DNA of 64,000 bases, taken from assembly GCA_000965745.1 (NCBI GenBank), contig CP009479.1:1920001-1984000 (forward strand), written 5' to 3'. Made by a program: the position numbers and the translations under genes. Positions 1 through 64,000 of the stretch are shown piece after piece (position 1 is the stretch's first letter; every line of letters begins with the position of its first letter). The notes under the pieces were generated by a model. It searched no databases, had not been told where the DNA came from, and was given only the letters and a program-made list of their open reading frames with translations. This stretch comes from an uncultured archaeon. GTDB taxonomy: Archaea; Thermoplasmatota; Thermoplasmata; Thermoplasmatales; Thermoplasmataceae.

Positions 1-266
1 CCTTGTAGCCTTTTTTTAAAAGCATCTATCACCAGGCTCTGGTCTCCTATGATCTTCTTGAGGTCATCGATCTCCTCGTCCCTGCTGTCAGAATTCCTTC
101 TCTGAGCCAGTGCAGATTTTCCTCCCTGGATGAACTGTTCTCTCCACTTGCTAAGTTGCACAGGATATATGCCGTGCCTCCGGCATATCTCCGCCTGTGT
201 CACATTGTCTGAGAAGGATTCCATGACGATCTGGAACTTCTCCTCAGCCGAATATTTGGACTTCAT
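1..266 (-). CDS. IS3-family transposase OrfA (HTH), runs off window; not in ORF track
   Basis: Manual translation MKSKYSAEEKFQIVMESFSDNVTQAEICRRHGIYPVQLSKWREQFIQGGKSALAQRRNSDSRDEEIDDLKKIIGDQSLVIDAFKKRLQ: HTH plus coiled coil. Confidence 0.85.
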   Translation of the reverse strand, partial: MKSKYSAEEKFQIVMESFSDNVTQAEICRRHGIYPVQLSKWREQFIQGGKSALAQRRNSDSRDEEIDDLKKIIGDQSLVIDAFKKRLQ

Positions 267-375
267 GAAGAGACCTCCATGTTCCGGAAAACCACTTTTC
301 GCATGCTCTTTATGTATCTGTTCTTGTCTATAATATTAATCCTAGAGTGTTCCAGTCCTATGATGGTTCGGTTCA
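1..375 (-). mobile_element. IS3-family insertion sequence, left end (element continues beyond window start)
   Basis: Minus strand begins TGAACCGAACCATCATAGGACTGGAACA at 375 (5'-TG end typical of IS3 inverted repeats), followed by a GGAGGT RBS and an OrfA-type HTH ORF. Confidence 0.8.
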
Positions 376-463
376 GGAGGCGTTAACGGAATGATGATAA
401 GATGTCTCTCCATTATTATCCACAATCACATTAATTACTTTAATAACCCCATCATGAGGGACT

Positions 464-1201
464 ATGGTAGATCTTATAAGAGAATCCATGGCTGGAAAAG
501 TAGCAGTCATACTGGGAGTTGGACCCGGACAGGGCATCACTGCCACAAAACTGTTCATAAACTTCGGTGCAAAAGTGGCTCTCATATCCAGGTCCGGAAA
601 CACTTTCGGTCTTGCAGAGTCTTCAACGATCAAGGCGTATAAGGCAGATGCGACGAATGAGGATGAACTCGTCGCCGCCAGGGACAAGATACTTTCAGAT
701 TATGGCCAGATAGACTTCCTCTATAATAACGTTGGAAAGTGGCTCGACCCGGGTAAATCACCGGCATTCCCGGACAAGGGTGAAATGGCTGATATGTTTG
801 AGTCCAATGTGCTGACACTTGAGAGTGCAACAAAGATTTTCTCTGATGCCATGAAGAAGAGTGGCGGTTCAATTGTCAATGTGGGTGCTGCTGAAAGCCT
901 GTTCAGGGGTAACACAATGTCTTACACGGTTGCAAAATCTGCCGTGACTGAGTTGACCAGGAAATCAGCTGAAGCCTTGAGAAAGTACAACATCAGGGTG
1001 AATTGCGTCCATCCGGGTTCTGTGCATGCCGAAGGCGATTACAGGCACATATTCCCGTTTAATTTCCAGAAGCTTGCTGATGGTACCGAACTTCATCCCA
1101 TAGAGGTCGGGTACGTGGGCGTCTTCCTTGCGAGTGAAATGGCATATGCAATTAACGGGCAGTCCATCACGGTTGACAGGGGATCAAAGACTGTTGATTA
1201 A
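464..1201 (+). CDS. SDR family oxidoreductase
   Basis: GVGPGQG Rossmann motif, NNVG, YxxxK (YTVAK), IRVNCVHPG; true start may be MAGKVAV. Confidence 0.9.
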   Translation: MVDLIRESMAGKVAVILGVGPGQGITATKLFINFGAKVALISRSGNTFGLAESSTIKAYKADATNEDELVAARDKILSDYGQIDFLYNNVGKWLDPGKSPAFPDKGEMADMFESNVLTLESATKIFSDAMKKSGGSIVNVGAAESLFRGNTMSYTVAKSAVTELTRKSAEALRKYNIRVNCVHPGSVHAEGDYRHIFPFNFQKLADGTELHPIEVGYVGVFLASEMAYAINGQSITVDRGSKTVD

Positions 1202-1345
1202 TCCCACTCCCACTATCTTTCCATGTCAACATGTTGAAATTTATTTATAATTTCCTGCAGATTTTGCAGTAAATATCTTGACTGCTTACAATTTTATAAT
1301 CACTATTCCAAACTTTTAATGTAGTCAGAAGCCATATGTTTAACC

Positions 1346-2893
1346 ATGTTTGACAACGAACAGACTTTTCTGAAAATGCAGAAAGAAGGGAAGGAAGAGG
1401 AGTTCCACAAACTTTATGAACAGGCTGTGGAAGATGTCAAAAAGTATTTTGGAAAGGAGTATCCGAACATCATTGCGGGTGAAGTTGTAGAATCAAAGAA
1501 GATCAAGGACATCAGCCCGACAGATGGCAAGGAGATCGCTACTTTCCAGCTTTCTTCAGTAGAAACGACCGAAAAGGCAATTGAAGTCCTGCATAACAAT
1601 TACAAATCATGGTACAGTCTTGGGTATGCCAAAAGAGCACACATTATACTGAATGCAGCCGATAAACTGTCAGAGGAAAAATTCAAGTTTTCTGCTCTAC
1701 TCGCTTATGAGAACGGCAAGAACAGATACGAGGCCATGGCTGACGTCGACGAAGGCATCGACTTCATGCGATATTATGCCCTGAACATGATAGAGAACGA
1801 AGGGTTTGACAGACTATCCGGAAAAGGATACCCTAATGAGGAGAGCAGGAGTGTCATGAAGCCCTATGGCGTGTTTGCAGTCATAGCACCTTTCAATTTC
1901 TTCGCGATCACAGTGGGAATGACAGTGGGCCCGCTTGTTGTCGGAAACGCTTCTATACTGAAACCCTCCAGCGATATTCCACTTTCATCTCACCTTTTCA
2001 TCAGGCTTCTCCATGAATCAGGAGTGCCAAAGGAGGTAGTTGCATACCTTTCAGGATCAGGTTCAGTAGTGGGCAAGATGCTGGTAGAGCACCCCAAGAT
2101 AGCTGGAGTTGTTTTCACAGGCTCGAGGGATGTAGGAATGCAGATATTCAGGAAGGCCACAGAATTCAGGCCAAAGCCAGTTATCACCGAGATGGGCGGA
2201 AAGGACGCAATCATAGTTTCAGACAAGGCTGACATAGACAAGGCGGTGGAAGGCGTTGCCAGGGCCGCATTTGGATTTTCAGGGCAGAAGTGCAGCGCAT
2301 GCTCCATCCTTTACGTCCACGAAAAGGTATACGACGAGTTCATGCCGAAACTTGTGGAAAGGACCGGAAAGATAACCCTTGGAGACCCAAGCAAGAGGGA
2401 GACCTTCATGGGCCCCGTCGTAAACAAGGATGCCTTCGAGAAATACAAGTCGCTTGTACCAACATTCGAGAAAGAGGGAAAAGTCATGGCCGGCGGGAAA
2501 GCACAGGACAGGGAAGGCTACTATGTGGAGCCTACAATAGTAGCAGATGTGAACAGAGACGCATACATTGCCAAGAATGAGCTGTTTCTCCCTGTTCTCG
2601 CGGTCGTGAAGGCCACTAGTGTTGAAGACGCTGTCAACGACATAAACAGGTCTGAATACGGGCTTACTGGAGGAATATTCACAGAAGACAGGGACGAAAT
2701 AGACTATTATTTCAGCAGTGCGGATGTTGGAGTCATATACGCCAACAGGGAAAGGGGAGGATCAACAGGAGCAATTGTAGGATCCAACCCATTCGTCGGC
2801 TGGAAGATGAGCGGAAGCACTGGAAAGGGTACCGGCTCTTACTATTATCTTCAGCAGTTCCTGAGAGAGCAGTCGCAGACCATAGCACATTAG
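1346..2893 (+). CDS. Aldehyde dehydrogenase, 1-pyrroline-5-carboxylate dehydrogenase type
   Basis: PFNF, FTGS, EMGGKD, FSGQKCSAC, ELFLP, YGLTG motifs. Confidence 0.85.
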   Translation: MFDNEQTFLKMQKEGKEEEFHKLYEQAVEDVKKYFGKEYPNIIAGEVVESKKIKDISPTDGKEIATFQLSSVETTEKAIEVLHNNYKSWYSLGYAKRAHIILNAADKLSEEKFKFSALLAYENGKNRYEAMADVDEGIDFMRYYALNMIENEGFDRLSGKGYPNEESRSVMKPYGVFAVIAPFNFFAITVGMTVGPLVVGNASILKPSSDIPLSSHLFIRLLHESGVPKEVVAYLSGSGSVVGKMLVEHPKIAGVVFTGSRDVGMQIFRKATEFRPKPVITEMGGKDAIIVSDKADIDKAVEGVARAAFGFSGQKCSACSILYVHEKVYDEFMPKLVERTGKITLGDPSKRETFMGPVVNKDAFEKYKSLVPTFEKEGKVMAGGKAQDREGYYVEPTIVADVNRDAYIAKNELFLPVLAVVKATSVEDAVNDINRSEYGLTGGIFTEDRDEIDYYFSSADVGVIYANRERGGSTGAIVGSNPFVGWKMSGSTGKGTGSYYYLQQFLREQSQTIAH

Positions 2894-3552
2894 ACGAGCC
2901 TTTTCAGGCTCTCAAAATTTTTTAATTCGGACACTACACGTATGTTGAGCTTCTCAACCAGAAGGTCCTTGAATTTCTTTTGAACTTCCTCAAAACTGAT
3001 TTTCATGCCAGCCTCATCCTCCATGCTGGTCATTACAGATGATGAAAATCCGCAAGGATGAATGCGGTCAAAAGCTTTTAGATCTGTGGAAACGTTGAGT
3101 GCGATCCCATGGAGGGTGGAGGATTCCTTTATGGCAAACCCTATTGAGCAGATTTTTCTTCCCGAAGTCCAGACACCAGTCTCCTTGCCGAGCCTTCCTT
3201 CACCTTTGATGCCGTATTCATCGAGCAGCTCTGAGATTGCTGCCTGGACAGACTGGATTACGGCCTTTATGTTTGTTTTTCTCTCCATGAGGTTGAGGAT
3301 AAAATAAACAACCATCTGCCCTGGGCCGTGATAGGTGATTGAGCCTCCGCGCTCTATCTGCACAGGAACGATTGACTGATCAACAATTTCGCCAGGGTTC
3401 TTGTGGAGGCCCACAGTATAAACAGGGGGGTGCTCATTGAATATTACCAGATCCGGGATAACGAGCTTGTTCCGTGCCTGGTTCAGAATGCGCTGTACCT
3501 CAAGCATGTCATGATATTGAGTCTGACCTACCACTGCTATTATGCCATCCAA
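2890..3552 (-). CDS. lipB: Lipoyl(octanoyl) transferase
   Basis: EHPPVYTVG, RGGSITYHGPGQ, KICSIG, HGIALNV, PCG motifs. Confidence 0.92.
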   Translation of the reverse strand: MDGIIAVVGQTQYHDMLEVQRILNQARNKLVIPDLVIFNEHPPVYTVGLHKNPGEIVDQSIVPVQIERGGSITYHGPGQMVVYFILNLMERKTNIKAVIQSVQAAISELLDEYGIKGEGRLGKETGVWTSGRKICSIGFAIKESSTLHGIALNVSTDLKAFDRIHPCGFSSSVMTSMEDEAGMKISFEEVQKKFKDLLVEKLNIRVVSELKNFESLKRLV

Positions 3553-3677
3553 TTAAACCAGCACCACGGGAGATAACATGGAATTCGGAACTTCTGCAAA
3601 TGTTTTTACATTATGTTATATGTGTGAGATGAGACCATCCTGCAATTGCGGATGAAGCCAACCCGGAGGAAGATACA

Positions 3678-4721
3678 ATGAATGCGGTTAGAGAGATCAG
3701 CGACAAATTTACTGAAGAAAAACTGGACCCAAAGCTTGGGCAGAAAAGGAATGAAATCATTGCCAACCCAGGAATGCGATATGATTACAGCCTGATCCAG
3801 ATTACTGATGAAAAGATCATGGGCATGGCGTCTGACGATGCAATTTACATAAGTAAGCTTCCACCCGATAAATCCGCGTATCTGACTTTCCACAAATCCG
3901 CTGACAAACTTGGTTCATCCGGAGTTATGCCTGAATACCTTGGAGTGAGTGTACATATGCCTTCAGGAATTGAGGAAGATGCACTGTCACATTTTTGGAA
4001 CAGCCTTAACATGGAATCCAAGAAATTTCAGGTAGCCATCACCGGGAGAAATGTTTCAGTAAGTGAGGAAACAAAAGAACCATTTGTAGGAGGGACCACA
4101 ATAATGGGCACTTCCATGAAGGCGTTTCACGTCACTCCCCGGGGAGCGGTTGGTGGAGACCGGATACTTATGACAAAGACATCAGGCCTTGAAGCTACAA
4201 CACTGCTATCACACCTTTTCCCCGAATTCATAGAAGAGAAGATAGGGGAGTATAACCAGAAGATGGCGCAGAAGCTTTTCTTCAAAACCTCATCGCTGCA
4301 GGAGGAGCAGGAAGCCTTGAAATTCGGGCTTGGAAAGAATGGGGTAACTTCCATGAAAGCCGTAAGGGATAGAGGTGTCCTTGGTGCACTTGAGGAGTAC
4401 TCAAGGGCAGGGGGATTCGGCGTGGAGGTTGATTTTGACCAGATCCCGGTCTATGACGAGGTGAAGGAGATATGCGAACTTTTCGAGCTTGACCCCTATA
4501 GGACCAGTTCAATGGGTGCACTACTCCTGACATTGCCAGAGGAGGTAGCCGAAGACTTTTCAAAGGCACTCATAGGTAATGGGATAGATGTAGCTGACAT
4601 CGGGAAGATAGACAGGGAATCAAACCTGGTAAAACTTAACGGGTACAAGGAGCACGAAGATTCCTCCAACGATGGCAGATCCTTCTATAACCTTTTTTCT
4701 GCATTTGAAGGGAAGGCCTGA
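3678..4721 (+). CDS. AIR synthase-related (PurM/HypE-like fold) protein with degenerate motifs
   Basis: GDRILMTK, LDPY..SSMGALL and IGKI layout of AIRS-family proteins. Confidence 0.7.
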   Translation: MNAVREISDKFTEEKLDPKLGQKRNEIIANPGMRYDYSLIQITDEKIMGMASDDAIYISKLPPDKSAYLTFHKSADKLGSSGVMPEYLGVSVHMPSGIEEDALSHFWNSLNMESKKFQVAITGRNVSVSEETKEPFVGGTTIMGTSMKAFHVTPRGAVGGDRILMTKTSGLEATTLLSHLFPEFIEEKIGEYNQKMAQKLFFKTSSLQEEQEALKFGLGKNGVTSMKAVRDRGVLGALEEYSRAGGFGVEVDFDQIPVYDEVKEICELFELDPYRTSSMGALLLTLPEEVAEDFSKALIGNGIDVADIGKIDRESNLVKLNGYKEHEDSSNDGRSFYNLFSAFEGKA

Positions 4722-4785
4722 CTTATTTGCGCCGATTGCCCCTCCCCGGAAGCTTCCAATGGAATATGATAAATTCTATTACATT

Positions 4786-5586
4786 ATGAACATGAAAGAA
4801 GGCAGTGCAATTATGGTTCCGGGTCAGGCTGAAATAACACAGCTCATGATAATGCTCAATATCTTCGATGGAGTGAGCAGGCCTTCAGACATATCAAGGA
4901 ATATTGACATCACTCTCCAGGGTGTGCAGTATCACCTTAAGATTCTCAAGAACAGAGGATTGGTCAATGATGACAACTCTATTTCCCAGAAAGGGTTTGA
5001 ATACCTGTACTCCGGGCTCAACAACATGAGGAGCTTTGTCTCCGAGAACATTTTCAAGCTTGACAGGGTAATAACCTGGGAGGCAATCAGCAGGGGCACA
5101 ATCACAAAGGGGGACACCGTGTATCTCAAAATGGAAGACGGCTACCTCTCTGCCTACGGAGAGAAAGTGTCGGAATCAAGAGGAGTAAGCATCTCCGACA
5201 GCAAAGAGGGTGGGATTGTGGGTGTTACCAGTGTTGAAGGAATTATCGACCTTGAGGTGAAAGGTGTCACGATCGTAATCCTGCCTGATGTTGAACAGCT
5301 GTACATGGAAGCGGAAAGTGTCCTCCTTAGGGTCAAAGACCAGATCCAGGGGGATAAGGCTGACCTGTTCGCAGTAATAGGCGAGGAAGCACTATATGTC
5401 TCGCGCGAAGTTGGAATAGATAACCCGATCAAATATGCCCCACTTGAGGCAAGCTTCGAAGCTGCAAGCAGAGGTATGTCTGCAACGGTGATAGTAAGTA
5501 ACCGGAGATTCAGGCTTATACTCGAGGAGCTCAAAGCCCTAGAGAACAGAAATGAGGAAGTTTCGGTTAGGATAATAACCATTTGA
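4786..5586 (+). CDS. Archaeal winged-HTH transcriptional regulator (COG1497-like)
   Basis: ISRNIDITLQGVQYHLKILKNRGLV HTH; GDTVYLKMEDGYL; EAASRG; start taken at the MNMKE ATG (approximate). Confidence 0.7.
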   Translation: MNMKEGSAIMVPGQAEITQLMIMLNIFDGVSRPSDISRNIDITLQGVQYHLKILKNRGLVNDDNSISQKGFEYLYSGLNNMRSFVSENIFKLDRVITWEAISRGTITKGDTVYLKMEDGYLSAYGEKVSESRGVSISDSKEGGIVGVTSVEGIIDLEVKGVTIVILPDVEQLYMEAESVLLRVKDQIQGDKADLFAVIGEEALYVSREVGIDNPIKYAPLEASFEAASRGMSATVIVSNRRFRLILEELKALENRNEEVSVRIITI

Positions 5587-5765
5587 TGATATTGTATAAT
5601 ATAATTTTGAATATATATTTAATCAATATTTAATTTGTACCGTATGTCTTATTGCGTTATATTTTGTAATAAAAATAAAAATGAAATTTGAGAGATTTTA
5701 TAAATATTTAAATACAACATATTTATTAAGTGGATTACCAACAGAGGTGAATAAGATGGAGGACG

Positions 5766-6164
5766 ATGAAGGTGGCCGTGGGCGTTCATATCATTGCAGA
5801 TCTCTATGGTGTAGATTCGGAAGTAATATCCGAGGCTAGCAGGCTCTACCCCATCATGGAAGGCGCTGTTAAGTTCGGTGGATTGACAAAAATCTCATCG
5901 GATTATTACCAGTTTCAGCCCCGTGGTGCGAGTGGCATTGTTCTGCTTGCCGAGTCCCATCTCTCGTTTCACACATGGCCCGAGCATGGACTGGTGACAC
6001 TTGACATATACACCTGTGGGGACCCAAAGACTGCTGATTCAGCGCTCGAATACGTTCTCAATGAGCTTAAACCGACCAGTATCGATTGCAAAAGGATTAC
6101 CAGAGGAGAAAAGCTCGATGAGAATGTGCCCATAGCAAAAGCAGCCGAAGCAATAACACCATAA
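5766..6164 (+). CDS. speH: S-adenosylmethionine decarboxylase proenzyme (pyruvoyl)
   Basis: GVHIIADLYG, LAESHLSFHTWPE, DIYTCG; could instead be the paralogous arginine decarboxylase. Confidence 0.85.
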   Translation: MKVAVGVHIIADLYGVDSEVISEASRLYPIMEGAVKFGGLTKISSDYYQFQPRGASGIVLLAESHLSFHTWPEHGLVTLDIYTCGDPKTADSALEYVLNELKPTSIDCKRITRGEKLDENVPIAKAAEAITP

Positions 6165-6183
6165 AATTTGACAAAACCAACAT

Positions 6184-6210
6184 ATTATTTTCTTTTTATT
6201 TTGTTTGTTT
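6184..6210 (+). terminator. Oligo-T archaeal terminator after speH
   Basis: T-rich tract just downstream of the stop codon, in a convergent gap. Confidence 0.45.
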
Positions 6211-6291
6211 GCCCTGCAAATACTTATGAAATTTTAAACAGGTAAGGTCCAGGATGCCAGTCATTTGAGCGGAATTTCAAAATAGATCTAT

Positions 6292-8046
6292 TCAGACCTT
6301 TGTTCCCCAGAATATATTTTCCTTCCTCTTGATTTTAATAATTTCCTCAAGAGTTTCCATGGTTCCGGAGTCCATTTCATGCTCGCGAAGCTTCTTCACA
6401 ACATCTTCAGAGATGTCAACATACAACGCTTCGCTGGGAAAAATATGGCGATTAAGCGTAACCCCCTCGATCGAGATTGCCACTTCTGCTGGTGCTGAGG
6501 CGGAACGCTTGTTGACTTCGTTATCCCTTATGCTCTTGATGGTTCCAGCCGACCTTCCGTCGGCTTTGATAAGCCTGTCCCCTACCTTTATCTCCCCAGT
6601 GTGAATCTTGACGCCCACTATGACAGGCTTCGTAGTCCTGAAAATATAGTCCGGAATAATCGTGATCTTTGATGGGATCGGCATCTTACTCTTTCTTGCC
6701 TCTTCTATCTCCCTCTTCTTGTACTTTAGCCACTTCTCGGTGTCGTCAACGAGAGAGTAGATTACGTTTCCAACCATCACGCCAACATCGGTTGCCATCG
6801 ATTCCTCCCTGGCTTCCTGGTGGAATGAAACGTTGAATCCGAGTATAATCCTGTCAAGCGGCTCGTTAAGTGTTTCTGCATCCACAATGTCTCTTTTGGT
6901 GATATCTCCAATCTGGGCCGACCTGATAGGAATACCATGCTGGTTCAGTTCAAATGAAAGCGCTTCCAGTGAGCCGAGTGCTTCTGCTTTGATCGTCACT
7001 CCATTTGGAGACAGCTCAATGTCGGGCTGAGATTCCTTGAGTATTTCTACAAACGCATCGCTTGGGTCTTCTCCTACTACTATGATAGGGGAGCCGGGGA
7101 TGACATCAAAACGGTCGGTGATCAGTATTCTCACACCCGATGCAGCAACGATCAGATTTTTCTCCTGCAGTGATGATCCACGCGTTCCGGGATTTACGAG
7201 CATGGCTTTGATCCTGGTTACTTTTGGGCCTTCATTGGTGTTTATGGCGATAGAATCCCCCTTCTTCAGTTTTCCCTGGTAAAGAACAGTATCCAACGTT
7301 GTGCCCAGGGATTCTTCCCTTTTCACTTCTATGACGGTTCCCCTCCCTTCAGATTCGGAGAAGGTGATGTTTTTCTCCAGAAACCTCTGGGCAAGCCCGG
7401 AAAGCGTGACGAGTGTGTCCTGAATGCCAACTCTCATTTTTCCGCTGGCAGGTATTATCGCAACTGTTTTTGTGAAATCCCGCACTCTGTCATACCGGTC
7501 ACTTTGAAGGCCATGGGAGTAAAGATTGTTAACGAGATTGTACAGGCGTTTGTCGAGTTCTTCAATATATTCTGGCCTCTGCTCCTTTTCAAATTCCTTG
7601 AAAGTCACATCGTTTGCCTCTCTTACAAGGGGTACAAGGTCAATTTTATTGGCTACAATGATGAATGGAGTCTTGAATTTCTTGAGAATATTTATCGACT
7701 CTACAGTCTGGGGCATCAGTCCTTCGTTTATATCCACTACAAGAATTGCTATATCAGCCAGTGCCCCACCCCTAGCTCTCATATTGGCGAAGGCAACGTG
7801 ACCCGGAGTATCGATAAACAAGAGGCCTGGAATTCGGAGTGATTTTCCACCCAACAGCTTCTTGATGTCCTTTTCGATCGACTTCACATCAACATTGGTG
7901 GCGCCTATTCTCTGGGTAATGCCGCCAACCTCTTTCTTGGCAACATAGGTTCCCCTTATTGCATCAAGGATGGTTGTCTTACCATGGTCCACGTGACCAA
8001 GGACGCACACAATGGGCTGTCTGAGTGAATTATTATACATACTCAC
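6292..8046 (-). CDS. infB: Translation initiation factor aIF5B (IF-2)
   Basis: LRQPIVCVLGHVDHGKT, GGITQRIGA, DTPGH, NKID. Confidence 0.97.
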   Translation of the reverse strand: MSMYNNSLRQPIVCVLGHVDHGKTTILDAIRGTYVAKKEVGGITQRIGATNVDVKSIEKDIKKLLGGKSLRIPGLLFIDTPGHVAFANMRARGGALADIAILVVDINEGLMPQTVESINILKKFKTPFIIVANKIDLVPLVREANDVTFKEFEKEQRPEYIEELDKRLYNLVNNLYSHGLQSDRYDRVRDFTKTVAIIPASGKMRVGIQDTLVTLSGLAQRFLEKNITFSESEGRGTVIEVKREESLGTTLDTVLYQGKLKKGDSIAINTNEGPKVTRIKAMLVNPGTRGSSLQEKNLIVAASGVRILITDRFDVIPGSPIIVVGEDPSDAFVEILKESQPDIELSPNGVTIKAEALGSLEALSFELNQHGIPIRSAQIGDITKRDIVDAETLNEPLDRIILGFNVSFHQEAREESMATDVGVMVGNVIYSLVDDTEKWLKYKKREIEEARKSKMPIPSKITIIPDYIFRTTKPVIVGVKIHTGEIKVGDRLIKADGRSAGTIKSIRDNEVNKRSASAPAEVAISIEGVTLNRHIFPSEALYVDISEDVVKKLREHEMDSGTMETLEEIIKIKRKENIFWGTKV

Positions 8047-8050
8047 CTCT

Positions 8051-8503
8051 TCAGAGGATTAAAGCTTCATCTCCGTAGACGAACTCATGGATTTCATTCT
8101 TTTCAAAGAATATCGGGCACTCATGGTCGAAAGATTCCTGAGCATCTGATGCGTGTATTATGTTCTTTTCAATACCTGCTGAAAAATCGCCCCTTATAGT
8201 GCCTGGTTCAGCTTTGGAGCCATCTGTTGCGCCACATAACTTCCTGGAAACCGATATTGCGTCTTTGCCCTCGAAAACAAAGGCAAAAATCGGGCCCGAG
8301 CAAATGTATTCCACAAGTCCGGCGAAAAAAGGTTTGCCTTTGTGGACTGAATAGTGTTTCTCTGCCTGGTCCTTTGATAGTGTCAGCATCTTTGCTGCAA
8401 CTACCTTCATTCCCTTGTCCTCAAAGCGCTGCAAAATTCTGCCTGTTAACCTTCTTTTGACTCCGTCTGGTTTTATAAGTATTAATGTTTTCTCCGTAGT
8501 CAT
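8051..8503 (-). CDS. ndk: Nucleoside diphosphate kinase
   Basis: IKPDGV, PGTIRGDF, NIIHASD. Confidence 0.97.
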   Translation of the reverse strand: MTTEKTLILIKPDGVKRRLTGRILQRFEDKGMKVVAAKMLTLSKDQAEKHYSVHKGKPFFAGLVEYICSGPIFAFVFEGKDAISVSRKLCGATDGSKAEPGTIRGDFSAGIEKNIIHASDAQESFDHECPIFFEKNEIHEFVYGDEALIL

Positions 8504-8522
8504 TGACAACACCCAAAAAAAA

Positions 8523-8741
8523 TTAGGATTTGGAAGACTGTTTCCTAGTCTCCTTTATGCTATGGTATTCGTTGGTCCACCTGGTCTTCCTCGAAACTCT
8601 CTTAAGTTTGAGCATGTTAACCCTGCATTTTCTGCTGCAGAAATGGAGAGGCATGCCGTCCTTCCTGACGTGGATCATTCCAGTCCCTGGTTCTATCTGT
8701 GTTCCACAGAATGTACAGACTCTTCCCACCACTTTTATCAC
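8523..8741 (-). CDS. rpl24e: 50S ribosomal protein L24e
   Basis: CTFCG..IEPGTG..FCSRKC..WT. Confidence 0.97.
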
Positions 8742-8947
8742 CTTATAGAGAGTTTCTTGGCTTCACGCGCTGTTTCTCTGAGCATCAGGATATCTCCGAC
8801 CTTTACGGGGCCGAGGACATTTCTCGCAATGATCCTACCCTGATCTCTGCCCGAAAGTACCCTTACCTTTACTGTCGTGGCTTCCCCGGTCATGCCGGTT
8901 TTTCCCATAAGCTCAAGTACTTCCGCAGGGGTAGCGTCTTCTGCCAT
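8738..8947 (-). CDS. rps28e: 30S ribosomal protein S28e
   Basis: [28 protein letters not shown]. Confidence 0.97.
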
Positions 8948-8957
8948 TTCAGTTCAC

Positions 8958-9326
8958 CTACTTCCTTATCTCAGTAAGCTCAGCTACAATTGATTTGTAA
9001 GCCTCGTCGCTCTTTCCATAATCAACAACTGATATGGATGCGGCTGAAGCGATTCCAACCTTTGCGCCAAGATCTGCCTTGTTCTTCACATACCCGTAGG
9101 GTATCTTTCTCTCATCACAGAGCATGGGCAGGTAGTAGACAACCTCAGGCGGACTTACGTCCTCTGATATTATCACAAATTTACTTTCTCCTCGCTCTAC
9201 AGATTTTATAACCTCGTTGGTTCCTTTCTTAATCTTTCCACTCCTATATGAGTTCTCAGCGAGATCAAGTATTTTCTTCTCAAGAGACTCGGGAGTTTCG
9301 AATTTAACGAATGATCCTTTTTCCAT
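8958..9326 (-). CDS. rpl7ae: 50S ribosomal protein L7Ae
   Basis: KKGTNEVIKSVERG, EDVSPPEV, LGAKVG. Confidence 0.97.
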   Translation of the reverse strand: MEKGSFVKFETPESLEKKILDLAENSYRSGKIKKGTNEVIKSVERGESKFVIISEDVSPPEVVYYLPMLCDERKIPYGYVKNKADLGAKVGIASAASISVVDYGKSDEAYKSIVAELTEIRK

Positions 9327-9367
9327 TCTATTTCCTCCTTCACTAGGTGAGTGTAAAGCGCAAAAGC

Positions 9368-10261
9368 CTATTTATACCTTTGGAGCAGGCGCTCTGCCCT
9401 TTCCAGTTCACTATCAATCAGCTTCATCTCATGATCCGATGGGGGCACCATAGGCGACCGGTACCCCCCATCTATGCCGAATTTTTTGTAGAATGCATAA
9501 TAGTATCCCGTGGGGAACTGGGGAATGTTTATGGCCTTGATCAGCGGGTTTATAATTTTCATCTGTATCTCAAGCGCTGCATTCTTGTCCCCTGAAACAT
9601 AGTGGGACAGCAAGCCTGTAACCGAAGCCGAGAAGTTGGACAACCCGCATACGCCTCCACTGGCCCCAAGGCTCATGGAAGCAAGCAGCAGATCGTCCTG
9701 ACCCTGAAACACGTCAAAATTATTGTCCCTCATGTCCACAAGCCTTGAGAAATAGCGCATGTCCCCCGAACTTTCCTTAGCTCCAACTATGTTCGAGTAC
9801 CCATTCTTCAGTTCATTCATGGTCTCGTTTTCTATCCAGGCTCCTGCCAATTGGGGAATATTGTAAATAAAAAATGGCATATCGTTCGTTCCCAGAACAT
9901 CCCTGAATTGTTTAAGTATCCATTTCTGGGAAGGCATGATATAATATGTAGGCATCAGGACTGAAGCGTCCGCTCCTGAATCCTTTGCATGCTGGCTGAG
10001 TTCCACTGATTCGTTGACGTTTGAAGAGCCCACACCAGCTATTACCTTCATTTTTCCAGAGTGTTCAACTATGTGGGATATGAAATCCTTCTTTTCAGCT
10101 GTGCTAAGCCATGGGAATAGACCTGTTGACCCCAAAGGAAATGCACCAGATACCCCGGTAGCCTTCAAAAAGTCGAGCAACTCTGAAGTGGCATCATAAT
10201 CAATATTGCCATCTTTTTTGAATGGAGTCAAGATCGGTGTTATTATTCCATCGTAGCCCAT
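9368..10261 (-). CDS. DHDPS/NAL-family class I aldolase (possibly KDG aldolase-like)
   Basis: TPF, GSTG, YNIPQ, Schiff-base KESSGD. Confidence 0.85.
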   Translation of the reverse strand: MGYDGIITPILTPFKKDGNIDYDATSELLDFLKATGVSGAFPLGSTGLFPWLSTAEKKDFISHIVEHSGKMKVIAGVGSSNVNESVELSQHAKDSGADASVLMPTYYIMPSQKWILKQFRDVLGTNDMPFFIYNIPQLAGAWIENETMNELKNGYSNIVGAKESSGDMRYFSRLVDMRDNNFDVFQGQDDLLLASMSLGASGGVCGLSNFSASVTGLLSHYVSGDKNAALEIQMKIINPLIKAINIPQFPTGYYYAFYKKFGIDGGYRSPMVPPSDHEMKLIDSELERAERLLQRYK

Positions 10262-10315
10262 GGTCTTGATAAGAATTCAACTGTTAATTAAATTAGTGAA
10301 TGGGTGGGAGATTGA

Positions 10316-10921
10316 TCATCCCATTTTTGAGCCAAGGTTTGTAGCGCGTAACACGTTTACGAATTCCCTTGGTATCCCCTTTGCTACGAGGTATTCCCAA
10401 TCCGGTATGATCCCTTTTGAAATAGCTGTGTTTATGAGGTCTGTAAGTGGAACATAGACAGTTTCTGGTGCATAGACAGTTCCAAGCACCCATGGGGGGA
10501 CGTCGAAATAATTTCTGTATCTCCCTGGAACAATGTCAATCAGTACCTCATTGAGAGTAGAAGAAATGTCCTCGTTGTAATACCACCTCTTTACATTGAA
10601 GTTCTGGAAGTTTGCCTTTGGAGTGTATACCTTCCATTCCACCCCGTACATTTTTTCAGTTCCGACAAAATTTGCGTTATTGCCAAAGTTGTCTATTATT
10701 GTCTGTGGCGGAGCCTCTTCTTTTCCGGTTGAAGCATTTATCACTTTTATGTTGAAGCGCTTGTACACGCCCATGTATTTCTGGATCAGTCTCTCCAGTT
10801 CCTCTGCCTCCCCTTCTGTAATTGATAAGTCATTCTCTATCTGTTCCGAAACTGCAGAATATTCCTCCAGAGAGGAATTCAGAATGAGCTTCAGATAATA
10901 ATTAAACCTGTCACCTGACAT
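10316..10921 (-). CDS. Hypothetical protein
   Basis: 201-aa ORF with ATG start and AT-rich upstream region; no family recognised. Confidence 0.7.
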   Translation of the reverse strand: MSGDRFNYYLKLILNSSLEEYSAVSEQIENDLSITEGEAEELERLIQKYMGVYKRFNIKVINASTGKEEAPPQTIIDNFGNNANFVGTEKMYGVEWKVYTPKANFQNFNVKRWYYNEDISSTLNEVLIDIVPGRYRNYFDVPPWVLGTVYAPETVYVPLTDLINTAISKGIIPDWEYLVAKGIPREFVNVLRATNLGSKMG

Positions 10922-11107
10922 AAGCAGACTCTCACATGATATACCATCGTGGCTACGTATACCAATGAAAATTAATATTTAATGATAACGTAGGTTCGCA
11001 AACCAATGATAAATTTCGTTTCACGGGCATTGCTTTGAGAAAACTCTGTATTTTCCAGTGTTTGTAGTTATGTATGCAGCTACATTACTTTATTTATACT
11101 TGGACAT

Positions 11108-12100
11108 ATGAAGAAAAATATGGCTATCGCACAACTTGAGGACGATGTTTTGACATACCTCGAAAGAACGGCAGATATCAGGGAGCTTTACTATGAGCAA
11201 AAGCTCCTTTCTCACATTGAAGGGTATGATCTGGAAAATGATCTGTTTGCAGTAACACCATGGGATATAGAACAGGTAGCCCTGAACACAGGGGCTGGGG
11301 ATTCCACCGAAGTAGTAAACGTACTTGAAAAGTATCGAGACTTTTTTAAGGTGGAAGAAACCGGGGATGGCCTCACTGTAGTGAAACTTATTTCCGACGC
11401 ATTCCCTGAAAAGCTGAAGAGAGGAGTTCCTGAACGGAGCAAGTCCAAAAGCATCACTGTGGAGGATGCGTTCAAATGGTACCTTTACCATAAGATCAGG
11501 GAACAATCCGGGAACGGTACCATGCTGGTGAACATCAGGGACGGCATTTTTTCAATTAAGAATGAGCTCTTTCTACCCGACGATTTTGTGCCGCGTGTAA
11601 TGATGGAAATGGTTGAGGGCAGCAAGATGGTAGATGTTGTTCAGACATGGAGAAACCTTCAGCCATCAAATCAGGGCAATGCCATTTTCCTTTATGGAAA
11701 ACATGACAAGGGAAAATTTCTGGAGCCTGACTCCCTATTCTTCAATTCCAGCCCTGAAGGTGCTGTGCCTGATATGCTACCGGAACTCGGGGAGAAGATA
11801 AGTGCATCTTTCCTGAAATTTCAGGGTACCCGGGAATATGAGGATTTCATTTTCAGCAGGATAATGAGAAATGTGATTTTCAATGTAGAGACTAAGGATA
11901 AAAGGGAGCTCAAAAAACCTCTCTTTGACAGCGGAAAACTGAAAATTCTCGAGAAAAGGGGAATAGCCGTGATAAGGGATGGTTCTGGGATCGTGCCGGA
12001 TGGAGTCAGCATTGAAGAACTTAAGAGTGCCAGGGCAGAAGCAGAGAAAAGTGCTGGAAAAGTCTCAGATATCTGGATGGGAAGCCATATCGGCCTCTGA
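11108..12100 (+). CDS. Hypothetical protein
   Basis: 330-aa ORF with TTTATTTATA box just upstream; no family recognised. Confidence 0.75.
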   Translation: MKKNMAIAQLEDDVLTYLERTADIRELYYEQKLLSHIEGYDLENDLFAVTPWDIEQVALNTGAGDSTEVVNVLEKYRDFFKVEETGDGLTVVKLISDAFPEKLKRGVPERSKSKSITVEDAFKWYLYHKIREQSGNGTMLVNIRDGIFSIKNELFLPDDFVPRVMMEMVEGSKMVDVVQTWRNLQPSNQGNAIFLYGKHDKGKFLEPDSLFFNSSPEGAVPDMLPELGEKISASFLKFQGTREYEDFIFSRIMRNVIFNVETKDKRELKKPLFDSGKLKILEKRGIAVIRDGSGIVPDGVSIEELKSARAEAEKSAGKVSDIWMGSHIGL

Positions 12101-12418
12101 AACTTTCTACCACAGCCTGGGAAAGTTACAGCATTCCCAATGAAGGTCAAAAAGATAGCATGCCTTTCTCAACATATTTTCAGGCAGCTCATACGAAGGT
12201 ATTTCCCTTTGAATTAGAGCCAGCATAAAAACAGATCCTCAATGGAGTTTTCAACTGTTGTCTTCAGGGAAACAGTGCAAGGTGCCTATAGAATTCGAGT
12301 GCAGTCATTGATAGACATGAGGTGCAGGCCCCCTGCATTAGCGTTCAGGCATCCCGTGGATTATCAGACCTTGGAATCATAAATAGAGCCAAATAGTACA
12401 AAAAAATCATGTAGCATA

Positions 12419-12541
12419 ATGCCTGCCGGAAAAGAAGTCGACAAAGATGATGAGTTTCCTGTAAAACATTTCATATATCTGATAATAGGCACAATTGCCA
12501 TAGCCATAGTGGTAGTGCTTGCAATTCCCCTGCTGAGCTGA
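12419..12541 (+). CDS. Small single-pass membrane protein (40 aa; not in ORF track)
   Basis: MPAGKEVDKDDEFPVKHFIYLIIGTIAIAIVVVLAIPLLS: charged N-terminus plus one TM helix. Confidence 0.55.
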   Translation: MPAGKEVDKDDEFPVKHFIYLIIGTIAIAIVVVLAIPLLS

Positions 12542-12583
12542 ATATTTTCATGTCTATGCATCAAGGCTGCACTACAGGCATTT

Positions 12584-13150
12584 TTACCGCATCGGAGCAG
12601 GTATCCTCTCGATTCGTGAAAAAAGAATAAATGAGGTGTATTTGTCATTGCTGAAGAAGGCGTCCTGCTCTATTCCTTCAACTTCAAACCCATTGTTGAT
12701 TAGGACCCTCATGGATGCAAGATTTCCTTCAAGAACCTTTGTCTGAAGCCTTCTCAGTTTGAGCTCCCCGAAGGCATAGTTGCATGCAAGGCCGACAGCC
12801 TCCGTAGCTATCCCTTTGCCTCTGAACTGGCGTCCCACCCAGTAGCCGATATGCGCCTTTCTGTCAAGAAAATTTATGTCACTAAGCCCGACAATACCAG
12901 CTGCCCTGTTCTTGTAAAGAATGAGGAAGTCCACGGCAAAGGGAACTGATCCCGTATCCCTGTTCCTCTCTATGAATTCCACTGCATTCTCGACACCATA
13001 AGGGTGAGGGAAGCTATGGGCACCAATTTTATCCCTTATTTCTATATCGTTTGCCAGAGATGCTATTTCTTCCGCATACCTGATATCGATAGGCGAATCC
13101 AGGGTGATATTCACCCCCGTTAGCTTAGTAAGTCTAGATACACTGGACAC
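12584..13150 (-). CDS. GNAT acetyltransferase, RimJ/RimL family
   Basis: FPHPY, IGYWVG..FRGKGIATEA, NLASMRVL..NGF. Confidence 0.9.
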   Translation of the reverse strand: MSSVSRLTKLTGVNITLDSPIDIRYAEEIASLANDIEIRDKIGAHSFPHPYGVENAVEFIERNRDTGSVPFAVDFLILYKNRAAGIVGLSDINFLDRKAHIGYWVGRQFRGKGIATEAVGLACNYAFGELKLRRLQTKVLEGNLASMRVLINNGFEVEGIEQDAFFSNDKYTSFILFSRIERIPAPMR

Positions 13151-13246
13151 AATTATTCACCAAACGGCTTTGTAGTACATATTGTAGGTATTGAAAAAAT
13201 TGTCGCAATGGGTTATAGTATGTGAACCGCAATAGATTTATTCAGG

Positions 13247-13906
13247 TTGAACCGTATAGTTTCTGGATCTGTATTGAAATTTAGCAAGGCGTTCTTTGTA
13301 GCCGGAATAATTGGCCCATTGGTTACGATTATACTAACTGTGACAGACACATTCATTTCCCCATGGTTCAGCTGGACCCAGAATGCTCTGAGTGATCTTG
13401 GAGTGAACCGGTACTCCTATCTGTTTAATTACTCGCTCATTTTCGAAGGTGTAATGAATTTCTTATTCGCACTGGGACTGATGAACTTCTATGGTTTGAA
13501 GAAGTTGACTGTTGTTTCCCTCATCATAAGTGGGTTGAGCCTTTCCATGGTTGGAATTTTTGTGGAGACCTATCACCCATTCCATCTCGTATTTGCCCTC
13601 GTATATTTCATCCTCTTCCCGCTCGCGATAATAATGTTCAGCAGGGAAATCGGGAGAGAGCATCCTATCCAGTCTAGAACCGGTTATGCATTGTCAGCAG
13701 CTTCCCTGGTTACCATAATAATCGGTGTCGCGGTTGCTTTCGGGTTTATCGGCAATGCAAGCATAGGACTGGCCATTCCGGAGATGGTTGAAGCCGTTCT
13801 TCTTGGAGGCTGGAGCGTGTATATCGGAAGCTGGTCGCTTACCATGGGCAGCCAGTCGGGAGCCTCAAATCCATTGCAGGAAACGGAGGCCAGGGCTCAC
13901 CAGTAA
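13247..13906 (+). CDS. DUF998-family membrane protein
   Basis: SPWFSWTQNALSDLG, VGIF..H, AIPE. Confidence 0.8.
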   Translation: MNRIVSGSVLKFSKAFFVAGIIGPLVTIILTVTDTFISPWFSWTQNALSDLGVNRYSYLFNYSLIFEGVMNFLFALGLMNFYGLKKLTVVSLIISGLSLSMVGIFVETYHPFHLVFALVYFILFPLAIIMFSREIGREHPIQSRTGYALSAASLVTIIIGVAVAFGFIGNASIGLAIPEMVEAVLLGGWSVYIGSWSLTMGSQSGASNPLQETEARAHQ

Positions 13907-13919
13907 CTTTTTCCGGAGA

Positions 13920-14600
13920 TCAGGATCCTGCCTTCAGCAGATTTATCCTTGCTGAACCCGGATTAAAGAAGCCCGCCCACAGAAGGAGTATTCCTACAAA
14001 CTCTGCATAGTAGAGAAATGCAGGAAATTTGGCGATATAGAGCGTCCCTGCTACACTAACGATTATGACTCCGGCGATTATGCTCAGCATTTTTCTGTTG
14101 TGAGTTCTCCTGTAACTTACGATTGCAACATACAGGATTATCACGGCTGCTGGGAAGGTGATCAGAGATGATGATAATATCACAAGCAGAGGTAGGGCTC
14201 CAAACACTACGTAGTTAGATATGATGTTTCCAACATCTGACACTGCCAGTGTTGCAAGAAGGAGGATTGTTGCCGCTATAGAATATGCATAATAGGCTTT
14301 CAGTGGCTTCTGAGATCCAGATAGCTGAAGTGAGCCAATCGCAAGGAACTGCACAAGCAGGGCCACAATCGCAAGGTAGGATTTTATGAGTATCTGTGAA
14401 TAGATGCCTACTGAGAAAATGAACTCTTCAAGGACGCCAAAAGTGAACAGCCAGAGACCTATACTCCATGAAGCATAATTGGCACTTCTCCTGGACAGGT
14501 AACTGCTCGTCAGAAAAACGCTCAAAACGATGCTCAGTATCATTATCAAAGCTGTAGAAAACTGAGTTATGGCCTGTGCATCCAGATTTATAGCCGTCAT
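13920..14600 (-). CDS. Multi-pass (about 7 TM) membrane protein
   Basis: Alternating hydrophobic segments throughout 226 aa. Confidence 0.75.
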   Translation of the reverse strand: MTAINLDAQAITQFSTALIMILSIVLSVFLTSSYLSRRSANYASWSIGLWLFTFGVLEEFIFSVGIYSQILIKSYLAIVALLVQFLAIGSLQLSGSQKPLKAYYAYSIAATILLLATLAVSDVGNIISNYVVFGALPLLVILSSSLITFPAAVIILYVAIVSYRRTHNRKMLSIIAGVIIVSVAGTLYIAKFPAFLYYAEFVGILLLWAGFFNPGSARINLLKAGS

Positions 14601-14712
14601 GTTTATCCATCACACTTCCTTGTATTGAGCCATCCTTGAACGCATGGAAATACCAGGAGGTGATTCCCGAATCGGATATAAAAGAGAACGCTTAATGCTG
14701 AATGGTTTCATT

Positions 14713-15330
14713 TCAGCTCTGGCTCTGAAAAGTGGTATCCACGAGCGAAGGGTCGCTCAACCTCTCCATGTGCTTATCAATCTTCCTGGATTCGTGGAAT
14801 ATGTATATTGCCATAGTTGCCAGTGCCACTGCAAATATGAGAGTTCCACCAAACACTATTCCGTTCATGAATGTGACTGTATAGTCGTCCTTGATGTACA
14901 GGAAGAATAGCTCCACGAGCTCAGAAACAGAAACCGCTACCCCATAGAACAGGATGTTCAATCTCAACAGGAAGGATACAGATCTTGCCTTGTAGATGAA
15001 CGCAGATGGTGAATATGCCCTCTTCAGAGAACTGTACAGTTTCTCGATTTCCGGTCCAGCTGACTGAACTGACTCCAGGAGTTTGTCCTCGATATCTTCC
15101 CTGCCTTTCTGCCCCTCGTCAAAGAGTATGTCTACAATTCTGTTTGCCTCAGGGCTGGCAAAAAAGGAAACGATATCCTTGGTCATTACAAGGTACAGGA
15201 CCCTCTGAAGCAGGCTCGTCCTGTCTTCAAGTTTCGCGAAATATCCATCAAATGTTCTTCTTAAGGCAATGAAGGCCACGATGCATAGAACCAGGATAGA
15301 AATCGGGATTATGACAGGTATAACTGACAC
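14713..15330 (-). CDS. Hypothetical membrane protein
   Basis: N-terminal TM, helical soluble part, two C-terminal TMs. Confidence 0.7.
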   Translation of the reverse strand: MSVIPVIIPISILVLCIVAFIALRRTFDGYFAKLEDRTSLLQRVLYLVMTKDIVSFFASPEANRIVDILFDEGQKGREDIEDKLLESVQSAGPEIEKLYSSLKRAYSPSAFIYKARSVSFLLRLNILFYGVAVSVSELVELFFLYIKDDYTVTFMNGIVFGGTLIFAVALATMAIYIFHESRKIDKHMERLSDPSLVDTTFQSQS

Positions 15331-15575
15331 GTGCAGTCTAGAAGAAATAGTATAAATAATTCTTTGCCCGTAATAGTTACATAAGAAATTTCGGCATTCT
15401 TCCCTGTTTCAGTTATAATGCTGTGTTAGGAATGCTGATCGTCAATAGAGGCCGGTCTATCCTCCCATAGAAGCCTATGAGAGACCTTTTGGGTGGGACG
15501 TAAATGGCCCTGCAACTCCGAAAGGTTAAGCGTAACTGTTTTTGAATGTCTATCGATTGAAATCGTATAGGGTAG

Positions 15576-15830
15576 ATGAATATGGATGAGTATTATGAAA
15601 AATTGCTTTCGATGGTTGAAAGGATTGCATTTTCAGTGATCGGCCTGGTCCTGGCAATATATCTGTTGAACTTCGTTGCGTCCCTGGGACCGGGAACTTA
15701 TGGATCAACACTCCTTGACGGAATTTCTGTTTACCTTGTTCTTGGATCGGTCATTCTTATACTGTGGGTAGCATACAATGTGTTCAACCTCGGAAGAGGC
15801 TATACGGAGTCCAGGAGCCGCAAAAGATAA
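15576..15830 (+). CDS. Small 2-TM membrane protein
   Basis: Two hydrophobic helices and a basic C-terminus. Confidence 0.65.
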   Translation: MNMDEYYEKLLSMVERIAFSVIGLVLAIYLLNFVASLGPGTYGSTLLDGISVYLVLGSVILILWVAYNVFNLGRGYTESRSRKR

Positions 15831-15927
15831 TCCATGCCATCAAATAACCATCCGGAAACCAAGTCTTCTTTTGGCATTGGGCGTGCTTGACAGAAGCCAG
15901 TATCCGTTCTCAAAACCTTATGCAGTC

Positions 15928-16304
15928 TTATGCATGGATTTTCGGAACGTGTGCCGCCCCAATCGAACCCGCCCCAGAAGCATTAGGCATGCTTCTGATG
16001 TACAGGTATTCACCCATCATTGGCAGCACAGAGGCTTCCTCACTCACGACGAACGGGTCTCCGCAAAGGCCAGGGCCACTGAGGTAGATCGCCAGTGAGG
16101 CGGGCCTGTCCCTGTCGTAGTCCTGGCCATATGTTTCATATCTCGATATCTTCCAGACCTGTTGAGGTACGTTCTCATCTTTTTGCTATCGGGCATCATT
16201 CCCTCTCTGTCCCATTTCCTAATGGTAGTGGGGTTGATCTGCAATATATCAAAGGCATCTATGAGGGTGTAGAGTTTCTCCCTTTTCCAGCTGTTAAAAC
16301 CCAT
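15928..16304 (-). mobile_element. Internally deleted IS607-like relic: TnpA N-terminal HTH joined to TnpB C-terminus
   Basis: LYTLIDAFDILQINPTTIRKWDREG (MerR-type HTH), then in another frame PQQVWKISRYETYGQDYDRDRPASLAI...LCGDPF...EYLY ending at TAA 15928 (TnpB RuvC-III DRD motif). Confidence 0.7.
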
Positions 16305-16602
16305 TCAAAGGCTCTTGCATTTAGATACGTTGAGGTTCAGGAAAGTTGGCCCCATTACAGGAGAAGTGAGCAGTAAGTAGATGCGAGACCTTCAGGACGG
16401 TCTTGAAGGTCAGCTGTTGCTCCCCGGATCAAGAAAATATAACGAGCCCGGGCTGCCATGAAACGGCATTTTTCAGAGAAGGCGCTCTGCAACCGGACAT
16501 GGTGTTTCCATGGGGATGTTACAAGGTTTGTAAATTATTCAACGGAAATAATGGCCGATGGTTCGAACGGCATCACAACCAGCCCGGGCCATTCAGGTCA
16601 CC

Positions 16603-18057
16603 TTATTCAACAGATGATGAGAAGTCGCTGTTCACCATTTCAAGAAATGCTTTTTCGACGATTTCTGACGGGAGATACCTTATGAGCTCGTAAAGGAGGT
16701 TCTTATTCTTATTCAATGGGCTGTCCTCCGAAGTCAGAACCTCGATCAGTTTTGGTCCGTCTATCTTGCCATTTCCTGCGCCAACCTCCTTCATTATCTG
16801 ATCCAGTGTTCTTGGATGCCTGCTTTTCAGGGATTCAGTGATTTCGCTTAGATCCTCGATAAAGTCAGGTGCAACCTTGTCATGAACCGGAGACGAGTTG
16901 AGATGGAGGCTTGGGGGCATTCCCATTTCGGATGAGCCCGGCTGCACCTGGAGGAACCATCCTTTTTCCTTGAGTTTGGCGCCTACCTCAAATATGTCAA
17001 TAGAATCGCTGGTGAATGCGAATATTGTTGTTTCAGCCTCTCCCACGATCCTGTATCCCAGGGACGTTATGCCCTTCACTATCTGTTCCTTTGCGCTTAC
17101 TGTCCTTCTTGCCAGATTAAGATAACCCTCTTCGCCAAGATAGTTCAGCACTGCCCATGACGCCGCAAGTGGGGCTGATGACTTAGTTGACTGAACCCCT
17201 ATATTTGACATCGGGTATCCGGGCCAGTCTGCGTTAACATAAAGCTGGTATTTCCTCAGATCCTTGTTTCTGTAGAGAATCACTGAAGATCCCTTAGGGG
17301 TGTACCCGTACTTATGGAGGTCAACTGAAATGCTGGATACGCCTGGGACTGAAAAATCCCACTTCTTGACAGGAACGCCTATCTTATCGAGGAAAGGCAG
17401 GATAAGGCCCCCTACACATGCGTCAACGTGCAGCCATACCTTGTTCTCTGAAGCGATTTCAGCAATCTTTTCGATCGGGTCGATTCCACCGTACGGGAAA
17501 TTAGGGGCGGATGAGATCACAATCGCAGTCTTATCGCTGATTGCGTTCCTGATTGTTTCAGGCTCTACGAGGTAACTCTGGCTGCTAACCGGTATAAGAA
17601 CAGGCTTCATTCTCAGATATTCAGCAGCTTTTCTGAAGGCAGGATGGGCAGTTACAGGTATGACAATTTCAGGGGTCGGTGCACCGCTTCCCCTTTTTTC
17701 AAGGAACTGGTCGCGTGCAGCTTTGACGGCTATCAATATGCTTTCTGTCCCACCAGTGGTAAAGTTGCCTGTGACCTTCTCGTCGCCGTTGAGGAGCGAG
17801 CCAATCATAGCAACTACTTCGTTCTCAAGCCTTAATGTGCTTGGGAAAGCGTGATAATCCATAGCGTTTCTGTTAAGAAACTTCACATAGATATCATTGA
17901 TTCTCGCCAGTTCTTCCAGCCCTGAATCGTAAAGGTATGTGAACAGTCTTCCACCCTTCACCTTTATGTCATCTTTAGTGTATTCTTCAAGCCTGGCAAA
18001 CACATTCTCCATGGGCTCCGATTTTGCCGGGAGTCTTCTCAACATAACATTCCTCAC
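16603..18057 (-). CDS. Group II PLP-dependent decarboxylase / sphingosine-1-phosphate lyase-like enzyme
   Basis: TTGGTES, AHPAF.KA, HVDACVGG, SVDLHKYG (PLP lysine). Confidence 0.88.
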   Translation of the reverse strand: MRNVMLRRLPAKSEPMENVFARLEEYTKDDIKVKGGRLFTYLYDSGLEELARINDIYVKFLNRNAMDYHAFPSTLRLENEVVAMIGSLLNGDEKVTGNFTTGGTESILIAVKAARDQFLEKRGSGAPTPEIVIPVTAHPAFRKAAEYLRMKPVLIPVSSQSYLVEPETIRNAISDKTAIVISSAPNFPYGGIDPIEKIAEIASENKVWLHVDACVGGLILPFLDKIGVPVKKWDFSVPGVSSISVDLHKYGYTPKGSSVILYRNKDLRKYQLYVNADWPGYPMSNIGVQSTKSSAPLAASWAVLNYLGEEGYLNLARRTVSAKEQIVKGITSLGYRIVGEAETTIFAFTSDSIDIFEVGAKLKEKGWFLQVQPGSSEMGMPPSLHLNSSPVHDKVAPDFIEDLSEITESLKSRHPRTLDQIMKEVGAGNGKIDGPKLIEVLTSEDSPLNKNKNLLYELIRYLPSEIVEKAFLEMVNSDFSSSVE

Positions 18058-18429
18058 ATCTCAGTTCAAGTATATAAATTTAGTTATAACCATATATTTA
18101 ATTCACTATATCGAATTACTAAATTTGTCATCACTTTTCGCCCATAGTCGGTGAAATAGCTATTCTTGCTCATATTACGATGGTCACCGCTAAGTTGGCA
18201 TTTTAGATAAACCTTATGATTTATTGGCAGGGATCAGAGTGGATCAGTTTTAGCCTGCAAGTCCTTTTCATGTCAAGAACTGGTGTGGGCTTCCCCCATG
18301 CCTTCTTGTTCCCGCCCAATGAAACGCAAATCCTGAAATCCGGACGGCAGTATATTGAAATATTATTTTGGATTACTTTATCGAGTCTGATTTGTAGTTA
18401 ACTAATTCAATCGGATTTAGAGTGGGACG

Positions 18430-19131
18430 ATGAAGAGCAACAGGAATGAAAACGATTTTCCAGGACTTCTCGGTGTGCTTGGAGGCATGGGGCCCGCAGC
18501 AACGCTCGATTTTCTTGACAAACTGCTGAAGCTGACCAATGCGGAGACTGACCAGGAACAGATACCGACTATAACGTACAATAACTGCATGATTCCTGAC
18601 AGGAATGAGGCTTACCTTAGGGGTGGAGAATCACCTGTACCGGAACTGATAAGGAGTGCCAGGGTTCTTGAAAATGCGGGAGTAGACATGATAGCTATGC
18701 CCTGCAACACAGCGCACATCTGGTTTGATTCCCTGGTGGAGTCAACAGCAGTCGAATTCCTCAATATGCCGGGAATAACTGCAGACTGTATACCCGATGG
18801 TGCCAGTGTAGGAATTATTTCGACGACCCCGGTCAAACTCTCAGGGCTTTACGCCAGCAAGCTCGCGGAAAGGGGTGTTGTTGTGAAGTACGGCAAAGAC
18901 CAGGACGAAATAATGAAGGCAATATATCTGGTAAAATCAGGCGACCTCAAAGATGCAAAAAGAATATTCATGGAGCAGATAGACCTTCTTGAGTCAGAGG
19001 GAGTTGATCACATACTTGCCGGATGCACCGAAGTTCCGCTAGTTGTTTCAGAGGATGACCTGAATTCCAGGCTGATCGATCCAATGGAATGCCTTGCCCT
19101 CGAATGCATAAGAAAATTCGGCAAGAAATGA
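18430..19131 (+). CDS. Aspartate/glutamate racemase family (Asp racemase type)
   Basis: GGMGPAAT, PCNTAH and GCTE two-cysteine motifs. Confidence 0.9.
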   Translation: MKSNRNENDFPGLLGVLGGMGPAATLDFLDKLLKLTNAETDQEQIPTITYNNCMIPDRNEAYLRGGESPVPELIRSARVLENAGVDMIAMPCNTAHIWFDSLVESTAVEFLNMPGITADCIPDGASVGIISTTPVKLSGLYASKLAERGVVVKYGKDQDEIMKAIYLVKSGDLKDAKRIFMEQIDLLESEGVDHILAGCTEVPLVVSEDDLNSRLIDPMECLALECIRKFGKK

Positions 19132-19177
19132 TTTCCTCTGCAAATTCTTTTTATCAGGACATCCATTTCCTGTAAAC

Positions 19178-20962
19178 ATGAAGAGCCCTGAAGAATCCTA
19201 TAGGTTGGAAGTCGTTTCAGACCCTTATGTTTCCGGGAACTTTGCATATTTTACATTGAACTGGATAGAGGATGGAGAGTACAGATCCTCCATCTACAGA
19301 TTTAATGGTGAGAAGGTTGACAGAGTGACCTTCGGGGGCCACGAGAAGATGCCTTCTTTCTTCAATGGAAAATTCCATTACGTGTCGTATACAAAGAAGA
19401 AGGAATCCCTGATGCTCCAGGAAGAATTCAAGGAGCCGAGGGAGATATTTTCCAACGAGTCCATCCAAAAATATCTGTATCACAAAAACACGCCAATTGT
19501 TATGACCCAGGATTCTTCAAACGAAGAGGAGCCCTTCATAACTGACAGGCTGAAGTACAGGTTTGATACCAAAGGGTACCTGAGGACAAGAGTCAGGCTC
19601 GTCGCATTGGAAGACTCCCCCAGAAATCTTGTATCGGGCGACTTCGATGTTGTTGATTTTGACTCGAATGGAAAAGTAGTCATTTTCAGCGCCACGATTG
19701 AAGATGATGATCGCGGCCTTCAGGATATTTATGAACTCAATGTGGCAGATAGCTCCTACAGAAGGTTGACATCAGGTTCTGGAGAAGCTCCACTGGTTTC
19801 TGTCAACCTTGATGGTGAGATCGCATACATTGGCCATAGAAATGGGATTAGCCCGTGGACACCCTCTTCACTGGTTTTTCCAGGGACTGAAAGAACCATT
19901 GGCATTGGAAAGAACGCGGGCAACACTGTCAACTCGGACCTTTTTGTGCCGGGTTCAAATTCACTTCTGCTTGATAACGGAAAGTATTTTCTAATAGGGC
20001 AGGAAGGGGGTAAATCACACATCTACGCATATGACGGGAATGAAGTTCTGAAAATAACTGATGGAAACATTTCGGTAAGAGCCTTCCATGTGAATGACGG
20101 CAAGGTTGCGTATGTCTATTCTTCACCGGAGAGACCGTCTGTGCTTGTATTCAAGGGAGAGTACGACCCGAACCCTGATTTCAGGGGAAGAAAGCCCATG
20201 AGGATAGAAGTCAACGGCATGGAAGCCTGGCTGATAGAATCCTCCAAAGAGAATCCTACAGTTCTGGCAGTCCATGGGGGTCCACAGACTGCGTACGGGT
20301 ATGCATACAGCATTGAGTTCAACTTCCTTGCAGATAACGGCTATAATGTGCTATACGGCAACCCCAGAGGGAGTGACGGGTACGGTGAGGATTTCGCTGA
20401 AGGCTGCGTTGGAGATTGGGGAGGGAAGGATTTTGAGGACCTCCTCGGATTTGTGGATGCATCTATGAAGGAATTGGGGCTTTCTGATAACTTCGCCATC
20501 ACAGGAGGTTCATACGGCGGATACATGACTAATGCTGCAATTGTGAAGACTGATAGGTTTAAATGCGCAATTTCTGAAAGGTGTGTCTCCAATCTTATGA
20601 GCATGTGCGGAACAAGTGATATTGGATTCTGGTTCAATGCCATAGAATCTTCAGTGGATGACCCATGGTCTGAAGATGGCATCAGGAGGCTTCTTGAACT
20701 GTCACCCGTGACCAGGGCCAAGAATGTCCGGACCCCAACAATGTTCGTCCATGGCGAAAATGACTACAGGTGCCCGATAGAACAATCCGAACAGATGTAC
20801 AACGCAATCAGGATGAACGGTGTCGATACTTTGCTTGCAAGATATCCGGGAGATACTCACGAACACGCGAGGAGAGGGATTCCGGAGAACATGAAGGACA
20901 GGCTGAAAAGGAAACTTTCATGGTTTGACACCTATATGAAGAAAAAAAGAAGAGACGAATGA
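19178..20962 (+). CDS. S9 family (acylaminoacyl) peptidase
   Basis: HGGP, NPRGSDGYG, GGSYGG, DYRCP, catalytic His in HEH. Confidence 0.92.
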   Translation: MKSPEESYRLEVVSDPYVSGNFAYFTLNWIEDGEYRSSIYRFNGEKVDRVTFGGHEKMPSFFNGKFHYVSYTKKKESLMLQEEFKEPREIFSNESIQKYLYHKNTPIVMTQDSSNEEEPFITDRLKYRFDTKGYLRTRVRLVALEDSPRNLVSGDFDVVDFDSNGKVVIFSATIEDDDRGLQDIYELNVADSSYRRLTSGSGEAPLVSVNLDGEIAYIGHRNGISPWTPSSLVFPGTERTIGIGKNAGNTVNSDLFVPGSNSLLLDNGKYFLIGQEGGKSHIYAYDGNEVLKITDGNISVRAFHVNDGKVAYVYSSPERPSVLVFKGEYDPNPDFRGRKPMRIEVNGMEAWLIESSKENPTVLAVHGGPQTAYGYAYSIEFNFLADNGYNVLYGNPRGSDGYGEDFAEGCVGDWGGKDFEDLLGFVDASMKELGLSDNFAITGGSYGGYMTNAAIVKTDRFKCAISERCVSNLMSMCGTSDIGFWFNAIESSVDDPWSEDGIRRLLELSPVTRAKNVRTPTMFVHGENDYRCPIEQSEQMYNAIRMNGVDTLLARYPGDTHEHARRGIPENMKDRLKRKLSWFDTYMKKKRRDE

Positions 20963-20968
20963 CGTGGA

Positions 20969-21895
20969 TCACCTGAATAGCTTGTCCTGCAAATAGTCCA
21001 TTGTATTCAGCTGTTCCCCTTTTGATTCAACTGTCTTCTTGGCAACATCCGGCAACCACTTCTCCATGGGGGTGAATTCGAAACCTTCACTCTCTGCCTT
21101 CTCAACCGACACTGTCCTGTCTTTTTCTGTGTGATAAGGGCTGATATTTTCTTTCCTGCCCTCTCTAGCAATAACTGCAGTTTTATTGATCGAATCCGCC
21201 ATTATCCTTACCATTTCGTTTGCATCGGCTGTTTCCCTGGAGGCAGCGTTATAATATCCCCTCTTGCCGTTCAATCCTAGCCAAGCCAGGAATCTTCCAG
21301 CATCTTCAACCCAGACGTAATTCATCTTGCCGCAGGGGTCCGGTATCACAATTTCCTTCCCTTCGAGGATCCTTCCGATGTGAAACTGCACCCTTCCGGT
21401 AACGTCGTCAGGGCCGATAACAATTGGGAACCTTGCTGCAACTGCCGGGACTGGTGAGTTTCTGAAAAGAAAGGCCTCAGCGCTCCTCTTTCCCTCGTTG
21501 TAACCGAGGCTGCCGATTCCACCCTCCTTCATGTCATACGACATTGGGTCAAAATCTGATTCCACGGTTTCCATTTTCGGGGTTTCATAAACCGACATGC
21601 TGGAAGTGTAAACATAGTGGCCAATTTTGCCGTCGAGTGCAGAAATTGTCGCTGCCATATCATCAGGTCCGAATCCCACCTGATCGAAAACGACATCATA
21701 GTAATCTCCCTGAGGCACCTTTGATTTCAGGCTGCTTTCATCAAACCTGTCCAGGACTATCGACTTCACCTTGTCCCCAAAAGGGCTTGGTGTCTTCCCC
21801 CTTGAAGCTAAGGTAACATCTGCACCTTCACCAAGAAGGGTATGCACAAGCCTCCTGCCTATGAATCCTGTTCCGCCAATAACCAGAGCTTTCAT
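20969..21895 (-). CDS. NAD-dependent epimerase/dehydratase
   Basis: GGTGFIG, YTSSMSVY, YNEGK. Confidence 0.88.
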   Translation of the reverse strand: MKALVIGGTGFIGRRLVHTLLGEGADVTLASRGKTPSPFGDKVKSIVLDRFDESSLKSKVPQGDYYDVVFDQVGFGPDDMAATISALDGKIGHYVYTSSMSVYETPKMETVESDFDPMSYDMKEGGIGSLGYNEGKRSAEAFLFRNSPVPAVAARFPIVIGPDDVTGRVQFHIGRILEGKEIVIPDPCGKMNYVWVEDAGRFLAWLGLNGKRGYYNAASRETADANEMVRIMADSINKTAVIAREGRKENISPYHTEKDRTVSVEKAESEGFEFTPMEKWLPDVAKKTVESKGEQLNTMDYLQDKLFR

Positions 21896-22024
21896 GTTTG
21901 TTCTCCCATAATACGTATCCGGTACATGGTATAAAAATCAAACTGGCCTCCAGTGCCAATGGGAGCTGTAATTCGGCTATAAGTCTCCCGGCACTCAAAA
22001 AAGTTGGTGAGGTATGAGGCCCGT

Positions 22025-22678
22025 TCAGTAGACATCCATCGCTATGACCCTTGCCATTGCTCCGCTTCCTCCCTTGATCTTAATAGGAAGCGCAGCTACA
22101 AGGTATCTCTTCCCCTCAACCAGCTGGTCAAGATTTGCAAGGTCTTCGATGAATACCATATTGTGCTTAAGCAGTGCCTTGTGGACAGCAAAATCCTCAT
22201 GGTCGTAAGGCTCTATTCCCAGTGTGTCAATCCCTATTATCCTTGGCTTTTTCTGTGAAAAGAACTCGACCGTCTCGACTGAAAGGCCGGGGAAGTCGTA
22301 TTGAAACTCCCTGGTGTAGCCTCTCTTCTTGTCCCAGCCCGTGTTTATGAGGATTATCTTTCCATTGTATTCATCTTTCCAGACTTTCCTGATGGAGTCC
22401 AGCGTGATTTCAGTTCCTGTTATTTCCGGCCTTATCACGTATCCTTCACCGACCAGGGCATCAATCCCAATCTGGTCAATTGTCTTGCCGTCCTCGAGCA
22501 TGTGTGAGGGAGTGTCTATGTGAGTTCCTGAGTGCGTTGCGGAATAATAGGTCTCAACTTTGTAGCCGTCGCGGGATACTGTGCCGATTGGTTTCACGTC
22601 AACCAGGGGATTTGTTGGCCAGATTGGCATGTATGTCTCCAGAGTTACGCTCAAATCATAAAAACCCTTTATTTCCAT
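22025..22678 (-). CDS. Cyclase family protein (kynurenine formamidase-like)
   Basis: HSGTHIDTPSH, FPGL, GIDT, GSGAMARV. Confidence 0.9.
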   Translation of the reverse strand: MEIKGFYDLSVTLETYMPIWPTNPLVDVKPIGTVSRDGYKVETYYSATHSGTHIDTPSHMLEDGKTIDQIGIDALVGEGYVIRPEITGTEITLDSIRKVWKDEYNGKIILINTGWDKKRGYTREFQYDFPGLSVETVEFFSQKKPRIIGIDTLGIEPYDHEDFAVHKALLKHNMVFIEDLANLDQLVEGKRYLVAALPIKIKGGSGAMARVIAMDVY

Positions 22679-22794
22679 GCAGATTCAATACACTTAAGCA
22701 TTATAAGTTTAGAACCAAAAATAATAGGTGCGGATAATTCAGCAGGAATAAAGAATTCAGGTATGGATATACCTATCTCCGGTGCCTTCCAAAG

Positions 22795-24171
22795 TCAGTG
22801 CATCATGAATGCAAGATAAGCATGATATGAACTCCACATGTCAACCTTGCTGACAAGTTCAAAGGGAGAGTGCATTCCAAGGACCGGTGGTCCAGCATCT
22901 ATGACGCTCATTCCATACCTGGCAAAATCCTGCGCCACAGTCCCGCCACCGCCTTCATCGACCTTGCCCAGCGTTCCGAACTGATATTTTACCTTATGCT
23001 TCTCGAATATGTTCCTCAGGTAGGCAACGAACTCAGCAGGTGCCTCCGATGACATGAACTTGCCTCCAGAACCGGTATATTTGGTTATGACGATACCTCC
23101 GCCAAGCTTGGCAGCATTGTATGTGTCATGGGCATCCTTGAAGCTCGGGTCCATCGCGGCATCGACATCCGAGCTTATGACCTTGCTTTTCCTCAGCAAT
23201 GACAGGACCTCCAGATGGTCAGCATTTCCTTTCAGCTTGTGGATAACCTGGGTAACCAGATATTCAAGAAGGTTTGATTGTGAACCGGTGGCCCCCATGC
23301 TTCCAATCTCTTCTTTATCATAAAATAGCACAAGAACAGTGTCATCGGGTTTTTCAATATCCATGAAGGCGTGGAAGCAGGCGTATGATGATGCCTTATC
23401 GTCATGGCCGTATCCACCGATCATCGATGCATCAAGGCCGGATTCCCTTGCCTTGTCTGAAGGGACGAGATAGAGGTCCGCAGAAGCGAGGTCCTCTTCC
23501 TCAATGTCGTAGCGGTCCTTGAGTATTTTGAGAACGTTATTCTTGAACTGGTCCTTTCTTGTCTGGCCCGGAATGCTTCCGAATATGGCGTTCATCTCCT
23601 CTCCCTTTATGCCCTCAAACAGTTTTCGTTCCCCCTGGACCTTGTCTGCTATGTGAGGGAGAAGGTCGGGAATGACAAAAACAGGGTCGTCAGGCTCCTC
23701 ACCAATCCTGAGCTTGATTTCCCGTCCGCCCTTGGTGTATACCCTTCCATGAAGGGCCAGGGACCTGTTTACCCACTGATATTTCTTGACCCCTCCATAA
23801 TACTGCGTCTTAAGCAGGACAGTGTTGGTCTCAACATCCTCATACACAGGCTTTGGTTTCAGATCAATTCTGGGTGAGTCTATGTGTGAGGCAATGACGA
23901 AAAGACCGTTGTCTATTCCCTTCTTTCCTATTATCCCTGCAGCTAGAGTCCTCCCCATGTGGTTTAAGTAGAACTTTGAGCCTGGCCTCAGTTTCTCTGA
24001 ATTCTCGATGTTCGAAAATTCATTTCTCTCAAGGCGCTCTATGAAATAATCAACTGCCTCGAACTCCGTTTTCACGCTGTTAAGGAAATTTATGTACCCT
24101 CTAGAAATTTCATTCAGTTTGGCCTCACTGGAATTGTCGATAAGGGACCATCCCGTCTTATGATCTGCCAT
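22795..24171 (-). CDS. M18 family aminopeptidase
   Basis: SHIDSPRID, YYGGVKKYQW, DKEEIGS, GGGGT, MHSPFE. Confidence 0.92.
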   Translation of the reverse strand: MADHKTGWSLIDNSSEAKLNEISRGYINFLNSVKTEFEAVDYFIERLERNEFSNIENSEKLRPGSKFYLNHMGRTLAAGIIGKKGIDNGLFVIASHIDSPRIDLKPKPVYEDVETNTVLLKTQYYGGVKKYQWVNRSLALHGRVYTKGGREIKLRIGEEPDDPVFVIPDLLPHIADKVQGERKLFEGIKGEEMNAIFGSIPGQTRKDQFKNNVLKILKDRYDIEEEDLASADLYLVPSDKARESGLDASMIGGYGHDDKASSYACFHAFMDIEKPDDTVLVLFYDKEEIGSMGATGSQSNLLEYLVTQVIHKLKGNADHLEVLSLLRKSKVISSDVDAAMDPSFKDAHDTYNAAKLGGGIVITKYTGSGGKFMSSEAPAEFVAYLRNIFEKHKVKYQFGTLGKVDEGGGGTVAQDFARYGMSVIDAGPPVLGMHSPFELVSKVDMWSSYHAYLAFMMH

Positions 24172-24232
24172 AATGGCGCAAAACTGAAATCATATTTAAA
24201 AGGTTTGAGTTGGGTGTATTTTAGTTTCCAAC

Positions 24233-25132
24233 TCATTTTTTGATTTCGATTGTGTGATAATACACCTTGTCACCATCTATGGGGAAAATATCCATCTCGT
24301 TCTCCTTCCAGATCACGGAGGAAGCCTCCCTGTCCTCCACAAGTTGGAAGCCGGTTCTGCCAATCAAGTCAAAAAATTTCTCCTTGATGTAGGCATCGAG
24401 GAACCCGTAATCTTCGGCAAGCTCTGCAGAAGGTGTGTCTTCCTCGAAAAACGAAGCCATCAGCAGTGCCTTTCCCCCGGGCTTCATTATCCTGTAGAGT
24501 TCAGCAACAACAAGTTCCGTATCCGTAATGTTGTTGAGACCTGCAAAAGATGTGACGTTATCCGCTACACCTTCCCTAAGGGCCATGTGCTTTATGTCGG
24601 TTGCCAGGTAAAATGCCTTTCTCATGCCCTTCTTTTCAAAGTCCCTCTTAGTGGAAAGAAGCACGTTCGGATCTATATCGGTCGCAATCACTGAAGAGTT
24701 GTTTGATCTTTTCAATACCTGTTCAAGCATCATCCCCAGGCCCGTGGCGAGATCCACTATATTTCCTGATAGATTCCCTATCTTTGGGTAAGTTATATTC
24801 CACCATTTTTCGTGCGCTTTCCTGATGTCGGGGCTTATCAGTCTCTGGTATCCTTTCATTACCTCTTGCCTGTATTTCTGGGATATGATTCTCTTGTCCC
24901 ATTTCCATTCCATGCCGGAGGTTTCACTGTCAATAAGAATGTAGACACCCTCCCTGGATGAATACTTCCTGTTGCAGAATGTGCACTGCATTTCCCCATT
25001 TATTTCGTTCCCACAGACCGGGCAGGCCAGGACTGCCCCAATCTCTACCGCTCCCATCATTTCTTTCACCAGCCATTCCATTCCTTTTTGTTCACAGTTT
25101 GTTGCAGAAAGTCGAAGTGATGTTTCGTCCAC
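24233..25132 (-). CDS. Class I SAM-dependent methyltransferase with N-terminal Zn ribbon
   Basis: CPVC..CTFC; DLATGLG motif I; RIMKPGG; start uncertain. Confidence 0.85.
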   Translation of the reverse strand: MDETSLRLSATNCEQKGMEWLVKEMMGAVEIGAVLACPVCGNEINGEMQCTFCNRKYSSREGVYILIDSETSGMEWKWDKRIISQKYRQEVMKGYQRLISPDIRKAHEKWWNITYPKIGNLSGNIVDLATGLGMMLEQVLKRSNNSSVIATDIDPNVLLSTKRDFEKKGMRKAFYLATDIKHMALREGVADNVTSFAGLNNITDTELVVAELYRIMKPGGKALLMASFFEEDTPSAELAEDYGFLDAYIKEKFFDLIGRTGFQLVEDREASSVIWKENEMDIFPIDGDKVYYHTIEIKK

Positions 25133-25344
25133 TTTGCATCAACGCCAGTTACTGCTGGCGGTAGCCTTGCGATCTAAGAAAGTTCATGTTTTTGCAGGAT
25201 TCTTAGAGCTACAGATAAAAAACTGGTGGTGGCATAAATACTATATGGCTTAAAATGGAGGGGGCCGTTTAACCACCAAGACAGTTTTTTAAACGTCTGA
25301 TAGGGAAATCCAGTAAGGTTTAATATTCACTGAAAATACAGGTA

Positions 25345-25439
25345 CAGCTAGGGGAGCCAAAAGAAACTGCTGAGAGGACAGCAAATGTTTGCTGCCGACC
25401 CTTAAACCTGATCCGGGCAATGCCGGCGAAGGGAAGCAC
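25345..25439 (+). ncRNA. TPP (THI-box) riboswitch
   Basis: GCTAGGGGAGCC...GCTGAGAGG...GACCCTT.AACCTGATCCGGGCAATGCCGGCGAAGGGAAGC matches the TPP aptamer consensus; lies directly upstream of a thiamine ABC transporter. Confidence 0.93.
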
Positions 25440-25473
25440 AGTTCTGGAGAGACTTCTCTGGCAGGAGGAAAAC

Positions 25474-26631
25474 ATGGATCCTGCAAGAGACGATAAGGCA
25501 AGAGTAAGCAAGTACAGATCTTATAGGAAGCGGGTAATTGCACTCGTAATAGCTGTAGTGGTGGTAATAGCTGGCTTTTCAGTTTACTACAGCCTGATAA
25601 GCAAGCCAACTGGAGAGAAGACGCTGACTGTTTATACATACAGCTCTTTCATGGCTTACGGCCCGAACAAGACAAAAGCGTTCAACGCTGTTTTCGGGAC
25701 TTTTGAGAAAGCCCACAATGTGAAAATTGTTGTTAAGACCCCAGGAAATGGTATCCTGCAGCAGCTCCAGGCTGAAAAGAACAACCCCCGGGCGGATATT
25801 GTGATCGGCCTCACCAACATGAATGGAGTGGTGGCCTCGTCTCAGGGCCTTCTGGTTAACTACACGCCCCCGGCCGACAGTTACATCAATTCGTCGCTTC
25901 TGAAGGATATGGGGTCTGCGGCCAGTTACATCACCCCTTACGAATATTCGTACCTGGGGATAGATTACAATAAATCCTTTGTCAACAGTACTTCATCCGC
26001 GGTGAATGGGAGCTTTATGCCATCATTCGGTGACCTTGCCGGCAGTGCCCTTGCATCCAACCTCCTTCTTGAAAATCCCACGGTTGACGACACCGGCCTC
26101 GGTTTCCTGCTGTGGCAGATAGCGTATTACAAATATGTGCTTCACGACAGCAACTGGACTGACTGGTGGAACGCTACAAAACCATACACACAGGGCCATA
26201 TCTATGACTCATGGGATACGGCCTTCAGCTATTTCGACACCGGAAACCACACAAATCTTCTTGTGAGTTACCTTACGGACCCTGCGTACAACAATTTCTT
26301 CGGCTATGGAAATTCAACCGGATCATCCGTAACATACCACAACGGCACAGCATACGGCTGGAGAACAATATACGGGACCGGAATCGTGAACGGTTCGTCA
26401 AACCTCACCCTGGACAAGGAGTTTGTGAATTATTTCCTCAGTCCCACTGTGCAGAATGAAATACCTACTAACGAGTGGATGTACCCTGCAAATTCAAGCA
26501 TTGCCCTGCCCCCCTCATTCGATGTGCTCCCCAACCAGAATAACATATATCCCTTGAACAACTATGTTACAGCGTCAGATATTGCAGCGAATATCCAGAC
26601 CTGGGAGACACAATGGCTGAATCTGCAGTGA
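25474..26631 (+). CDS. thiB: Thiamine ABC transporter substrate-binding protein
   Basis: LTVYTYSSF, EKNNPRADIVIG, TGLGFL, VSYLTDP, NEWMYP; start moved to ATG 25474 after GGAGG, since ORF-track start 25420 lies inside the riboswitch. Confidence 0.9.
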   Translation: MDPARDDKARVSKYRSYRKRVIALVIAVVVVIAGFSVYYSLISKPTGEKTLTVYTYSSFMAYGPNKTKAFNAVFGTFEKAHNVKIVVKTPGNGILQQLQAEKNNPRADIVIGLTNMNGVVASSQGLLVNYTPPADSYINSSLLKDMGSAASYITPYEYSYLGIDYNKSFVNSTSSAVNGSFMPSFGDLAGSALASNLLLENPTVDDTGLGFLLWQIAYYKYVLHDSNWTDWWNATKPYTQGHIYDSWDTAFSYFDTGNHTNLLVSYLTDPAYNNFFGYGNSTGSSVTYHNGTAYGWRTIYGTGIVNGSSNLTLDKEFVNYFLSPTVQNEIPTNEWMYPANSSIALPPSFDVLPNQNNIYPLNNYVTASDIAANIQTWETQWLNLQ

Positions 26632-28262
26632 AGATTACGAAGGGCAGAAACACCCTTAAATGGCTTCTGCTTTTCACTCCATCCATTTTTATTGCCGCGG
26701 TAGTGGTATACCCGTTCATACAGCTCCTGTACAGCAATGCTAATTTTGACTTTGCAAGTCAGATCACTGGAAGTTCCCCTGTGGCGCAACTTACAAGAAA
26801 AGCAATACAGAACTCAATTGTTCAGGGTGCTGTCAGTGCCTTGCTGTCCTTCGTTGCAGGACTTCCGGTTGGCCTTTTCCTTGGGAGGCATACATTCAGG
26901 TTCAAGCGCATGGTCAATTCAATAGTGATTATCCCCTTCTTTCTTCCATCAATACTTGTTGTTTTCGCCTTCATTTCCGGATTCGGGTCCAACTCATCCA
27001 TGGCACACATCCTACCGTTCACGGAGTCGGCTTCCTCAGGCTTTACGGGAATAATCGCAGTAAATACATTCTTCAATGCACCCCTCGTTGCATTGTTCAC
27101 CATGACTGCGGTTGAGCAAAGTGATGTAGCACTCAATGAGGCCGCCATGACCCTTGGTGCTGCAGATGTCAGAAGATTCAGGACAGTCTGGGGAAAGGAT
27201 GCGCTTCTTGCGGCCAGTGGTGCTGCACTTCTGGCATTTACCTATTCTTTCGCAGGTTTTGCAGCTCCCCTGATTATTGGGGGGCCGGGATATTTCACTC
27301 TCGACGCATGGATATACTTCATGGTCAAGACATTGAATAATCTTCAAGCAGCCATGGTGCTTGCCCTGATTGAGGCCCTTATTCTGGTTTTGCCCGCACT
27401 TTCATACATCATATTCAGTTCAAGGCAGAGAAGGGTTACGGGGAGCCAACTGAGGCTCCCGGTTCAGGATCAAAGAAAAAATGGCTACTTTTACGCCGGG
27501 GCCGCATACACTTTTTTCTGGGTTGTTGTTGAACTCTATCTTCTTTCGTCTGTTTTTGCGGCTTCACTTGAAAATTCATCCGGACAGTGGTGGCACTTTG
27601 CAAACTATATTCAGCTGTTCGGGGGGAGAACTACTTCGGCCATCGGTATTTCGGCTGCTTCCAGCATCCTCAACACTGTATTCTATGGCACCATGACGTC
27701 GCTGCTTGTAGTCACCCTTGGCCTGATGTGGATAACCGGGAGGAGGCGGCTGAACTACAAAAACCGTTTTGCCTCGGAGCCTTTGCAGTATGTTCCCCTG
27801 ATAATCTCATCTATTATCATGGCCTTCTCGGTCTCAGTGGTTTTTGGAGTTATCACCCCGGAGAGCCTCATCTGGGTGCTCATCATACTTGCCCAGACCT
27901 CTGTGGCGATTCCTGTGGTGCTAAGGGTGATCGATTCCGGTTTCTCTTCAATATCACACACGTACACTGAGGCTGCCCTTACACTCAGAGGCAATCCCTT
28001 CTTCGAAGTTGAGATGCCAATGGCCAGATCTACTTTTGCATCCGCCCTGATGTTTGCCTTTGCAATAAGCCTGGGGGAGTTCTCTGCCACTAATTTCCTG
28101 GCCACTACAAATTACGTTCCACTGACTGTTGAAATGTATCTGCTGAGAGGCGTGAGACTTTTTGGGGCTTCTTTTGCCGCAGCTTCACTGCTCCTTATTA
28201 TAAGCATTGTTTCGTTCTACTTCATCCAGAGGTTAGGTGAGAGATTTATTGGCTTTCGTTGA
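26613..28262 (+). CDS. thiP: Thiamine ABC transporter permease
   Basis: Duplicated permease with PFFLP, EAAMTLGA, EAALTL and SLGEF; probable GTG start 26628 overlapping the thiB stop. Confidence 0.88.
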   Translation: MAESAVKITKGRNTLKWLLLFTPSIFIAAVVVYPFIQLLYSNANFDFASQITGSSPVAQLTRKAIQNSIVQGAVSALLSFVAGLPVGLFLGRHTFRFKRMVNSIVIIPFFLPSILVVFAFISGFGSNSSMAHILPFTESASSGFTGIIAVNTFFNAPLVALFTMTAVEQSDVALNEAAMTLGAADVRRFRTVWGKDALLAASGAALLAFTYSFAGFAAPLIIGGPGYFTLDAWIYFMVKTLNNLQAAMVLALIEALILVLPALSYIIFSSRQRRVTGSQLRLPVQDQRKNGYFYAGAAYTFFWVVVELYLLSSVFAASLENSSGQWWHFANYIQLFGGRTTSAIGISAASSILNTVFYGTMTSLLVVTLGLMWITGRRRLNYKNRFASEPLQYVPLIISSIIMAFSVSVVFGVITPESLIWVLIILAQTSVAIPVVLRVIDSGFSSISHTYTEAALTLRGNPFFEVEMPMARSTFASALMFAFAISLGEFSATNFLATTNYVPLTVEMYLLRGVRLFGASFAAASLLLIISIVSFYFIQRLGERFIGFR

Positions 28263-29208
28263 GATCAGGAACCTGGTCAGGCACTATTCGGGAAATTTCA
28301 AGCTGTACAACATCAGTCTCGAACTTGAGAGGGGGGAAACTCTGACGTTAATGGGCCCTAGCGGATCGGGGAAAACATCACTGCTTAGAAATGTTTGTGG
28401 GCTCGACATCCCTGACTCCGGCAGAATCACTGTTGGTGGAAGGGACATAACGTACCTGCCCACGACAAAAAGGAACATCGGCCTGATTTTTCAGGACCTG
28501 GCCATCTTTCCACACATGAAGGTCTATGACAACATTGCCTATGGATTGCGTGCAAAGAACGTTCATGAAAGAGATATTGAAGATAGGGTTGAAGAATTGT
28601 CAGGCATGCTTGGTATCAAGAGCCTCCTTGAAAGATTTCCCGGCCAGATTTCAGGGGGTCAGAGGCAAAGGGTAGCACTGGCAAGGTCTGTAGCACCTTC
28701 ACCTTCCGTGCTTCTTCTCGATGAGCCCATGAGCTCCCTCGACATGCAGCTTAGAAGCAGTGTCAGGAGCGAGATAAAGTCGTTTGCAAAGAAGATGGAG
28801 CTTACGATGATTTACGTCACCCATGACCACAACGAAGGGCTCTACATGGCTGACAAGACAGGAATAATGTACGACGGTTCCATAGAAAGGATAGCCCCGC
28901 CGCAGGATCTGTTTACACACCCCGGAACTGAGAGGACTGCCAAGTTCTTCGGATATAATGTTGTGACCGCCGATGGCAGGAAAGTCGCTTTCTACCCTTC
29001 CGATTTCAAGGTCGCTGCCGAGGGCCCTGAAATGTCTGGAAAGATCGTGTCAATCGGTTTCGAAGGTGAGCACGACAGGGCTCACGTAATGATGGATAGC
29101 GGTGATCTCGTTCAACTGGAGTTTCCACCCGGAAAATACATAGGAAAGCTCGCTCCCGGAGACCGTATAGGCATCACCATTACCCGAACAGAAGACCTGA
29201 CCGGTTGA
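28237..29208 (+). CDS. thiQ: Thiamine ABC transporter ATP-binding protein
   Basis: GPSGSGKT, ISGGQRQR, LLLDEP, VTHD; operon context. Confidence 0.85.
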   Translation: MRDLLAFVEIRNLVRHYSGNFKLYNISLELERGETLTLMGPSGSGKTSLLRNVCGLDIPDSGRITVGGRDITYLPTTKRNIGLIFQDLAIFPHMKVYDNIAYGLRAKNVHERDIEDRVEELSGMLGIKSLLERFPGQISGGQRQRVALARSVAPSPSVLLLDEPMSSLDMQLRSSVRSEIKSFAKKMELTMIYVTHDHNEGLYMADKTGIMYDGSIERIAPPQDLFTHPGTERTAKFFGYNVVTADGRKVAFYPSDFKVAAEGPEMSGKIVSIGFEGEHDRAHVMMDSGDLVQLEFPPGKYIGKLAPGDRIGITITRTEDLTG

Positions 29209-29276
29209 AGGCTGGAGCATCAAGCCACTGATTCGACTCCCTGTCTGCCATATAAAACTTTTAACTGTTTGCCAGA

Positions 29277-30299
29277 TTGGAGGCGGAATGGGGGAGAATA
29301 ATGCGCGTTAAACAAGGCGGCATAATTGCAAGAAATGCAATGAACCTCGCGATACTCACTTCATTCCTGACATGGATATTACTGCCCTTCTCCAGGGATT
29401 TGGCCCTTGCTGCAACCTCCTTCGTGCTATTCACCCTGCTTCTTTTTGGCAGAAGCTTCAGGCTGTTTAACTTCAGGGTGATTAACGGCCATTTCAGAGG
29501 GGACTTTCGGGAATACATCAGAAAGAAGAGACTTGTCCCCCAGAACATTTTGCTTGGACTCTTGGCTGGCTTTTTCAGGACCCTTCTGGATGGAATTGCC
29601 TATCTTGCTGGCACAGTCGGCGGATTGGTGCTTGTTCTCGCCCTTGACCTGATTCTGGCAGCCCTTATTGTCTTAGCGTTCTTCTACAGGCCGGGAGTGA
29701 ATAGAACACTATCCCGGTCCTTTCCCGCCGACAGTGAAAGCAGCAGCTATGTGCATGAGCTTGCAGAAAACTGTGGAATGAAGGCGCCTGAACTCAGGAT
29801 CATACCTGATTCAAGGGTAAGAATGCCAAACGCATTTTCCTGGAGCATTCCTGGTGGAAAGAGCTACATCTTTGCCAGCGAGAACCTGTTCCTTGTTCTT
29901 ACAAGGGATGAGATAGGCGGAATTTTCACCCACGAACTTGGGCACATAAAGGGAAGGCACTCCGAGAAATCATTCCTTCTCACCTCTTTTGTTCCGTTGG
30001 CCTGGATCAATAGTGCAGTTCTCCCTTTTGCTCTTCTTCCTTTCCTTGTCGCCATTGGCGTTTCTGTTGCTTCCATTGTCTCCGCACTGTTGTATGTGGC
30101 TTTCCGAAGAGGTTCCATTTCCAGGAGGTTCGAAAAGCTTGCGGACATCTTCGCGGCCAGGAACTATGACAGGGATGCCTACCTGTCTTCATTAAGAAAG
30201 CTTACTGAAATAAGAGGGTCTGGTGGGCCTCACACAGCGAGGAGTTTTGCCTCCCACGATACCCTCGAAGAGAGGGAGAAACTGATCAGAAGCATCTGA
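29277..30299 (+). CDS. M48-family membrane Zn metalloprotease
   Basis: PNAF, HELGH, E..AD, SH..LEER. Confidence 0.85.
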   Translation: MEAEWGRIMRVKQGGIIARNAMNLAILTSFLTWILLPFSRDLALAATSFVLFTLLLFGRSFRLFNFRVINGHFRGDFREYIRKKRLVPQNILLGLLAGFFRTLLDGIAYLAGTVGGLVLVLALDLILAALIVLAFFYRPGVNRTLSRSFPADSESSSYVHELAENCGMKAPELRIIPDSRVRMPNAFSWSIPGGKSYIFASENLFLVLTRDEIGGIFTHELGHIKGRHSEKSFLLTSFVPLAWINSAVLPFALLPFLVAIGVSVASIVSALLYVAFRRGSISRRFEKLADIFAARNYDRDAYLSSLRKLTEIRGSGGPHTARSFASHDTLEEREKLIRSI

Positions 30300-30640
30300 A
30301 TCCATATTCTAATCTTATACTTGCCGTAGGAAGGAATCGGGAATGTGGATTGAAAAACATTGTTGCAGTTCCAATTTTATTTGGCAAGTCTTTTCCGAAT
30401 TCGTAAGAGAGCGCTCCATGAAAGTTGCGCCGATAAATGGTGCGCAGGGGGTCGCAACTCCTTTCATAAATGGAGCGGCCCATGTGTAAGCTATCGGGGA
30501 AAACAGGCAGATGCAGGATTAACCGGAATAAAAGAGAAATAGATTTTCATATAGCAACGGGGCTTGAAACTCTGATTGAAAAAAATTGGTCAGCGGAAGA
30601 CAGGTTGGAACCCGAACTTCCGGTCAGAGCCATGCAGGGC

Positions 30641-31780
30641 CTACCTTACAAAGGGCTCCGGCATGGATTTGATAACATTATAGACTTCAAGCCTCATCAC
30701 TTCAGGAGGAGGAAGCTGTTCGGAACTTATGATCTCCCTCAGCTTTGTCCCGCTGAACCTCTCCTGGTATGAAGAGGGATGTGCACACTCCCTGTCTGTT
30801 ACAAGCTGCTCGCATTTTCTGCAGTAGAACGTCTCCTCGAAAGGCACTATGCTTATACCGAGGTCATTGAAATTTCTGAGATTTTCCTGCGCCTCATAGG
30901 GTCCGTAAAAAGATCCCACGCCGGCATGGTCCCTGCCAACTATGAAGTGGCTGCATCCAAAGTTCTTCCTCATTATTGCATGCATAACAGCTTCCCTCGG
31001 GCCTGCATACATCATCTCATAATGCAGTGGAGTTAGCAGTACCTTGTTGGGTGGGTAATACGATTCTACAAGGGCCGAATACGCCTTCATTATGGCCTCG
31101 TCCGTATAGTCGCCTTTCTTCTTTCTCCCGATTACGGGATTGATGAACAGGCCGTCCGTTGACCTGAGTGAGAGCCGCTGAATCTGTTCATGACCCCTGT
31201 GTGGCACATTTCTTGTCTGGAATGCCGATACAGTTGTCCACCCTCTTTCCGAAAATATCTTCCTGGTTTCCTTGGGAAATAATGTATCGGAAATAAACGG
31301 CACCGCAACGTTTCCGGCAGCCGTTATTTTTCCTGCCACAGCGACATTTCCTGCCTCCTGCACTTTTGCGACGCCGGGATGGTCTGCTGAATTTGTTCCA
31401 AAAACGCTCTCTGAATGCTTCTTCTTGTCGTACCTGTAGAGCTGGGATACTTCGATTTCAGCGATAGGATTCCCGCCGTATGAAAGGACTGCCGTATCTC
31501 CCTCCCTGACCTTCCCGGACGAATCCTCGCCGATGCCCATCATTATGGGAATACTCCATGGAGTTCCGTTTTCAAGCCTCTGTTCATTGAGAATGCTATG
31601 ATAATCGTTCTCTTCAACAAAGCCTGTTATGGGACTCAGGATCCCGTTCTTGATATCCATCACGGTTACTGCGGTTTCATAGCTTACTTCTATGAAGCCT
31701 TTATAATCGGAGCGGTCCAGGCTGTCCGGAGACATGTCCCTTATTTCAACGAGTTTTCCTCCGTGTGGCATTGGAAGCAT
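30641..31780 (-). CDS. sat: Sulfate adenylyltransferase (ATP sulfurylase)
   Basis: PHGGKL, QTRNVPHRGHE, YAGPREA, GRDHAGVG, SGTKLR. Confidence 0.96.
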   Translation of the reverse strand: MLPMPHGGKLVEIRDMSPDSLDRSDYKGFIEVSYETAVTVMDIKNGILSPITGFVEENDYHSILNEQRLENGTPWSIPIMMGIGEDSSGKVREGDTAVLSYGGNPIAEIEVSQLYRYDKKKHSESVFGTNSADHPGVAKVQEAGNVAVAGKITAAGNVAVPFISDTLFPKETRKIFSERGWTTVSAFQTRNVPHRGHEQIQRLSLRSTDGLFINPVIGRKKKGDYTDEAIMKAYSALVESYYPPNKVLLTPLHYEMMYAGPREAVMHAIMRKNFGCSHFIVGRDHAGVGSFYGPYEAQENLRNFNDLGISIVPFEETFYCRKCEQLVTDRECAHPSSYQERFSGTKLREIISSEQLPPPEVMRLEVYNVIKSMPEPFVR

Positions 31781-32553
31781 CAGTTTCCACCCCCGTTGCT
31801 TCCGCTTTCATGATTATTGGCCCTGAATTCGGGAGCAGCGCCCCATGAGGAGCTGTCCTTGACGTGCAGCCCGCATTCCTTGACGTCTGTCTCCCACCAC
31901 CATCTCCCGGCGCGTTCGCCTTCCCCTGGCTTGACTGCCCTGGTGCATGGGGCACACCCGATGCTTGGGTATCCTTGATCATGGAGGCTGTTGTACGGGA
32001 CATTATTCTTCCTGATGTAATTCCAGACCTCATCGGACGTTAACTTCAATATGGGGTTCACTTTCACCAGGTTACGCCGGGAATCCAATTCAAGAACCTC
32101 TGCATCCTGCCTGAAGCTGGTCTGGTCTGCCCTGAGGCCGGTTACCCATGCTTTCTTCCCTTTCAGCAACCTGTTCAGGGGTTCCACTTTCCTTATTCCG
32201 CAGCATAGTTTCCTGTTCTCCACAGATTTGTAGAAGAGGTTCATCCCTTTGTTCCGGACCATTTCCTCGACCTTCCCAAATTCCGGGAAGTATGACCTTA
32301 TAACTACTCCGTAATTGGACGCCACTCTGTCCATGAGTTCGTAGGTCTCCTCTGGCAGCCTTCCGGTATCAATTGTAGCTATGGGAATCCGGACATCCTT
32401 CTTCGCCATCATGTCTATAACAACCATATCTTCAGCGCCGAAGCTTGAAGTAAATACTGCATCTTCCCCGAAACTATTCCAGGTCCACTCGAGTATCTCC
32501 TCTGGCGTCAGAGCCTCGATCTCTGGATAGTTCTCTTTCAGTGACATATGCAT
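31780..32553 (-). CDS. cysH: APS/PAPS reductase; CC and CxxC indicate the [4Fe-4S] APS-reductase type
   Basis: SSFG, DTG, LCCGIRKVEPL, YPSIGCAPCT, ECGLH. Confidence 0.93.
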   Translation of the reverse strand: MHMSLKENYPEIEALTPEEILEWTWNSFGEDAVFTSSFGAEDMVVIDMMAKKDVRIPIATIDTGRLPEETYELMDRVASNYGVVIRSYFPEFGKVEEMVRNKGMNLFYKSVENRKLCCGIRKVEPLNRLLKGKKAWVTGLRADQTSFRQDAEVLELDSRRNLVKVNPILKLTSDEVWNYIRKNNVPYNSLHDQGYPSIGCAPCTRAVKPGEGERAGRWWWETDVKECGLHVKDSSSWGAAPEFRANNHESGSNGGGN

Positions 32554-32584
32554 TACAATTCCCGTGGAGCATATTAGCGCTTGT

Positions 32585-32613
32585 TTGTGGGAAGTTTAAG
32601 TGAGTTGTGGGAA
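32585..32613. promoter_or_regulatory. Tandem TTGTGGGAA direct repeat (20-bp period) in the cysH/comA divergent promoter; candidate operator
   Basis: TTGTGGGAA at 32585-32593 and 32605-32613; TATTTAA box at about 32634. Confidence 0.5.
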
Positions 32614-32664
32614 CTAAATGCGCATATGTCAACTATTTAAGCACCCTCTCATTAATCAGGGTGA

Positions 32665-33654
32665 ATGATTTCAAACAGATTCCTTGGTGACCTAATCCCG
32701 TTGGAAAATGACAGGAAGGGGCTGGGAAATACAATGGTTCTTGACAGGCTGGCACCCATAGACTGGGAAATCCTTCCCGACCTTGCATCCTTTATCAGTG
32801 TTGTGAAGATAGGCTGGACACTGCCCCTGCTTCTCAAGAGAAGCACGCTGGTTGACAGAATCAGCAGATACAGGAAATCCGGGGTATCAGTATCACCTGG
32901 AGGAACACTTCTTGAGATGGCAGTCAACAAGGGAAGGGCGGACAAGGCTCTCGAATCAATCAGGGATGCCGGTTTTGACACTGTTGAGCTGAGTGAAGGA
33001 GTCATTGATGTGCCTCCCTATATAAAGAAGGGAATAGTTGATTTTGCCCATTCAAACGGAATGAGGCTGAACATAGAGGTGGGGAAGAAGAATCCGAGAA
33101 ATCAGCTGAGCCTCGATGAAACTATACAGAGGGTTTCTGAGTCCCTGGATTTTGGCCCTGATTTTGTAATCATAGAAGGGAGGGAGGCGGGACGGAGTGT
33201 TGAGATTTTTGACGACCTCGGTGACATCAAATGGGACTGGGTAAACAGGATAATCGAGGAGTATCCCCGGAACAGGATAATGTTTGAGGCACCGATTGAG
33301 AAACAGCAGATCGAGCTGGTGATAAGGCTTGGATCATCTGTAAACCTGGGAAACGTATCATTCAACAGTGTTGCTGCACTTGAGACACAAAGGCGCGGCC
33401 TTCGTGGTGACACTTTTGGAGTTGTTGACAACACAGTGAAAGTCTCGGGTCCACCCTCAAACAAGTTCGTCTATTACATAGTCGCAAACCATGGCCCGAT
33501 TGATCAGGCCTCCATGATGGATCTGACCGGGATGAACAGGAAAACTGTGCAGAATGCCTTGACTGAACTGCTAGAGAATGGCCTGATAAAGGCAGCCACT
33601 GACAGGAAGGACCTGAGGAAGCGTGTTTATTCCATAAATTCCGGCCTGCAGTGA
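32665..33654 (+). CDS. comA: (2R)-phospho-3-sulfolactate synthase with C-terminal winged-HTH domain
   Basis: PGGTLLE, EVGKK, IIEGREAG, FEAP, VNLGNV, LETQRRGLRGDTF; C-terminal KFVYYIV..HGPIDQ..LTGMNRKTVQNALTELLENGLI..DLRKRVY. Confidence 0.9.
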   Translation: MISNRFLGDLIPLENDRKGLGNTMVLDRLAPIDWEILPDLASFISVVKIGWTLPLLLKRSTLVDRISRYRKSGVSVSPGGTLLEMAVNKGRADKALESIRDAGFDTVELSEGVIDVPPYIKKGIVDFAHSNGMRLNIEVGKKNPRNQLSLDETIQRVSESLDFGPDFVIIEGREAGRSVEIFDDLGDIKWDWVNRIIEEYPRNRIMFEAPIEKQQIELVIRLGSSVNLGNVSFNSVAALETQRRGLRGDTFGVVDNTVKVSGPPSNKFVYYIVANHGPIDQASMMDLTGMNRKTVQNALTELLENGLIKAATDRKDLRKRVYSINSGLQ

Positions 33655-33928
33655 GGAAATGCCCCAACTGTTTTGTAGCGATCGCTCACAATTACTGATC
33701 CGGGCACTCCTGTGCCACACATAGGGGTCCGGTTGAAGTATAGTTCGTAAACCAGATGAGTTACGTGAAGTTCCTTCTAAGAACATGGGGGCTGCAGCCA
33801 CGGCCGCTGCAAGAAGGAAACTTTCAGCAAGTGCTCCACTGCCGGGTTCACCATCGGACGCAATTTATGTTATCAATGACACACTGTTATGCTCGCCAGT
33901 ACATCCCTGACCGGTATCTTTCACGATA

Positions 33929-34534
33929 TTATGAAACTACAAATGTGCCATACATCCATCCGGGAGTCTCCATGGAAAACGGCCCGCATTCACACATACA
34001 TCCCCATGAGTATACACCTGGTTGGGTGAAAGTTACATTAGTCATGACAGCAGAATCTGGCGGTATTGGAATATTCAGGCCATTGCTGGTAGTGAAGGTG
34101 TGGGAGATATTGGAAGGCGCGATGAAGGAAACACCTCTTGCAGAAGGCAGGAACACTTCAGAATCACTGATTGGGAAACTGGAATTTGTATACTGCTTTA
34201 CGTTCATTATGCCGGTATCTGACCCGGAAAGGTTTGCATCAGAGGATTTAAGCAATTTGTCGATACCAGGGTCCTGGTTGAACACCGTTATCCTTACGGA
34301 GACATTGGAGGGGACGTTTATTGCCGCTGAAGACTGGTCCACACCCCCAACAAGGACGTAGAAAGCATAATCCGTGACGTTGTCCTGTGTCCGCAGGGCA
34401 ATTCCAAGATTGAGCTGGAAGGATGAAGTCTGTTTCACAGGGTGTGGCAATTGAGGCACATAGGGCGATATGGATATGAAAAGAGAGAGGATGATGAAAA
34501 ACAATGCCACAGCCATCAGCTTCTGATTGCCCAT
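33929..34534 (-). CDS. Membrane-anchored cupredoxin-like protein
   Basis: N-terminal TM, SHTFT, FTQPGVYSWGCMCECG..M..PGWMYGTFVV. Confidence 0.65.
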   Translation of the reverse strand: MGNQKLMAVALFFIILSLFISISPYVPQLPHPVKQTSSFQLNLGIALRTQDNVTDYAFYVLVGGVDQSSAAINVPSNVSVRITVFNQDPGIDKLLKSSDANLSGSDTGIMNVKQYTNSSFPISDSEVFLPSARGVSFIAPSNISHTFTTSNGLNIPIPPDSAVMTNVTFTQPGVYSWGCMCECGPFSMETPGWMYGTFVVS

Positions 34535-34638
34535 CTTACCCGTATATTAACACTGCGTAGAAAATTAACACATGCTGTTATATGTAAGTGATTTTCGGTA
34601 ATATGCGCTGTGAATGCCGCAATATTACCGGCCAGAAA

Positions 34639-36021
34639 TTAATGGCTAACTAGCTCTGAGCTCTCCCTGCTTATCTCTTCTAGTGTTTTTCCTTTCGTTT
34701 CCGGGATGATGAAGTACATGATTACACTTGACGCGATTGCTATTCCGGCATATACCAATACCATGTACCCAAGCCCGAGAGCCTTGAGAAACAGCGGAAA
34801 AGATGTGATAGCAAGACCTACCGCTATTTTGTCGATTGAAACGTTTATTGCCTGGCCGCTGGCCCTTACTTTAGTAGGAATCAATTCTGGAACTATTATC
34901 GTGCCTCCAATGATTGTTGCGGGTCCAGATGCAGCAAAGAAGTAGTTGAAGAGATAGAATGTGAATCCAAGGGTTGCTGCAAAACCTGTGAGGCCACCGA
35001 GTATTACCGAGCTCTGTGGAATTCCGAAGATGCCGGGGTTTATCTGAAGAAGGGAGAACAGGACAAGTGATACGAAAACTCCCGCATATCCAAGAACAAC
35101 CAGTTTCTTCCTTCCAACCCTGTCGATCAGGAATATTGAGACTATTGTCCCTGGAATTCCTGCCAGGAAGACTGCCGCGTATGTGAAACCAACAGGCGTT
35201 AAACCAAGATTGGCTGCTATCGTAATGGGCCCATAGATTGTGAATGTGCTGGAATAGGTATCATAAAGAATCCACAATATTGCACCTGCCAGGATCAGGG
35301 GCATGGAAGTACCGAGACGCCTCAGGTAGCCTACGTTATCTTTGGGTGCCCTTTCGCCAGCCCCTTTTTTGAAAACAGGATCAGCTGGCTCTACAGATTC
35401 CCCCTTAACCCTTGCAGTGAATCTGTATGTTTCTGGAATCTTTCTTCTGTAATATATGACAAAGAGGGAGGGTACTGCTCCAAATGCCAGAACTATCTTC
35501 CAGGCGAGTTCGGGGGCCACGAAAGCTGAAGTAACCTGTACAACCAGTGCCGCCAGCGTCGCACCCAGTGAGAACATTATGGAAAAGGAAACCGCCATTA
35601 GCTTGCCCCTGTCCTTCATGTTTGAGTTCTCTGCCATTATCACTGGGGACATGACGTAATCGCCGCCTATTCCAAATCCGAGAACCAGCCTGGCTACAAA
35701 AAGGAGGGTGAAGTTTGAAACAAAGAGCTGTGAAATAGCGCCTATGAATATCAGCAGAAGATCTATACCATACATTGGCTTCCTTCCGATCTTGTCTGCC
35801 ACAAGGCCGAAAAGCATTGCACCTGCAGCAGCGCCATAAAACGAGGAGGCCGTCAATACCGAAGACTCAATCGTTGAAAGGTGAAGATACATAACGACCG
35901 GAAAAAACACCAGGGAAATCGCGTAAAGGTTGTATGAATCGGAGAACACTCCCATTCCGCTGACTATTACATTTCTTATGTGGAACGGTTTCAATCTGCT
36001 TTTATCGAGTTCGTTGAACAC
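34639..36021 (-). CDS. MFS transporter (sugar/phosphate:H+ symporter type)
   Basis: DKIGRK, GIGGDY, RGKL, DRVGRK, PETKGKTLEE. Confidence 0.92.
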   Translation of the reverse strand: MFNELDKSRLKPFHIRNVIVSGMGVFSDSYNLYAISLVFFPVVMYLHLSTIESSVLTASSFYGAAAGAMLFGLVADKIGRKPMYGIDLLLIFIGAISQLFVSNFTLLFVARLVLGFGIGGDYVMSPVIMAENSNMKDRGKLMAVSFSIMFSLGATLAALVVQVTSAFVAPELAWKIVLAFGAVPSLFVIYYRRKIPETYRFTARVKGESVEPADPVFKKGAGERAPKDNVGYLRRLGTSMPLILAGAILWILYDTYSSTFTIYGPITIAANLGLTPVGFTYAAVFLAGIPGTIVSIFLIDRVGRKKLVVLGYAGVFVSLVLFSLLQINPGIFGIPQSSVILGGLTGFAATLGFTFYLFNYFFAASGPATIIGGTIIVPELIPTKVRASGQAINVSIDKIAVGLAITSFPLFLKALGLGYMVLVYAGIAIASSVIMYFIIPETKGKTLEEISRESSELVSH

Positions 36022-36100
36022 AATTCAAGTATTGCGGGTGGGTATAAAAAAGTTGAGTAGTTACTCAAAAAATAGTAATAGTTTCACAGATTCCAGGCAC

Positions 36101-36988
36101 TTAACGCGGCCTATTCTCCCTTGAAAGCAGTTCTGACCATCGTCTTTCCACGGCCTCCTGAATCATGGAAGTCTCGGTGCTGTTGAGGTGCCTGAATCTA
36201 TTCTGCTTTCTTAAATATTCCCAGACCTGGAGCTGTTCCGAAGGCCTTGTCAGTTTGAACATCCCGTTCCTGTATTCATAGAGCGGAAATATTCTGGTTT
36301 TCACAGCCAGCCTGGACATTTCCACCGTTTCATCAGGTGAGAAGTACCACCCGGTGGGACAGGGGGTGAGTATCTGAATGAATTTTGGCCCCTCTGTCTC
36401 CTTCGCATTCCTGACTTTTCTGATGAGGTCCTCAGGGTATGCTATCGTCGCAGTTGCAACGTAAGGAACACCCTGGGCAATCATGAGGTCAGCAACCATT
36501 TTCTTTTCCTGTTTCTTGAAGTTTCTCCTCTTCCCGAGAGGAGTTGTGGTTGTGGTTGCACCGAACGGCGTGCTCCCTGACCTCTGTACACCGGTGTTCA
36601 TGTAAGCTTCATTGTCATACATGATGTAGAATACATTGTGGCCCCTTTCCATTGCGCCACTCAGGGACTGGAGTCCAATATCCGCAGTCCCTCCATCCCC
36701 TGCAAAGCCTACAACACTGTAATCCTCTTTCCCCTGCAGGTCAAGAGATTCCCTGATGCCTGTAATTGATGCACCTGTCGACGCGAATGGTGTGTATATC
36801 ATTGGAACATCGAGGCTCCTGTAAGGCATTGCACCAGGTATCACGGCCCAGCATGATGCAGGCACCGAAACTACTGTCTTCTCTCCCAGGCCCTTAAGAA
36901 GGTATCTCATCGCAAGAGTTGCCCCGCACCCATGGCAGGCGGTGTGGCCGGGTTCCATGAGTTCTTCCCTGGGTAACGAGAATGGCAT
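36101..36988 (-). CDS. porB: Pyruvate/ketoisovalerate:ferredoxin oxidoreductase beta subunit
   Basis: GHTACHGCG, GDGGTADIG, DNEAYMNTG, PCPTGW. Confidence 0.9.
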   Translation of the reverse strand: MPFSLPREELMEPGHTACHGCGATLAMRYLLKGLGEKTVVSVPASCWAVIPGAMPYRSLDVPMIYTPFASTGASITGIRESLDLQGKEDYSVVGFAGDGGTADIGLQSLSGAMERGHNVFYIMYDNEAYMNTGVQRSGSTPFGATTTTTPLGKRRNFKKQEKKMVADLMIAQGVPYVATATIAYPEDLIRKVRNAKETEGPKFIQILTPCPTGWYFSPDETVEMSRLAVKTRIFPLYEYRNGMFKLTRPSEQLQVWEYLRKQNRFRHLNSTETSMIQEAVERRWSELLSRENRPR

Positions 36989-38167
36989 TTATTCACCTCC
37001 TTTTGTGTTTATCCAGCGTATCCCTTCACTGCCTTCTTCAACCATTTCGTACATCTTTCTGAATTCCTCCACCCTGACATCCCTGCCGCCGAGGCCTGCT
37101 ACGAATCCTGTTAGTGGGACATCTGCCTTTCTGTACAGGGATGCAGACACTTCGGAGTAGAGAGACCCCCCATCCGAGAAAGCAAGTGATCTGTCTATTA
37201 CGCCGGCTCCCTTCAGGCCCTTCAGTGAGCTGACGATTTCTTCTGACGGGAAAGGCCTGAAAAATTTGACCCGGACAAGGCCAACCTTTTTGCCTTCATT
37301 TCTTAGGAGGTTGACCACATGCTTTGCAGTGGAGGCAAGAGTTCCGGTTGCCACCAGTGCAAACTCGGCATCTTCCATCATGTAGTTGTCCGTAAGTCCG
37401 GCATAGTCACGGCCAAAACTCTCTGAAAAGTCCCTGTATGTCTTCTCGATGACAGCCCTGGCTTTGTTCATTGAGTCTGCCATGTCCTTCTTGAGTTCCA
37501 TGAATGGCCCATCCGGAGTGGAATAGGAGCCATAGCCCATGGGGTTCTTGAAATCCACCGTGAAGTCCAGGTCAAATTCAGGGAGGAAATCCCTTACCTG
37601 CGAAATATCCGGGACAGTCACAGGCTCTGATGTATGGGAAAGTATGAAGGCATCTTCCATGCTCATCAGTGGGAGTTTGACACTCCTGTCCTCCGCTATC
37701 CTGTACCCCATTATGATTGTATCAAGAACTTCCTGGTTTGACTCGCAGTAAACCTGCAACCACCCCGTGTCCTTCTGGTTCATGCTGTCTGTCTGGTCTG
37801 CCCATATATTCCATGGCGGGCCTATAGCCCTGTTAACCACACTGACAACTATGGGAAGCCTCATTCCGGCAGTCCAGTGAAGCATTTCATGCATGTAAAG
37901 CAGCCCGTGGGAACTTGTTGCCGTGTACGAACGCACCCCCGTGAGTTCGCTGGAAAAGACTGCAGTCATTGCGCTGTGCTCGCTCTCCACCTCAACATAC
38001 CTGGCATCAAGCTCTTCGTTGGCCACCATTTCTGCCAGTTTCTCGACGATTGTGGTCTGCGGCGTTATAGGATAGGCTGAGATAAACCTGACGTCAGAGA
38101 GTTTCACCCCAATTGCTGCCGCCTCGTTTCCCGTCACAAGCGCCTTCGTCTGTGCCATGGACTTCAT
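36989..38167 (-). CDS. porA: Pyruvate/ketoisovalerate:ferredoxin oxidoreductase alpha subunit
   Basis: GNEAAA, YPITPQT, ESEHSA, RPFP, GLGGRD. Confidence 0.9.
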   Translation of the reverse strand: MKSMAQTKALVTGNEAAAIGVKLSDVRFISAYPITPQTTIVEKLAEMVANEELDARYVEVESEHSAMTAVFSSELTGVRSYTATSSHGLLYMHEMLHWTAGMRLPIVVSVVNRAIGPPWNIWADQTDSMNQKDTGWLQVYCESNQEVLDTIIMGYRIAEDRSVKLPLMSMEDAFILSHTSEPVTVPDISQVRDFLPEFDLDFTVDFKNPMGYGSYSTPDGPFMELKKDMADSMNKARAVIEKTYRDFSESFGRDYAGLTDNYMMEDAEFALVATGTLASTAKHVVNLLRNEGKKVGLVRVKFFRPFPSEEIVSSLKGLKGAGVIDRSLAFSDGGSLYSEVSASLYRKADVPLTGFVAGLGGRDVRVEEFRKMYEMVEEGSEGIRWINTKGGE

Positions 38168-38463
38168 TGACTCAGACCTCCCTCCAGGGACATTTCAATT
38201 GAGTCTTCAGGGCATTCGTATGCGCATATTCCGCACCCCTTGCAGTGTTCAAGGTCTATCTCCGGAGCCTCGAGTTTCCCTATGCGCTCGCTGGGGGCTT
38301 CCAGAGCATTGGATTCCGATACGGTGATTGCGTTATCGGGGCAGAATTTCCAGCATATCATGCACCTGATGCATGTTGAATAATCAATCCGGGGAGTCTG
38401 AATGCGCCATGAATCTGTCCTGTTTTCCCTTGATCCCTTTTGCGTTACAGGAACTAAAACCAT
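38164..38463 (-). CDS. porD: Oxidoreductase delta subunit (2x[4Fe-4S])
   Basis: WR..P, CIRCMICWKFCP, CKGCGICAYECP. Confidence 0.9.
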   Translation of the reverse strand: MVLVPVTQKGSRENRTDSWRIQTPRIDYSTCIRCMICWKFCPDNAITVSESNALEAPSERIGKLEAPEIDLEHCKGCGICAYECPEDSIEMSLEGGLSQ

Positions 38464-38466
38464 ATG

Positions 38467-39018
38467 CTACCACCCCGCCCTGGCAGAGTCATATGCGTCA
38501 AGGACAGCTGCAGCATTCTCGTCACCATATCTTGGAGATGCAGTTCTTGTGGCTTCGACTATGCTATCTAGAGAGACGTTTTGGTCTGCTTTAGCGAACG
38601 CACCAAGTATGGCGGTGTTGACTATGGGGTTGGCCCTGCTTCCAAGATTGTGCCTTATTGCTATCGAAGTGGCGTCCACAGTCACTACCTTCCTGCCTGT
38701 TCCAAACTCCTCAGGTGGCTTGCTTGAATTGATGACCAGCAGCCCATCTTCCTTTAGCCCCTTCATAACGTCTGTGGACCCCATAACTGATGAGTCCAGT
38801 ATTACGATGGCGTCAGGGTCGTATATCTGGCTTCTGAGAAATATCCTCTTCTCATCGATCCTGGTGAAGGAAGTAACGGGGGCACCTCTTCTTTCAGTCC
38901 CGAAGAATGGAAATGATAAAACATACTTTCCTTCGTTGAAAGCTGCAAGCGCAAGAATTCTTGAGGCCGTTACAGCACCCTGCCCGCCCCTGCCATGAAA
39001 ACGAATTTCGAGCATCAA
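38467..39018 (-). CDS. porG: Oxidoreductase gamma subunit
   Basis: EIRFHGRGGQGAVT, FGTERRGAPV, NTAILGA. Confidence 0.9.
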   Translation of the reverse strand: MMLEIRFHGRGGQGAVTASRILALAAFNEGKYVLSFPFFGTERRGAPVTSFTRIDEKRIFLRSQIYDPDAIVILDSSVMGSTDVMKGLKEDGLLVINSSKPPEEFGTGRKVVTVDATSIAIRHNLGSRANPIVNTAILGAFAKADQNVSLDSIVEATRTASPRYGDENAAAVLDAYDSARAGW

Positions 39019-39175
39019 ATATCACCGTCTGAAAACAATCATCTCAATCGTATTATACTTCATGCCGTATTATGTGGGGTTGCAGACTCAATGTCATGCC
39101 CACAGAACCAGGTTTTGGGGTTACATTGGAAAATTCTTGTGATTTATATTATATGAATGTTCAAATAAATGTATA

Positions 39176-39295
39176 TTAAAACCCCTGGCAGCAGTCAGCC
39201 TCCAGGATGCATCCACAATCAGCGCAGAACGGCTGATGATGATAACTCTCGCAGTTCCGGCATTGGCACGTAGGTTCGAAACAATCAGCACACAT
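39176..39295 (-). CDS. Cys-rich microprotein (39 aa, 10 Cys; 43 aa if TTG 39307 is the start); not in ORF track
   Basis: MCADCFEPTCQCRNCESYHHQPFCADCGCILEADCCQGF; AGGTGA RBS precedes the in-frame TTG; GC-richer than its AT-rich flanks. Confidence 0.65.
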   Translation of the reverse strand: MCADCFEPTCQCRNCESYHHQPFCADCGCILEADCCQGF

Positions 39296-39446
39296 TATAT
39301 TACACAATGATCACCTGTTATTAATCTGATTTGTGACATTTCAATGCAAATTCAACTGGCAATGGTGCTGCCTTCCAGTTGCAAGTGAGAGCTTCGATCG
39401 GATACAGTGAAACAAATAAGGGGTTTACGGATCATGAAGTATTACC

Positions 39447-40340
39447 TTGCCTGATTACAACGAACCTGAAGAGACGATCTACTCATTGATCAGAGAGTCC
39501 TTTCCGGACTTGAGCCTGGAGAGCATGGAGCTTGTAGACTCCGGGTGGGAGAATTATGTGGTCATTGCCAATAGAAAGATAGCGTTCAAGATCCCGAGAA
39601 AAATGGAAGGTGGGGAGCCCCTCACCAGGGAAATTTCAATAACCGGGTGCCTGAAGGACAGCCCGGTTGGAGTCCCCGTTTTCAAATATGTCAGCTCCCA
39701 TGGAGAGGTGCCTGTTGCAGGCTACGATCTAATTGAAGGCGACCCCCTCAATTCAATTGTGCGTCTGACATCACCAATAATAGCACAACTTGCAGAATTT
39801 CTGAATTACCTGTTCTCCAGGAAAGATGATGGCTGCGTGATAAACGCAATTGGATACCGTTCTGCGGAAGATTGGGTTAAAAAATACACGGAATACAGGG
39901 AGAACCTGTACTCGTCGTTGATTGAACTGCTCGATGATCAAACCTTGTCTGTCATCGCATTAAGATTTGACGAATTCCTGAATAATTCGTGCCGGACGCT
40001 GCAAACCTCCCCTGTTCACGGGGACCTCTACAGGGGTAATGTGCTTGTTGGGGCGGACGCATGTGCCGTAAAAGGAGTTATTGACTGGGGAACCGCAGAA
40101 TTTGGAGATCCTGCCATAGACTTTGCTGCAGTTGCAGTCGATTTTGACATCGAGCAGGTAGAAGAGATTCTTGAATCCTACGAAGGCCCTGTCGATAAAT
40201 ATTTTCGGGACAGGGTGGAATTTTACTGGCAGATGGAGCCCACCTACGGCATCCTGTACTTCTCCGGCAGGGATGAAGAAGAATGCGAGCGCCATGTAAA
40301 GGAGTTGCAAAAGAGGATATCAAAGGGGCTCTACGGGTGA
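39447..40340 (+). CDS. Aminoglycoside phosphotransferase (APH)-like kinase
   Basis: SGWEN, HGDLYRGN, VIDWG, GDPAIDFA. Confidence 0.88.
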   Translation: MPDYNEPEETIYSLIRESFPDLSLESMELVDSGWENYVVIANRKIAFKIPRKMEGGEPLTREISITGCLKDSPVGVPVFKYVSSHGEVPVAGYDLIEGDPLNSIVRLTSPIIAQLAEFLNYLFSRKDDGCVINAIGYRSAEDWVKKYTEYRENLYSSLIELLDDQTLSVIALRFDEFLNNSCRTLQTSPVHGDLYRGNVLVGADACAVKGVIDWGTAEFGDPAIDFAAVAVDFDIEQVEEILESYEGPVDKYFRDRVEFYWQMEPTYGILYFSGRDEEECERHVKELQKRISKGLYG

Positions 40341-40387
40341 TCTTTCCTCGATTCAGGAAAGGCATGGTTTTTTAATCTCTCATTCAG

Positions 40388-41479
40388 TTGTTTCAGGCAG
40401 GGGCAGTGCACATTACACTCAAAAGGGCAAGGGATTTGGGAATAGTATTTGAGGGCGAAACGGGCGGAATGAATAGTATAACTGATGTTCCGGAGGTTGA
40501 GGTTGGCCACTCCACCATAATATTTGGCGATCGGGAAAGTGTTGTTGGTTCAGGTCCTGCCAGAACCGGCATAACTGCCATACTTCCGCTTGGAAAGAAG
40601 AAAGTCAACTCAAACTTACTGGCTGGCGCTTCAGTCCTTAACGGCAATGGAGAGTTAACCGGCATCTCATGGCTGGAAGAGTCTGGAATGCTTTCGGGGC
40701 CCGTAATGCTTACAAACACATACAGTGTCGGGAAAGTGAGGGACGCGGTGCTGAAGTACATGACAGATAATGAGCTGGAGTCGGACTCACTCCCCGTCGT
40801 TGGGGAAATATCAGACGAGTACCTCAATGACATCAGGGGGCAGCACATCAGGGAAGAGCATGTTTTTGAATCGATAGGCAGGGCACAGAGAGAAAATGTT
40901 GAGGAAGGAAATGTTGGAGGAGGTACAGGGGCAGTGTGTTACGAATTCAAGGGCGGAATCGGCACTTCTTCAAGAATCCTGGAAGTATTGGAACGGGAAT
41001 ATTCTGTCGGTGTCATTGTTCAGGCAAATCACGGGCTCAGGCATCACCTGAACATCAACGGGATACCGGTTGGCCAGCACATCAGGAATAATCTCGTAAG
41101 AACTAAGGAGAGTGGCTCCATAGTAGGCGTGATAATCACGGATGCCCCCCTTCTCCCCCATCAGCTTAAAAGACTCTCAAGGAGGGCTTTCCTCGGACTG
41201 GCCAGAACAGGAAGCGTTTCCTCGAATGGATCAGGAGATTTCTTCCTGTCCATATCCACTGCTAATTCCTATGACGTCGATCCCGGCAGTATGGTTGAAT
41301 CCACGTGGATACCAAATAGCTCGATTGACCCGTTGCTTGAAAACGTGGTTTATTCAACGGAGGAGGCAATAATAAATGCCCTAGTAGCCGCGGAATCCAT
41401 GAGTGGTTTCGGGAGGCATTATGTTTCGGCAATGCCCCATGACAGGGTCCAGGAACTTTTGAAAAAGAGACGGAACTGA
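40388..41479 (+). CDS. DmpA/P1 family aminopeptidase
   Basis: NSITDV..V.VGH, RTGIT, NGNGELTG, GNVGGGTG, KGGIGTSSR, GSI cleavage site, SGD. Confidence 0.9.
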   Translation: MFQAGAVHITLKRARDLGIVFEGETGGMNSITDVPEVEVGHSTIIFGDRESVVGSGPARTGITAILPLGKKKVNSNLLAGASVLNGNGELTGISWLEESGMLSGPVMLTNTYSVGKVRDAVLKYMTDNELESDSLPVVGEISDEYLNDIRGQHIREEHVFESIGRAQRENVEEGNVGGGTGAVCYEFKGGIGTSSRILEVLEREYSVGVIVQANHGLRHHLNINGIPVGQHIRNNLVRTKESGSIVGVIITDAPLLPHQLKRLSRRAFLGLARTGSVSSNGSGDFFLSISTANSYDVDPGSMVESTWIPNSSIDPLLENVVYSTEEAIINALVAAESMSGFGRHYVSAMPHDRVQELLKKRRN

Positions 41480-41603
41480 TCTAATGCGTGTTTCTCGAAG
41501 TATAGCTACATTTGCAAACATTCAATTAAGGACAATATTAACAATAAATCCATCAAAAATAATGTTTAAATATCGGATAGCTGTAAATTTAGATAGATAA
41601 TTT

Positions 41604-43895
41604 ATGGCGAACAAAAGAATTGTTTTAATTACGGCAGTTCTTGTTGCAGCTATTATGGTTTTGTCGTCTCTCACCATATTGACAGAGGCGGCAGGGCAGA
41701 ATAATAGCCCAGGAACTAGTGCAGCACAGACAACAGCGACTTCCCAGGTAACGAAACAGACCTCCACGCTTTCGGCCAAGGCAAGCAGTATTCTGCAGGA
41801 CCTCCAGTCAAAAGGAGTTCCCAGCAACTACGTTTATCTGCCAAGTTTCAAGAAAGCGGCAATAACCGGAACTAACATCAGCGGACCAAGCTACGGGAGC
41901 GCACCAGCGCCGATGGGAATAGGAACTTATGGGTTTTCCAACAACAGCGGAGTCATCACGAGATATGACCTGAACACATCCAGTTTTTCAGGGGCAGTGA
42001 CTTTCAACAACTTCACGACTTTCTACCCCTATGATGATGGGCCGAACAGCGTGACTGTTCAGCTTAACTCCATACTCAACAATGTAACACTGTTCGGCAA
42101 GACGAACTACACCTTCTGGAACCAGAACGTGTTATTCTACTCTGCAAGGACTCATACTGTGCAGTTTCTTGATAACATCTGGAACTTTTCCAGCCCTGCA
42201 TTCTACCTTAGCCCGAACGTTTTCAGCTCATACCAGGGGAACCTGGTCGCTCCTGTATTCTACTATGCAGTTGGTCCGGCATTCTCAGTCACATATCCTT
42301 TCACGGTGAATTTCTACCTCAATTCAACGGTGCTCAATGGTGAAAATACAGTGTTTTTCAACTACACGCTTAAAGATGCCACCGGAGCAGTGTCAGGCTC
42401 TTTTGACGAGGTCCAGTTCAATTCAACTTACGGAATGCCTGCCGGATATTCCGCACCACAGGCGAACTATTACGTAACTTCCAAGAACTTGACCCCGACG
42501 GGATTTATACCGTATGATTCTGAGATCATGATTGGAGGGCCCGGAGGAGGGAGCACAGCTATGATTTACAACATAAACGCAACAATGACCCTCAAGTACA
42601 AGAATGCAGCGAACAACTACGTGAACGTTCCATCGGCCTATGATGTTGGATCTGAAACGGGTGAGACCTCAACCGGCATTGCCGTCACATGGACGCCGAA
42701 CGCCGTGGCTCATCTCAGTGCAGGCCCGTCATTCGTTTACGGAATGTGGAACGTGTCCCAGGTGAATACATTTGATCACTACACTGGAAATGTAAACCCA
42801 CCGAATTCATTCATGTTTGTAAGCCAGGGATCGCCGTTCAACAGCAGCAACGCTTCGTGGAGCCCCCTGTCACAGTCAGGCGGTTATTCATTCTGGTTGC
42901 CCCATGGAACATATGGCTCTTCCATTCTGATGAGCAACAGGAACCCACGGACAGGCACGCTAGTTCCGGGAGTCATGCAGAATACCCATCTGACATGGAA
43001 CCACGCTCGTGGGGTATACACACCGCTCTATGCTTTCGGAAACCAGCAGCTCAAGTACATTTCGATGCTTGGCCACGGAACTCCACAGAATCCATACGTA
43101 CTGTTCAACAACCCATCACCGACGGGCTATCTGAATCCACTGTTTTCGTCCTTTAACGACTACGTGTTCCCGGATTTCACTGGTGTTCTGCTGCACAGCA
43201 CAAGCGCTTATGTGGTCATGTATAACATGCCTTCGTTCAATGTCCAGTATACGCAGCCATCCCAGCTCCATGCACTTGCATACTTTGGCGTCCAGTACAC
43301 GACAAACCAGATAGGGTTCGTCCTATACAACTCACAGAACGTTCTCATGACGCATAACTCGATCAGCGGCTGGTACGCGAACACACTTACAGAATTCCCT
43401 GCAGCCAACGTGCTTCTGTGGAATTCGCAGGACAACCTTATAGCGAACAACAACTTCACAACAATGGACAGCTCACTGTTAATCTACAACATGCATGGAC
43501 AGAGGGGTGACAACTCCGTAATGGGCAACAGCTTCATCCAGGACAAGTCGCTCACAAACATGACCTACCCCGGAATAGCAATTGATACCACATTCGGGAC
43601 GTCAGTTTACGGGCCTGTTGCCCTCACTGTGTACAGCTCCCACAACGTGATAACGCAGAATTACTTCATAGTGTACAATCCGATTAACAGCCCCTTTTAC
43701 AGCATATATTCCGGCCTTGGTGCAAAGTACATCAACTTCTGGAACGGCAACTTCTGGTGGAACTACTACCCACACAGCGGAACTTACAACAATTATGGGC
43801 TGATAGCATTTGGCGGTGACCACCATCCCATCAGTGTAAAGGGGTACACACCATACGTGTTCCTGCCATATGTTACAAACTTTTTATACAGCTGA
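41604..43895 (+). CDS. Thermopsin (A5)-family secreted protease with C-terminal beta-helix-like region
   Basis: Signal peptide, PAPMGIG, QLN, FWNQNV, DNIWN, GGPGGG, GSETGE; many N-x-S/T sequons. Confidence 0.88.
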   Translation: MANKRIVLITAVLVAAIMVLSSLTILTEAAGQNNSPGTSAAQTTATSQVTKQTSTLSAKASSILQDLQSKGVPSNYVYLPSFKKAAITGTNISGPSYGSAPAPMGIGTYGFSNNSGVITRYDLNTSSFSGAVTFNNFTTFYPYDDGPNSVTVQLNSILNNVTLFGKTNYTFWNQNVLFYSARTHTVQFLDNIWNFSSPAFYLSPNVFSSYQGNLVAPVFYYAVGPAFSVTYPFTVNFYLNSTVLNGENTVFFNYTLKDATGAVSGSFDEVQFNSTYGMPAGYSAPQANYYVTSKNLTPTGFIPYDSEIMIGGPGGGSTAMIYNINATMTLKYKNAANNYVNVPSAYDVGSETGETSTGIAVTWTPNAVAHLSAGPSFVYGMWNVSQVNTFDHYTGNVNPPNSFMFVSQGSPFNSSNASWSPLSQSGGYSFWLPHGTYGSSILMSNRNPRTGTLVPGVMQNTHLTWNHARGVYTPLYAFGNQQLKYISMLGHGTPQNPYVLFNNPSPTGYLNPLFSSFNDYVFPDFTGVLLHSTSAYVVMYNMPSFNVQYTQPSQLHALAYFGVQYTTNQIGFVLYNSQNVLMTHNSISGWYANTLTEFPAANVLLWNSQDNLIANNNFTTMDSSLLIYNMHGQRGDNSVMGNSFIQDKSLTNMTYPGIAIDTTFGTSVYGPVALTVYSSHNVITQNYFIVYNPINSPFYSIYSGLGAKYINFWNGNFWWNYYPHSGTYNNYGLIAFGGDHHPISVKGYTPYVFLPYVTNFLYS

Positions 43896-44018
43896 TGTTG
43901 AAAAACATCACATTTTTTTCTAATTGCAAATAACTATTCAACATATGAACGGTTTTTCGGGATATCACAATAGATATGTTATTTCGAAATGTTTTTATTT
44001 TGAAACAAGTTATATTTT

Positions 44019-44681
44019 ATGGTAAAATTAAAATGGTTAGGACATGCAGCGTGGCTGGTATTTTACAGAGACACAACCATCATAATCGACCCGTATTTAA
44101 CAAACAATCCAAAGGCACCCATGAAAGCCGATGAAATCGAGAAACTCGATTACATCTTCATAACACACGATCATTTCGATCATCTGGGGGACGCTTTTGA
44201 CCTGGCCAAGAGAACAGGGGCAAAGACAGTCAGTATTTTTGAGATTTCCAATATGGCCACTGAGGCCGGGGTCCCACAGGAAAATGCGATAGGCATGAAC
44301 AAAGGCAGCGGTCTTGTTAGCCTGGGCAGCCTTAAGGTTTCCCTTACCCATGCAGATCACAGCGGGCACGAGGTGGGATTCGTCATTGACGGTGATGGCA
44401 AGACCATCTATCATGCTGGAGATACCGCACTTTTCGGCGACATGTCATTAATAGGTCAGTTATACCGCCCCAGCGTTGCCATACTGCCCATTGGGGGGTT
44501 TTATACTATGGGGCCCAGGGAAGCAGCAATGGCTGCCGACCTGATTGGCGCCGGAATAAGCATTCCGATGCATTACAATACATTCCCCGCAATTGAACAG
44601 AATCCTGACAGCTTCACCAGCCAGATTAAAAATGGCAAAGGAAAAGTGCTGAAAGTAGGGGAAGAATATGAGATTCCGTGA
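44019..44681 (+). CDS. Metallo-beta-lactamase-fold hydrolase (UPF0173-like)
   Basis: WLGHA, THDHFDH, YHAGDT, PMHYNTF. Confidence 0.9.
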   Translation: MVKLKWLGHAAWLVFYRDTTIIIDPYLTNNPKAPMKADEIEKLDYIFITHDHFDHLGDAFDLAKRTGAKTVSIFEISNMATEAGVPQENAIGMNKGSGLVSLGSLKVSLTHADHSGHEVGFVIDGDGKTIYHAGDTALFGDMSLIGQLYRPSVAILPIGGFYTMGPREAAMAADLIGAGISIPMHYNTFPAIEQNPDSFTSQIKNGKGKVLKVGEEYEIP

Positions 44682-44696
44682 GATCATTAAGGAGAC

Positions 44697-45266
44697 GTGC
44701 TAAAAATGGCATTGGCATCTGTTGCATTTTCGATCTCGGCTTTCTCCATATCTGCATTCCTTTCCGGCCTCTTCCTGCTGGGCAAAGATCAGGGGGAAAA
44801 TTCAGGGAAAACCCTTGGCATAATCAATGTGCTGGTGGGGATTTCAATCTTCATATCATCCATTCTTCTATTTACCACTGTTCCATTTGGGACAGGCTCG
44901 CCTGCCGAAAATGTCCAGCTTGGATTCTCCGTGCTTCAGGTATTCTTCGGTATAGTGTGGATATCGTTCGGGGCTTCCACCCTTTATAACTGGGACATGA
45001 AATTCATTGGATCCACTACCCTATTACTGCTAGTCTACAACGTAATAGTTCTGATAGTACTTCCAATTAGCTGGAGTGCGGCTTTCACTACGGTGGGAAT
45101 GGTCGTTGTTGAACTTGCACTCTTCTCCTACATACTCGATGAATTTGGGTTCTGGGCGGTAACACATGGGAAAATGAAGGCTACCGTGCAGGGATATTTT
45201 CTGATAGCCTCCAGTGTTCTGTCCATTGCCCTGGCTGTTATCCCCGGCGGGATAATACCTATGTGA
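44697..45266 (+). CDS. Membrane protein resembling AmiS/UreI channels
   Basis: About 6 TM; LSGLFLLGK...GIINVLVG and FG..W pattern. Confidence 0.55.
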   Translation: MLKMALASVAFSISAFSISAFLSGLFLLGKDQGENSGKTLGIINVLVGISIFISSILLFTTVPFGTGSPAENVQLGFSVLQVFFGIVWISFGASTLYNWDMKFIGSTTLLLLVYNVIVLIVLPISWSAAFTTVGMVVVELALFSYILDEFGFWAVTHGKMKATVQGYFLIASSVLSIALAVIPGGIIPM

Positions 45267-45424
45267 CATCCTCCCCGCCCTATCAGACGGGGCTTCCTGC
45301 TTCCCTGACCGGCTGAACCATCCGGAAGGATAGTTGGACTCCAGTCTCCACAGGCTTAAAAAACAGGAGTAATATCCTCCATTTTTTTGTGCCATGCCAG
45401 GATTAACGCGCTTTTTACTGTGAG

Positions 45425-45784
45425 CTAGAAAGTCTTTGTGTCCCATCTTCTGAATGAGTCCACTACAGCAATTATTCCAGCCACGATCAGGAATGCCGAC
45501 GGAATCAGAAAGAAACCTCCCACAAGATACACACCCAGTGCACCTGAAACCGCCATCGGGACCCCGCCAACAAGAGACTCGATTCGTGTTATGAACGCAC
45601 CTGCGAGTCCTACAAGAGATAGAAAAATGGCAATCCAGCTACTCTGGAAGAAAGAGAATGCACCATATATGTGCAGCAGTGATCCTATCCCTCCCGCAAC
45701 CAGTGCAACCAGGCCCATAAGTAACCCGATCACTCCGCCAACCATTCCAAGGATTGCTATGTCGTTCCCTTTGAATCCACCCAT
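45425..45784 (-). CDS. Small Gly-rich membrane protein (DUF4064-like)
   Basis: Hydrophobic Gly-rich helices. Confidence 0.65.
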   Translation of the reverse strand: MGGFKGNDIAILGMVGGVIGLLMGLVALVAGGIGSLLHIYGAFSFFQSSWIAIFLSLVGLAGAFITRIESLVGGVPMAVSGALGVYLVGGFFLIPSAFLIVAGIIAVVDSFRRWDTKTF

Positions 45785-45899
45785 TATGTATAAATCGGCT
45801 GACGCATACTTAAGAGTTGATGCTTATTATGCAAGATCCTCATGGTAAAACTCTGTCCAGGGTCTTTTAACTCACGCGCAGGCAGAAGATGAACACATG

Positions 45900-46510
45900 T
45901 GAATGAAATGGACCATAACCGCACACAATAGAGGACCGTAGATCTTTCGACTGGTACCATCATGGACTTCGGCCATTTATTCCAGATACGGTGTAATGCA
46001 GGATGGTTGCTGGTGCGATTACTACCACGCAGCACACCCCGCATATGGAAAGACTAAAATGGAGAGGTTTTAAAGCAACCTGAACTTGAAAAGATCGCTT
46101 GTGAAAAATGGAAAATCACGCGGTATCCTCGTCTATTTCGGTGAGGAGGTAGCAGCCTCCCGCCGGTATGGCGCGAGGGGAGAGCTTCATAGAATTGACT
46201 GAAAAAGAAGGTACTGGCAGATTACTGTTCCGCGCGATGAGATTAAGCTTTTCACCTTCACCTGCTTCTTCATAGACAAAGAACACAGGCACAGCGGACC
46301 TGTGGGATTATGCTCATGGAATCCCTGAAACGCATTTCTGAAAGTGGTGGCGGGATAGTTGAGCCATGCCCTGCCACACATTCAACTTCTGTCGAGAGAC
46401 CGTTCGAATTCCTTCATGCATATCTTGACGAAGGGTTTGAACCGATTTCGATATCGGGCAAAGTAGTGTTCAGGTCAGGAAGAAAGCGGATCAATCACCA
46501 GAATGGGTAA
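45900..46510 (+). pseudogene. Frameshifted GNAT acetyltransferase
   Basis: Fragments across frames: DGCWCDYYH, LVKNGKSRGILVYFGEEVAA, FTCFFIDKEHRHSG, GGIVEPCP; boundaries approximate. Confidence 0.7.
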
Positions 46511-46757
46511 TACCGAAGCATTGTGCGTGAAGAGGCTCTTCAATCATAGCAGGTATTCAGCAGATAGTTTAACAGTTAAGGATTCAACCTTTATTGCCAG
46601 TTCGGTATAATTTGTACATGTGCGAATATTGCATACTGGACGATGAAGAGTCTTCCTGTTCTTGCCCCTGCTCATCATACATGGGAAAGAAATTCTGCAA
46701 AGTGTGTGGACACAAAATAAGAATGGTCCATTCACCGAGATGACTGGTGCTCAACCC

Positions 46758-47186
46758 CTACAGTTCTGAGAAATTGCTGCAGAAAGGAAAACACTCACTG
46801 AAGCGGCAAAGTGCGATTCTGGTGTCTGCTGCTTCTTCAACAGAATCCTTGTCGGATTCACTGAAGATGCTTACAAAATCTTCCCTGTCGAATAAAGACA
46901 GGATCATTGCCACTTTAGGGTGCAGCAGTGTCCCGCTGCCACCCTCTGCTTTCAGTATTGCCGAATGAATGAGAACGTCCTCTGGGCTTACCTTTCCCTC
47001 ATCGTTGTGGATGTCTACCGCCCTCATGGACATTATAAGCCATGTCCTGTATTTCTGAACAAGATCGCAAAGAAATGTGGGCCTTTCGAACATGAACTGT
47101 TCGTTGTTTTCCTTGAGCGATTTGGCTTCCCGGACAATGTTATCATATTCGCTTTCCACTAGATTGATGAAGGTGGAGATATGCAT
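46758..47186 (-). CDS. Hypothetical protein (possibly truncated)
   Basis: 142-aa ORF with protein-like N-terminal part. Confidence 0.4.
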   Translation of the reverse strand: MHISTFINLVESEYDNIVREAKSLKENNEQFMFERPTFLCDLVQKYRTWLIMSMRAVDIHNDEGKVSPEDVLIHSAILKAEGGSGTLLHPKVAMILSLFDREDFVSIFSESDKDSVEEAADTRIALCRFSECFPFCSNFSEL

Positions 47187-47321
47187 GAATAATGGAACAG
47201 TGCATGCTTCAAATAATAGCCAGTCACTAATGTTAAGGCATTATGGCAGGCTACGTTGCCCAAAACTTCCTTATATTGGAGGTTTTGGATGCCATCCCTG
47301 AAAGGGTGGTGTTAAAGGCGG

Positions 47322-48236
47322 TTAATTATCACCGACGATCTTCTTCTCCTTCACAATGGACTTGTCAGAGACCGATATCTTTTCAGCTTCAACATAGCCA
47401 ATCCTGCAGTTGTCGCCGATTGTCACTTCCCGGGCACTGATTTTCGGGCACCTGACGCTCTCTATTCTGACAGTGCCACCCTTGATCTCGCCAATGTCGA
47501 CCCTGGAGCTCGGGAACACAAGGCGTTTCTTTACGGTGACCAGAATATCGTCAGATTCGAGGAGCTTGATCTCAGTCCCCCACCCCATGCTCTCAAGCTC
47601 GAAAGAATCAGCCTTGACGTTTGAAGCAGTTATTGCGCCATGTATCTGTACCTTGCCCGATTCTAAAGTCTCTGTATGGACTATCCCGGAACTGTCCATT
47701 GTCCTGCACTTTATCCCCGACGCTTTAAGTGTTCCCTTTGATTCCACACTCTCGGATTCAAGCAAGCCTGCCATTTTTGCGCTTCCGAAAGATATAAAAG
47801 CCGACACTTTTGTGCTTTCAGAGGACAGTGTACCCGAACTGTTCAGGGCACCCCCCTTTATAACTCCTGAAACGTTAAGCGACCCAGAATTCGCCAGGCT
47901 GTCGCTGAAATACACTGATCCATCTACCTTTGCTGCTCCTGAGACTTTCATCAGGGCAACGTGGACCGAACCCGAAACTTTTCCAGACCCTGAAATGTGT
48001 AATTCATGGGCGTCAACTTCAGTCAGACTTCCCGAACCTGATATTCTTACAACCGAATTGCTCCCACTTTTCCTCTTCTGTCCGGGAGTCTCCGCGGTCT
48101 CCACTGACGGGTTCTCAGGACCATCGTTCCACCTTTCCTTCATCTCTTCATATGTTTCCCTGGTGATTTCCCCCTCCTCAAGCATCTTGTCCAATTTTTC
48201 CTTCATGTTGTTGTCCATCCGTATCATGCTGATCAA
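47322..48236 (-). CDS. Bactofilin-like (polymer-forming) beta-helix repeat protein with N-terminal SHOCT-like helix
   Basis: Repeated ISGSG/VSGAA/NSGSL/SSGTL units; LEEGEITRETYEEMKER; start probably at MDNNM or MKEKL. Confidence 0.75.
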   Translation of the reverse strand: MISMIRMDNNMKEKLDKMLEEGEITRETYEEMKERWNDGPENPSVETAETPGQKRKSGSNSVVRISGSGSLTEVDAHELHISGSGKVSGSVHVALMKVSGAAKVDGSVYFSDSLANSGSLNVSGVIKGGALNSSGTLSSESTKVSAFISFGSAKMAGLLESESVESKGTLKASGIKCRTMDSSGIVHTETLESGKVQIHGAITASNVKADSFELESMGWGTEIKLLESDDILVTVKKRLVFPSSRVDIGEIKGGTVRIESVRCPKISAREVTIGDNCRIGYVEAEKISVSDKSIVKEKKIVGDN

Positions 48237-48292
48237 CAGGCCGGAATATTTATATTTATTTCAAAATAATTATTTAAATCTGTGAAAAATAT

Positions 48293-48341
48293 AGTTGCAT
48301 TAGATCAACTGACAAGTTCAACCATCAACGGAAAGGTTGAA
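48293..48341. promoter_or_regulatory. Two inverted repeats in a divergent promoter (AGTTG-N8-CAACT; TTCAACC-N11-GGTTGAA)
   Basis: 48293-48310 and 48317-48341, just upstream of an ArsR-like regulator. Confidence 0.45.
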
Positions 48342-48367
48342 GGTATCTTTCTCCATATGAACCATGC

Positions 48368-48778
48368 ATGTTGGAAGTACTGCACACCCTTACATCACCG
48401 TCAAAGGTTAACGTGTTCAACCTTATCAGGGAACCCTCCACTCCTGAGAACATAGCTTCTGAACTTGGCATCACCCGGCAGGCCGTCGACAAACACCTCA
48501 AAGATTTGCAGAAGTACGGGGCCATACGGAAGATGTGGCTCTTATCCTCGGACCGCCCCAGGATTCAATACGTTGCCACTGAACTTGGCCTCTATTTCTA
48601 CGGGGAAATCGGGTCGTTCATGTCATCATACAGGTCCAGGGGGAAGAAGGACGCCATTGAGAGCCTGAAAGACCTTGACGTAAGTATGTTGAACGGGGAT
48701 ATCAGTGTAGACGAATATACGTCCCGGAAGGAAAGGATTTCCAGGGACTATTCTTGGTTTGTATCCGATGACGAATGA
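48368..48778 (+). CDS. ArsR-like winged-HTH regulator with C-terminal SHOCT-like helix
   Basis: IASELGITRQAVDKHLKDLQKYG; LNGDISVDEYTSRKERI. Confidence 0.8.
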   Translation: MLEVLHTLTSPSKVNVFNLIREPSTPENIASELGITRQAVDKHLKDLQKYGAIRKMWLLSSDRPRIQYVATELGLYFYGEIGSFMSSYRSRGKKDAIESLKDLDVSMLNGDISVDEYTSRKERISRDYSWFVSDDE

Positions 48779-49502
48779 CCGCCGTATTGCCCAAACTTGC
48801 CAGATCATTCCCCGGACAACTGTACAGATCTGCAGAATAGTGCAAGCCTGAGAAAAGGCAGCCTCATGGAACTCACCGGATTGATATTATTGTAAAGGGC
48901 TGATCTGCGGGCCAGCCGATAACCATTACGCCAGATCATAAACAGGCAAAGTTGATCTGAAACCCTTGCAGTCAAAGGTGTCTTTGACATGAGAAGGCGA
49001 TCGCGGGAGTTATCCTCCAGTTCGTCAAGAAGAGGAAGCCCGAACGGAAATTCATGGGGTGGGTCCCACCACCTTGGATCACAACTCTTTCGAGTTCCTT
49101 GAGATGTGAGAGTATCTCCCGGTAATTGTCTCCCCACTCGTTGTCTATCCTGGCAAGCTCCTGTATTAAGGAAGCAGGAAAATCATGAGATGTGAAATAT
49201 TTCGGGAATATCTGAATCACATTCTTCCCGCCTTCCGTTAGTGAGGCAGTCAAATTTTGGAAAAGCTGTATCAGCCATGTTTGATGGAGCATTCATTCAG
49301 TAAAAGACACCTGCCATGATCAATACTGGTCCTGGCTTTTTTTAAAAATATTCTTGCCAGTAATTGAAAAGAATTTAAAGGAATACCCAATATAACCATA
49401 CTGTCTTGATTATTGCGATTCAGCCCCACAATCCAAGTTTACAGCAACATGGGGCTGTAACCCACGCAGGCGGAAACGGGACCTGCATTTGAGGTGATAA
49501 GT

Positions 49503-50339
49503 ATGAGCGGAAATGATGATAATGTGGTAAGGACGCGGGATTATTATGACAACAAAGATACTGATATATTCTACAGAAAGGCTTGGGGGGACGAGCACAT
49601 ACATCTTGGAATTTTCAAGGATTATTATGAGCCAATTCAGAGCGCATGCCTGAGAACTGTCAGGACGATGGCAGAAAAAGTAGGAAGCATAAGCAGTGAT
49701 ACGGAAGTCCTGGATATTGGTTCAGGGTATGGCGGTACCGCAAGGTATCTTGCTTCTACATACGGCTGCCACGTCAATGCACTCAATCTGAGTGAAGTTC
49801 AGAACAGGAGGTCTGAGGAACTTAACAGGAAGAGAAAGCTTCAGAGGAATATCAGTATTGTTGAGGGCAGCTTTGAAGACATGCCATTTGAAGACGAGAC
49901 CATGGATATATGCTGGTCCATAGACGCAATTCTACACAGTGGGAACAGGAAAAAAGTGGTAGAAGAGGTTTCGAGGGTTCTAAGGCCAGGAGGCGATTTT
50001 GTCTTTACCGATCCGATGAGAACCGACGGTTGCCCCCATGACATTCTTGAGCCGATTCTGGAAAGAATTCACCTGTCCGACATGGGATCACTCTCATTCT
50101 ACAGGTCTGAGGCAAGAGATGCTGGATTGGAAGAAGTGTCGTTCACCGACCTTTCACAACATCTAGTAAACACTTACGGGCGCGTTCTTGAGTTCACCGA
50201 AAATAACGAAGAAACTTTATCCGATGAAATAAGCAGGGAATTCATAGACCACATGGAGGAAGGCTTGAGGCATTGGGTTGAAGGTGGAAAGGAAGGGCAT
50301 CTTGGATGGGGGATTATGCATTTCAGGAAAAAGACATGA
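49503..50339 (+). CDS. Sarcosine/dimethylglycine N-methyltransferase-like SAM methyltransferase
   Basis: YYD..D.D.FY...WG.EHIHLG, LDIGSGYGG, NLSEVQN, FTDPM, RIHL, GL.HWV, LGWG; GAGGTGA RBS before ATG 49503. Confidence 0.8.
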   Translation: MSGNDDNVVRTRDYYDNKDTDIFYRKAWGDEHIHLGIFKDYYEPIQSACLRTVRTMAEKVGSISSDTEVLDIGSGYGGTARYLASTYGCHVNALNLSEVQNRRSEELNRKRKLQRNISIVEGSFEDMPFEDETMDICWSIDAILHSGNRKKVVEEVSRVLRPGGDFVFTDPMRTDGCPHDILEPILERIHLSDMGSLSFYRSEARDAGLEEVSFTDLSQHLVNTYGRVLEFTENNEETLSDEISREFIDHMEEGLRHWVEGGKEGHLGWGIMHFRKKT

Positions 50340-50870
50340 GAAAGCATGGATGTCCTCGTTTGGCCTGTTGGTTTTCCCACAGTCATATTTTTGCAGGCCC
50401 AACATAACACCACATCCTTCACGTCTATCCGCCAACGGTTTCCAGTAACCTCGGCGGACACACTCCCAAAGCCCGTCGGCTTATTTATCTGATTATTATT
50501 TCTGAAGTAAAATTTAATACCGTAACAGTGTGTTTGATTTCTGGCAGGCAGGCCGTTGAACAAGAAATAATAGGATGAAGGAGAGTACATTAACCTCTGA
50601 GCTGGCAGCTTTGGCAATGATGCTTTCTGCCTTAGTGGTCGTTTTTGAGCCTCTGGCCGAACATGGGCCGGCCGGCGCCATGCCTGCGAACTCGGATGGT
50701 GGAGACATGACAATACTTGTAAACAGACACCATGCAGCATTTCAGGCAAACCAACACCATTTTCTATTTTAGGAAAGGCATGAATAAGACCGTCCAATTT
50801 CGCACTAGTTTTTCATCTCTGCGGTCAAAATATCAGTTAACCCCGAAGTCGAAGGTTGCCTTGAGCAGGC

Positions 50871-51677
50871 TTAACCGTTTTGCGTCCCTTTCCTGTCAAT
50901 TTCTTCAGATATCTTTCTGGCCTTATTGGTTGCAGCCTCTATTGCCCTCATAAATGCAGTTCTTATGCCGGAGTTTTCAAGTTCGTAGAGCGCATCTATT
51001 GTCACCCCGCCAGGAGTCGTAACCAGGTCCCTGAGTTCCGATACATGGCTGTTTCCCTCTGCAACAAGCTTAGCAGAACCAAGTATTGTCTGGTAGGAAC
51101 TCCTGAGGGCGAGTTCCCTTGGAAGGCCGACTTTGAGGCCTGCATAAACCATGGCCTCTATGATGGTGAATATGTAAGCCGGCCCAGAGCCACTCATCGC
51201 CGTGAGTGCGTCCATATACCTCTCTTCCACCTTCTCTGTCTTGCCGAAACTGTTCAGAAGCCTTGAAACAACCCCCTCCTCACTCTCGCTGAGGTCGTCC
51301 GATGAATATACGGTATAGCCCCCTCCAACCCTGGCAGCCACATTTGTCATTGCCCGAACTACTTTTGAATCCGGGATCAGCGATTTGATTTTTGATGTAC
51401 TGAGGGCTGCAGCTAGTGAAATTACTATCTTCCCCCTGGTATGATCTCCTATCTTCTCCAGGAGAAAAAGAGTATCCAATGGTTTCAGAACCATGAGTAT
51501 AATTTCCGCTTCCTGTGCTGCAACTATGTTGTCGCTCATGGTCCGGATGCCAAGGTTTTCCAGTTTCTCAAGTTTGGCAGCCGACCTCCTGGTTACTGTC
51601 ACTTCGTGTCCGCTACTGTTGAGTGCCTCTGCTGCTGCCGATCCTATTGTTCCCCCACCAAGTACTGAAACTCTCAT
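50871..51677 (-). CDS. proC: Pyrroline-5-carboxylate reductase
   Basis: GGGTIG, RAMTN, SGSGPAY, VTTPGGVT. Confidence 0.95.
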   Translation of the reverse strand: MRVSVLGGGTIGSAAAEALNSSGHEVTVTRRSAAKLEKLENLGIRTMSDNIVAAQEAEIILMVLKPLDTLFLLEKIGDHTRGKIVISLAAALSTSKIKSLIPDSKVVRAMTNVAARVGGGYTVYSSDDLSESEEGVVSRLLNSFGKTEKVEERYMDALTAMSGSGPAYIFTIIEAMVYAGLKVGLPRELALRSSYQTILGSAKLVAEGNSHVSELRDLVTTPGGVTIDALYELENSGIRTAFMRAIEAATNKARKISEEIDRKGTQNG

Positions 51678-51778
51678 ATTACGTATTTTGGCATGTCAAT
51701 AATTAACACATAAACGTTTCTGTCCCTTTTCTGTCAAACTGCTCCCCTATCGGCAGGAAAATCGGCAGAATCCTGATT

Positions 51779-52342
51779 TTAGAGTCTGCGCCCCAGCTCT
51801 TTTTCTGATATGGCTTCGTATGTTTTCAGGTCCGGCTCACTGTAAAGCACAAAACGTATCTTTTCCAAATGTGTTTCTTTTGAGCTCACGTACTCAATAA
51901 CAGTTCTTACAGCAATCCGGCCAGCCTCACACACCGGATAGCCGTATGCACCAGTGCTTATGGATGGAAATGACATGGATCCTATGCCTTCACCATCTGC
52001 AAGCTCGAGGCAATTTCTGTAGCAGTTCTCAAGAACCCTGCCCTCACCGGAATTGCCCCCTCTCCAGACGGGCCCTACGGTGTGTATGACAAAATCTGCT
52101 TTCAGGTTTCCACCTGATGTTATTACTGCCTTTCCAGCTGGCAGGCCATCTGGCCAGCTCTCATTCCTTATTTTTGCACACTCGTCTTTGATTTTCGGCC
52201 CTCCTGCCCTGTGTATGGCACCATCAACTCCACCACCACCCATTAGGGATGAGTTCGCTGCATTGACAATTGCTTCCGTGCCTTGTGTCGTAATGTCTCC
52301 GCGGACAATCTCAAGTTCAACTCTGCCTATTTTGAAACGCAT
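51779..52342 (-). CDS. Macro domain protein (O-acetyl-ADP-ribose deacetylase type)
   Basis: GDIT, IVNAAN..LMGGGGVDGAIHRAGG, HTVGP, ISTGAYGYP. Confidence 0.93.
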   Translation of the reverse strand: MRFKIGRVELEIVRGDITTQGTEAIVNAANSSLMGGGGVDGAIHRAGGPKIKDECAKIRNESWPDGLPAGKAVITSGGNLKADFVIHTVGPVWRGGNSGEGRVLENCYRNCLELADGEGIGSMSFPSISTGAYGYPVCEAGRIAVRTVIEYVSSKETHLEKIRFVLYSEPDLKTYEAISEKELGRRL

Positions 52343-52410
52343 GTCTGGTTGAATCCAGTAGACAGGCTTAATCTCTCCGCATCCGGCCAGCACGGTCGTT
52401 TCAAGAATGG

Positions 52411-53187
52411 TCAGTATTTTAAGGTTATGGTGCCAAAATTCAGGGAGTCTCCAGGCGGGAGTCTCACTTCTCCAAATTCCAGGCCTAATTGTGTCCCCTG
52501 ATGGTTGAATGTGATGCTTCCCTGCTTATAAACGCCGAAAAGGTCTGACCATGAAACAAGGGTGTCATTGTAGTATGGGAACCCGACAGCTACGGGCCCG
52601 GTTGCGGGAAAGGAATACGACTCCGAAAAACCGAATGTGCTTGGTACGATGGTAAAGTTCTGTGGGCTCGATCCATAGGGGGTATAATTGTACAGGGTTG
52701 TATTGCCTGAGATCGGGATGAACAAATGGTAACTGAAGGAGTAAGTCTGCAATTCATCCCCTGTGTTGTTGATAGCGATACTCTGGATTACGCTATCATT
52801 GGTCAGAACTGACAGAACCGTCACAACATCAGTCTTGAAGGTGGTATTTTCATAGACGGTGTAGCTGCCGTTATTCTTCAGGTACACGGCATTATCGTTT
52901 AGTATTCCGGTAACGGTGTCTCCAGGCGGAAAGGTGACAAAGTAGTCAGTAAGCGAGCTGTTTGCACCAGGCGGATTCAGGTGATATGCACTTAGACCGA
53001 TTGTACTAAGTGTGTTGTTTCCTGCTTCGAGTGACCTGGCATCAAAATTGGCGAGGTTGAAGTGAGTGTTTCCAGCCGAGTTGTTATTCGGGAAAAGTGA
53101 GGGAAAAATCAAGGCCATTATGATTATGGACACTATTACAACTCCACCAATTATGCTTGAAGCCATTATTTTCCTGTCTCTATCCAT
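52411..53187 (-). CDS. Membrane-anchored extracellular protein
   Basis: N-terminal TM; Asn/Thr/Ser-rich beta-type sequence with sequons. Confidence 0.75.
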   Translation of the reverse strand: MDRDRKIMASSIIGGVVIVSIIIMALIFPSLFPNNNSAGNTHFNLANFDARSLEAGNNTLSTIGLSAYHLNPPGANSSLTDYFVTFPPGDTVTGILNDNAVYLKNNGSYTVYENTTFKTDVVTVLSVLTNDSVIQSIAINNTGDELQTYSFSYHLFIPISGNTTLYNYTPYGSSPQNFTIVPSTFGFSESYSFPATGPVAVGFPYYNDTLVSWSDLFGVYKQGSITFNHQGTQLGLEFGEVRLPPGDSLNFGTITLKY

Positions 53188-53216
53188 TTATCCGCACCTC
53201 CTCATAAATCACTGCC

Positions 53217-53933
53217 TTATCCCATCGATACAGCAATGGGCCCATACGTTGTAGCACTTGCAGCATTTCCTAGAGGGCCCAGCATAAGATCCAGCGAAGA
53301 TTGGGCCTTTACGGCAGAAAATATTCCGTAGTCATACTCATTCTGGTATGTGAACTGGTCCCATGAAAGCGTCAGCGAACTGTAGTAGAAGTTCTCATAA
53401 AACGAGCTCAACTGGTCTCCGAGAACATAATGCCCGGGGCCGGTGGAATTCAGGCTTTTTCCCGGGAACAGCCCCGATACAGAAGCAGAATCAGGCTTTG
53501 CAGTTGAGAAATTCATCCCCATGTACGTTGATCCACCGGAATTAACTATCGAAATATCTATTGTCCCCTGATCAAGCCCATAAACGAAAGTCATCCTATC
53601 GTACTTGAACTGGTCAATCACGCCGACAGTATTCTGAACCCTGTCATTTATCCTGTTTACCTTTCCCGATGTAAGCGGCTCTTTCAACAATACTCCATTG
53701 GAATTGTAATAAGCAGTAGGCGTAACTGTCACCGATAAGCCGTGGGATGATAGTATAACCGTTTCGTTGTTAATAACTTCAATCGTGTAGTTTCCGACTG
53801 TGTAACGGGCGCTAGTCTTGTATATAACCTGATTTTGGGCATTCTCCTTTGCAGCCGACAAAGGCGCCCAAGCTGCTACTGAACTTATGAATATTGCAAT
53901 CATCAGCAGAGAGATTACTTTGGAATATTGCAC
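53217..53933 (-). CDS. Secreted protein
   Basis: Signal peptide; beta-rich with N-x-S/T sequons. Confidence 0.75.
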   Translation of the reverse strand: MQYSKVISLLMIAIFISSVAAWAPLSAAKENAQNQVIYKTSARYTVGNYTIEVINNETVILSSHGLSVTVTPTAYYNSNGVLLKEPLTSGKVNRINDRVQNTVGVIDQFKYDRMTFVYGLDQGTIDISIVNSGGSTYMGMNFSTAKPDSASVSGLFPGKSLNSTGPGHYVLGDQLSSFYENFYYSSLTLSWDQFTYQNEYDYGIFSAVKAQSSLDLMLGPLGNAASATTYGPIAVSMG

Positions 53934-54036
53934 CAGTAATCAAACCTAATGAACCAATATAAATATTTTTAGATCCTATTTCCCGATATATATAGTTAAA
54001 ATTTCGTGTTATGTCATATCTCATACCAGTTCCAGA

Positions 54037-54645
54037 TCAGCCAGTATACGCTTGATTCTGGGAATGACCAAGCAAGTAACCTCCAAATGCTATCTGCCAG
54101 AGAAGTATCGGATAGAATATCATCCTCTCCGCACCACCCGGGCCCAATATGTAATCGAACCCAACATATCCTCCAAAATATGAAACAAAGGAGAAAATTC
54201 CGGCAAGAACGGATATTTTAGCCATGGCTCCGGAAGTCATTCTATAGGCAAGTATGCTGCTTAAGGCCCCGAACACAAATATCAGGTTAGCCCCAAGGTA
54301 ATGGGTCGTTGGAAAAACATCCCAGGGCGATAATCCTACAAGAAGGAATCCAAGGCCTGCCAGGGTATATATTACTGGCCTTATTTTGAAGCCGCCATTG
54401 CGGAAGAGGAGATACGTGCTCCAAAGCCAGAGTACCCCTACAATGATAACTGAAATGTTCCAGAAAATCTCAGTGGTTACACCTGCACCACCCAGGTAAC
54501 TTATTGCCTGGCTCCTTTCAGAATAGGAAGGATAGACTGCCGTTGCTGCAGTGATTGACATAAGGGCGATGATTCCGCCTAAAGCAAAACCTGTTCCAGG
54601 ATTTCGTCTTTTGCCAGAGGTGGCGATTTCATAGGAAGAACTCAT
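54037..54645 (-). CDS. DUF998-family membrane protein
   Basis: YPSYS..QAISYLG, VG..P....H, GPGGAERMIFYP. Confidence 0.8.
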   Translation of the reverse strand: MSSSYEIATSGKRRNPGTGFALGGIIALMSITAATAVYPSYSERSQAISYLGGAGVTTEIFWNISVIIVGVLWLWSTYLLFRNGGFKIRPVIYTLAGLGFLLVGLSPWDVFPTTHYLGANLIFVFGALSSILAYRMTSGAMAKISVLAGIFSFVSYFGGYVGFDYILGPGGAERMIFYPILLWQIAFGGYLLGHSQNQAYTG

Positions 54646-55199
54646 GCAAGAACACCATCATGCTCACCAAAGGAGCATGAGGTTCCGTGAGCTACCCGAA
54701 TTTAATAATTTATGCACCAATGATACTGTCATGAGGAACAGATCTGAGTCTCGAACTTGAGACGTACCAGAAAATAGGACCTCGTACGGTTTCGTCGGGG
54801 AAAGTGCTGTGAATTACCCTTTCTCATCCGGTGCCAGTGTTGGAGCAAGAATTATAGTGCTTAATATGGGAAGAGCAATAGACCAGATTATCAGGATTAG
54901 ATAACTCTGAATGATTTCTCCACGTAAAATCAACCGAAAAGATATGTATGCTAATCCCACGGAAGTGGGGCCAAAAAACAGAAACACTTCTCCAACTCTC
55001 TTTCTGAAGGAAGTCAATCCGCACACTCTCCCTATATAGCCTTGCTCTCCACCAATAATTTTCCCATGCAAAATCAAAGAAGTAATTTGTGATCTTTACC
55101 TATACGTAACGCATTAAGTAATTGCGCATAATTTCTTAAGGATTCTATTTGGCTACGAATCCTCATCAAACTGCTCTGTAACAGACCAGATCAAGTCTC

Positions 55200-55428
55200 C
55201 TACTGTGTGAAAATACCGGTTGCGGGTACGCCCTTTGATCTTACGAGTTCCAACACTCCTTCCATTGCATTGAGATCGGGGGAATATGGAGGGAGGAGTT
55301 CGAGGATAATGTGCGGATTGTTCTCCGGGAATTCCTTCAGCAGATTCGCATGATGGTACTTTGCATTGTCCAGGACCATGTGGACCTCCCCTGATATAGG
55401 AGAAATGGTCACCGGGAATTCCCTGACC
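55200..55428 (-). mobile_element. IS630-family transposase C-terminal fragment
   Basis: VHMVLDNAKYHHA...LELLPPYSPDLNAME. Confidence 0.85.
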
Positions 55429-55518
55429 GTGATCTCCTTTCCCTTTCCTGACAGTGAAACTTTGTTTGGAGAGCACCTTGACAACGTCCTCTCCTGAAAC
55501 AACTGGTAGTTTATGCAT
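55429..55518 (-). pseudogene. hicA: Truncated HicA toxin (interrupted by IS630 fragment)
   Basis: MHKLPVVSGEDVVKVLSKQSFTVRKGKGDH, then homology to the 56276 HicA stops. Confidence 0.8.
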
Positions 55519-55720
55519 CCAGGAGAACTTCCTCCCCAACATCCTGAGGTATGGGTTTTTCGTCTTCCTTGAGTACCTTTATGTAGAGTTCAATCGCCTC
55601 TTTGATATTATTGAGTGCCTCCTCAATGGTTTCACCTTCGGAGATACAGCCGGGCAAAGCTGGAACCGTGACGGTAAAACCGCCTTCCTCCTGAGGCTCA
55701 AGAATAACGGTAAACTTTAT
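55511..55720 (-). CDS. hicB: HicB antitoxin, second copy, with ATA in the start position; not in ORF track
   Basis: IKFTVILEPQEEGGFTVTVPALPGCISEGETIEEALNNIKEAIELYIKVLKEDEKPIPQDVGEEVLLDA; same length as 56487..56696. Confidence 0.75.
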   Translation of the reverse strand: MKFTVILEPQEEGGFTVTVPALPGCISEGETIEEALNNIKEAIELYIKVLKEDEKPIPQDVGEEVLLDA

Positions 55721-56039
55721 AAGTATTGGATTGGAATTATTGATCTAATTATCATGGTGGAGTTCGATAGAAGCACTTCCTATGATTCCAATCATCTGTG
55801 TCTTGGGAATAATCAGATGTTAGAGGCTCCAGGAAAAGAAATATCGCCAGACAGGATGTATTGTATCTGTCTGTTGAAGCCTGTTCGATGTTTTGAAATT
55901 TTGGCTTAAAATTCTCTTGGTGCCCCATCGATTGTATATCTAAGTTGTTGCGAATCGGCTAAGACCCGTGTTTATGTGGGAATGGAAAATAAAATCGTCA
56001 AGAGGTTAGAAATCTGAAAGTTGGAAATATGGCGACTCA

Positions 56040-56052
56040 AAGGATAGGTAGG
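56040..56052. repeat. 13-bp direct repeat of the tRNA-Cys 3' end (att-like)
   Basis: AAGGATAGGTAGG at 56040-56052 equals 57777-57789. Confidence 0.65.
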
Positions 56053-56275
56053 TATCTACTACCAAAGATGGTTATGAAATATTTGAACTATTTAACCATA
56101 GAAAGCTCAAAATCCCGCATTTAGAAATTTTTGAATTCATGAATATGGGGGAAATCAAAATTTCCCAAGGATACTGCTTTACATATAATTCCTATTTATC
56201 AAATAATGGATGAAACCCACACCTCAAATAGTTTAATAAATGGATTTTAGTGGAAAAGTCAATTCGAATAGGATA

Positions 56276-56494
56276 TTACAAGAGCCTGATAAACTCGTCT
56301 ACTGTAAGGCCAGCCTGTTTGATAATTGCCCTCAAAATACCAGGACCGAGTTCCTTGTGATTTGGAACCGTTATTTTCTTTCCTTCACTGTTCACCAGTG
56401 TAATATGACTTCCAGTTTGATGATCGAAAACGAAACCTGCTTTCGATAGTGCCTTTATAACATCCGTGCCTGACAGAACTGGCAAATTAGGCAT
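56276..56494 (-). CDS. hicA: HicA toxin
   Basis: LSG.DVIKAL.KAGF..HQTGSH, ITVPNHKEL..GIL.AI. Confidence 0.92.
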   Translation of the reverse strand: MPNLPVLSGTDVIKALSKAGFVFDHQTGSHITLVNSEGKKITVPNHKELGPGILRAIIKQAGLTVDEFIRLL

Positions 56495-56696
56495 CCAGTA
56501 CTACTTCCTCTCCGACATCTTCTGGGATTGGCTCATTATGTTTCCTTAGTGAGCCTATATAGGATTCTATGGCTTCCTTGGCATTTTCGAGTGCCTCCTC
56601 CCTGGTTTTACCCTGAGTAAAGCATCCGGGAAGAGCGGGGACGCTTACTACGTAGTAGCCATCTTCATCTCTCTCAAGGATGACGGTGTATTTCAC
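56487..56696 (-). CDS. hicB: HicB antitoxin
   Basis: YTVILERDEDGYYVVSVPALPGCFTQGKTREEALENAKEAI. Confidence 0.92.
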   Translation of the reverse strand: MKYTVILERDEDGYYVVSVPALPGCFTQGKTREEALENAKEAIESYIGSLRKHNEPIPEDVGEEVVLDA

Positions 56697-56769
56697 ATAG
56701 ATCCTATGAAATGTTCAGAAATAAAGATTTCCTATTGAAGGATTATAATTTAAGTCTTTTCCAGAAGGA

Positions 56770-57573
56770 ACTTGTTCCCCCCACAAGTAATCCGAATACT
56801 ACAGATCCGTTATGAAGGATGTTCAAAGCGTATACCACGATGTAAATCTGGTAAAAGGAGAAAAAATTAAGGATCATCGATGTAATAGTCATGGCTGGTA
56901 ATGCTCTTCTTCCTAGAAGAAATCTAAAAACCCATCTTCACCTCTTCTAAGAACTTCTCATGCCCTTCTTCTTCCGGACGACGAACCTTTTGCATAGAAG
57001 CAGGAATCCCTAGCATTCCAATTGCAATGGCAGAAATGGCAAATGTGATTGAATTGAATATGAAGCCTGGCGTAAATCCAACTAGGCCAATCAGGATACC
57101 CCCCCAAAGGGCTCCCAATAATTCTCGCTATCGTCTCTCCCCTTGCAAAAATCCATTACCATCAGTCAAATTTTCTTTTTTCACAAGTGAAAGCAGCAAA
57201 GCCGATGAAGCAGGGTCAAAGACTGCTCCAAAGATTGAGATTATAACAACTGCTCCAAAAATGGCAATGGAGTTAAATCCCATAATGATGACAATGGCCG
57301 CGAGAATGGCCATAGCACAAGCGCGAACTAGGTCTGATATTATCATGAGTTTTCTTCTATCGTGACGGTCTACCAAGGCGCCCGCAAAACCCCTATGGTA
57401 AGCATAGGGACAAATTCTGCAACACCCAGCAATGTGAGGAGCAAAGCAGTATGGGTGGTTGCGTAAATTATCCATTCTATTACTACGTTTCCAACTGCAT
57501 ATCCACTTGCTGAAACGATAGTTACGAACCATAGTGATCTGAAGTTTCTATTTCTAAAGACATTGATAGGCAT
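56770..57573 (-). pseudogene. Frameshifted MFS efflux transporter
   Basis: Consecutive fragments in different frames: FRNRNFRSLW..., FAGALVDRHDRRKLMIISDLVRA...FDPA, WGGILIG...FNSITF; left boundary approximate. Confidence 0.8.
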
Positions 57574-57777
57574 ATTACGGTCATCCCCCCTCTTTTTAAC
57601 CGTTTGCAACATTTTTCTCGTATTTTCAATCACGTTGTTGTTTTATGCGCTCTTAATGTGGTCTACGATGACTGATGCCACATTCTATTGCAATAACAAT
57701 TAAAGATAATAATACTGGCGTTTAAAGCCGCAAAATTGGTCATTTTAAGTATATTCACATATTTATATAGAATAATA

Positions 57778-57849
57778 AGGATAGGTAGGGATTCGAACCC
57801 TAATAGATGGGATCTGCAGTCCCACGCATAGCCGCTCTGCCACCTATCC
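57778..57849 (-). tRNA. tRNA-Cys (GCA)
   Basis: GGATAGG/CCTATCC acceptor stem, TGGGA-CTGCAGA-TCCCA anticodon arm, GGTTCGAATCC T-arm, U discriminator; no intron, CCA not encoded. Confidence 0.95.
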
Positions 57850-58197
57850 ATTTACGGGCGCAATCCCGCGGTATGGTGAATATGAGAAATCGTTTAATAC
57901 TTTTCTCAAAAATAAGGATTTGAGCGAGTACCATCACAGCGATATCGTGCGTAGGCTGAATAAAAATATGACAAAGACGATAATGAATCTTGAGGGTTTG
58001 AACAACCTATTGCAGGAGTCATTGTCCTGAATTATGGCTGAATACCACCTGAATGTGTTGAGTAATTCTGAACTGTGTGCTCTATTATGAAGTTCCATGG
58101 TTCCTCCCAATATTCTCACTTTTCATCGCTATCCATTACAACAACGTGAAAGCCTCCCCCGCTCAATTTTGTTAATTCCGGAGGTGGTACGATGCAG

Positions 58198-58872
58198 TCA
58201 GAGGACGGTGAAATGCAATATTCCGATCTGTCCCCAACCGTCTGCAGAAACCACTGTGTAGGTCCCAGGTGAAAATTCATGGAATACATGGTCCTGCAAA
58301 TTCCCTGTCCAGTATCCCGAAAGGGTTATGCTCCCTGATAAGTCTGTAGTTCCAAGGTAAGTGGTTTCTGAGGGCGAACTGTACATTTTAGCATGAGTGC
58401 TGTGCGGTAGGAACTGATAGTAACCTACGTGATACATCAAAGGGCATGAGTATATCGCTGGCTTGTTTATGGTAAGCGGTGAGGCCTGGTCAAGGTTTGA
58501 TGCACTATAATTCCCATTCAGAACTGCTATCCCGTAATGTGTTGAGGCGCACGGGTTCATGCTGAACACATAGGGCGAGCTGAACTGGGGGTAGTTGGAT
58601 TGAGGCGGGAGGTCATTCCACATCAGTAGTGTGTTCATAACCGATACTGAAATGCTGATATTGGCGCCTTGGGAAATCTTTTCACTGCTAATCCTGGTTG
58701 TGAGTGCCAGGCCAGTGGTATAGTTTACAGAATAAGCACTTGATTTAGTAGGTGGAATGGCGGAAGGGCTGTAAAGCTGAACACTGATTGCAGCTGATAC
58801 ACCAAGAATGGCCACAGCCGCTGCAACAATAGCAACCATCGTTCTATTCACAACGATGGCATTTCCGCTCAT
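58198..58872 (-). CDS. Membrane-anchored extracellular protein
   Basis: N-terminal TM; C-terminal F.PGTYTVV..DGWGQ; two Cys. Confidence 0.75.
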   Translation of the reverse strand: MSGNAIVVNRTMVAIVAAAVAILGVSAAISVQLYSPSAIPPTKSSAYSVNYTTGLALTTRISSEKISQGANISISVSVMNTLLMWNDLPPQSNYPQFSSPYVFSMNPCASTHYGIAVLNGNYSASNLDQASPLTINKPAIYSCPLMYHVGYYQFLPHSTHAKMYSSPSETTYLGTTDLSGSITLSGYWTGNLQDHVFHEFSPGTYTVVSADGWGQIGILHFTVL

Positions 58873-58957
58873 ATAATAATTAACAGATTAGTGTATTAAA
58901 GCTTTGTCAATTACAGGTGAAGGTTGAATAATAACTTGTTTGAGCATAAGAACTGGC

Positions 58958-59923
58958 TCAAAATTGATTCTTGTATTTCTCCAGAAGTTGGATCCTCTTT
59001 GCAGGGTGGGGATGATCACTGAACATTCCGGCAAACCTGGACAGTTTTGTTGTTTTCCACTGGTTAACCAGCTGTTCCGGATCCATCAGTTCAGCTTCAC
59101 TGAATCCCGAAAATAACAGCATGTTGGCAAAGAAGTTTGAGTCGGTAGGCCTGACTGCCCTTCCAGCACGCTTCCTGTATGACCTGCTTGAGCTTATCAC
59201 TATCTTCGCGAGTGCCGTCTGGAGCTTGCCGGCCCCGCCGGGAACAGTTTTTGCAGCATTGATGTCTGCATAGGATTCCCTCATCCTGTTTATGCCAAGT
59301 ATCATCAGGTTGAAAATGAAACTTACAATGATGAGCAATATCGCAAATATAACGAAGATACCGCCATTTCTGTCTTCCATCATTCCGGAAAACATCAGCA
59401 TGTAACCTAGGTAGAAGAGGATTGTCGGTATCAGGCCAATGGCCATAAGAAGCTCCACGTCCCTGTGCTTAAGGTGGCCGACTTCATGCCCAACAACTGC
59501 CTCAAGCTCATCCCTGTCAAGGATGTTCAGGGCTCCCCGTGTAACGGCAATCCTTCTGCCTGCTACTGGAGAGCTGTACACAAAGGCATTTGGCATGGCT
59601 ATTTCAGATATGTACAATGTTGGAGTCCTGACATTATTAGCTGCTGACACCCTCTCGATCATATCCTGAAGCCAGAAAAGTTGTGTATCATTTGGATCGA
59701 CCTTCTTTGTTCTGAATGTCATGCCTATAATGTATGGCCCTAGCAGCCACTGTACTATATCCAGGACAAGCACGAATGCAAGAATGAACGTAAGAGTGCT
59801 GAACAGGCTTGCTATGTTGAAGAAATACGTGGCTACACCCAGCACTATAAATGCAGCGAGCAACGCAATCAGAATTCCTACAAGAATAGTGGCAATTCTG
59901 AGTTTTGCGGAGTATATGTCCAT
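58958..59923 (-). CDS. htpX: Zn metalloprotease HtpX
   Basis: PNAF, ELEAVVGHEVGHLKHRD, RESYAD, FSDHP...RI. Confidence 0.92.
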   Translation of the reverse strand: MDIYSAKLRIATILVGILIALLAAFIVLGVATYFFNIASLFSTLTFILAFVLVLDIVQWLLGPYIIGMTFRTKKVDPNDTQLFWLQDMIERVSAANNVRTPTLYISEIAMPNAFVYSSPVAGRRIAVTRGALNILDRDELEAVVGHEVGHLKHRDVELLMAIGLIPTILFYLGYMLMFSGMMEDRNGGIFVIFAILLIIVSFIFNLMILGINRMRESYADINAAKTVPGGAGKLQTALAKIVISSSRSYRKRAGRAVRPTDSNFFANMLLFSGFSEAELMDPEQLVNQWKTTKLSRFAGMFSDHPHPAKRIQLLEKYKNQF

Positions 59924-60080
59924 GGGTTAAACATTCCTAACCGAGATTTAAGTTTTGTTAATGAAAACCTTAATTTTCCCTTTTGTGGATTGGCTCAAAG
60001 GAACCTTTCCAGACGGCAGGGCCTAATCTTTCATTCCTGCCCGACTGTACGGGAAAACAATATTCTGTGACAAGACAATA

Positions 60081-60641
60081 ATGGATCATCATATGAAACC
60101 AACAAACAGGATAATGGCCATTTTGGGAAAAGATACCGACACATCGAGGCTCAAATCTTTGGCGAATGCTTCAAGCCTTATAATTCGCAGACGCACATAC
60201 GCCCTTGAAGTGGATTTTCATACAGACAACCCGGAAAGTGTGCTGTCTGATTTGAAAAAGTTCGCAGAAGTGAAGGATTACAGAAAGCTAAACGCTGAAG
60301 AAATCCAGTATGACAGGGAATACTTTGAATCACAGCTAAGGAGGAGGGACGAGATTATCCGTAATGCCAGCAGGATGTTCTCAGAGGAAAGGTACTGGGA
60401 GGCGCATACTGTTCTGGAGGACCTCTGGAAAGCTTCATCTGGGGCGGAAAAGAAGCTTCTTCAGGGTGTAATCATAATTGCTGCGTCAATGACCCACCAT
60501 CAGATGGGAGAGGAAGCGGTGGCCCTCAAAATGTACGGGAAGGGGCTGAAACTGATTGCAGAAGCTTCCGAAAAGTCCCCCGCGGAATTTGGTTTCACCG
60601 TGGATTTCTCATATCCGTGCGCTTTCCCGGATCTGTTCTGA
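60081..60641 (+). CDS. DUF309 domain protein
   Basis: [21 protein letters not shown]. Confidence 0.85.
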
Positions 60642-60702
60642 TCAACTGTATTGCCAACGCCGGGTCAAAATATATATTATCTATTCTTCCATCGCTACAA
60701 AA

Positions 60703-61995
60703 ATGCAAGACATAGCCTCAGTACTCAGCAAGGATTCAGCGGGAAAAGAAGTGACAGTCAGGGGATGGGTCTACAGAGCGAGGAGCAGCGGAAAAATAGC
60801 CTTCATAGTGCTCCGGGACTCGAGCGGTGTGGTTCAGGCAGTTGCACACTCAGAGAATTTCACCCCGGAAGAATTCAACATCCTTTCGTCGTTGACCATT
60901 GAAAGCAGCATGGAACTCACAGGAACTGTCAGGGAAGACAGCCGGGCGATAACAGGGTATGAGGTTGGAGTTTCAGGTTTCAGGATATACCAGAGAAACG
61001 AGAGTTTTCCCATAACCAAGGACCAGAGCGAGGATTTCCTTCTGGACATCCGTCACCTCTGGGTGAGAAGCAGGGAATTCACAGCAGTAATGAAGATAAG
61101 GTCCACGCTTTTCAAGGCTTTCGCCGATTTCTATTACCAGAACGGATATTACCAGGTCCAGACACCCTTCATGGTTTCCACTGCGGCGGAGGGCGGTGCA
61201 ACCCTTTTCAAGGTTCCATTCTTCGGCGATGAAGTAAGCCTGACACAGAGCGCACAGTTCTATCTTGAAAGCCTTATTTTCAGCCTTGAGAAAGTTTTCA
61301 CAATTGGTCCAAGTTTCAGGGCTGAAAAATCCAGGACGAGGAGGCATCTCACCGAATACTGGCATGCGGAAATTGAGGCTGCATGGCTCGGCAACGATGA
61401 TCTCATGGAAGTGGAAGAAAGAATGATGGAATACATGGTCCAGGCGGTTGTCGAGAACAACAAAGAGGAACTGAAGCTTCTTGGGAGAGATGTCGAAAAA
61501 CTGAAAAAGATCAAGGCCCCTTTCGAGAGGATCAGGTATGGTGACCTGATGAAGAGGGCGAGGGAAGATTGGGGCCTGGATTTCGAATATGGCACAGACC
61601 TTGGGGCAGACGAGGAAAGGGCCCTGATGTCACATTTTGACAAGCCCGTGTTTGTAACGCACTATCCGGTCGAGCACAAATCTTTCTACCACAGGCCCGA
61701 TCCAGAGAACCCGAAAGAGGTCCTATGCCATGACCTCCTAGCACCTGAAGGGTACGGGGAAGTCATTGGGGGAGGAGAAAGGATATGGGAACTGGATGTC
61801 CTCGAGAAGAGAATAGAGGAAGCAAAGCTGAACAGGGATGACTATTACTGGTACATTGACCTGAGGAAATATGGAAGCGTTCCGCACTCAGGATTCGGGC
61901 TTGGCCTGGACAGGGTAGCGATGTGGGTCATGGGGCTTGAAAACATAAAGGACGCCATCCCTTTCCCCAGAACCATCAGGAGAACAAGGCCATGA
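60703..61995 (+). CDS. asnS: Asparagine--tRNA ligase
   Basis: OB fold [45 protein letters not shown]; start set at MQDIAS. Confidence 0.95.
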
Positions 61996-62124
61996 ACATG
62001 GCATTCCTGAAGAACAATATATACGAATATGCAATCCGTTATTATGGTTGAGAATTGCTCTATGCAGACACAGGTAAGATCCCGTGCATTGCAGGCAATC
62101 ACAACCCAATTGGATGTGATGTGA

Positions 62125-63135
62125 ATTAATCCATTCCTGGCAGTTCTGAAAGGGGAGGAGCCTGAAAGGATCCCTGTATGGTTCATGAGACAGGCTGGGA
62201 GATACCTCCCGGAGTACCAGAAGATTAGAAGCGGGCGGTCAATTCAGGAAATGTGCTCAGATCCCAACCTGATAAATGAAGTAACACGGCAACCTGTCAA
62301 TTTGCTCGGCGTTGATGCCGCCATCATCTTCTCTGACATAATGGTGCCACTTGAGGCCATGGGATTTGATATAACATTCAGGGAAGGGATAGGGCCTGTT
62401 GTCAGCAATTCCATAAAGGAAAAGCCTGACATGGGCGGAATATCATCCTTTGACGAGAAGAACCTGAGGTACCCAATCAGGGAAAGCATCAGGAAGTTCA
62501 GGGAAAACAACCCCGGAATCCCGCTGATCGGGTTCACCGGCGGGCCAGTGACTCTTCTTTCATACGCCACGAAGGGTTCTGCAGACCGCGACCTCGAGAT
62601 CACAAAGAATGTTATGTATACAAGGCAGGACACCTACCACGAAGCCCTTGACATGATCTCTGAAATGGTGGTGGAATATGCCAGGCTTCAGGTATCCGCG
62701 GGTGTGGATGCAATACAGATATTCGACAGCTGGGCCGGGTCACTTTCGCCTTACATTTTCGAAAAATATGTGGAGAGAGCCCTTCAAGGAGTGATTGATG
62801 AGCTGAAGGGTTCAGGCATTCCGTTGATATATTTTGGAACCGGCCTCTCAGGCCTGATTGACCAGATAGCAAAGCTGAATTTTGATGTGCTAAGCATGGA
62901 CTGGAGGATGAGGCTGAGCAAGGTGAGGGCAGCTACCAGGGGAAAATTCATACTTCAGGGAAACCTCGATCCCAGGGTTGCTGCTACGCCCAACTACCTT
63001 CAGGAAACAAAGAATATTCTTGAGGACATTGGCGAGGACCCCGCGTACATATTCAATCTCGGGCACGGTGTAATCCCCATAACGCCTCCTGAAAACCTCC
63101 GTTCCATCGTCAATTATGTGCATGCATACAGGTGA
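62125..63135 (+). CDS. hemE: Uroporphyrinogen decarboxylase
   Basis: PVWFMRQAGRYLPEY, FSDIM, QIFDSWA, QGNLDP, FNLGHG; frame extends upstream of the ORF-track ATG to ATT 62125. Confidence 0.93.
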   Translation: MNPFLAVLKGEEPERIPVWFMRQAGRYLPEYQKIRSGRSIQEMCSDPNLINEVTRQPVNLLGVDAAIIFSDIMVPLEAMGFDITFREGIGPVVSNSIKEKPDMGGISSFDEKNLRYPIRESIRKFRENNPGIPLIGFTGGPVTLLSYATKGSADRDLEITKNVMYTRQDTYHEALDMISEMVVEYARLQVSAGVDAIQIFDSWAGSLSPYIFEKYVERALQGVIDELKGSGIPLIYFGTGLSGLIDQIAKLNFDVLSMDWRMRLSKVRAATRGKFILQGNLDPRVAATPNYLQETKNILEDIGEDPAYIFNLGHGVIPITPPENLRSIVNYVHAYR

Positions 63136-63139
63136 TCGA

Positions 63140-64000
63140 TTGAAGACTGCAGTTCTACTGATGGCATACGGCAGCCCTACAAGAATGGAAGACGTAATGG
63201 GGTATCTTGAAGGGATATACGAAGGCAAGCCGGTCCCTCAATACGCAATTGATGAGAACACAAAGAAATACAGGATGTTCGGAGGAAAGTCTCCCTCCAA
63301 CAGAATTGTGGAAAACGTTGCAGAAAAACTCTCGTCCTCGCTTAGTGCAGACGGCGATTTTAAGGTATTCCTGGGAAACAAGCACTGGAAGCCCACACTG
63401 GATGATGCTGTTTCGGCCATATCCGGTTTTTCCCCTGAAAATGTAATAGCAATACCGCTGTTCCCTTTCCCTTCAAAGAATGTGGTGAATTCGTACAGAA
63501 ACCCACTTAAGGAGTCATTGGAAGCCAGTGGCATGGATATTGGCCTGAAGGTGGTAAACGGATTCAATGAGCAGGAACTCTTCCTTAAGTCCTGGCTCGA
63601 TGTCCTGGAAGGATATGTCAGCGGATTCCCTGAAGATACCTTCTATCTGTTTTCTGCACACAGCCTCCCCACAACGAGGAGCCCTGAGGAGAATTACAGG
63701 CAGAGTTTTCTCCAGACTGCAGAAAAACTGGCATCCATGCTCGGGCTTAAACACTATGGCGCTGCATTCCAGAGCAGGGGCAAGTACGGTGCAAAATGGC
63801 TTGAACCCTCGGTGGAGGATGCCCTTGAATCGAACCTTGGCAGAATGGGAAAAAGCCTTGTGGCAATACCTCTCGGTTTCATATACGACCATCTTGAGAT
63901 TCTCTATGACCTGGATTACGAATTCAGGAACCTGGTTAAATCCAGGGGAAAGGAGTATCACAGAAGCAGCCTACCAAACGACAGCGACACATTTGTCTCT
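63140..64000 (+). CDS. hemH: Ferrochelatase (partial, runs off window); not in ORF track
   Basis: TTG start after GGTGA; MKTAVLLMAYGSP, GGKSP, FSAHSLP, FQSRG..WLEP, GFIYDHLEILYDLD. Confidence 0.93.
   Translation, partial: MKTAVLLMAYGSPTRMEDVMGYLEGIYEGKPVPQYAIDENTKKYRMFGGKSPSNRIVENVAEKLSSSLSADGDFKVFLGNKHWKPTLDDAVSAISGFSPENVIAIPLFPFPSKNVVNSYRNPLKESLEASGMDIGLKVVNGFNEQELFLKSWLDVLEGYVSGFPEDTFYLFSAHSLPTTRSPEENYRQSFLQTAEKLASMLGLKHYGAAFQSRGKYGAKWLEPSVEDALESNLGRMGKSLVAIPLGFIYDHLEILYDLDYEFRNLVKSRGKEYHRSSLPNDSDTFVS

Follow-up and report, generated by a model that had tools for sequence, protein, structure and literature searches.

The genome segment described here belongs to an uncultured, acidophilic Thermoplasmataceae archaeon, in line with the apparently non-methanogenic archaeon of the first, sequence-only reading of the locus; the genome consists of one contig and is 99.4% complete. 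Within the window (the whole stretch of DNA that was analysed, 64,000 nucleotides), two genes of sulfate activation and reduction face a gene for a ComA domain, the phosphosulfolactate synthase barrel, that is joined to a winged helix-turn-helix (wHTH):

30641-31780, minus strand: sat, ATP sulfurylase (379 aa; PF01747 and PF14306)
31780-32553, minus strand: cysH, thioredoxin-dependent [4Fe-4S] APS reductase (257 aa; PF01507)
32554-32664: divergent promoter region, 111 bp, between cysH and the ComA-wHTH gene
32586-32594, plus strand: additional left half-site TGTGGGAAG, 20 bp ahead of the palindrome, overlapping the candidate cysH TATA box
32593-32600, minus strand: candidate TATA box CTTAAACT for cysH-sat, read from the sequence
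32606-32626, no strand assigned: candidate operator, an imperfect 21-bp palindrome (consensus tATRnGnAWWWWWTnCnYATa), its centre 49 bp before the comA start
32634-32641, plus strand: candidate TATA box TATTTAAG for comA, read from the sequence
32665-33654, plus strand: ComA-wHTH fusion gene (329 aa)
32719-33411, plus strand: ComA TIM-barrel domain (aa 19-249; PF02679)
33448-33636, plus strand: C-terminal wHTH (aa ~262-324, from the secondary structure of the model)

The TGA of cysH overlaps the ATG of sat by one base, and the open reading frames confirm that this abutting pair diverges from the fusion gene across about 110 bp, as had first been noticed; in relatives the spacing between cysH and the fusion is 86-131 bp (extrapolated). 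The entire cassette, with its intergenic region unchanged, is found in one piece on a contig of a separate sequencing study, and the ComA-wHTH fusion is therefore no assembly artefact.

ATP sulfurylase turns sulfate and ATP into APS, which APS reductase turns into sulfite. The sat product passes TIGR00339 (354.8 against 322.95) and PRK04149 (448.3 against 387), and QTRN, HRGH and GRDHAG motifs can be read in its sequence; the cysH product passes TIGR02055, the family of thioredoxin-dependent APS reductases (258.4 vs 235.3 bits), and contains the CC and CxxC cluster-ligand cysteines. That the pair would convert sulfate to sulfite follows from family membership. Profile searches of the genome found no sulfite reductase (PF01077/NIR_SIR), in agreement with the earlier suggestion that this sulfite is not reduced to sulfide or cysteine; cysteine as the end point was rejected on this ground. 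A CysK-like gene, below cut-off, lies elsewhere in the genome. No true APS kinase was found in the genome either: PF01583 gave just a 52-position match, rejected as the P-loop of an Mrp-like protein. As had been stated for the window, the whole-genome searches place no comB, comC, comDE, sulfite reductase, APS kinase or cysteine synthase in it, nor any PALP-family gene.

The barrel of the fusion matches PF02679 over residues 19-249 with 210.7 bits (cut-off 25.2; E 3e-62) and M. jannaschii ComA (1QWG) with a Foldseek E of 1e-22 at 38% identity, and it fails the cut-off of TIGR03849, the methanogen ComA equivalog (215 vs 280 bits). K142, kept in 68 of 68 fused sequences, aligns with M. jannaschii K137, which is said to have been identified as the catalytic lysine by Wise et al. 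in 2003. E108, E138, E171 and E208 are invariant among fused sequences, and the active-site set as a whole (D27, K48, E108, E138, K142, E171, R173, E208, R243, R247) is the same as that of methanogen ComA. Adjacent to the active site, several substitutions are fixed among the fused sequences (K to R28, WGTS to WGLP/WTLP, L to Q242, and W190/W192), and in a tree of 64 rows the fused barrels form one clade separate from unfused ComA (100/98). A homotrimer through the barrel was predicted with a score of 0.90, compared with 0.00 for the best control, the score mark being one that 20 of 30 solved pairs and one of 23 single chains reached; the runs agree on at least 77% of contacts, with pLDDT of at least 85. 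Judging from this model, the barrel probably trimerises as M. jannaschii ComA does; the pass may reflect the predictor's memory of the solved ComA trimer. With M. jannaschii ComA (PF02679, TIGR03849), the fusion thus has in common the TIM barrel, the catalytic lysine, the acidic and arginine set and the predicted homotrimer, and it differs by its C-terminal wHTH, its separate clade and fixed substitutions, and a genome in which comC, comDE and comF were not found. We consider it slightly better than an even bet that ComA-wHTH is still catalytic; since the catalytic residues are kept and comB is present, Thermoplasmataceae may form sulfolactate. Kept catalytic residues fit a working biosynthetic enzyme equally well, which we counted against a regulator.

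The synteny check proposed in the earlier reading revealed one conserved three-gene unit in relatives. The gene cysH is divergent from the fusion in 28 of 30 loci in one set and in 51 of 60 informative loci in another, with unrelated flanking genes, and this arrangement is far beyond chance; no fourth cassette gene is conserved in 81 neighbourhoods. In Thermoplasmata the partner of the fusion is cysH(-sat), and the link to cysH persists even where sat lies elsewhere. Within the family, sat is found in 40 of 42 comA genomes; four of the seven sat-only genomes contain paired, DsrAB-like NIR_SIR domains. The fusion faces an SsuABC-type sulfonate ABC importer in three Thaumarchaeota loci, and stands with a YeiH exporter and agl3 in L065; at L068 and L104, agl3 lies immediately downstream of it, and at L094, L115 and L045 its neighbours are glycosyltransferase or heptose genes. 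Adjacency to agl3 is seen in three Nitrososphaerota-type loci. The 16 fusion genomes outside the family, which are possibly incomplete, include 16 with sat, 11 with cysH, eight with agl3 (not found in eight), three with comB (not found in 13) and none with comD. The partner changes among loci and the sulfur-supply and glycan theme is constant, an observation that we counted for a regulator.

As to the destination of the sulfite, the genome encodes a C6-sulfonate enzyme, the UDP-sulfoquinovose synthase Agl3, whose gene lies about 900 kb from the cassette and occurs in 93 of 101 family genomes. Its product passes NF041015 (635.6 > 575), the family of Agl3/SqdB of Sulfolobus acidocaldarius, an enzyme that consumes sulfite (PMC4388408), as the copy found here would do. 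Furthermore, T. acidophilum glycans bear 6-sulfofucose (PMC12421959, PMC12448462), the biosynthetic route of which is unknown (PMC12421959). Because no sulfite reductase was found, Agl3 appears the most likely main use of the sulfite, and we lean narrowly towards it as the main sink here. Roughly half of the family genomes carry agl3 but lack the cassette, so that Agl3 can obtain sulfite otherwise. A wider regulon was rejected: in this genome, the search for the palindrome gave no site ahead of agl3 or comB, and the agl3 and unlinked sat loci that were checked elsewhere gave one upstream site of at least 10 bits only (L135; 1.5 kb flanks); the link to Agl3 is therefore one of metabolic logic and occasional synteny, and not of a shared regulon.

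The sequence-only reading had instead proposed a C3 sulfonate as the end point. In such a module, the fusion would make bulk phosphosulfolactate, from which the core ComB would release sulfolactate, to serve as osmolyte, as counter-anion or as a substituent of glycans or lipids, in the manner of B. subtilis spores; the role of the wHTH would be limited to feedback. This accords with the methanogen-type active-site set, with the presence of comB in the genome, with sat tracking comA in the family, and with a divergent logic like that of yitBA-yisZ and yitCD in B. subtilis (PMC517825; YitD 1U83), where a sat/(P)APS reductase operon also lies by a comA homologue. However, comB lies outside the cassette in all neighbourhoods and, in this genome, about 1.58 Mb away (C1:375747); its product scores below the NCBIfam phosphatase cut-offs, and it is a core gene (95 of 101 family genomes) irrespective of comA, not found in most of the possibly incomplete outside fusion genomes. 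The fixed substitutions next to the active site, and the importers and glycan genes that the fusion faces elsewhere, are further points against it. The B. subtilis cluster itself has comB beside comA and an APS kinase in the sat operon, whereas here comB is unlinked and an APS kinase was not found; its genes are under sporulation sigma factors, unlike the archaeal cassette, in which ComA carries a DNA-binding domain and faces a candidate operator. The proposed end point is upheld in part only: with an unlinked core comB and Agl3 as another sink, a main sulfite flux into a C3 sulfonate is weakened, and we regard the module as rather unlikely.

Less probable again is that the barrel disposes of toxic excess sulfite by adding it to PEP, after which the wHTH would shut cysH-sat, the product having no further role. 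The genome searches detected neither a sulfite reductase nor a sulfite oxidase of the SUOX type, the catalytic residues are intact, and the tight linkage is to the sulfite-forming cysH, all of which would suit such a valve, but four TauE/SafE-family exporters are available in the genome, and PEP would be a costly acceptor when a shut-off of cysH would do. This possibility overlaps with that of a regulator, and the difference is one of flux only.

By a modest preference, we read the cassette as a sulfite-supply unit under ComA-wHTH, which would act as a sulfite-sensing one-component regulator, possibly catalytic, with Agl3 as the main sink. In the predicted model, residues 264-324 form three helices and a two-strand wing, and P264, F268, R292, T294, L302, D316, R318 and Y322 are invariant in 66-67 fused sequences from two phyla. 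Matches to Pfam MarR_2/TrmB at residues 269-322 are weak and below cut-off (PF12802, 20.5 < 27, the MarR cut-off), as are, in strength, the profile matches to MarR/SlyA/Lrp-type structures such as PcaV, SlyA and AdcR. The domain shares with MarR/SlyA regulators the HTH, the wing and a DxxDxRxRxY signature; unlike them, it comprises the core wHTH only, the chain ending past the wing in the model where the C-terminal dimerisation helices would follow. All 120 best homologues of the fusion are in the same length class, many with PF12802, and a search for a stand-alone wHTH family gave two short fragments only. The predicted trimer contains no confident wHTH-wHTH contacts. A palindrome suits a dimer and the barrel is predicted to be a trimer, which we counted against a regulator.

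The palindrome motif was derived by EM from 38 non-redundant intergenic regions; even-length palindromes fitted more poorly than odd ones. In this genome the site scores 14.5 bits, second best genome-wide, and with close relatives left out of training it scores 9.4 bits (rank 76) at the same position, which is fixed in eight of nine left-out sequences. Sites of at least 10 bits occur in 35 of 51 cysH-divergent loci (partly the training set) vs eight of 378 control upstream windows, and sites of at least 9.5 bits in seven of nine held-out loci without cysH vs three of 57 controls, these loci being related and not independent; the site of the held-out L045 reaches 15.5 bits. Neighbouring upstream windows served as controls because the shuffle null on its own was too lenient, AT-rich regions of unfused controls passing it as well. 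The motif is degenerate and rich in AT, and of 11 upstream regions of unfused methanogen/Bacillota comA, three scored above their shuffles, with 13.8 bits for one of them. At the Thaumarchaeota loci, the site overlaps with the start of the fusion gene itself, a placement that would suit an autoregulator. Of 27 loci, six have a half-site at offset -20 and nine have one at +11. The candidate comA TATA box lies about 27 bp before the ATG, which would imply a leaderless transcript, and the aligned loci have a weak TTA consensus at its offset. The protein is very likely the enzyme-regulator fusion that was first proposed, and ComA-wHTH can with good confidence be expected to bind the cysH-fusion promoter region. 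The sub-cut-off Pfam scores, and an AT-rich motif for which some unfused controls score, would also fit a vestigial or structural wHTH and a palindrome that arises as a side effect of AT-rich promoters lying back to back, but we consider this highly improbable given the invariant recognition-helix and wing residues, the fixed position and the enrichment over neighbouring windows.

Under the regulatory reading, Sat and APS reductase would make sulfite from sulfate, and the barrel would bind Mg-PEP and sulfite and may form phosphosulfolactate. The wHTH domains would bind the palindrome and phased half-sites between the back-to-back promoters, tuning cysH-sat and the fusion's own gene to the sulfite level; that the effector is sulfite, PEP or phosphosulfolactate seems reasonably likely. 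Most sulfite would pass by Agl3 to UDP-sulfoquinovose and then to sulfosugar surface glycans, any sulfolactate being a signal or overflow product. By analogy, the best model for how ComA-wHTH would work is RbkR, the archaeal riboflavin kinase-wHTH trigger enzyme, which likewise occurs in Thermoplasmatales and Thaumarchaeota and has palindromic operators both ahead of its own gene and ahead of genes that supply its pathway by synthesis or transport (PMC5397151); computationally, a conserved palindrome ahead of the fusion gene and its presumed targets is what is found here as well. RbkR differs in its unrelated enzyme domain and pathway, in its N-terminal rather than C-terminal wHTH, and in its state of assembly: it is a dimer whose DNA binding and catalysis are both proven, whereas ComA-wHTH is a predicted trimer that would bind DNA and may catalyse. 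More tentatively, ComA-wHTH might be a catalytic trimeric trigger enzyme that senses sulfite through its addition to PEP, with three wHTHs placed on the palindrome and helically phased half-sites, in an undescribed family of sulfite-responsive transcription factors of Thermoplasmatota and Nitrososphaerota linking sulfate activation to sulfosugar glycans in archaea without sulfite reductase. No description of a ComA-wHTH fusion was found in the literature searched, which left most subscription journals outside, and the protein appears to be a sulfite-sensing gene switch not yet described.

The least credible reading is that a non-methanogen here takes the first step of coenzyme M synthesis, or of the synthesis of a thiol derived from cysteate. 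The genome does have homologues of ComA and ComB, but searches gave no match above cut-off to Ldh_2-family ComC, ComD, ComE, ComF/HcyBio or cysteate synthase despite the completeness of the genome, comD is in none of the 16 outside genomes, and the three PF00206 fumarate-lyase-family genes, the usual housekeeping number and none near the cassette, give no sign of the extra XcbC-type paralogues that cluster with comA in the bacterial XcbA-E route (PMC9457059). Matches to TIGR03845/03846, far below cut-off and in large TPP enzymes, were rejected. The genome search that the sequence-only reading had called for thus returned comB, and neither comC, comDE nor sulfite reductase, and the CoM-like or cysteate product that it had listed is not upheld. 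If the regulatory reading is true, ComA acquires a further role beyond coenzyme M synthesis, and a 'phosphosulfolactate synthase' annotation in these acid-mine and soil archaea would therefore not indicate CoM or methanogenesis potential. Thermoplasmatales and non-nitrifying thaumarchaea would have a sulfur-status regulator with a directly testable operator, sulfoquinovose/sulfofucose glycans would have a sulfite source, and the retention of sat and cysH in these genomes without sulfite reductase would be explained.

The sat, cysH and ComA-wHTH open reading frames reported by the sequence-only reading are all present, in a host genome that is a single contig and 99.4% complete; the whole cassette lies within one contig of a different study, and the loci closest to it are from Thermoplasmataceae. 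The features on which our argument draws are these:

30641-31780, minus strand: sat, ATP sulfurylase (above the ATP sulfurylase cut-offs)
31780-32553, minus strand: cysH, APS reductase (above the TIGR02055 cut-off; CC + CxxC cluster ligands)
32593-32600, minus strand: candidate TATA box (by eye)
32634-32641, plus strand: candidate TATA box (by eye)
32665-33654, plus strand: ComA-wHTH fusion gene (ComA barrel, residues 19-249, then winged helix, about 262-324)
L001:1468-2121 (G000 C1:375714-376367): comB-family phosphatase, next to rpl11

The cysH and sat genes overlap by one base, at the sat start, and family membership shows that their products convert sulfate via APS to sulfite, without reduction to sulfide. 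The winged helix of the fusion gives weak Pfam matches and is visible in the structure prediction, whose mean pLDDT is 88.8; across 66-67 sequences, drawn from two phyla, eight of its positions are invariant. Where active-site positions were compared, the residues common to unfused ComA are retained in the barrel; among them is K142, which aligns with M. jannaschii K137, reportedly the catalytic lysine (Wise et al. 2003). The fused clade is separate from methanogen ComA and has fixed changes of its own (R28, L/I53-P54, E111, W190, W192, Q242). A homotrimer through the barrel was predicted with a score of 0.90 against 0.00 for the best control (at least 77% agreement, with pLDDT of 85 or more). 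Of 30 solved pairs, 20 attained the pass mark, as did 1 of 23 single chains, and the pass here may be owed to likeness to the solved ComA trimer. The trimer prediction held no confident wHTH contacts.

ComA was found in 41 of 84 sampled family genomes and in none from the other searched families of the same order. All 30 inspected loci carry the wHTH on ComA, 28 of them with a divergent cysH. The linkage of sat and cysH to comA first noted in the window is kept in relatives, cysH being divergent in 51 of 60 informative fusion loci of the genome-wide set (sat within the locus in 43/60). Across the compared neighbourhoods there was no recurring fourth cassette gene, and flanking genes were unrelated. 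Among 85 family genomes searched for comA and sat, 40 had both, 2 comA only, 7 sat only and 36 neither. Kin not being independent, all these conservation counts are descriptive rather than tests. Paired, DsrAB-like NIR_SIR domains occur in 4 of the 7 sat-only genomes. Family-wide, 13/101 genomes have NIR_SIR domains, mostly as adjacent DsrAB-like pairs (loci L141-L143), and several of these also have sat unlinked to comA.

Expectation maximization on 38 non-redundant upstream regions yielded an odd-length palindrome, tATRnGnAWWWWWTnCnYATa, as a candidate operator. Its copy at 32606-32626 sits between both candidate TATA boxes and scores 14.5 bits (rank 2 among 2.2 million positions), dropping to 9.4 bits and rank 76 with close relatives out of training. 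The best site still lay at -47 to -50 in 8/9 left-out sequences, and held-out fusion loci without cysH reached at least 9.5 bits in 7/9 cases versus 3/57 other upstream regions taken from those loci (Fisher p 5e-6, a significance that kinship overstates). The motif is AT-rich, and 3/11 unfused comA controls also exceed their shuffles. Additional half-sites recur at -20 and +11 relative to the palindrome, and in Thaumarchaeota loci the site overlaps the start of the fusion. The motif was not found upstream of agl3 or comB in this genome, nor, in others, ahead of the majority of agl3 genes and unlinked sat genes, and the predicted regulon is therefore local. In genome G079, a 15.5-bit site (L045:3367-3387) lies between the fusion and a gmhA-like operon. 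The third-best site of the host genome (G000 C1:1768382, L184:13383-13403; 13.8 bits) falls between a glycosyltransferase gene and a gmhA-like gene; these two sites may reflect either a connection with heptose genes for glycans or coincidence. The genome's best site (G000 C1:598081, 16.4 bits) is upstream of A-type ATP synthase genes.

Beyond the family, the partners of the fusion change. Three Thaumarchaeota loci have an SsuA/TauA-type ABC importer opposite it, L065 a YeiH-type exporter with agl3 adjoining, and Sysuiplasma-like genomes only cysH, their sat lying in another place, behind an aprA-like gene; in L068 and L104, the next gene after the fusion is agl3. Broken cassettes within the family place glycosyltransferase or heptose-pathway genes opposite. 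The 16 outside genomes, whose completeness is not established, contain sat in 16, cysH in 11, agl3 in 8, comB in 3 and comD in 0. Because it remains divergently paired with sulfur-supply genes that change, without keeping its supposed next enzyme, we infer that the ComA-wHTH gene behaves like a regulator. Second-copy paralogues (L105, L108, L112, L120) have R247 replaced by Ala and mostly D249 by Glu, and are possibly a degenerate sensor copy; in L108 and L112 the gene opposite encodes a Ras/Roc-type small GTPase, with radA downstream. In L068, an insertion containing LAGLIDADG, which is probably an intein, splits Agl3 (11477-13762, plus strand), and a short sat remnant (11075-11266) lies between Agl3 and the ComA-wHTH gene.

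As to the fate of the sulfite, the sequence-only reading had proposed a C3 sulfonate. Of the genes it named for a genome search, comB is present, adjoining the L11-L1-L10-L12 ribosomal genes, while comC (Ldh_2), comD, comE and sulfite reductase were not found; nor were SUOX-type sulfite oxidase, APS kinase, HcyBio/ComF or cysteate synthase. The comB-family phosphatase probably has a housekeeping substrate, since 95/101 family genomes encode it irrespective of comA. The genome also encodes a UDP-sulfoquinovose synthase (above the NF041015 cut-off), as do 93/101 family genomes by protein search, and thus has a sulfite sink outside the earlier view, leading to a C6 rather than a C3 sulfonate. UDP-glucose is the substrate to which Agl3 adds sulfite (PMC4388408). 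In T. acidophilum, 6-sulfofucose is a constituent of the glycans (PMC12421959), and that glycan could be fitted into the densities of filaments from two further Thermoplasmatales (PMC12448462). The only family genomes at least 90% complete that lack agl3 (G059 and G107, two genomes only) also lack ComA-wHTH.

Computation thus establishes a fusion with conserved synteny, wHTH and upstream palindrome and an intact active site. On balance, we lean towards a model in which ComA-wHTH would bind the palindrome, a barrel ligand (sulfite with Mg-PEP, or phosphosulfolactate) would alter this binding, and the sulfite so regulated would go mainly to Agl3. Sulfolactate as the endpoint, which we consider rather unlikely, is nevertheless the main rival because catalysis looks intact from the residues and comB is at hand in this family; against it stand the Agl3 sink and the independence of comB from comA. 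The cysteate once suggested loses ground, as no cysteate synthase was found, and CoM, or a CoM-like thiol, is very unlikely as a product with ComC, ComD, ComE and HcyBio/ComF not found in the genome. A literature search found no paper on a ComA-wHTH fusion. The protein is a member of the ComA fold family but not of the methanogen equivalog, and belongs neither to the CoM pathways (PMC9457059) nor to the B. subtilis yit cluster (PMC517825). The regulator we favour would work like RbkR, an archaeal kinase-wHTH trigger enzyme (PMC5397151), although it falls outside the RbkR family.

Three further loci lie in the window. At 25420-29208 (plus strand), a binding protein, large permease and ATPase have, from their translation, the look of a thiamine/iron-type ABC importer. 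The 201-aa protein at 33929-34534 (minus strand) has a membrane anchor at its N-terminus and a Cys-x-Cys-x-Cys...Met motif at its C-terminus; it has no Pfam match at E 0.01 and resembles sulfocyanin/rusticyanin-type cupredoxins. The operon at 36101-39018 (minus strand) encodes a four-subunit 2-oxoacid:ferredoxin oxidoreductase, and its synteny is confined to the genus.
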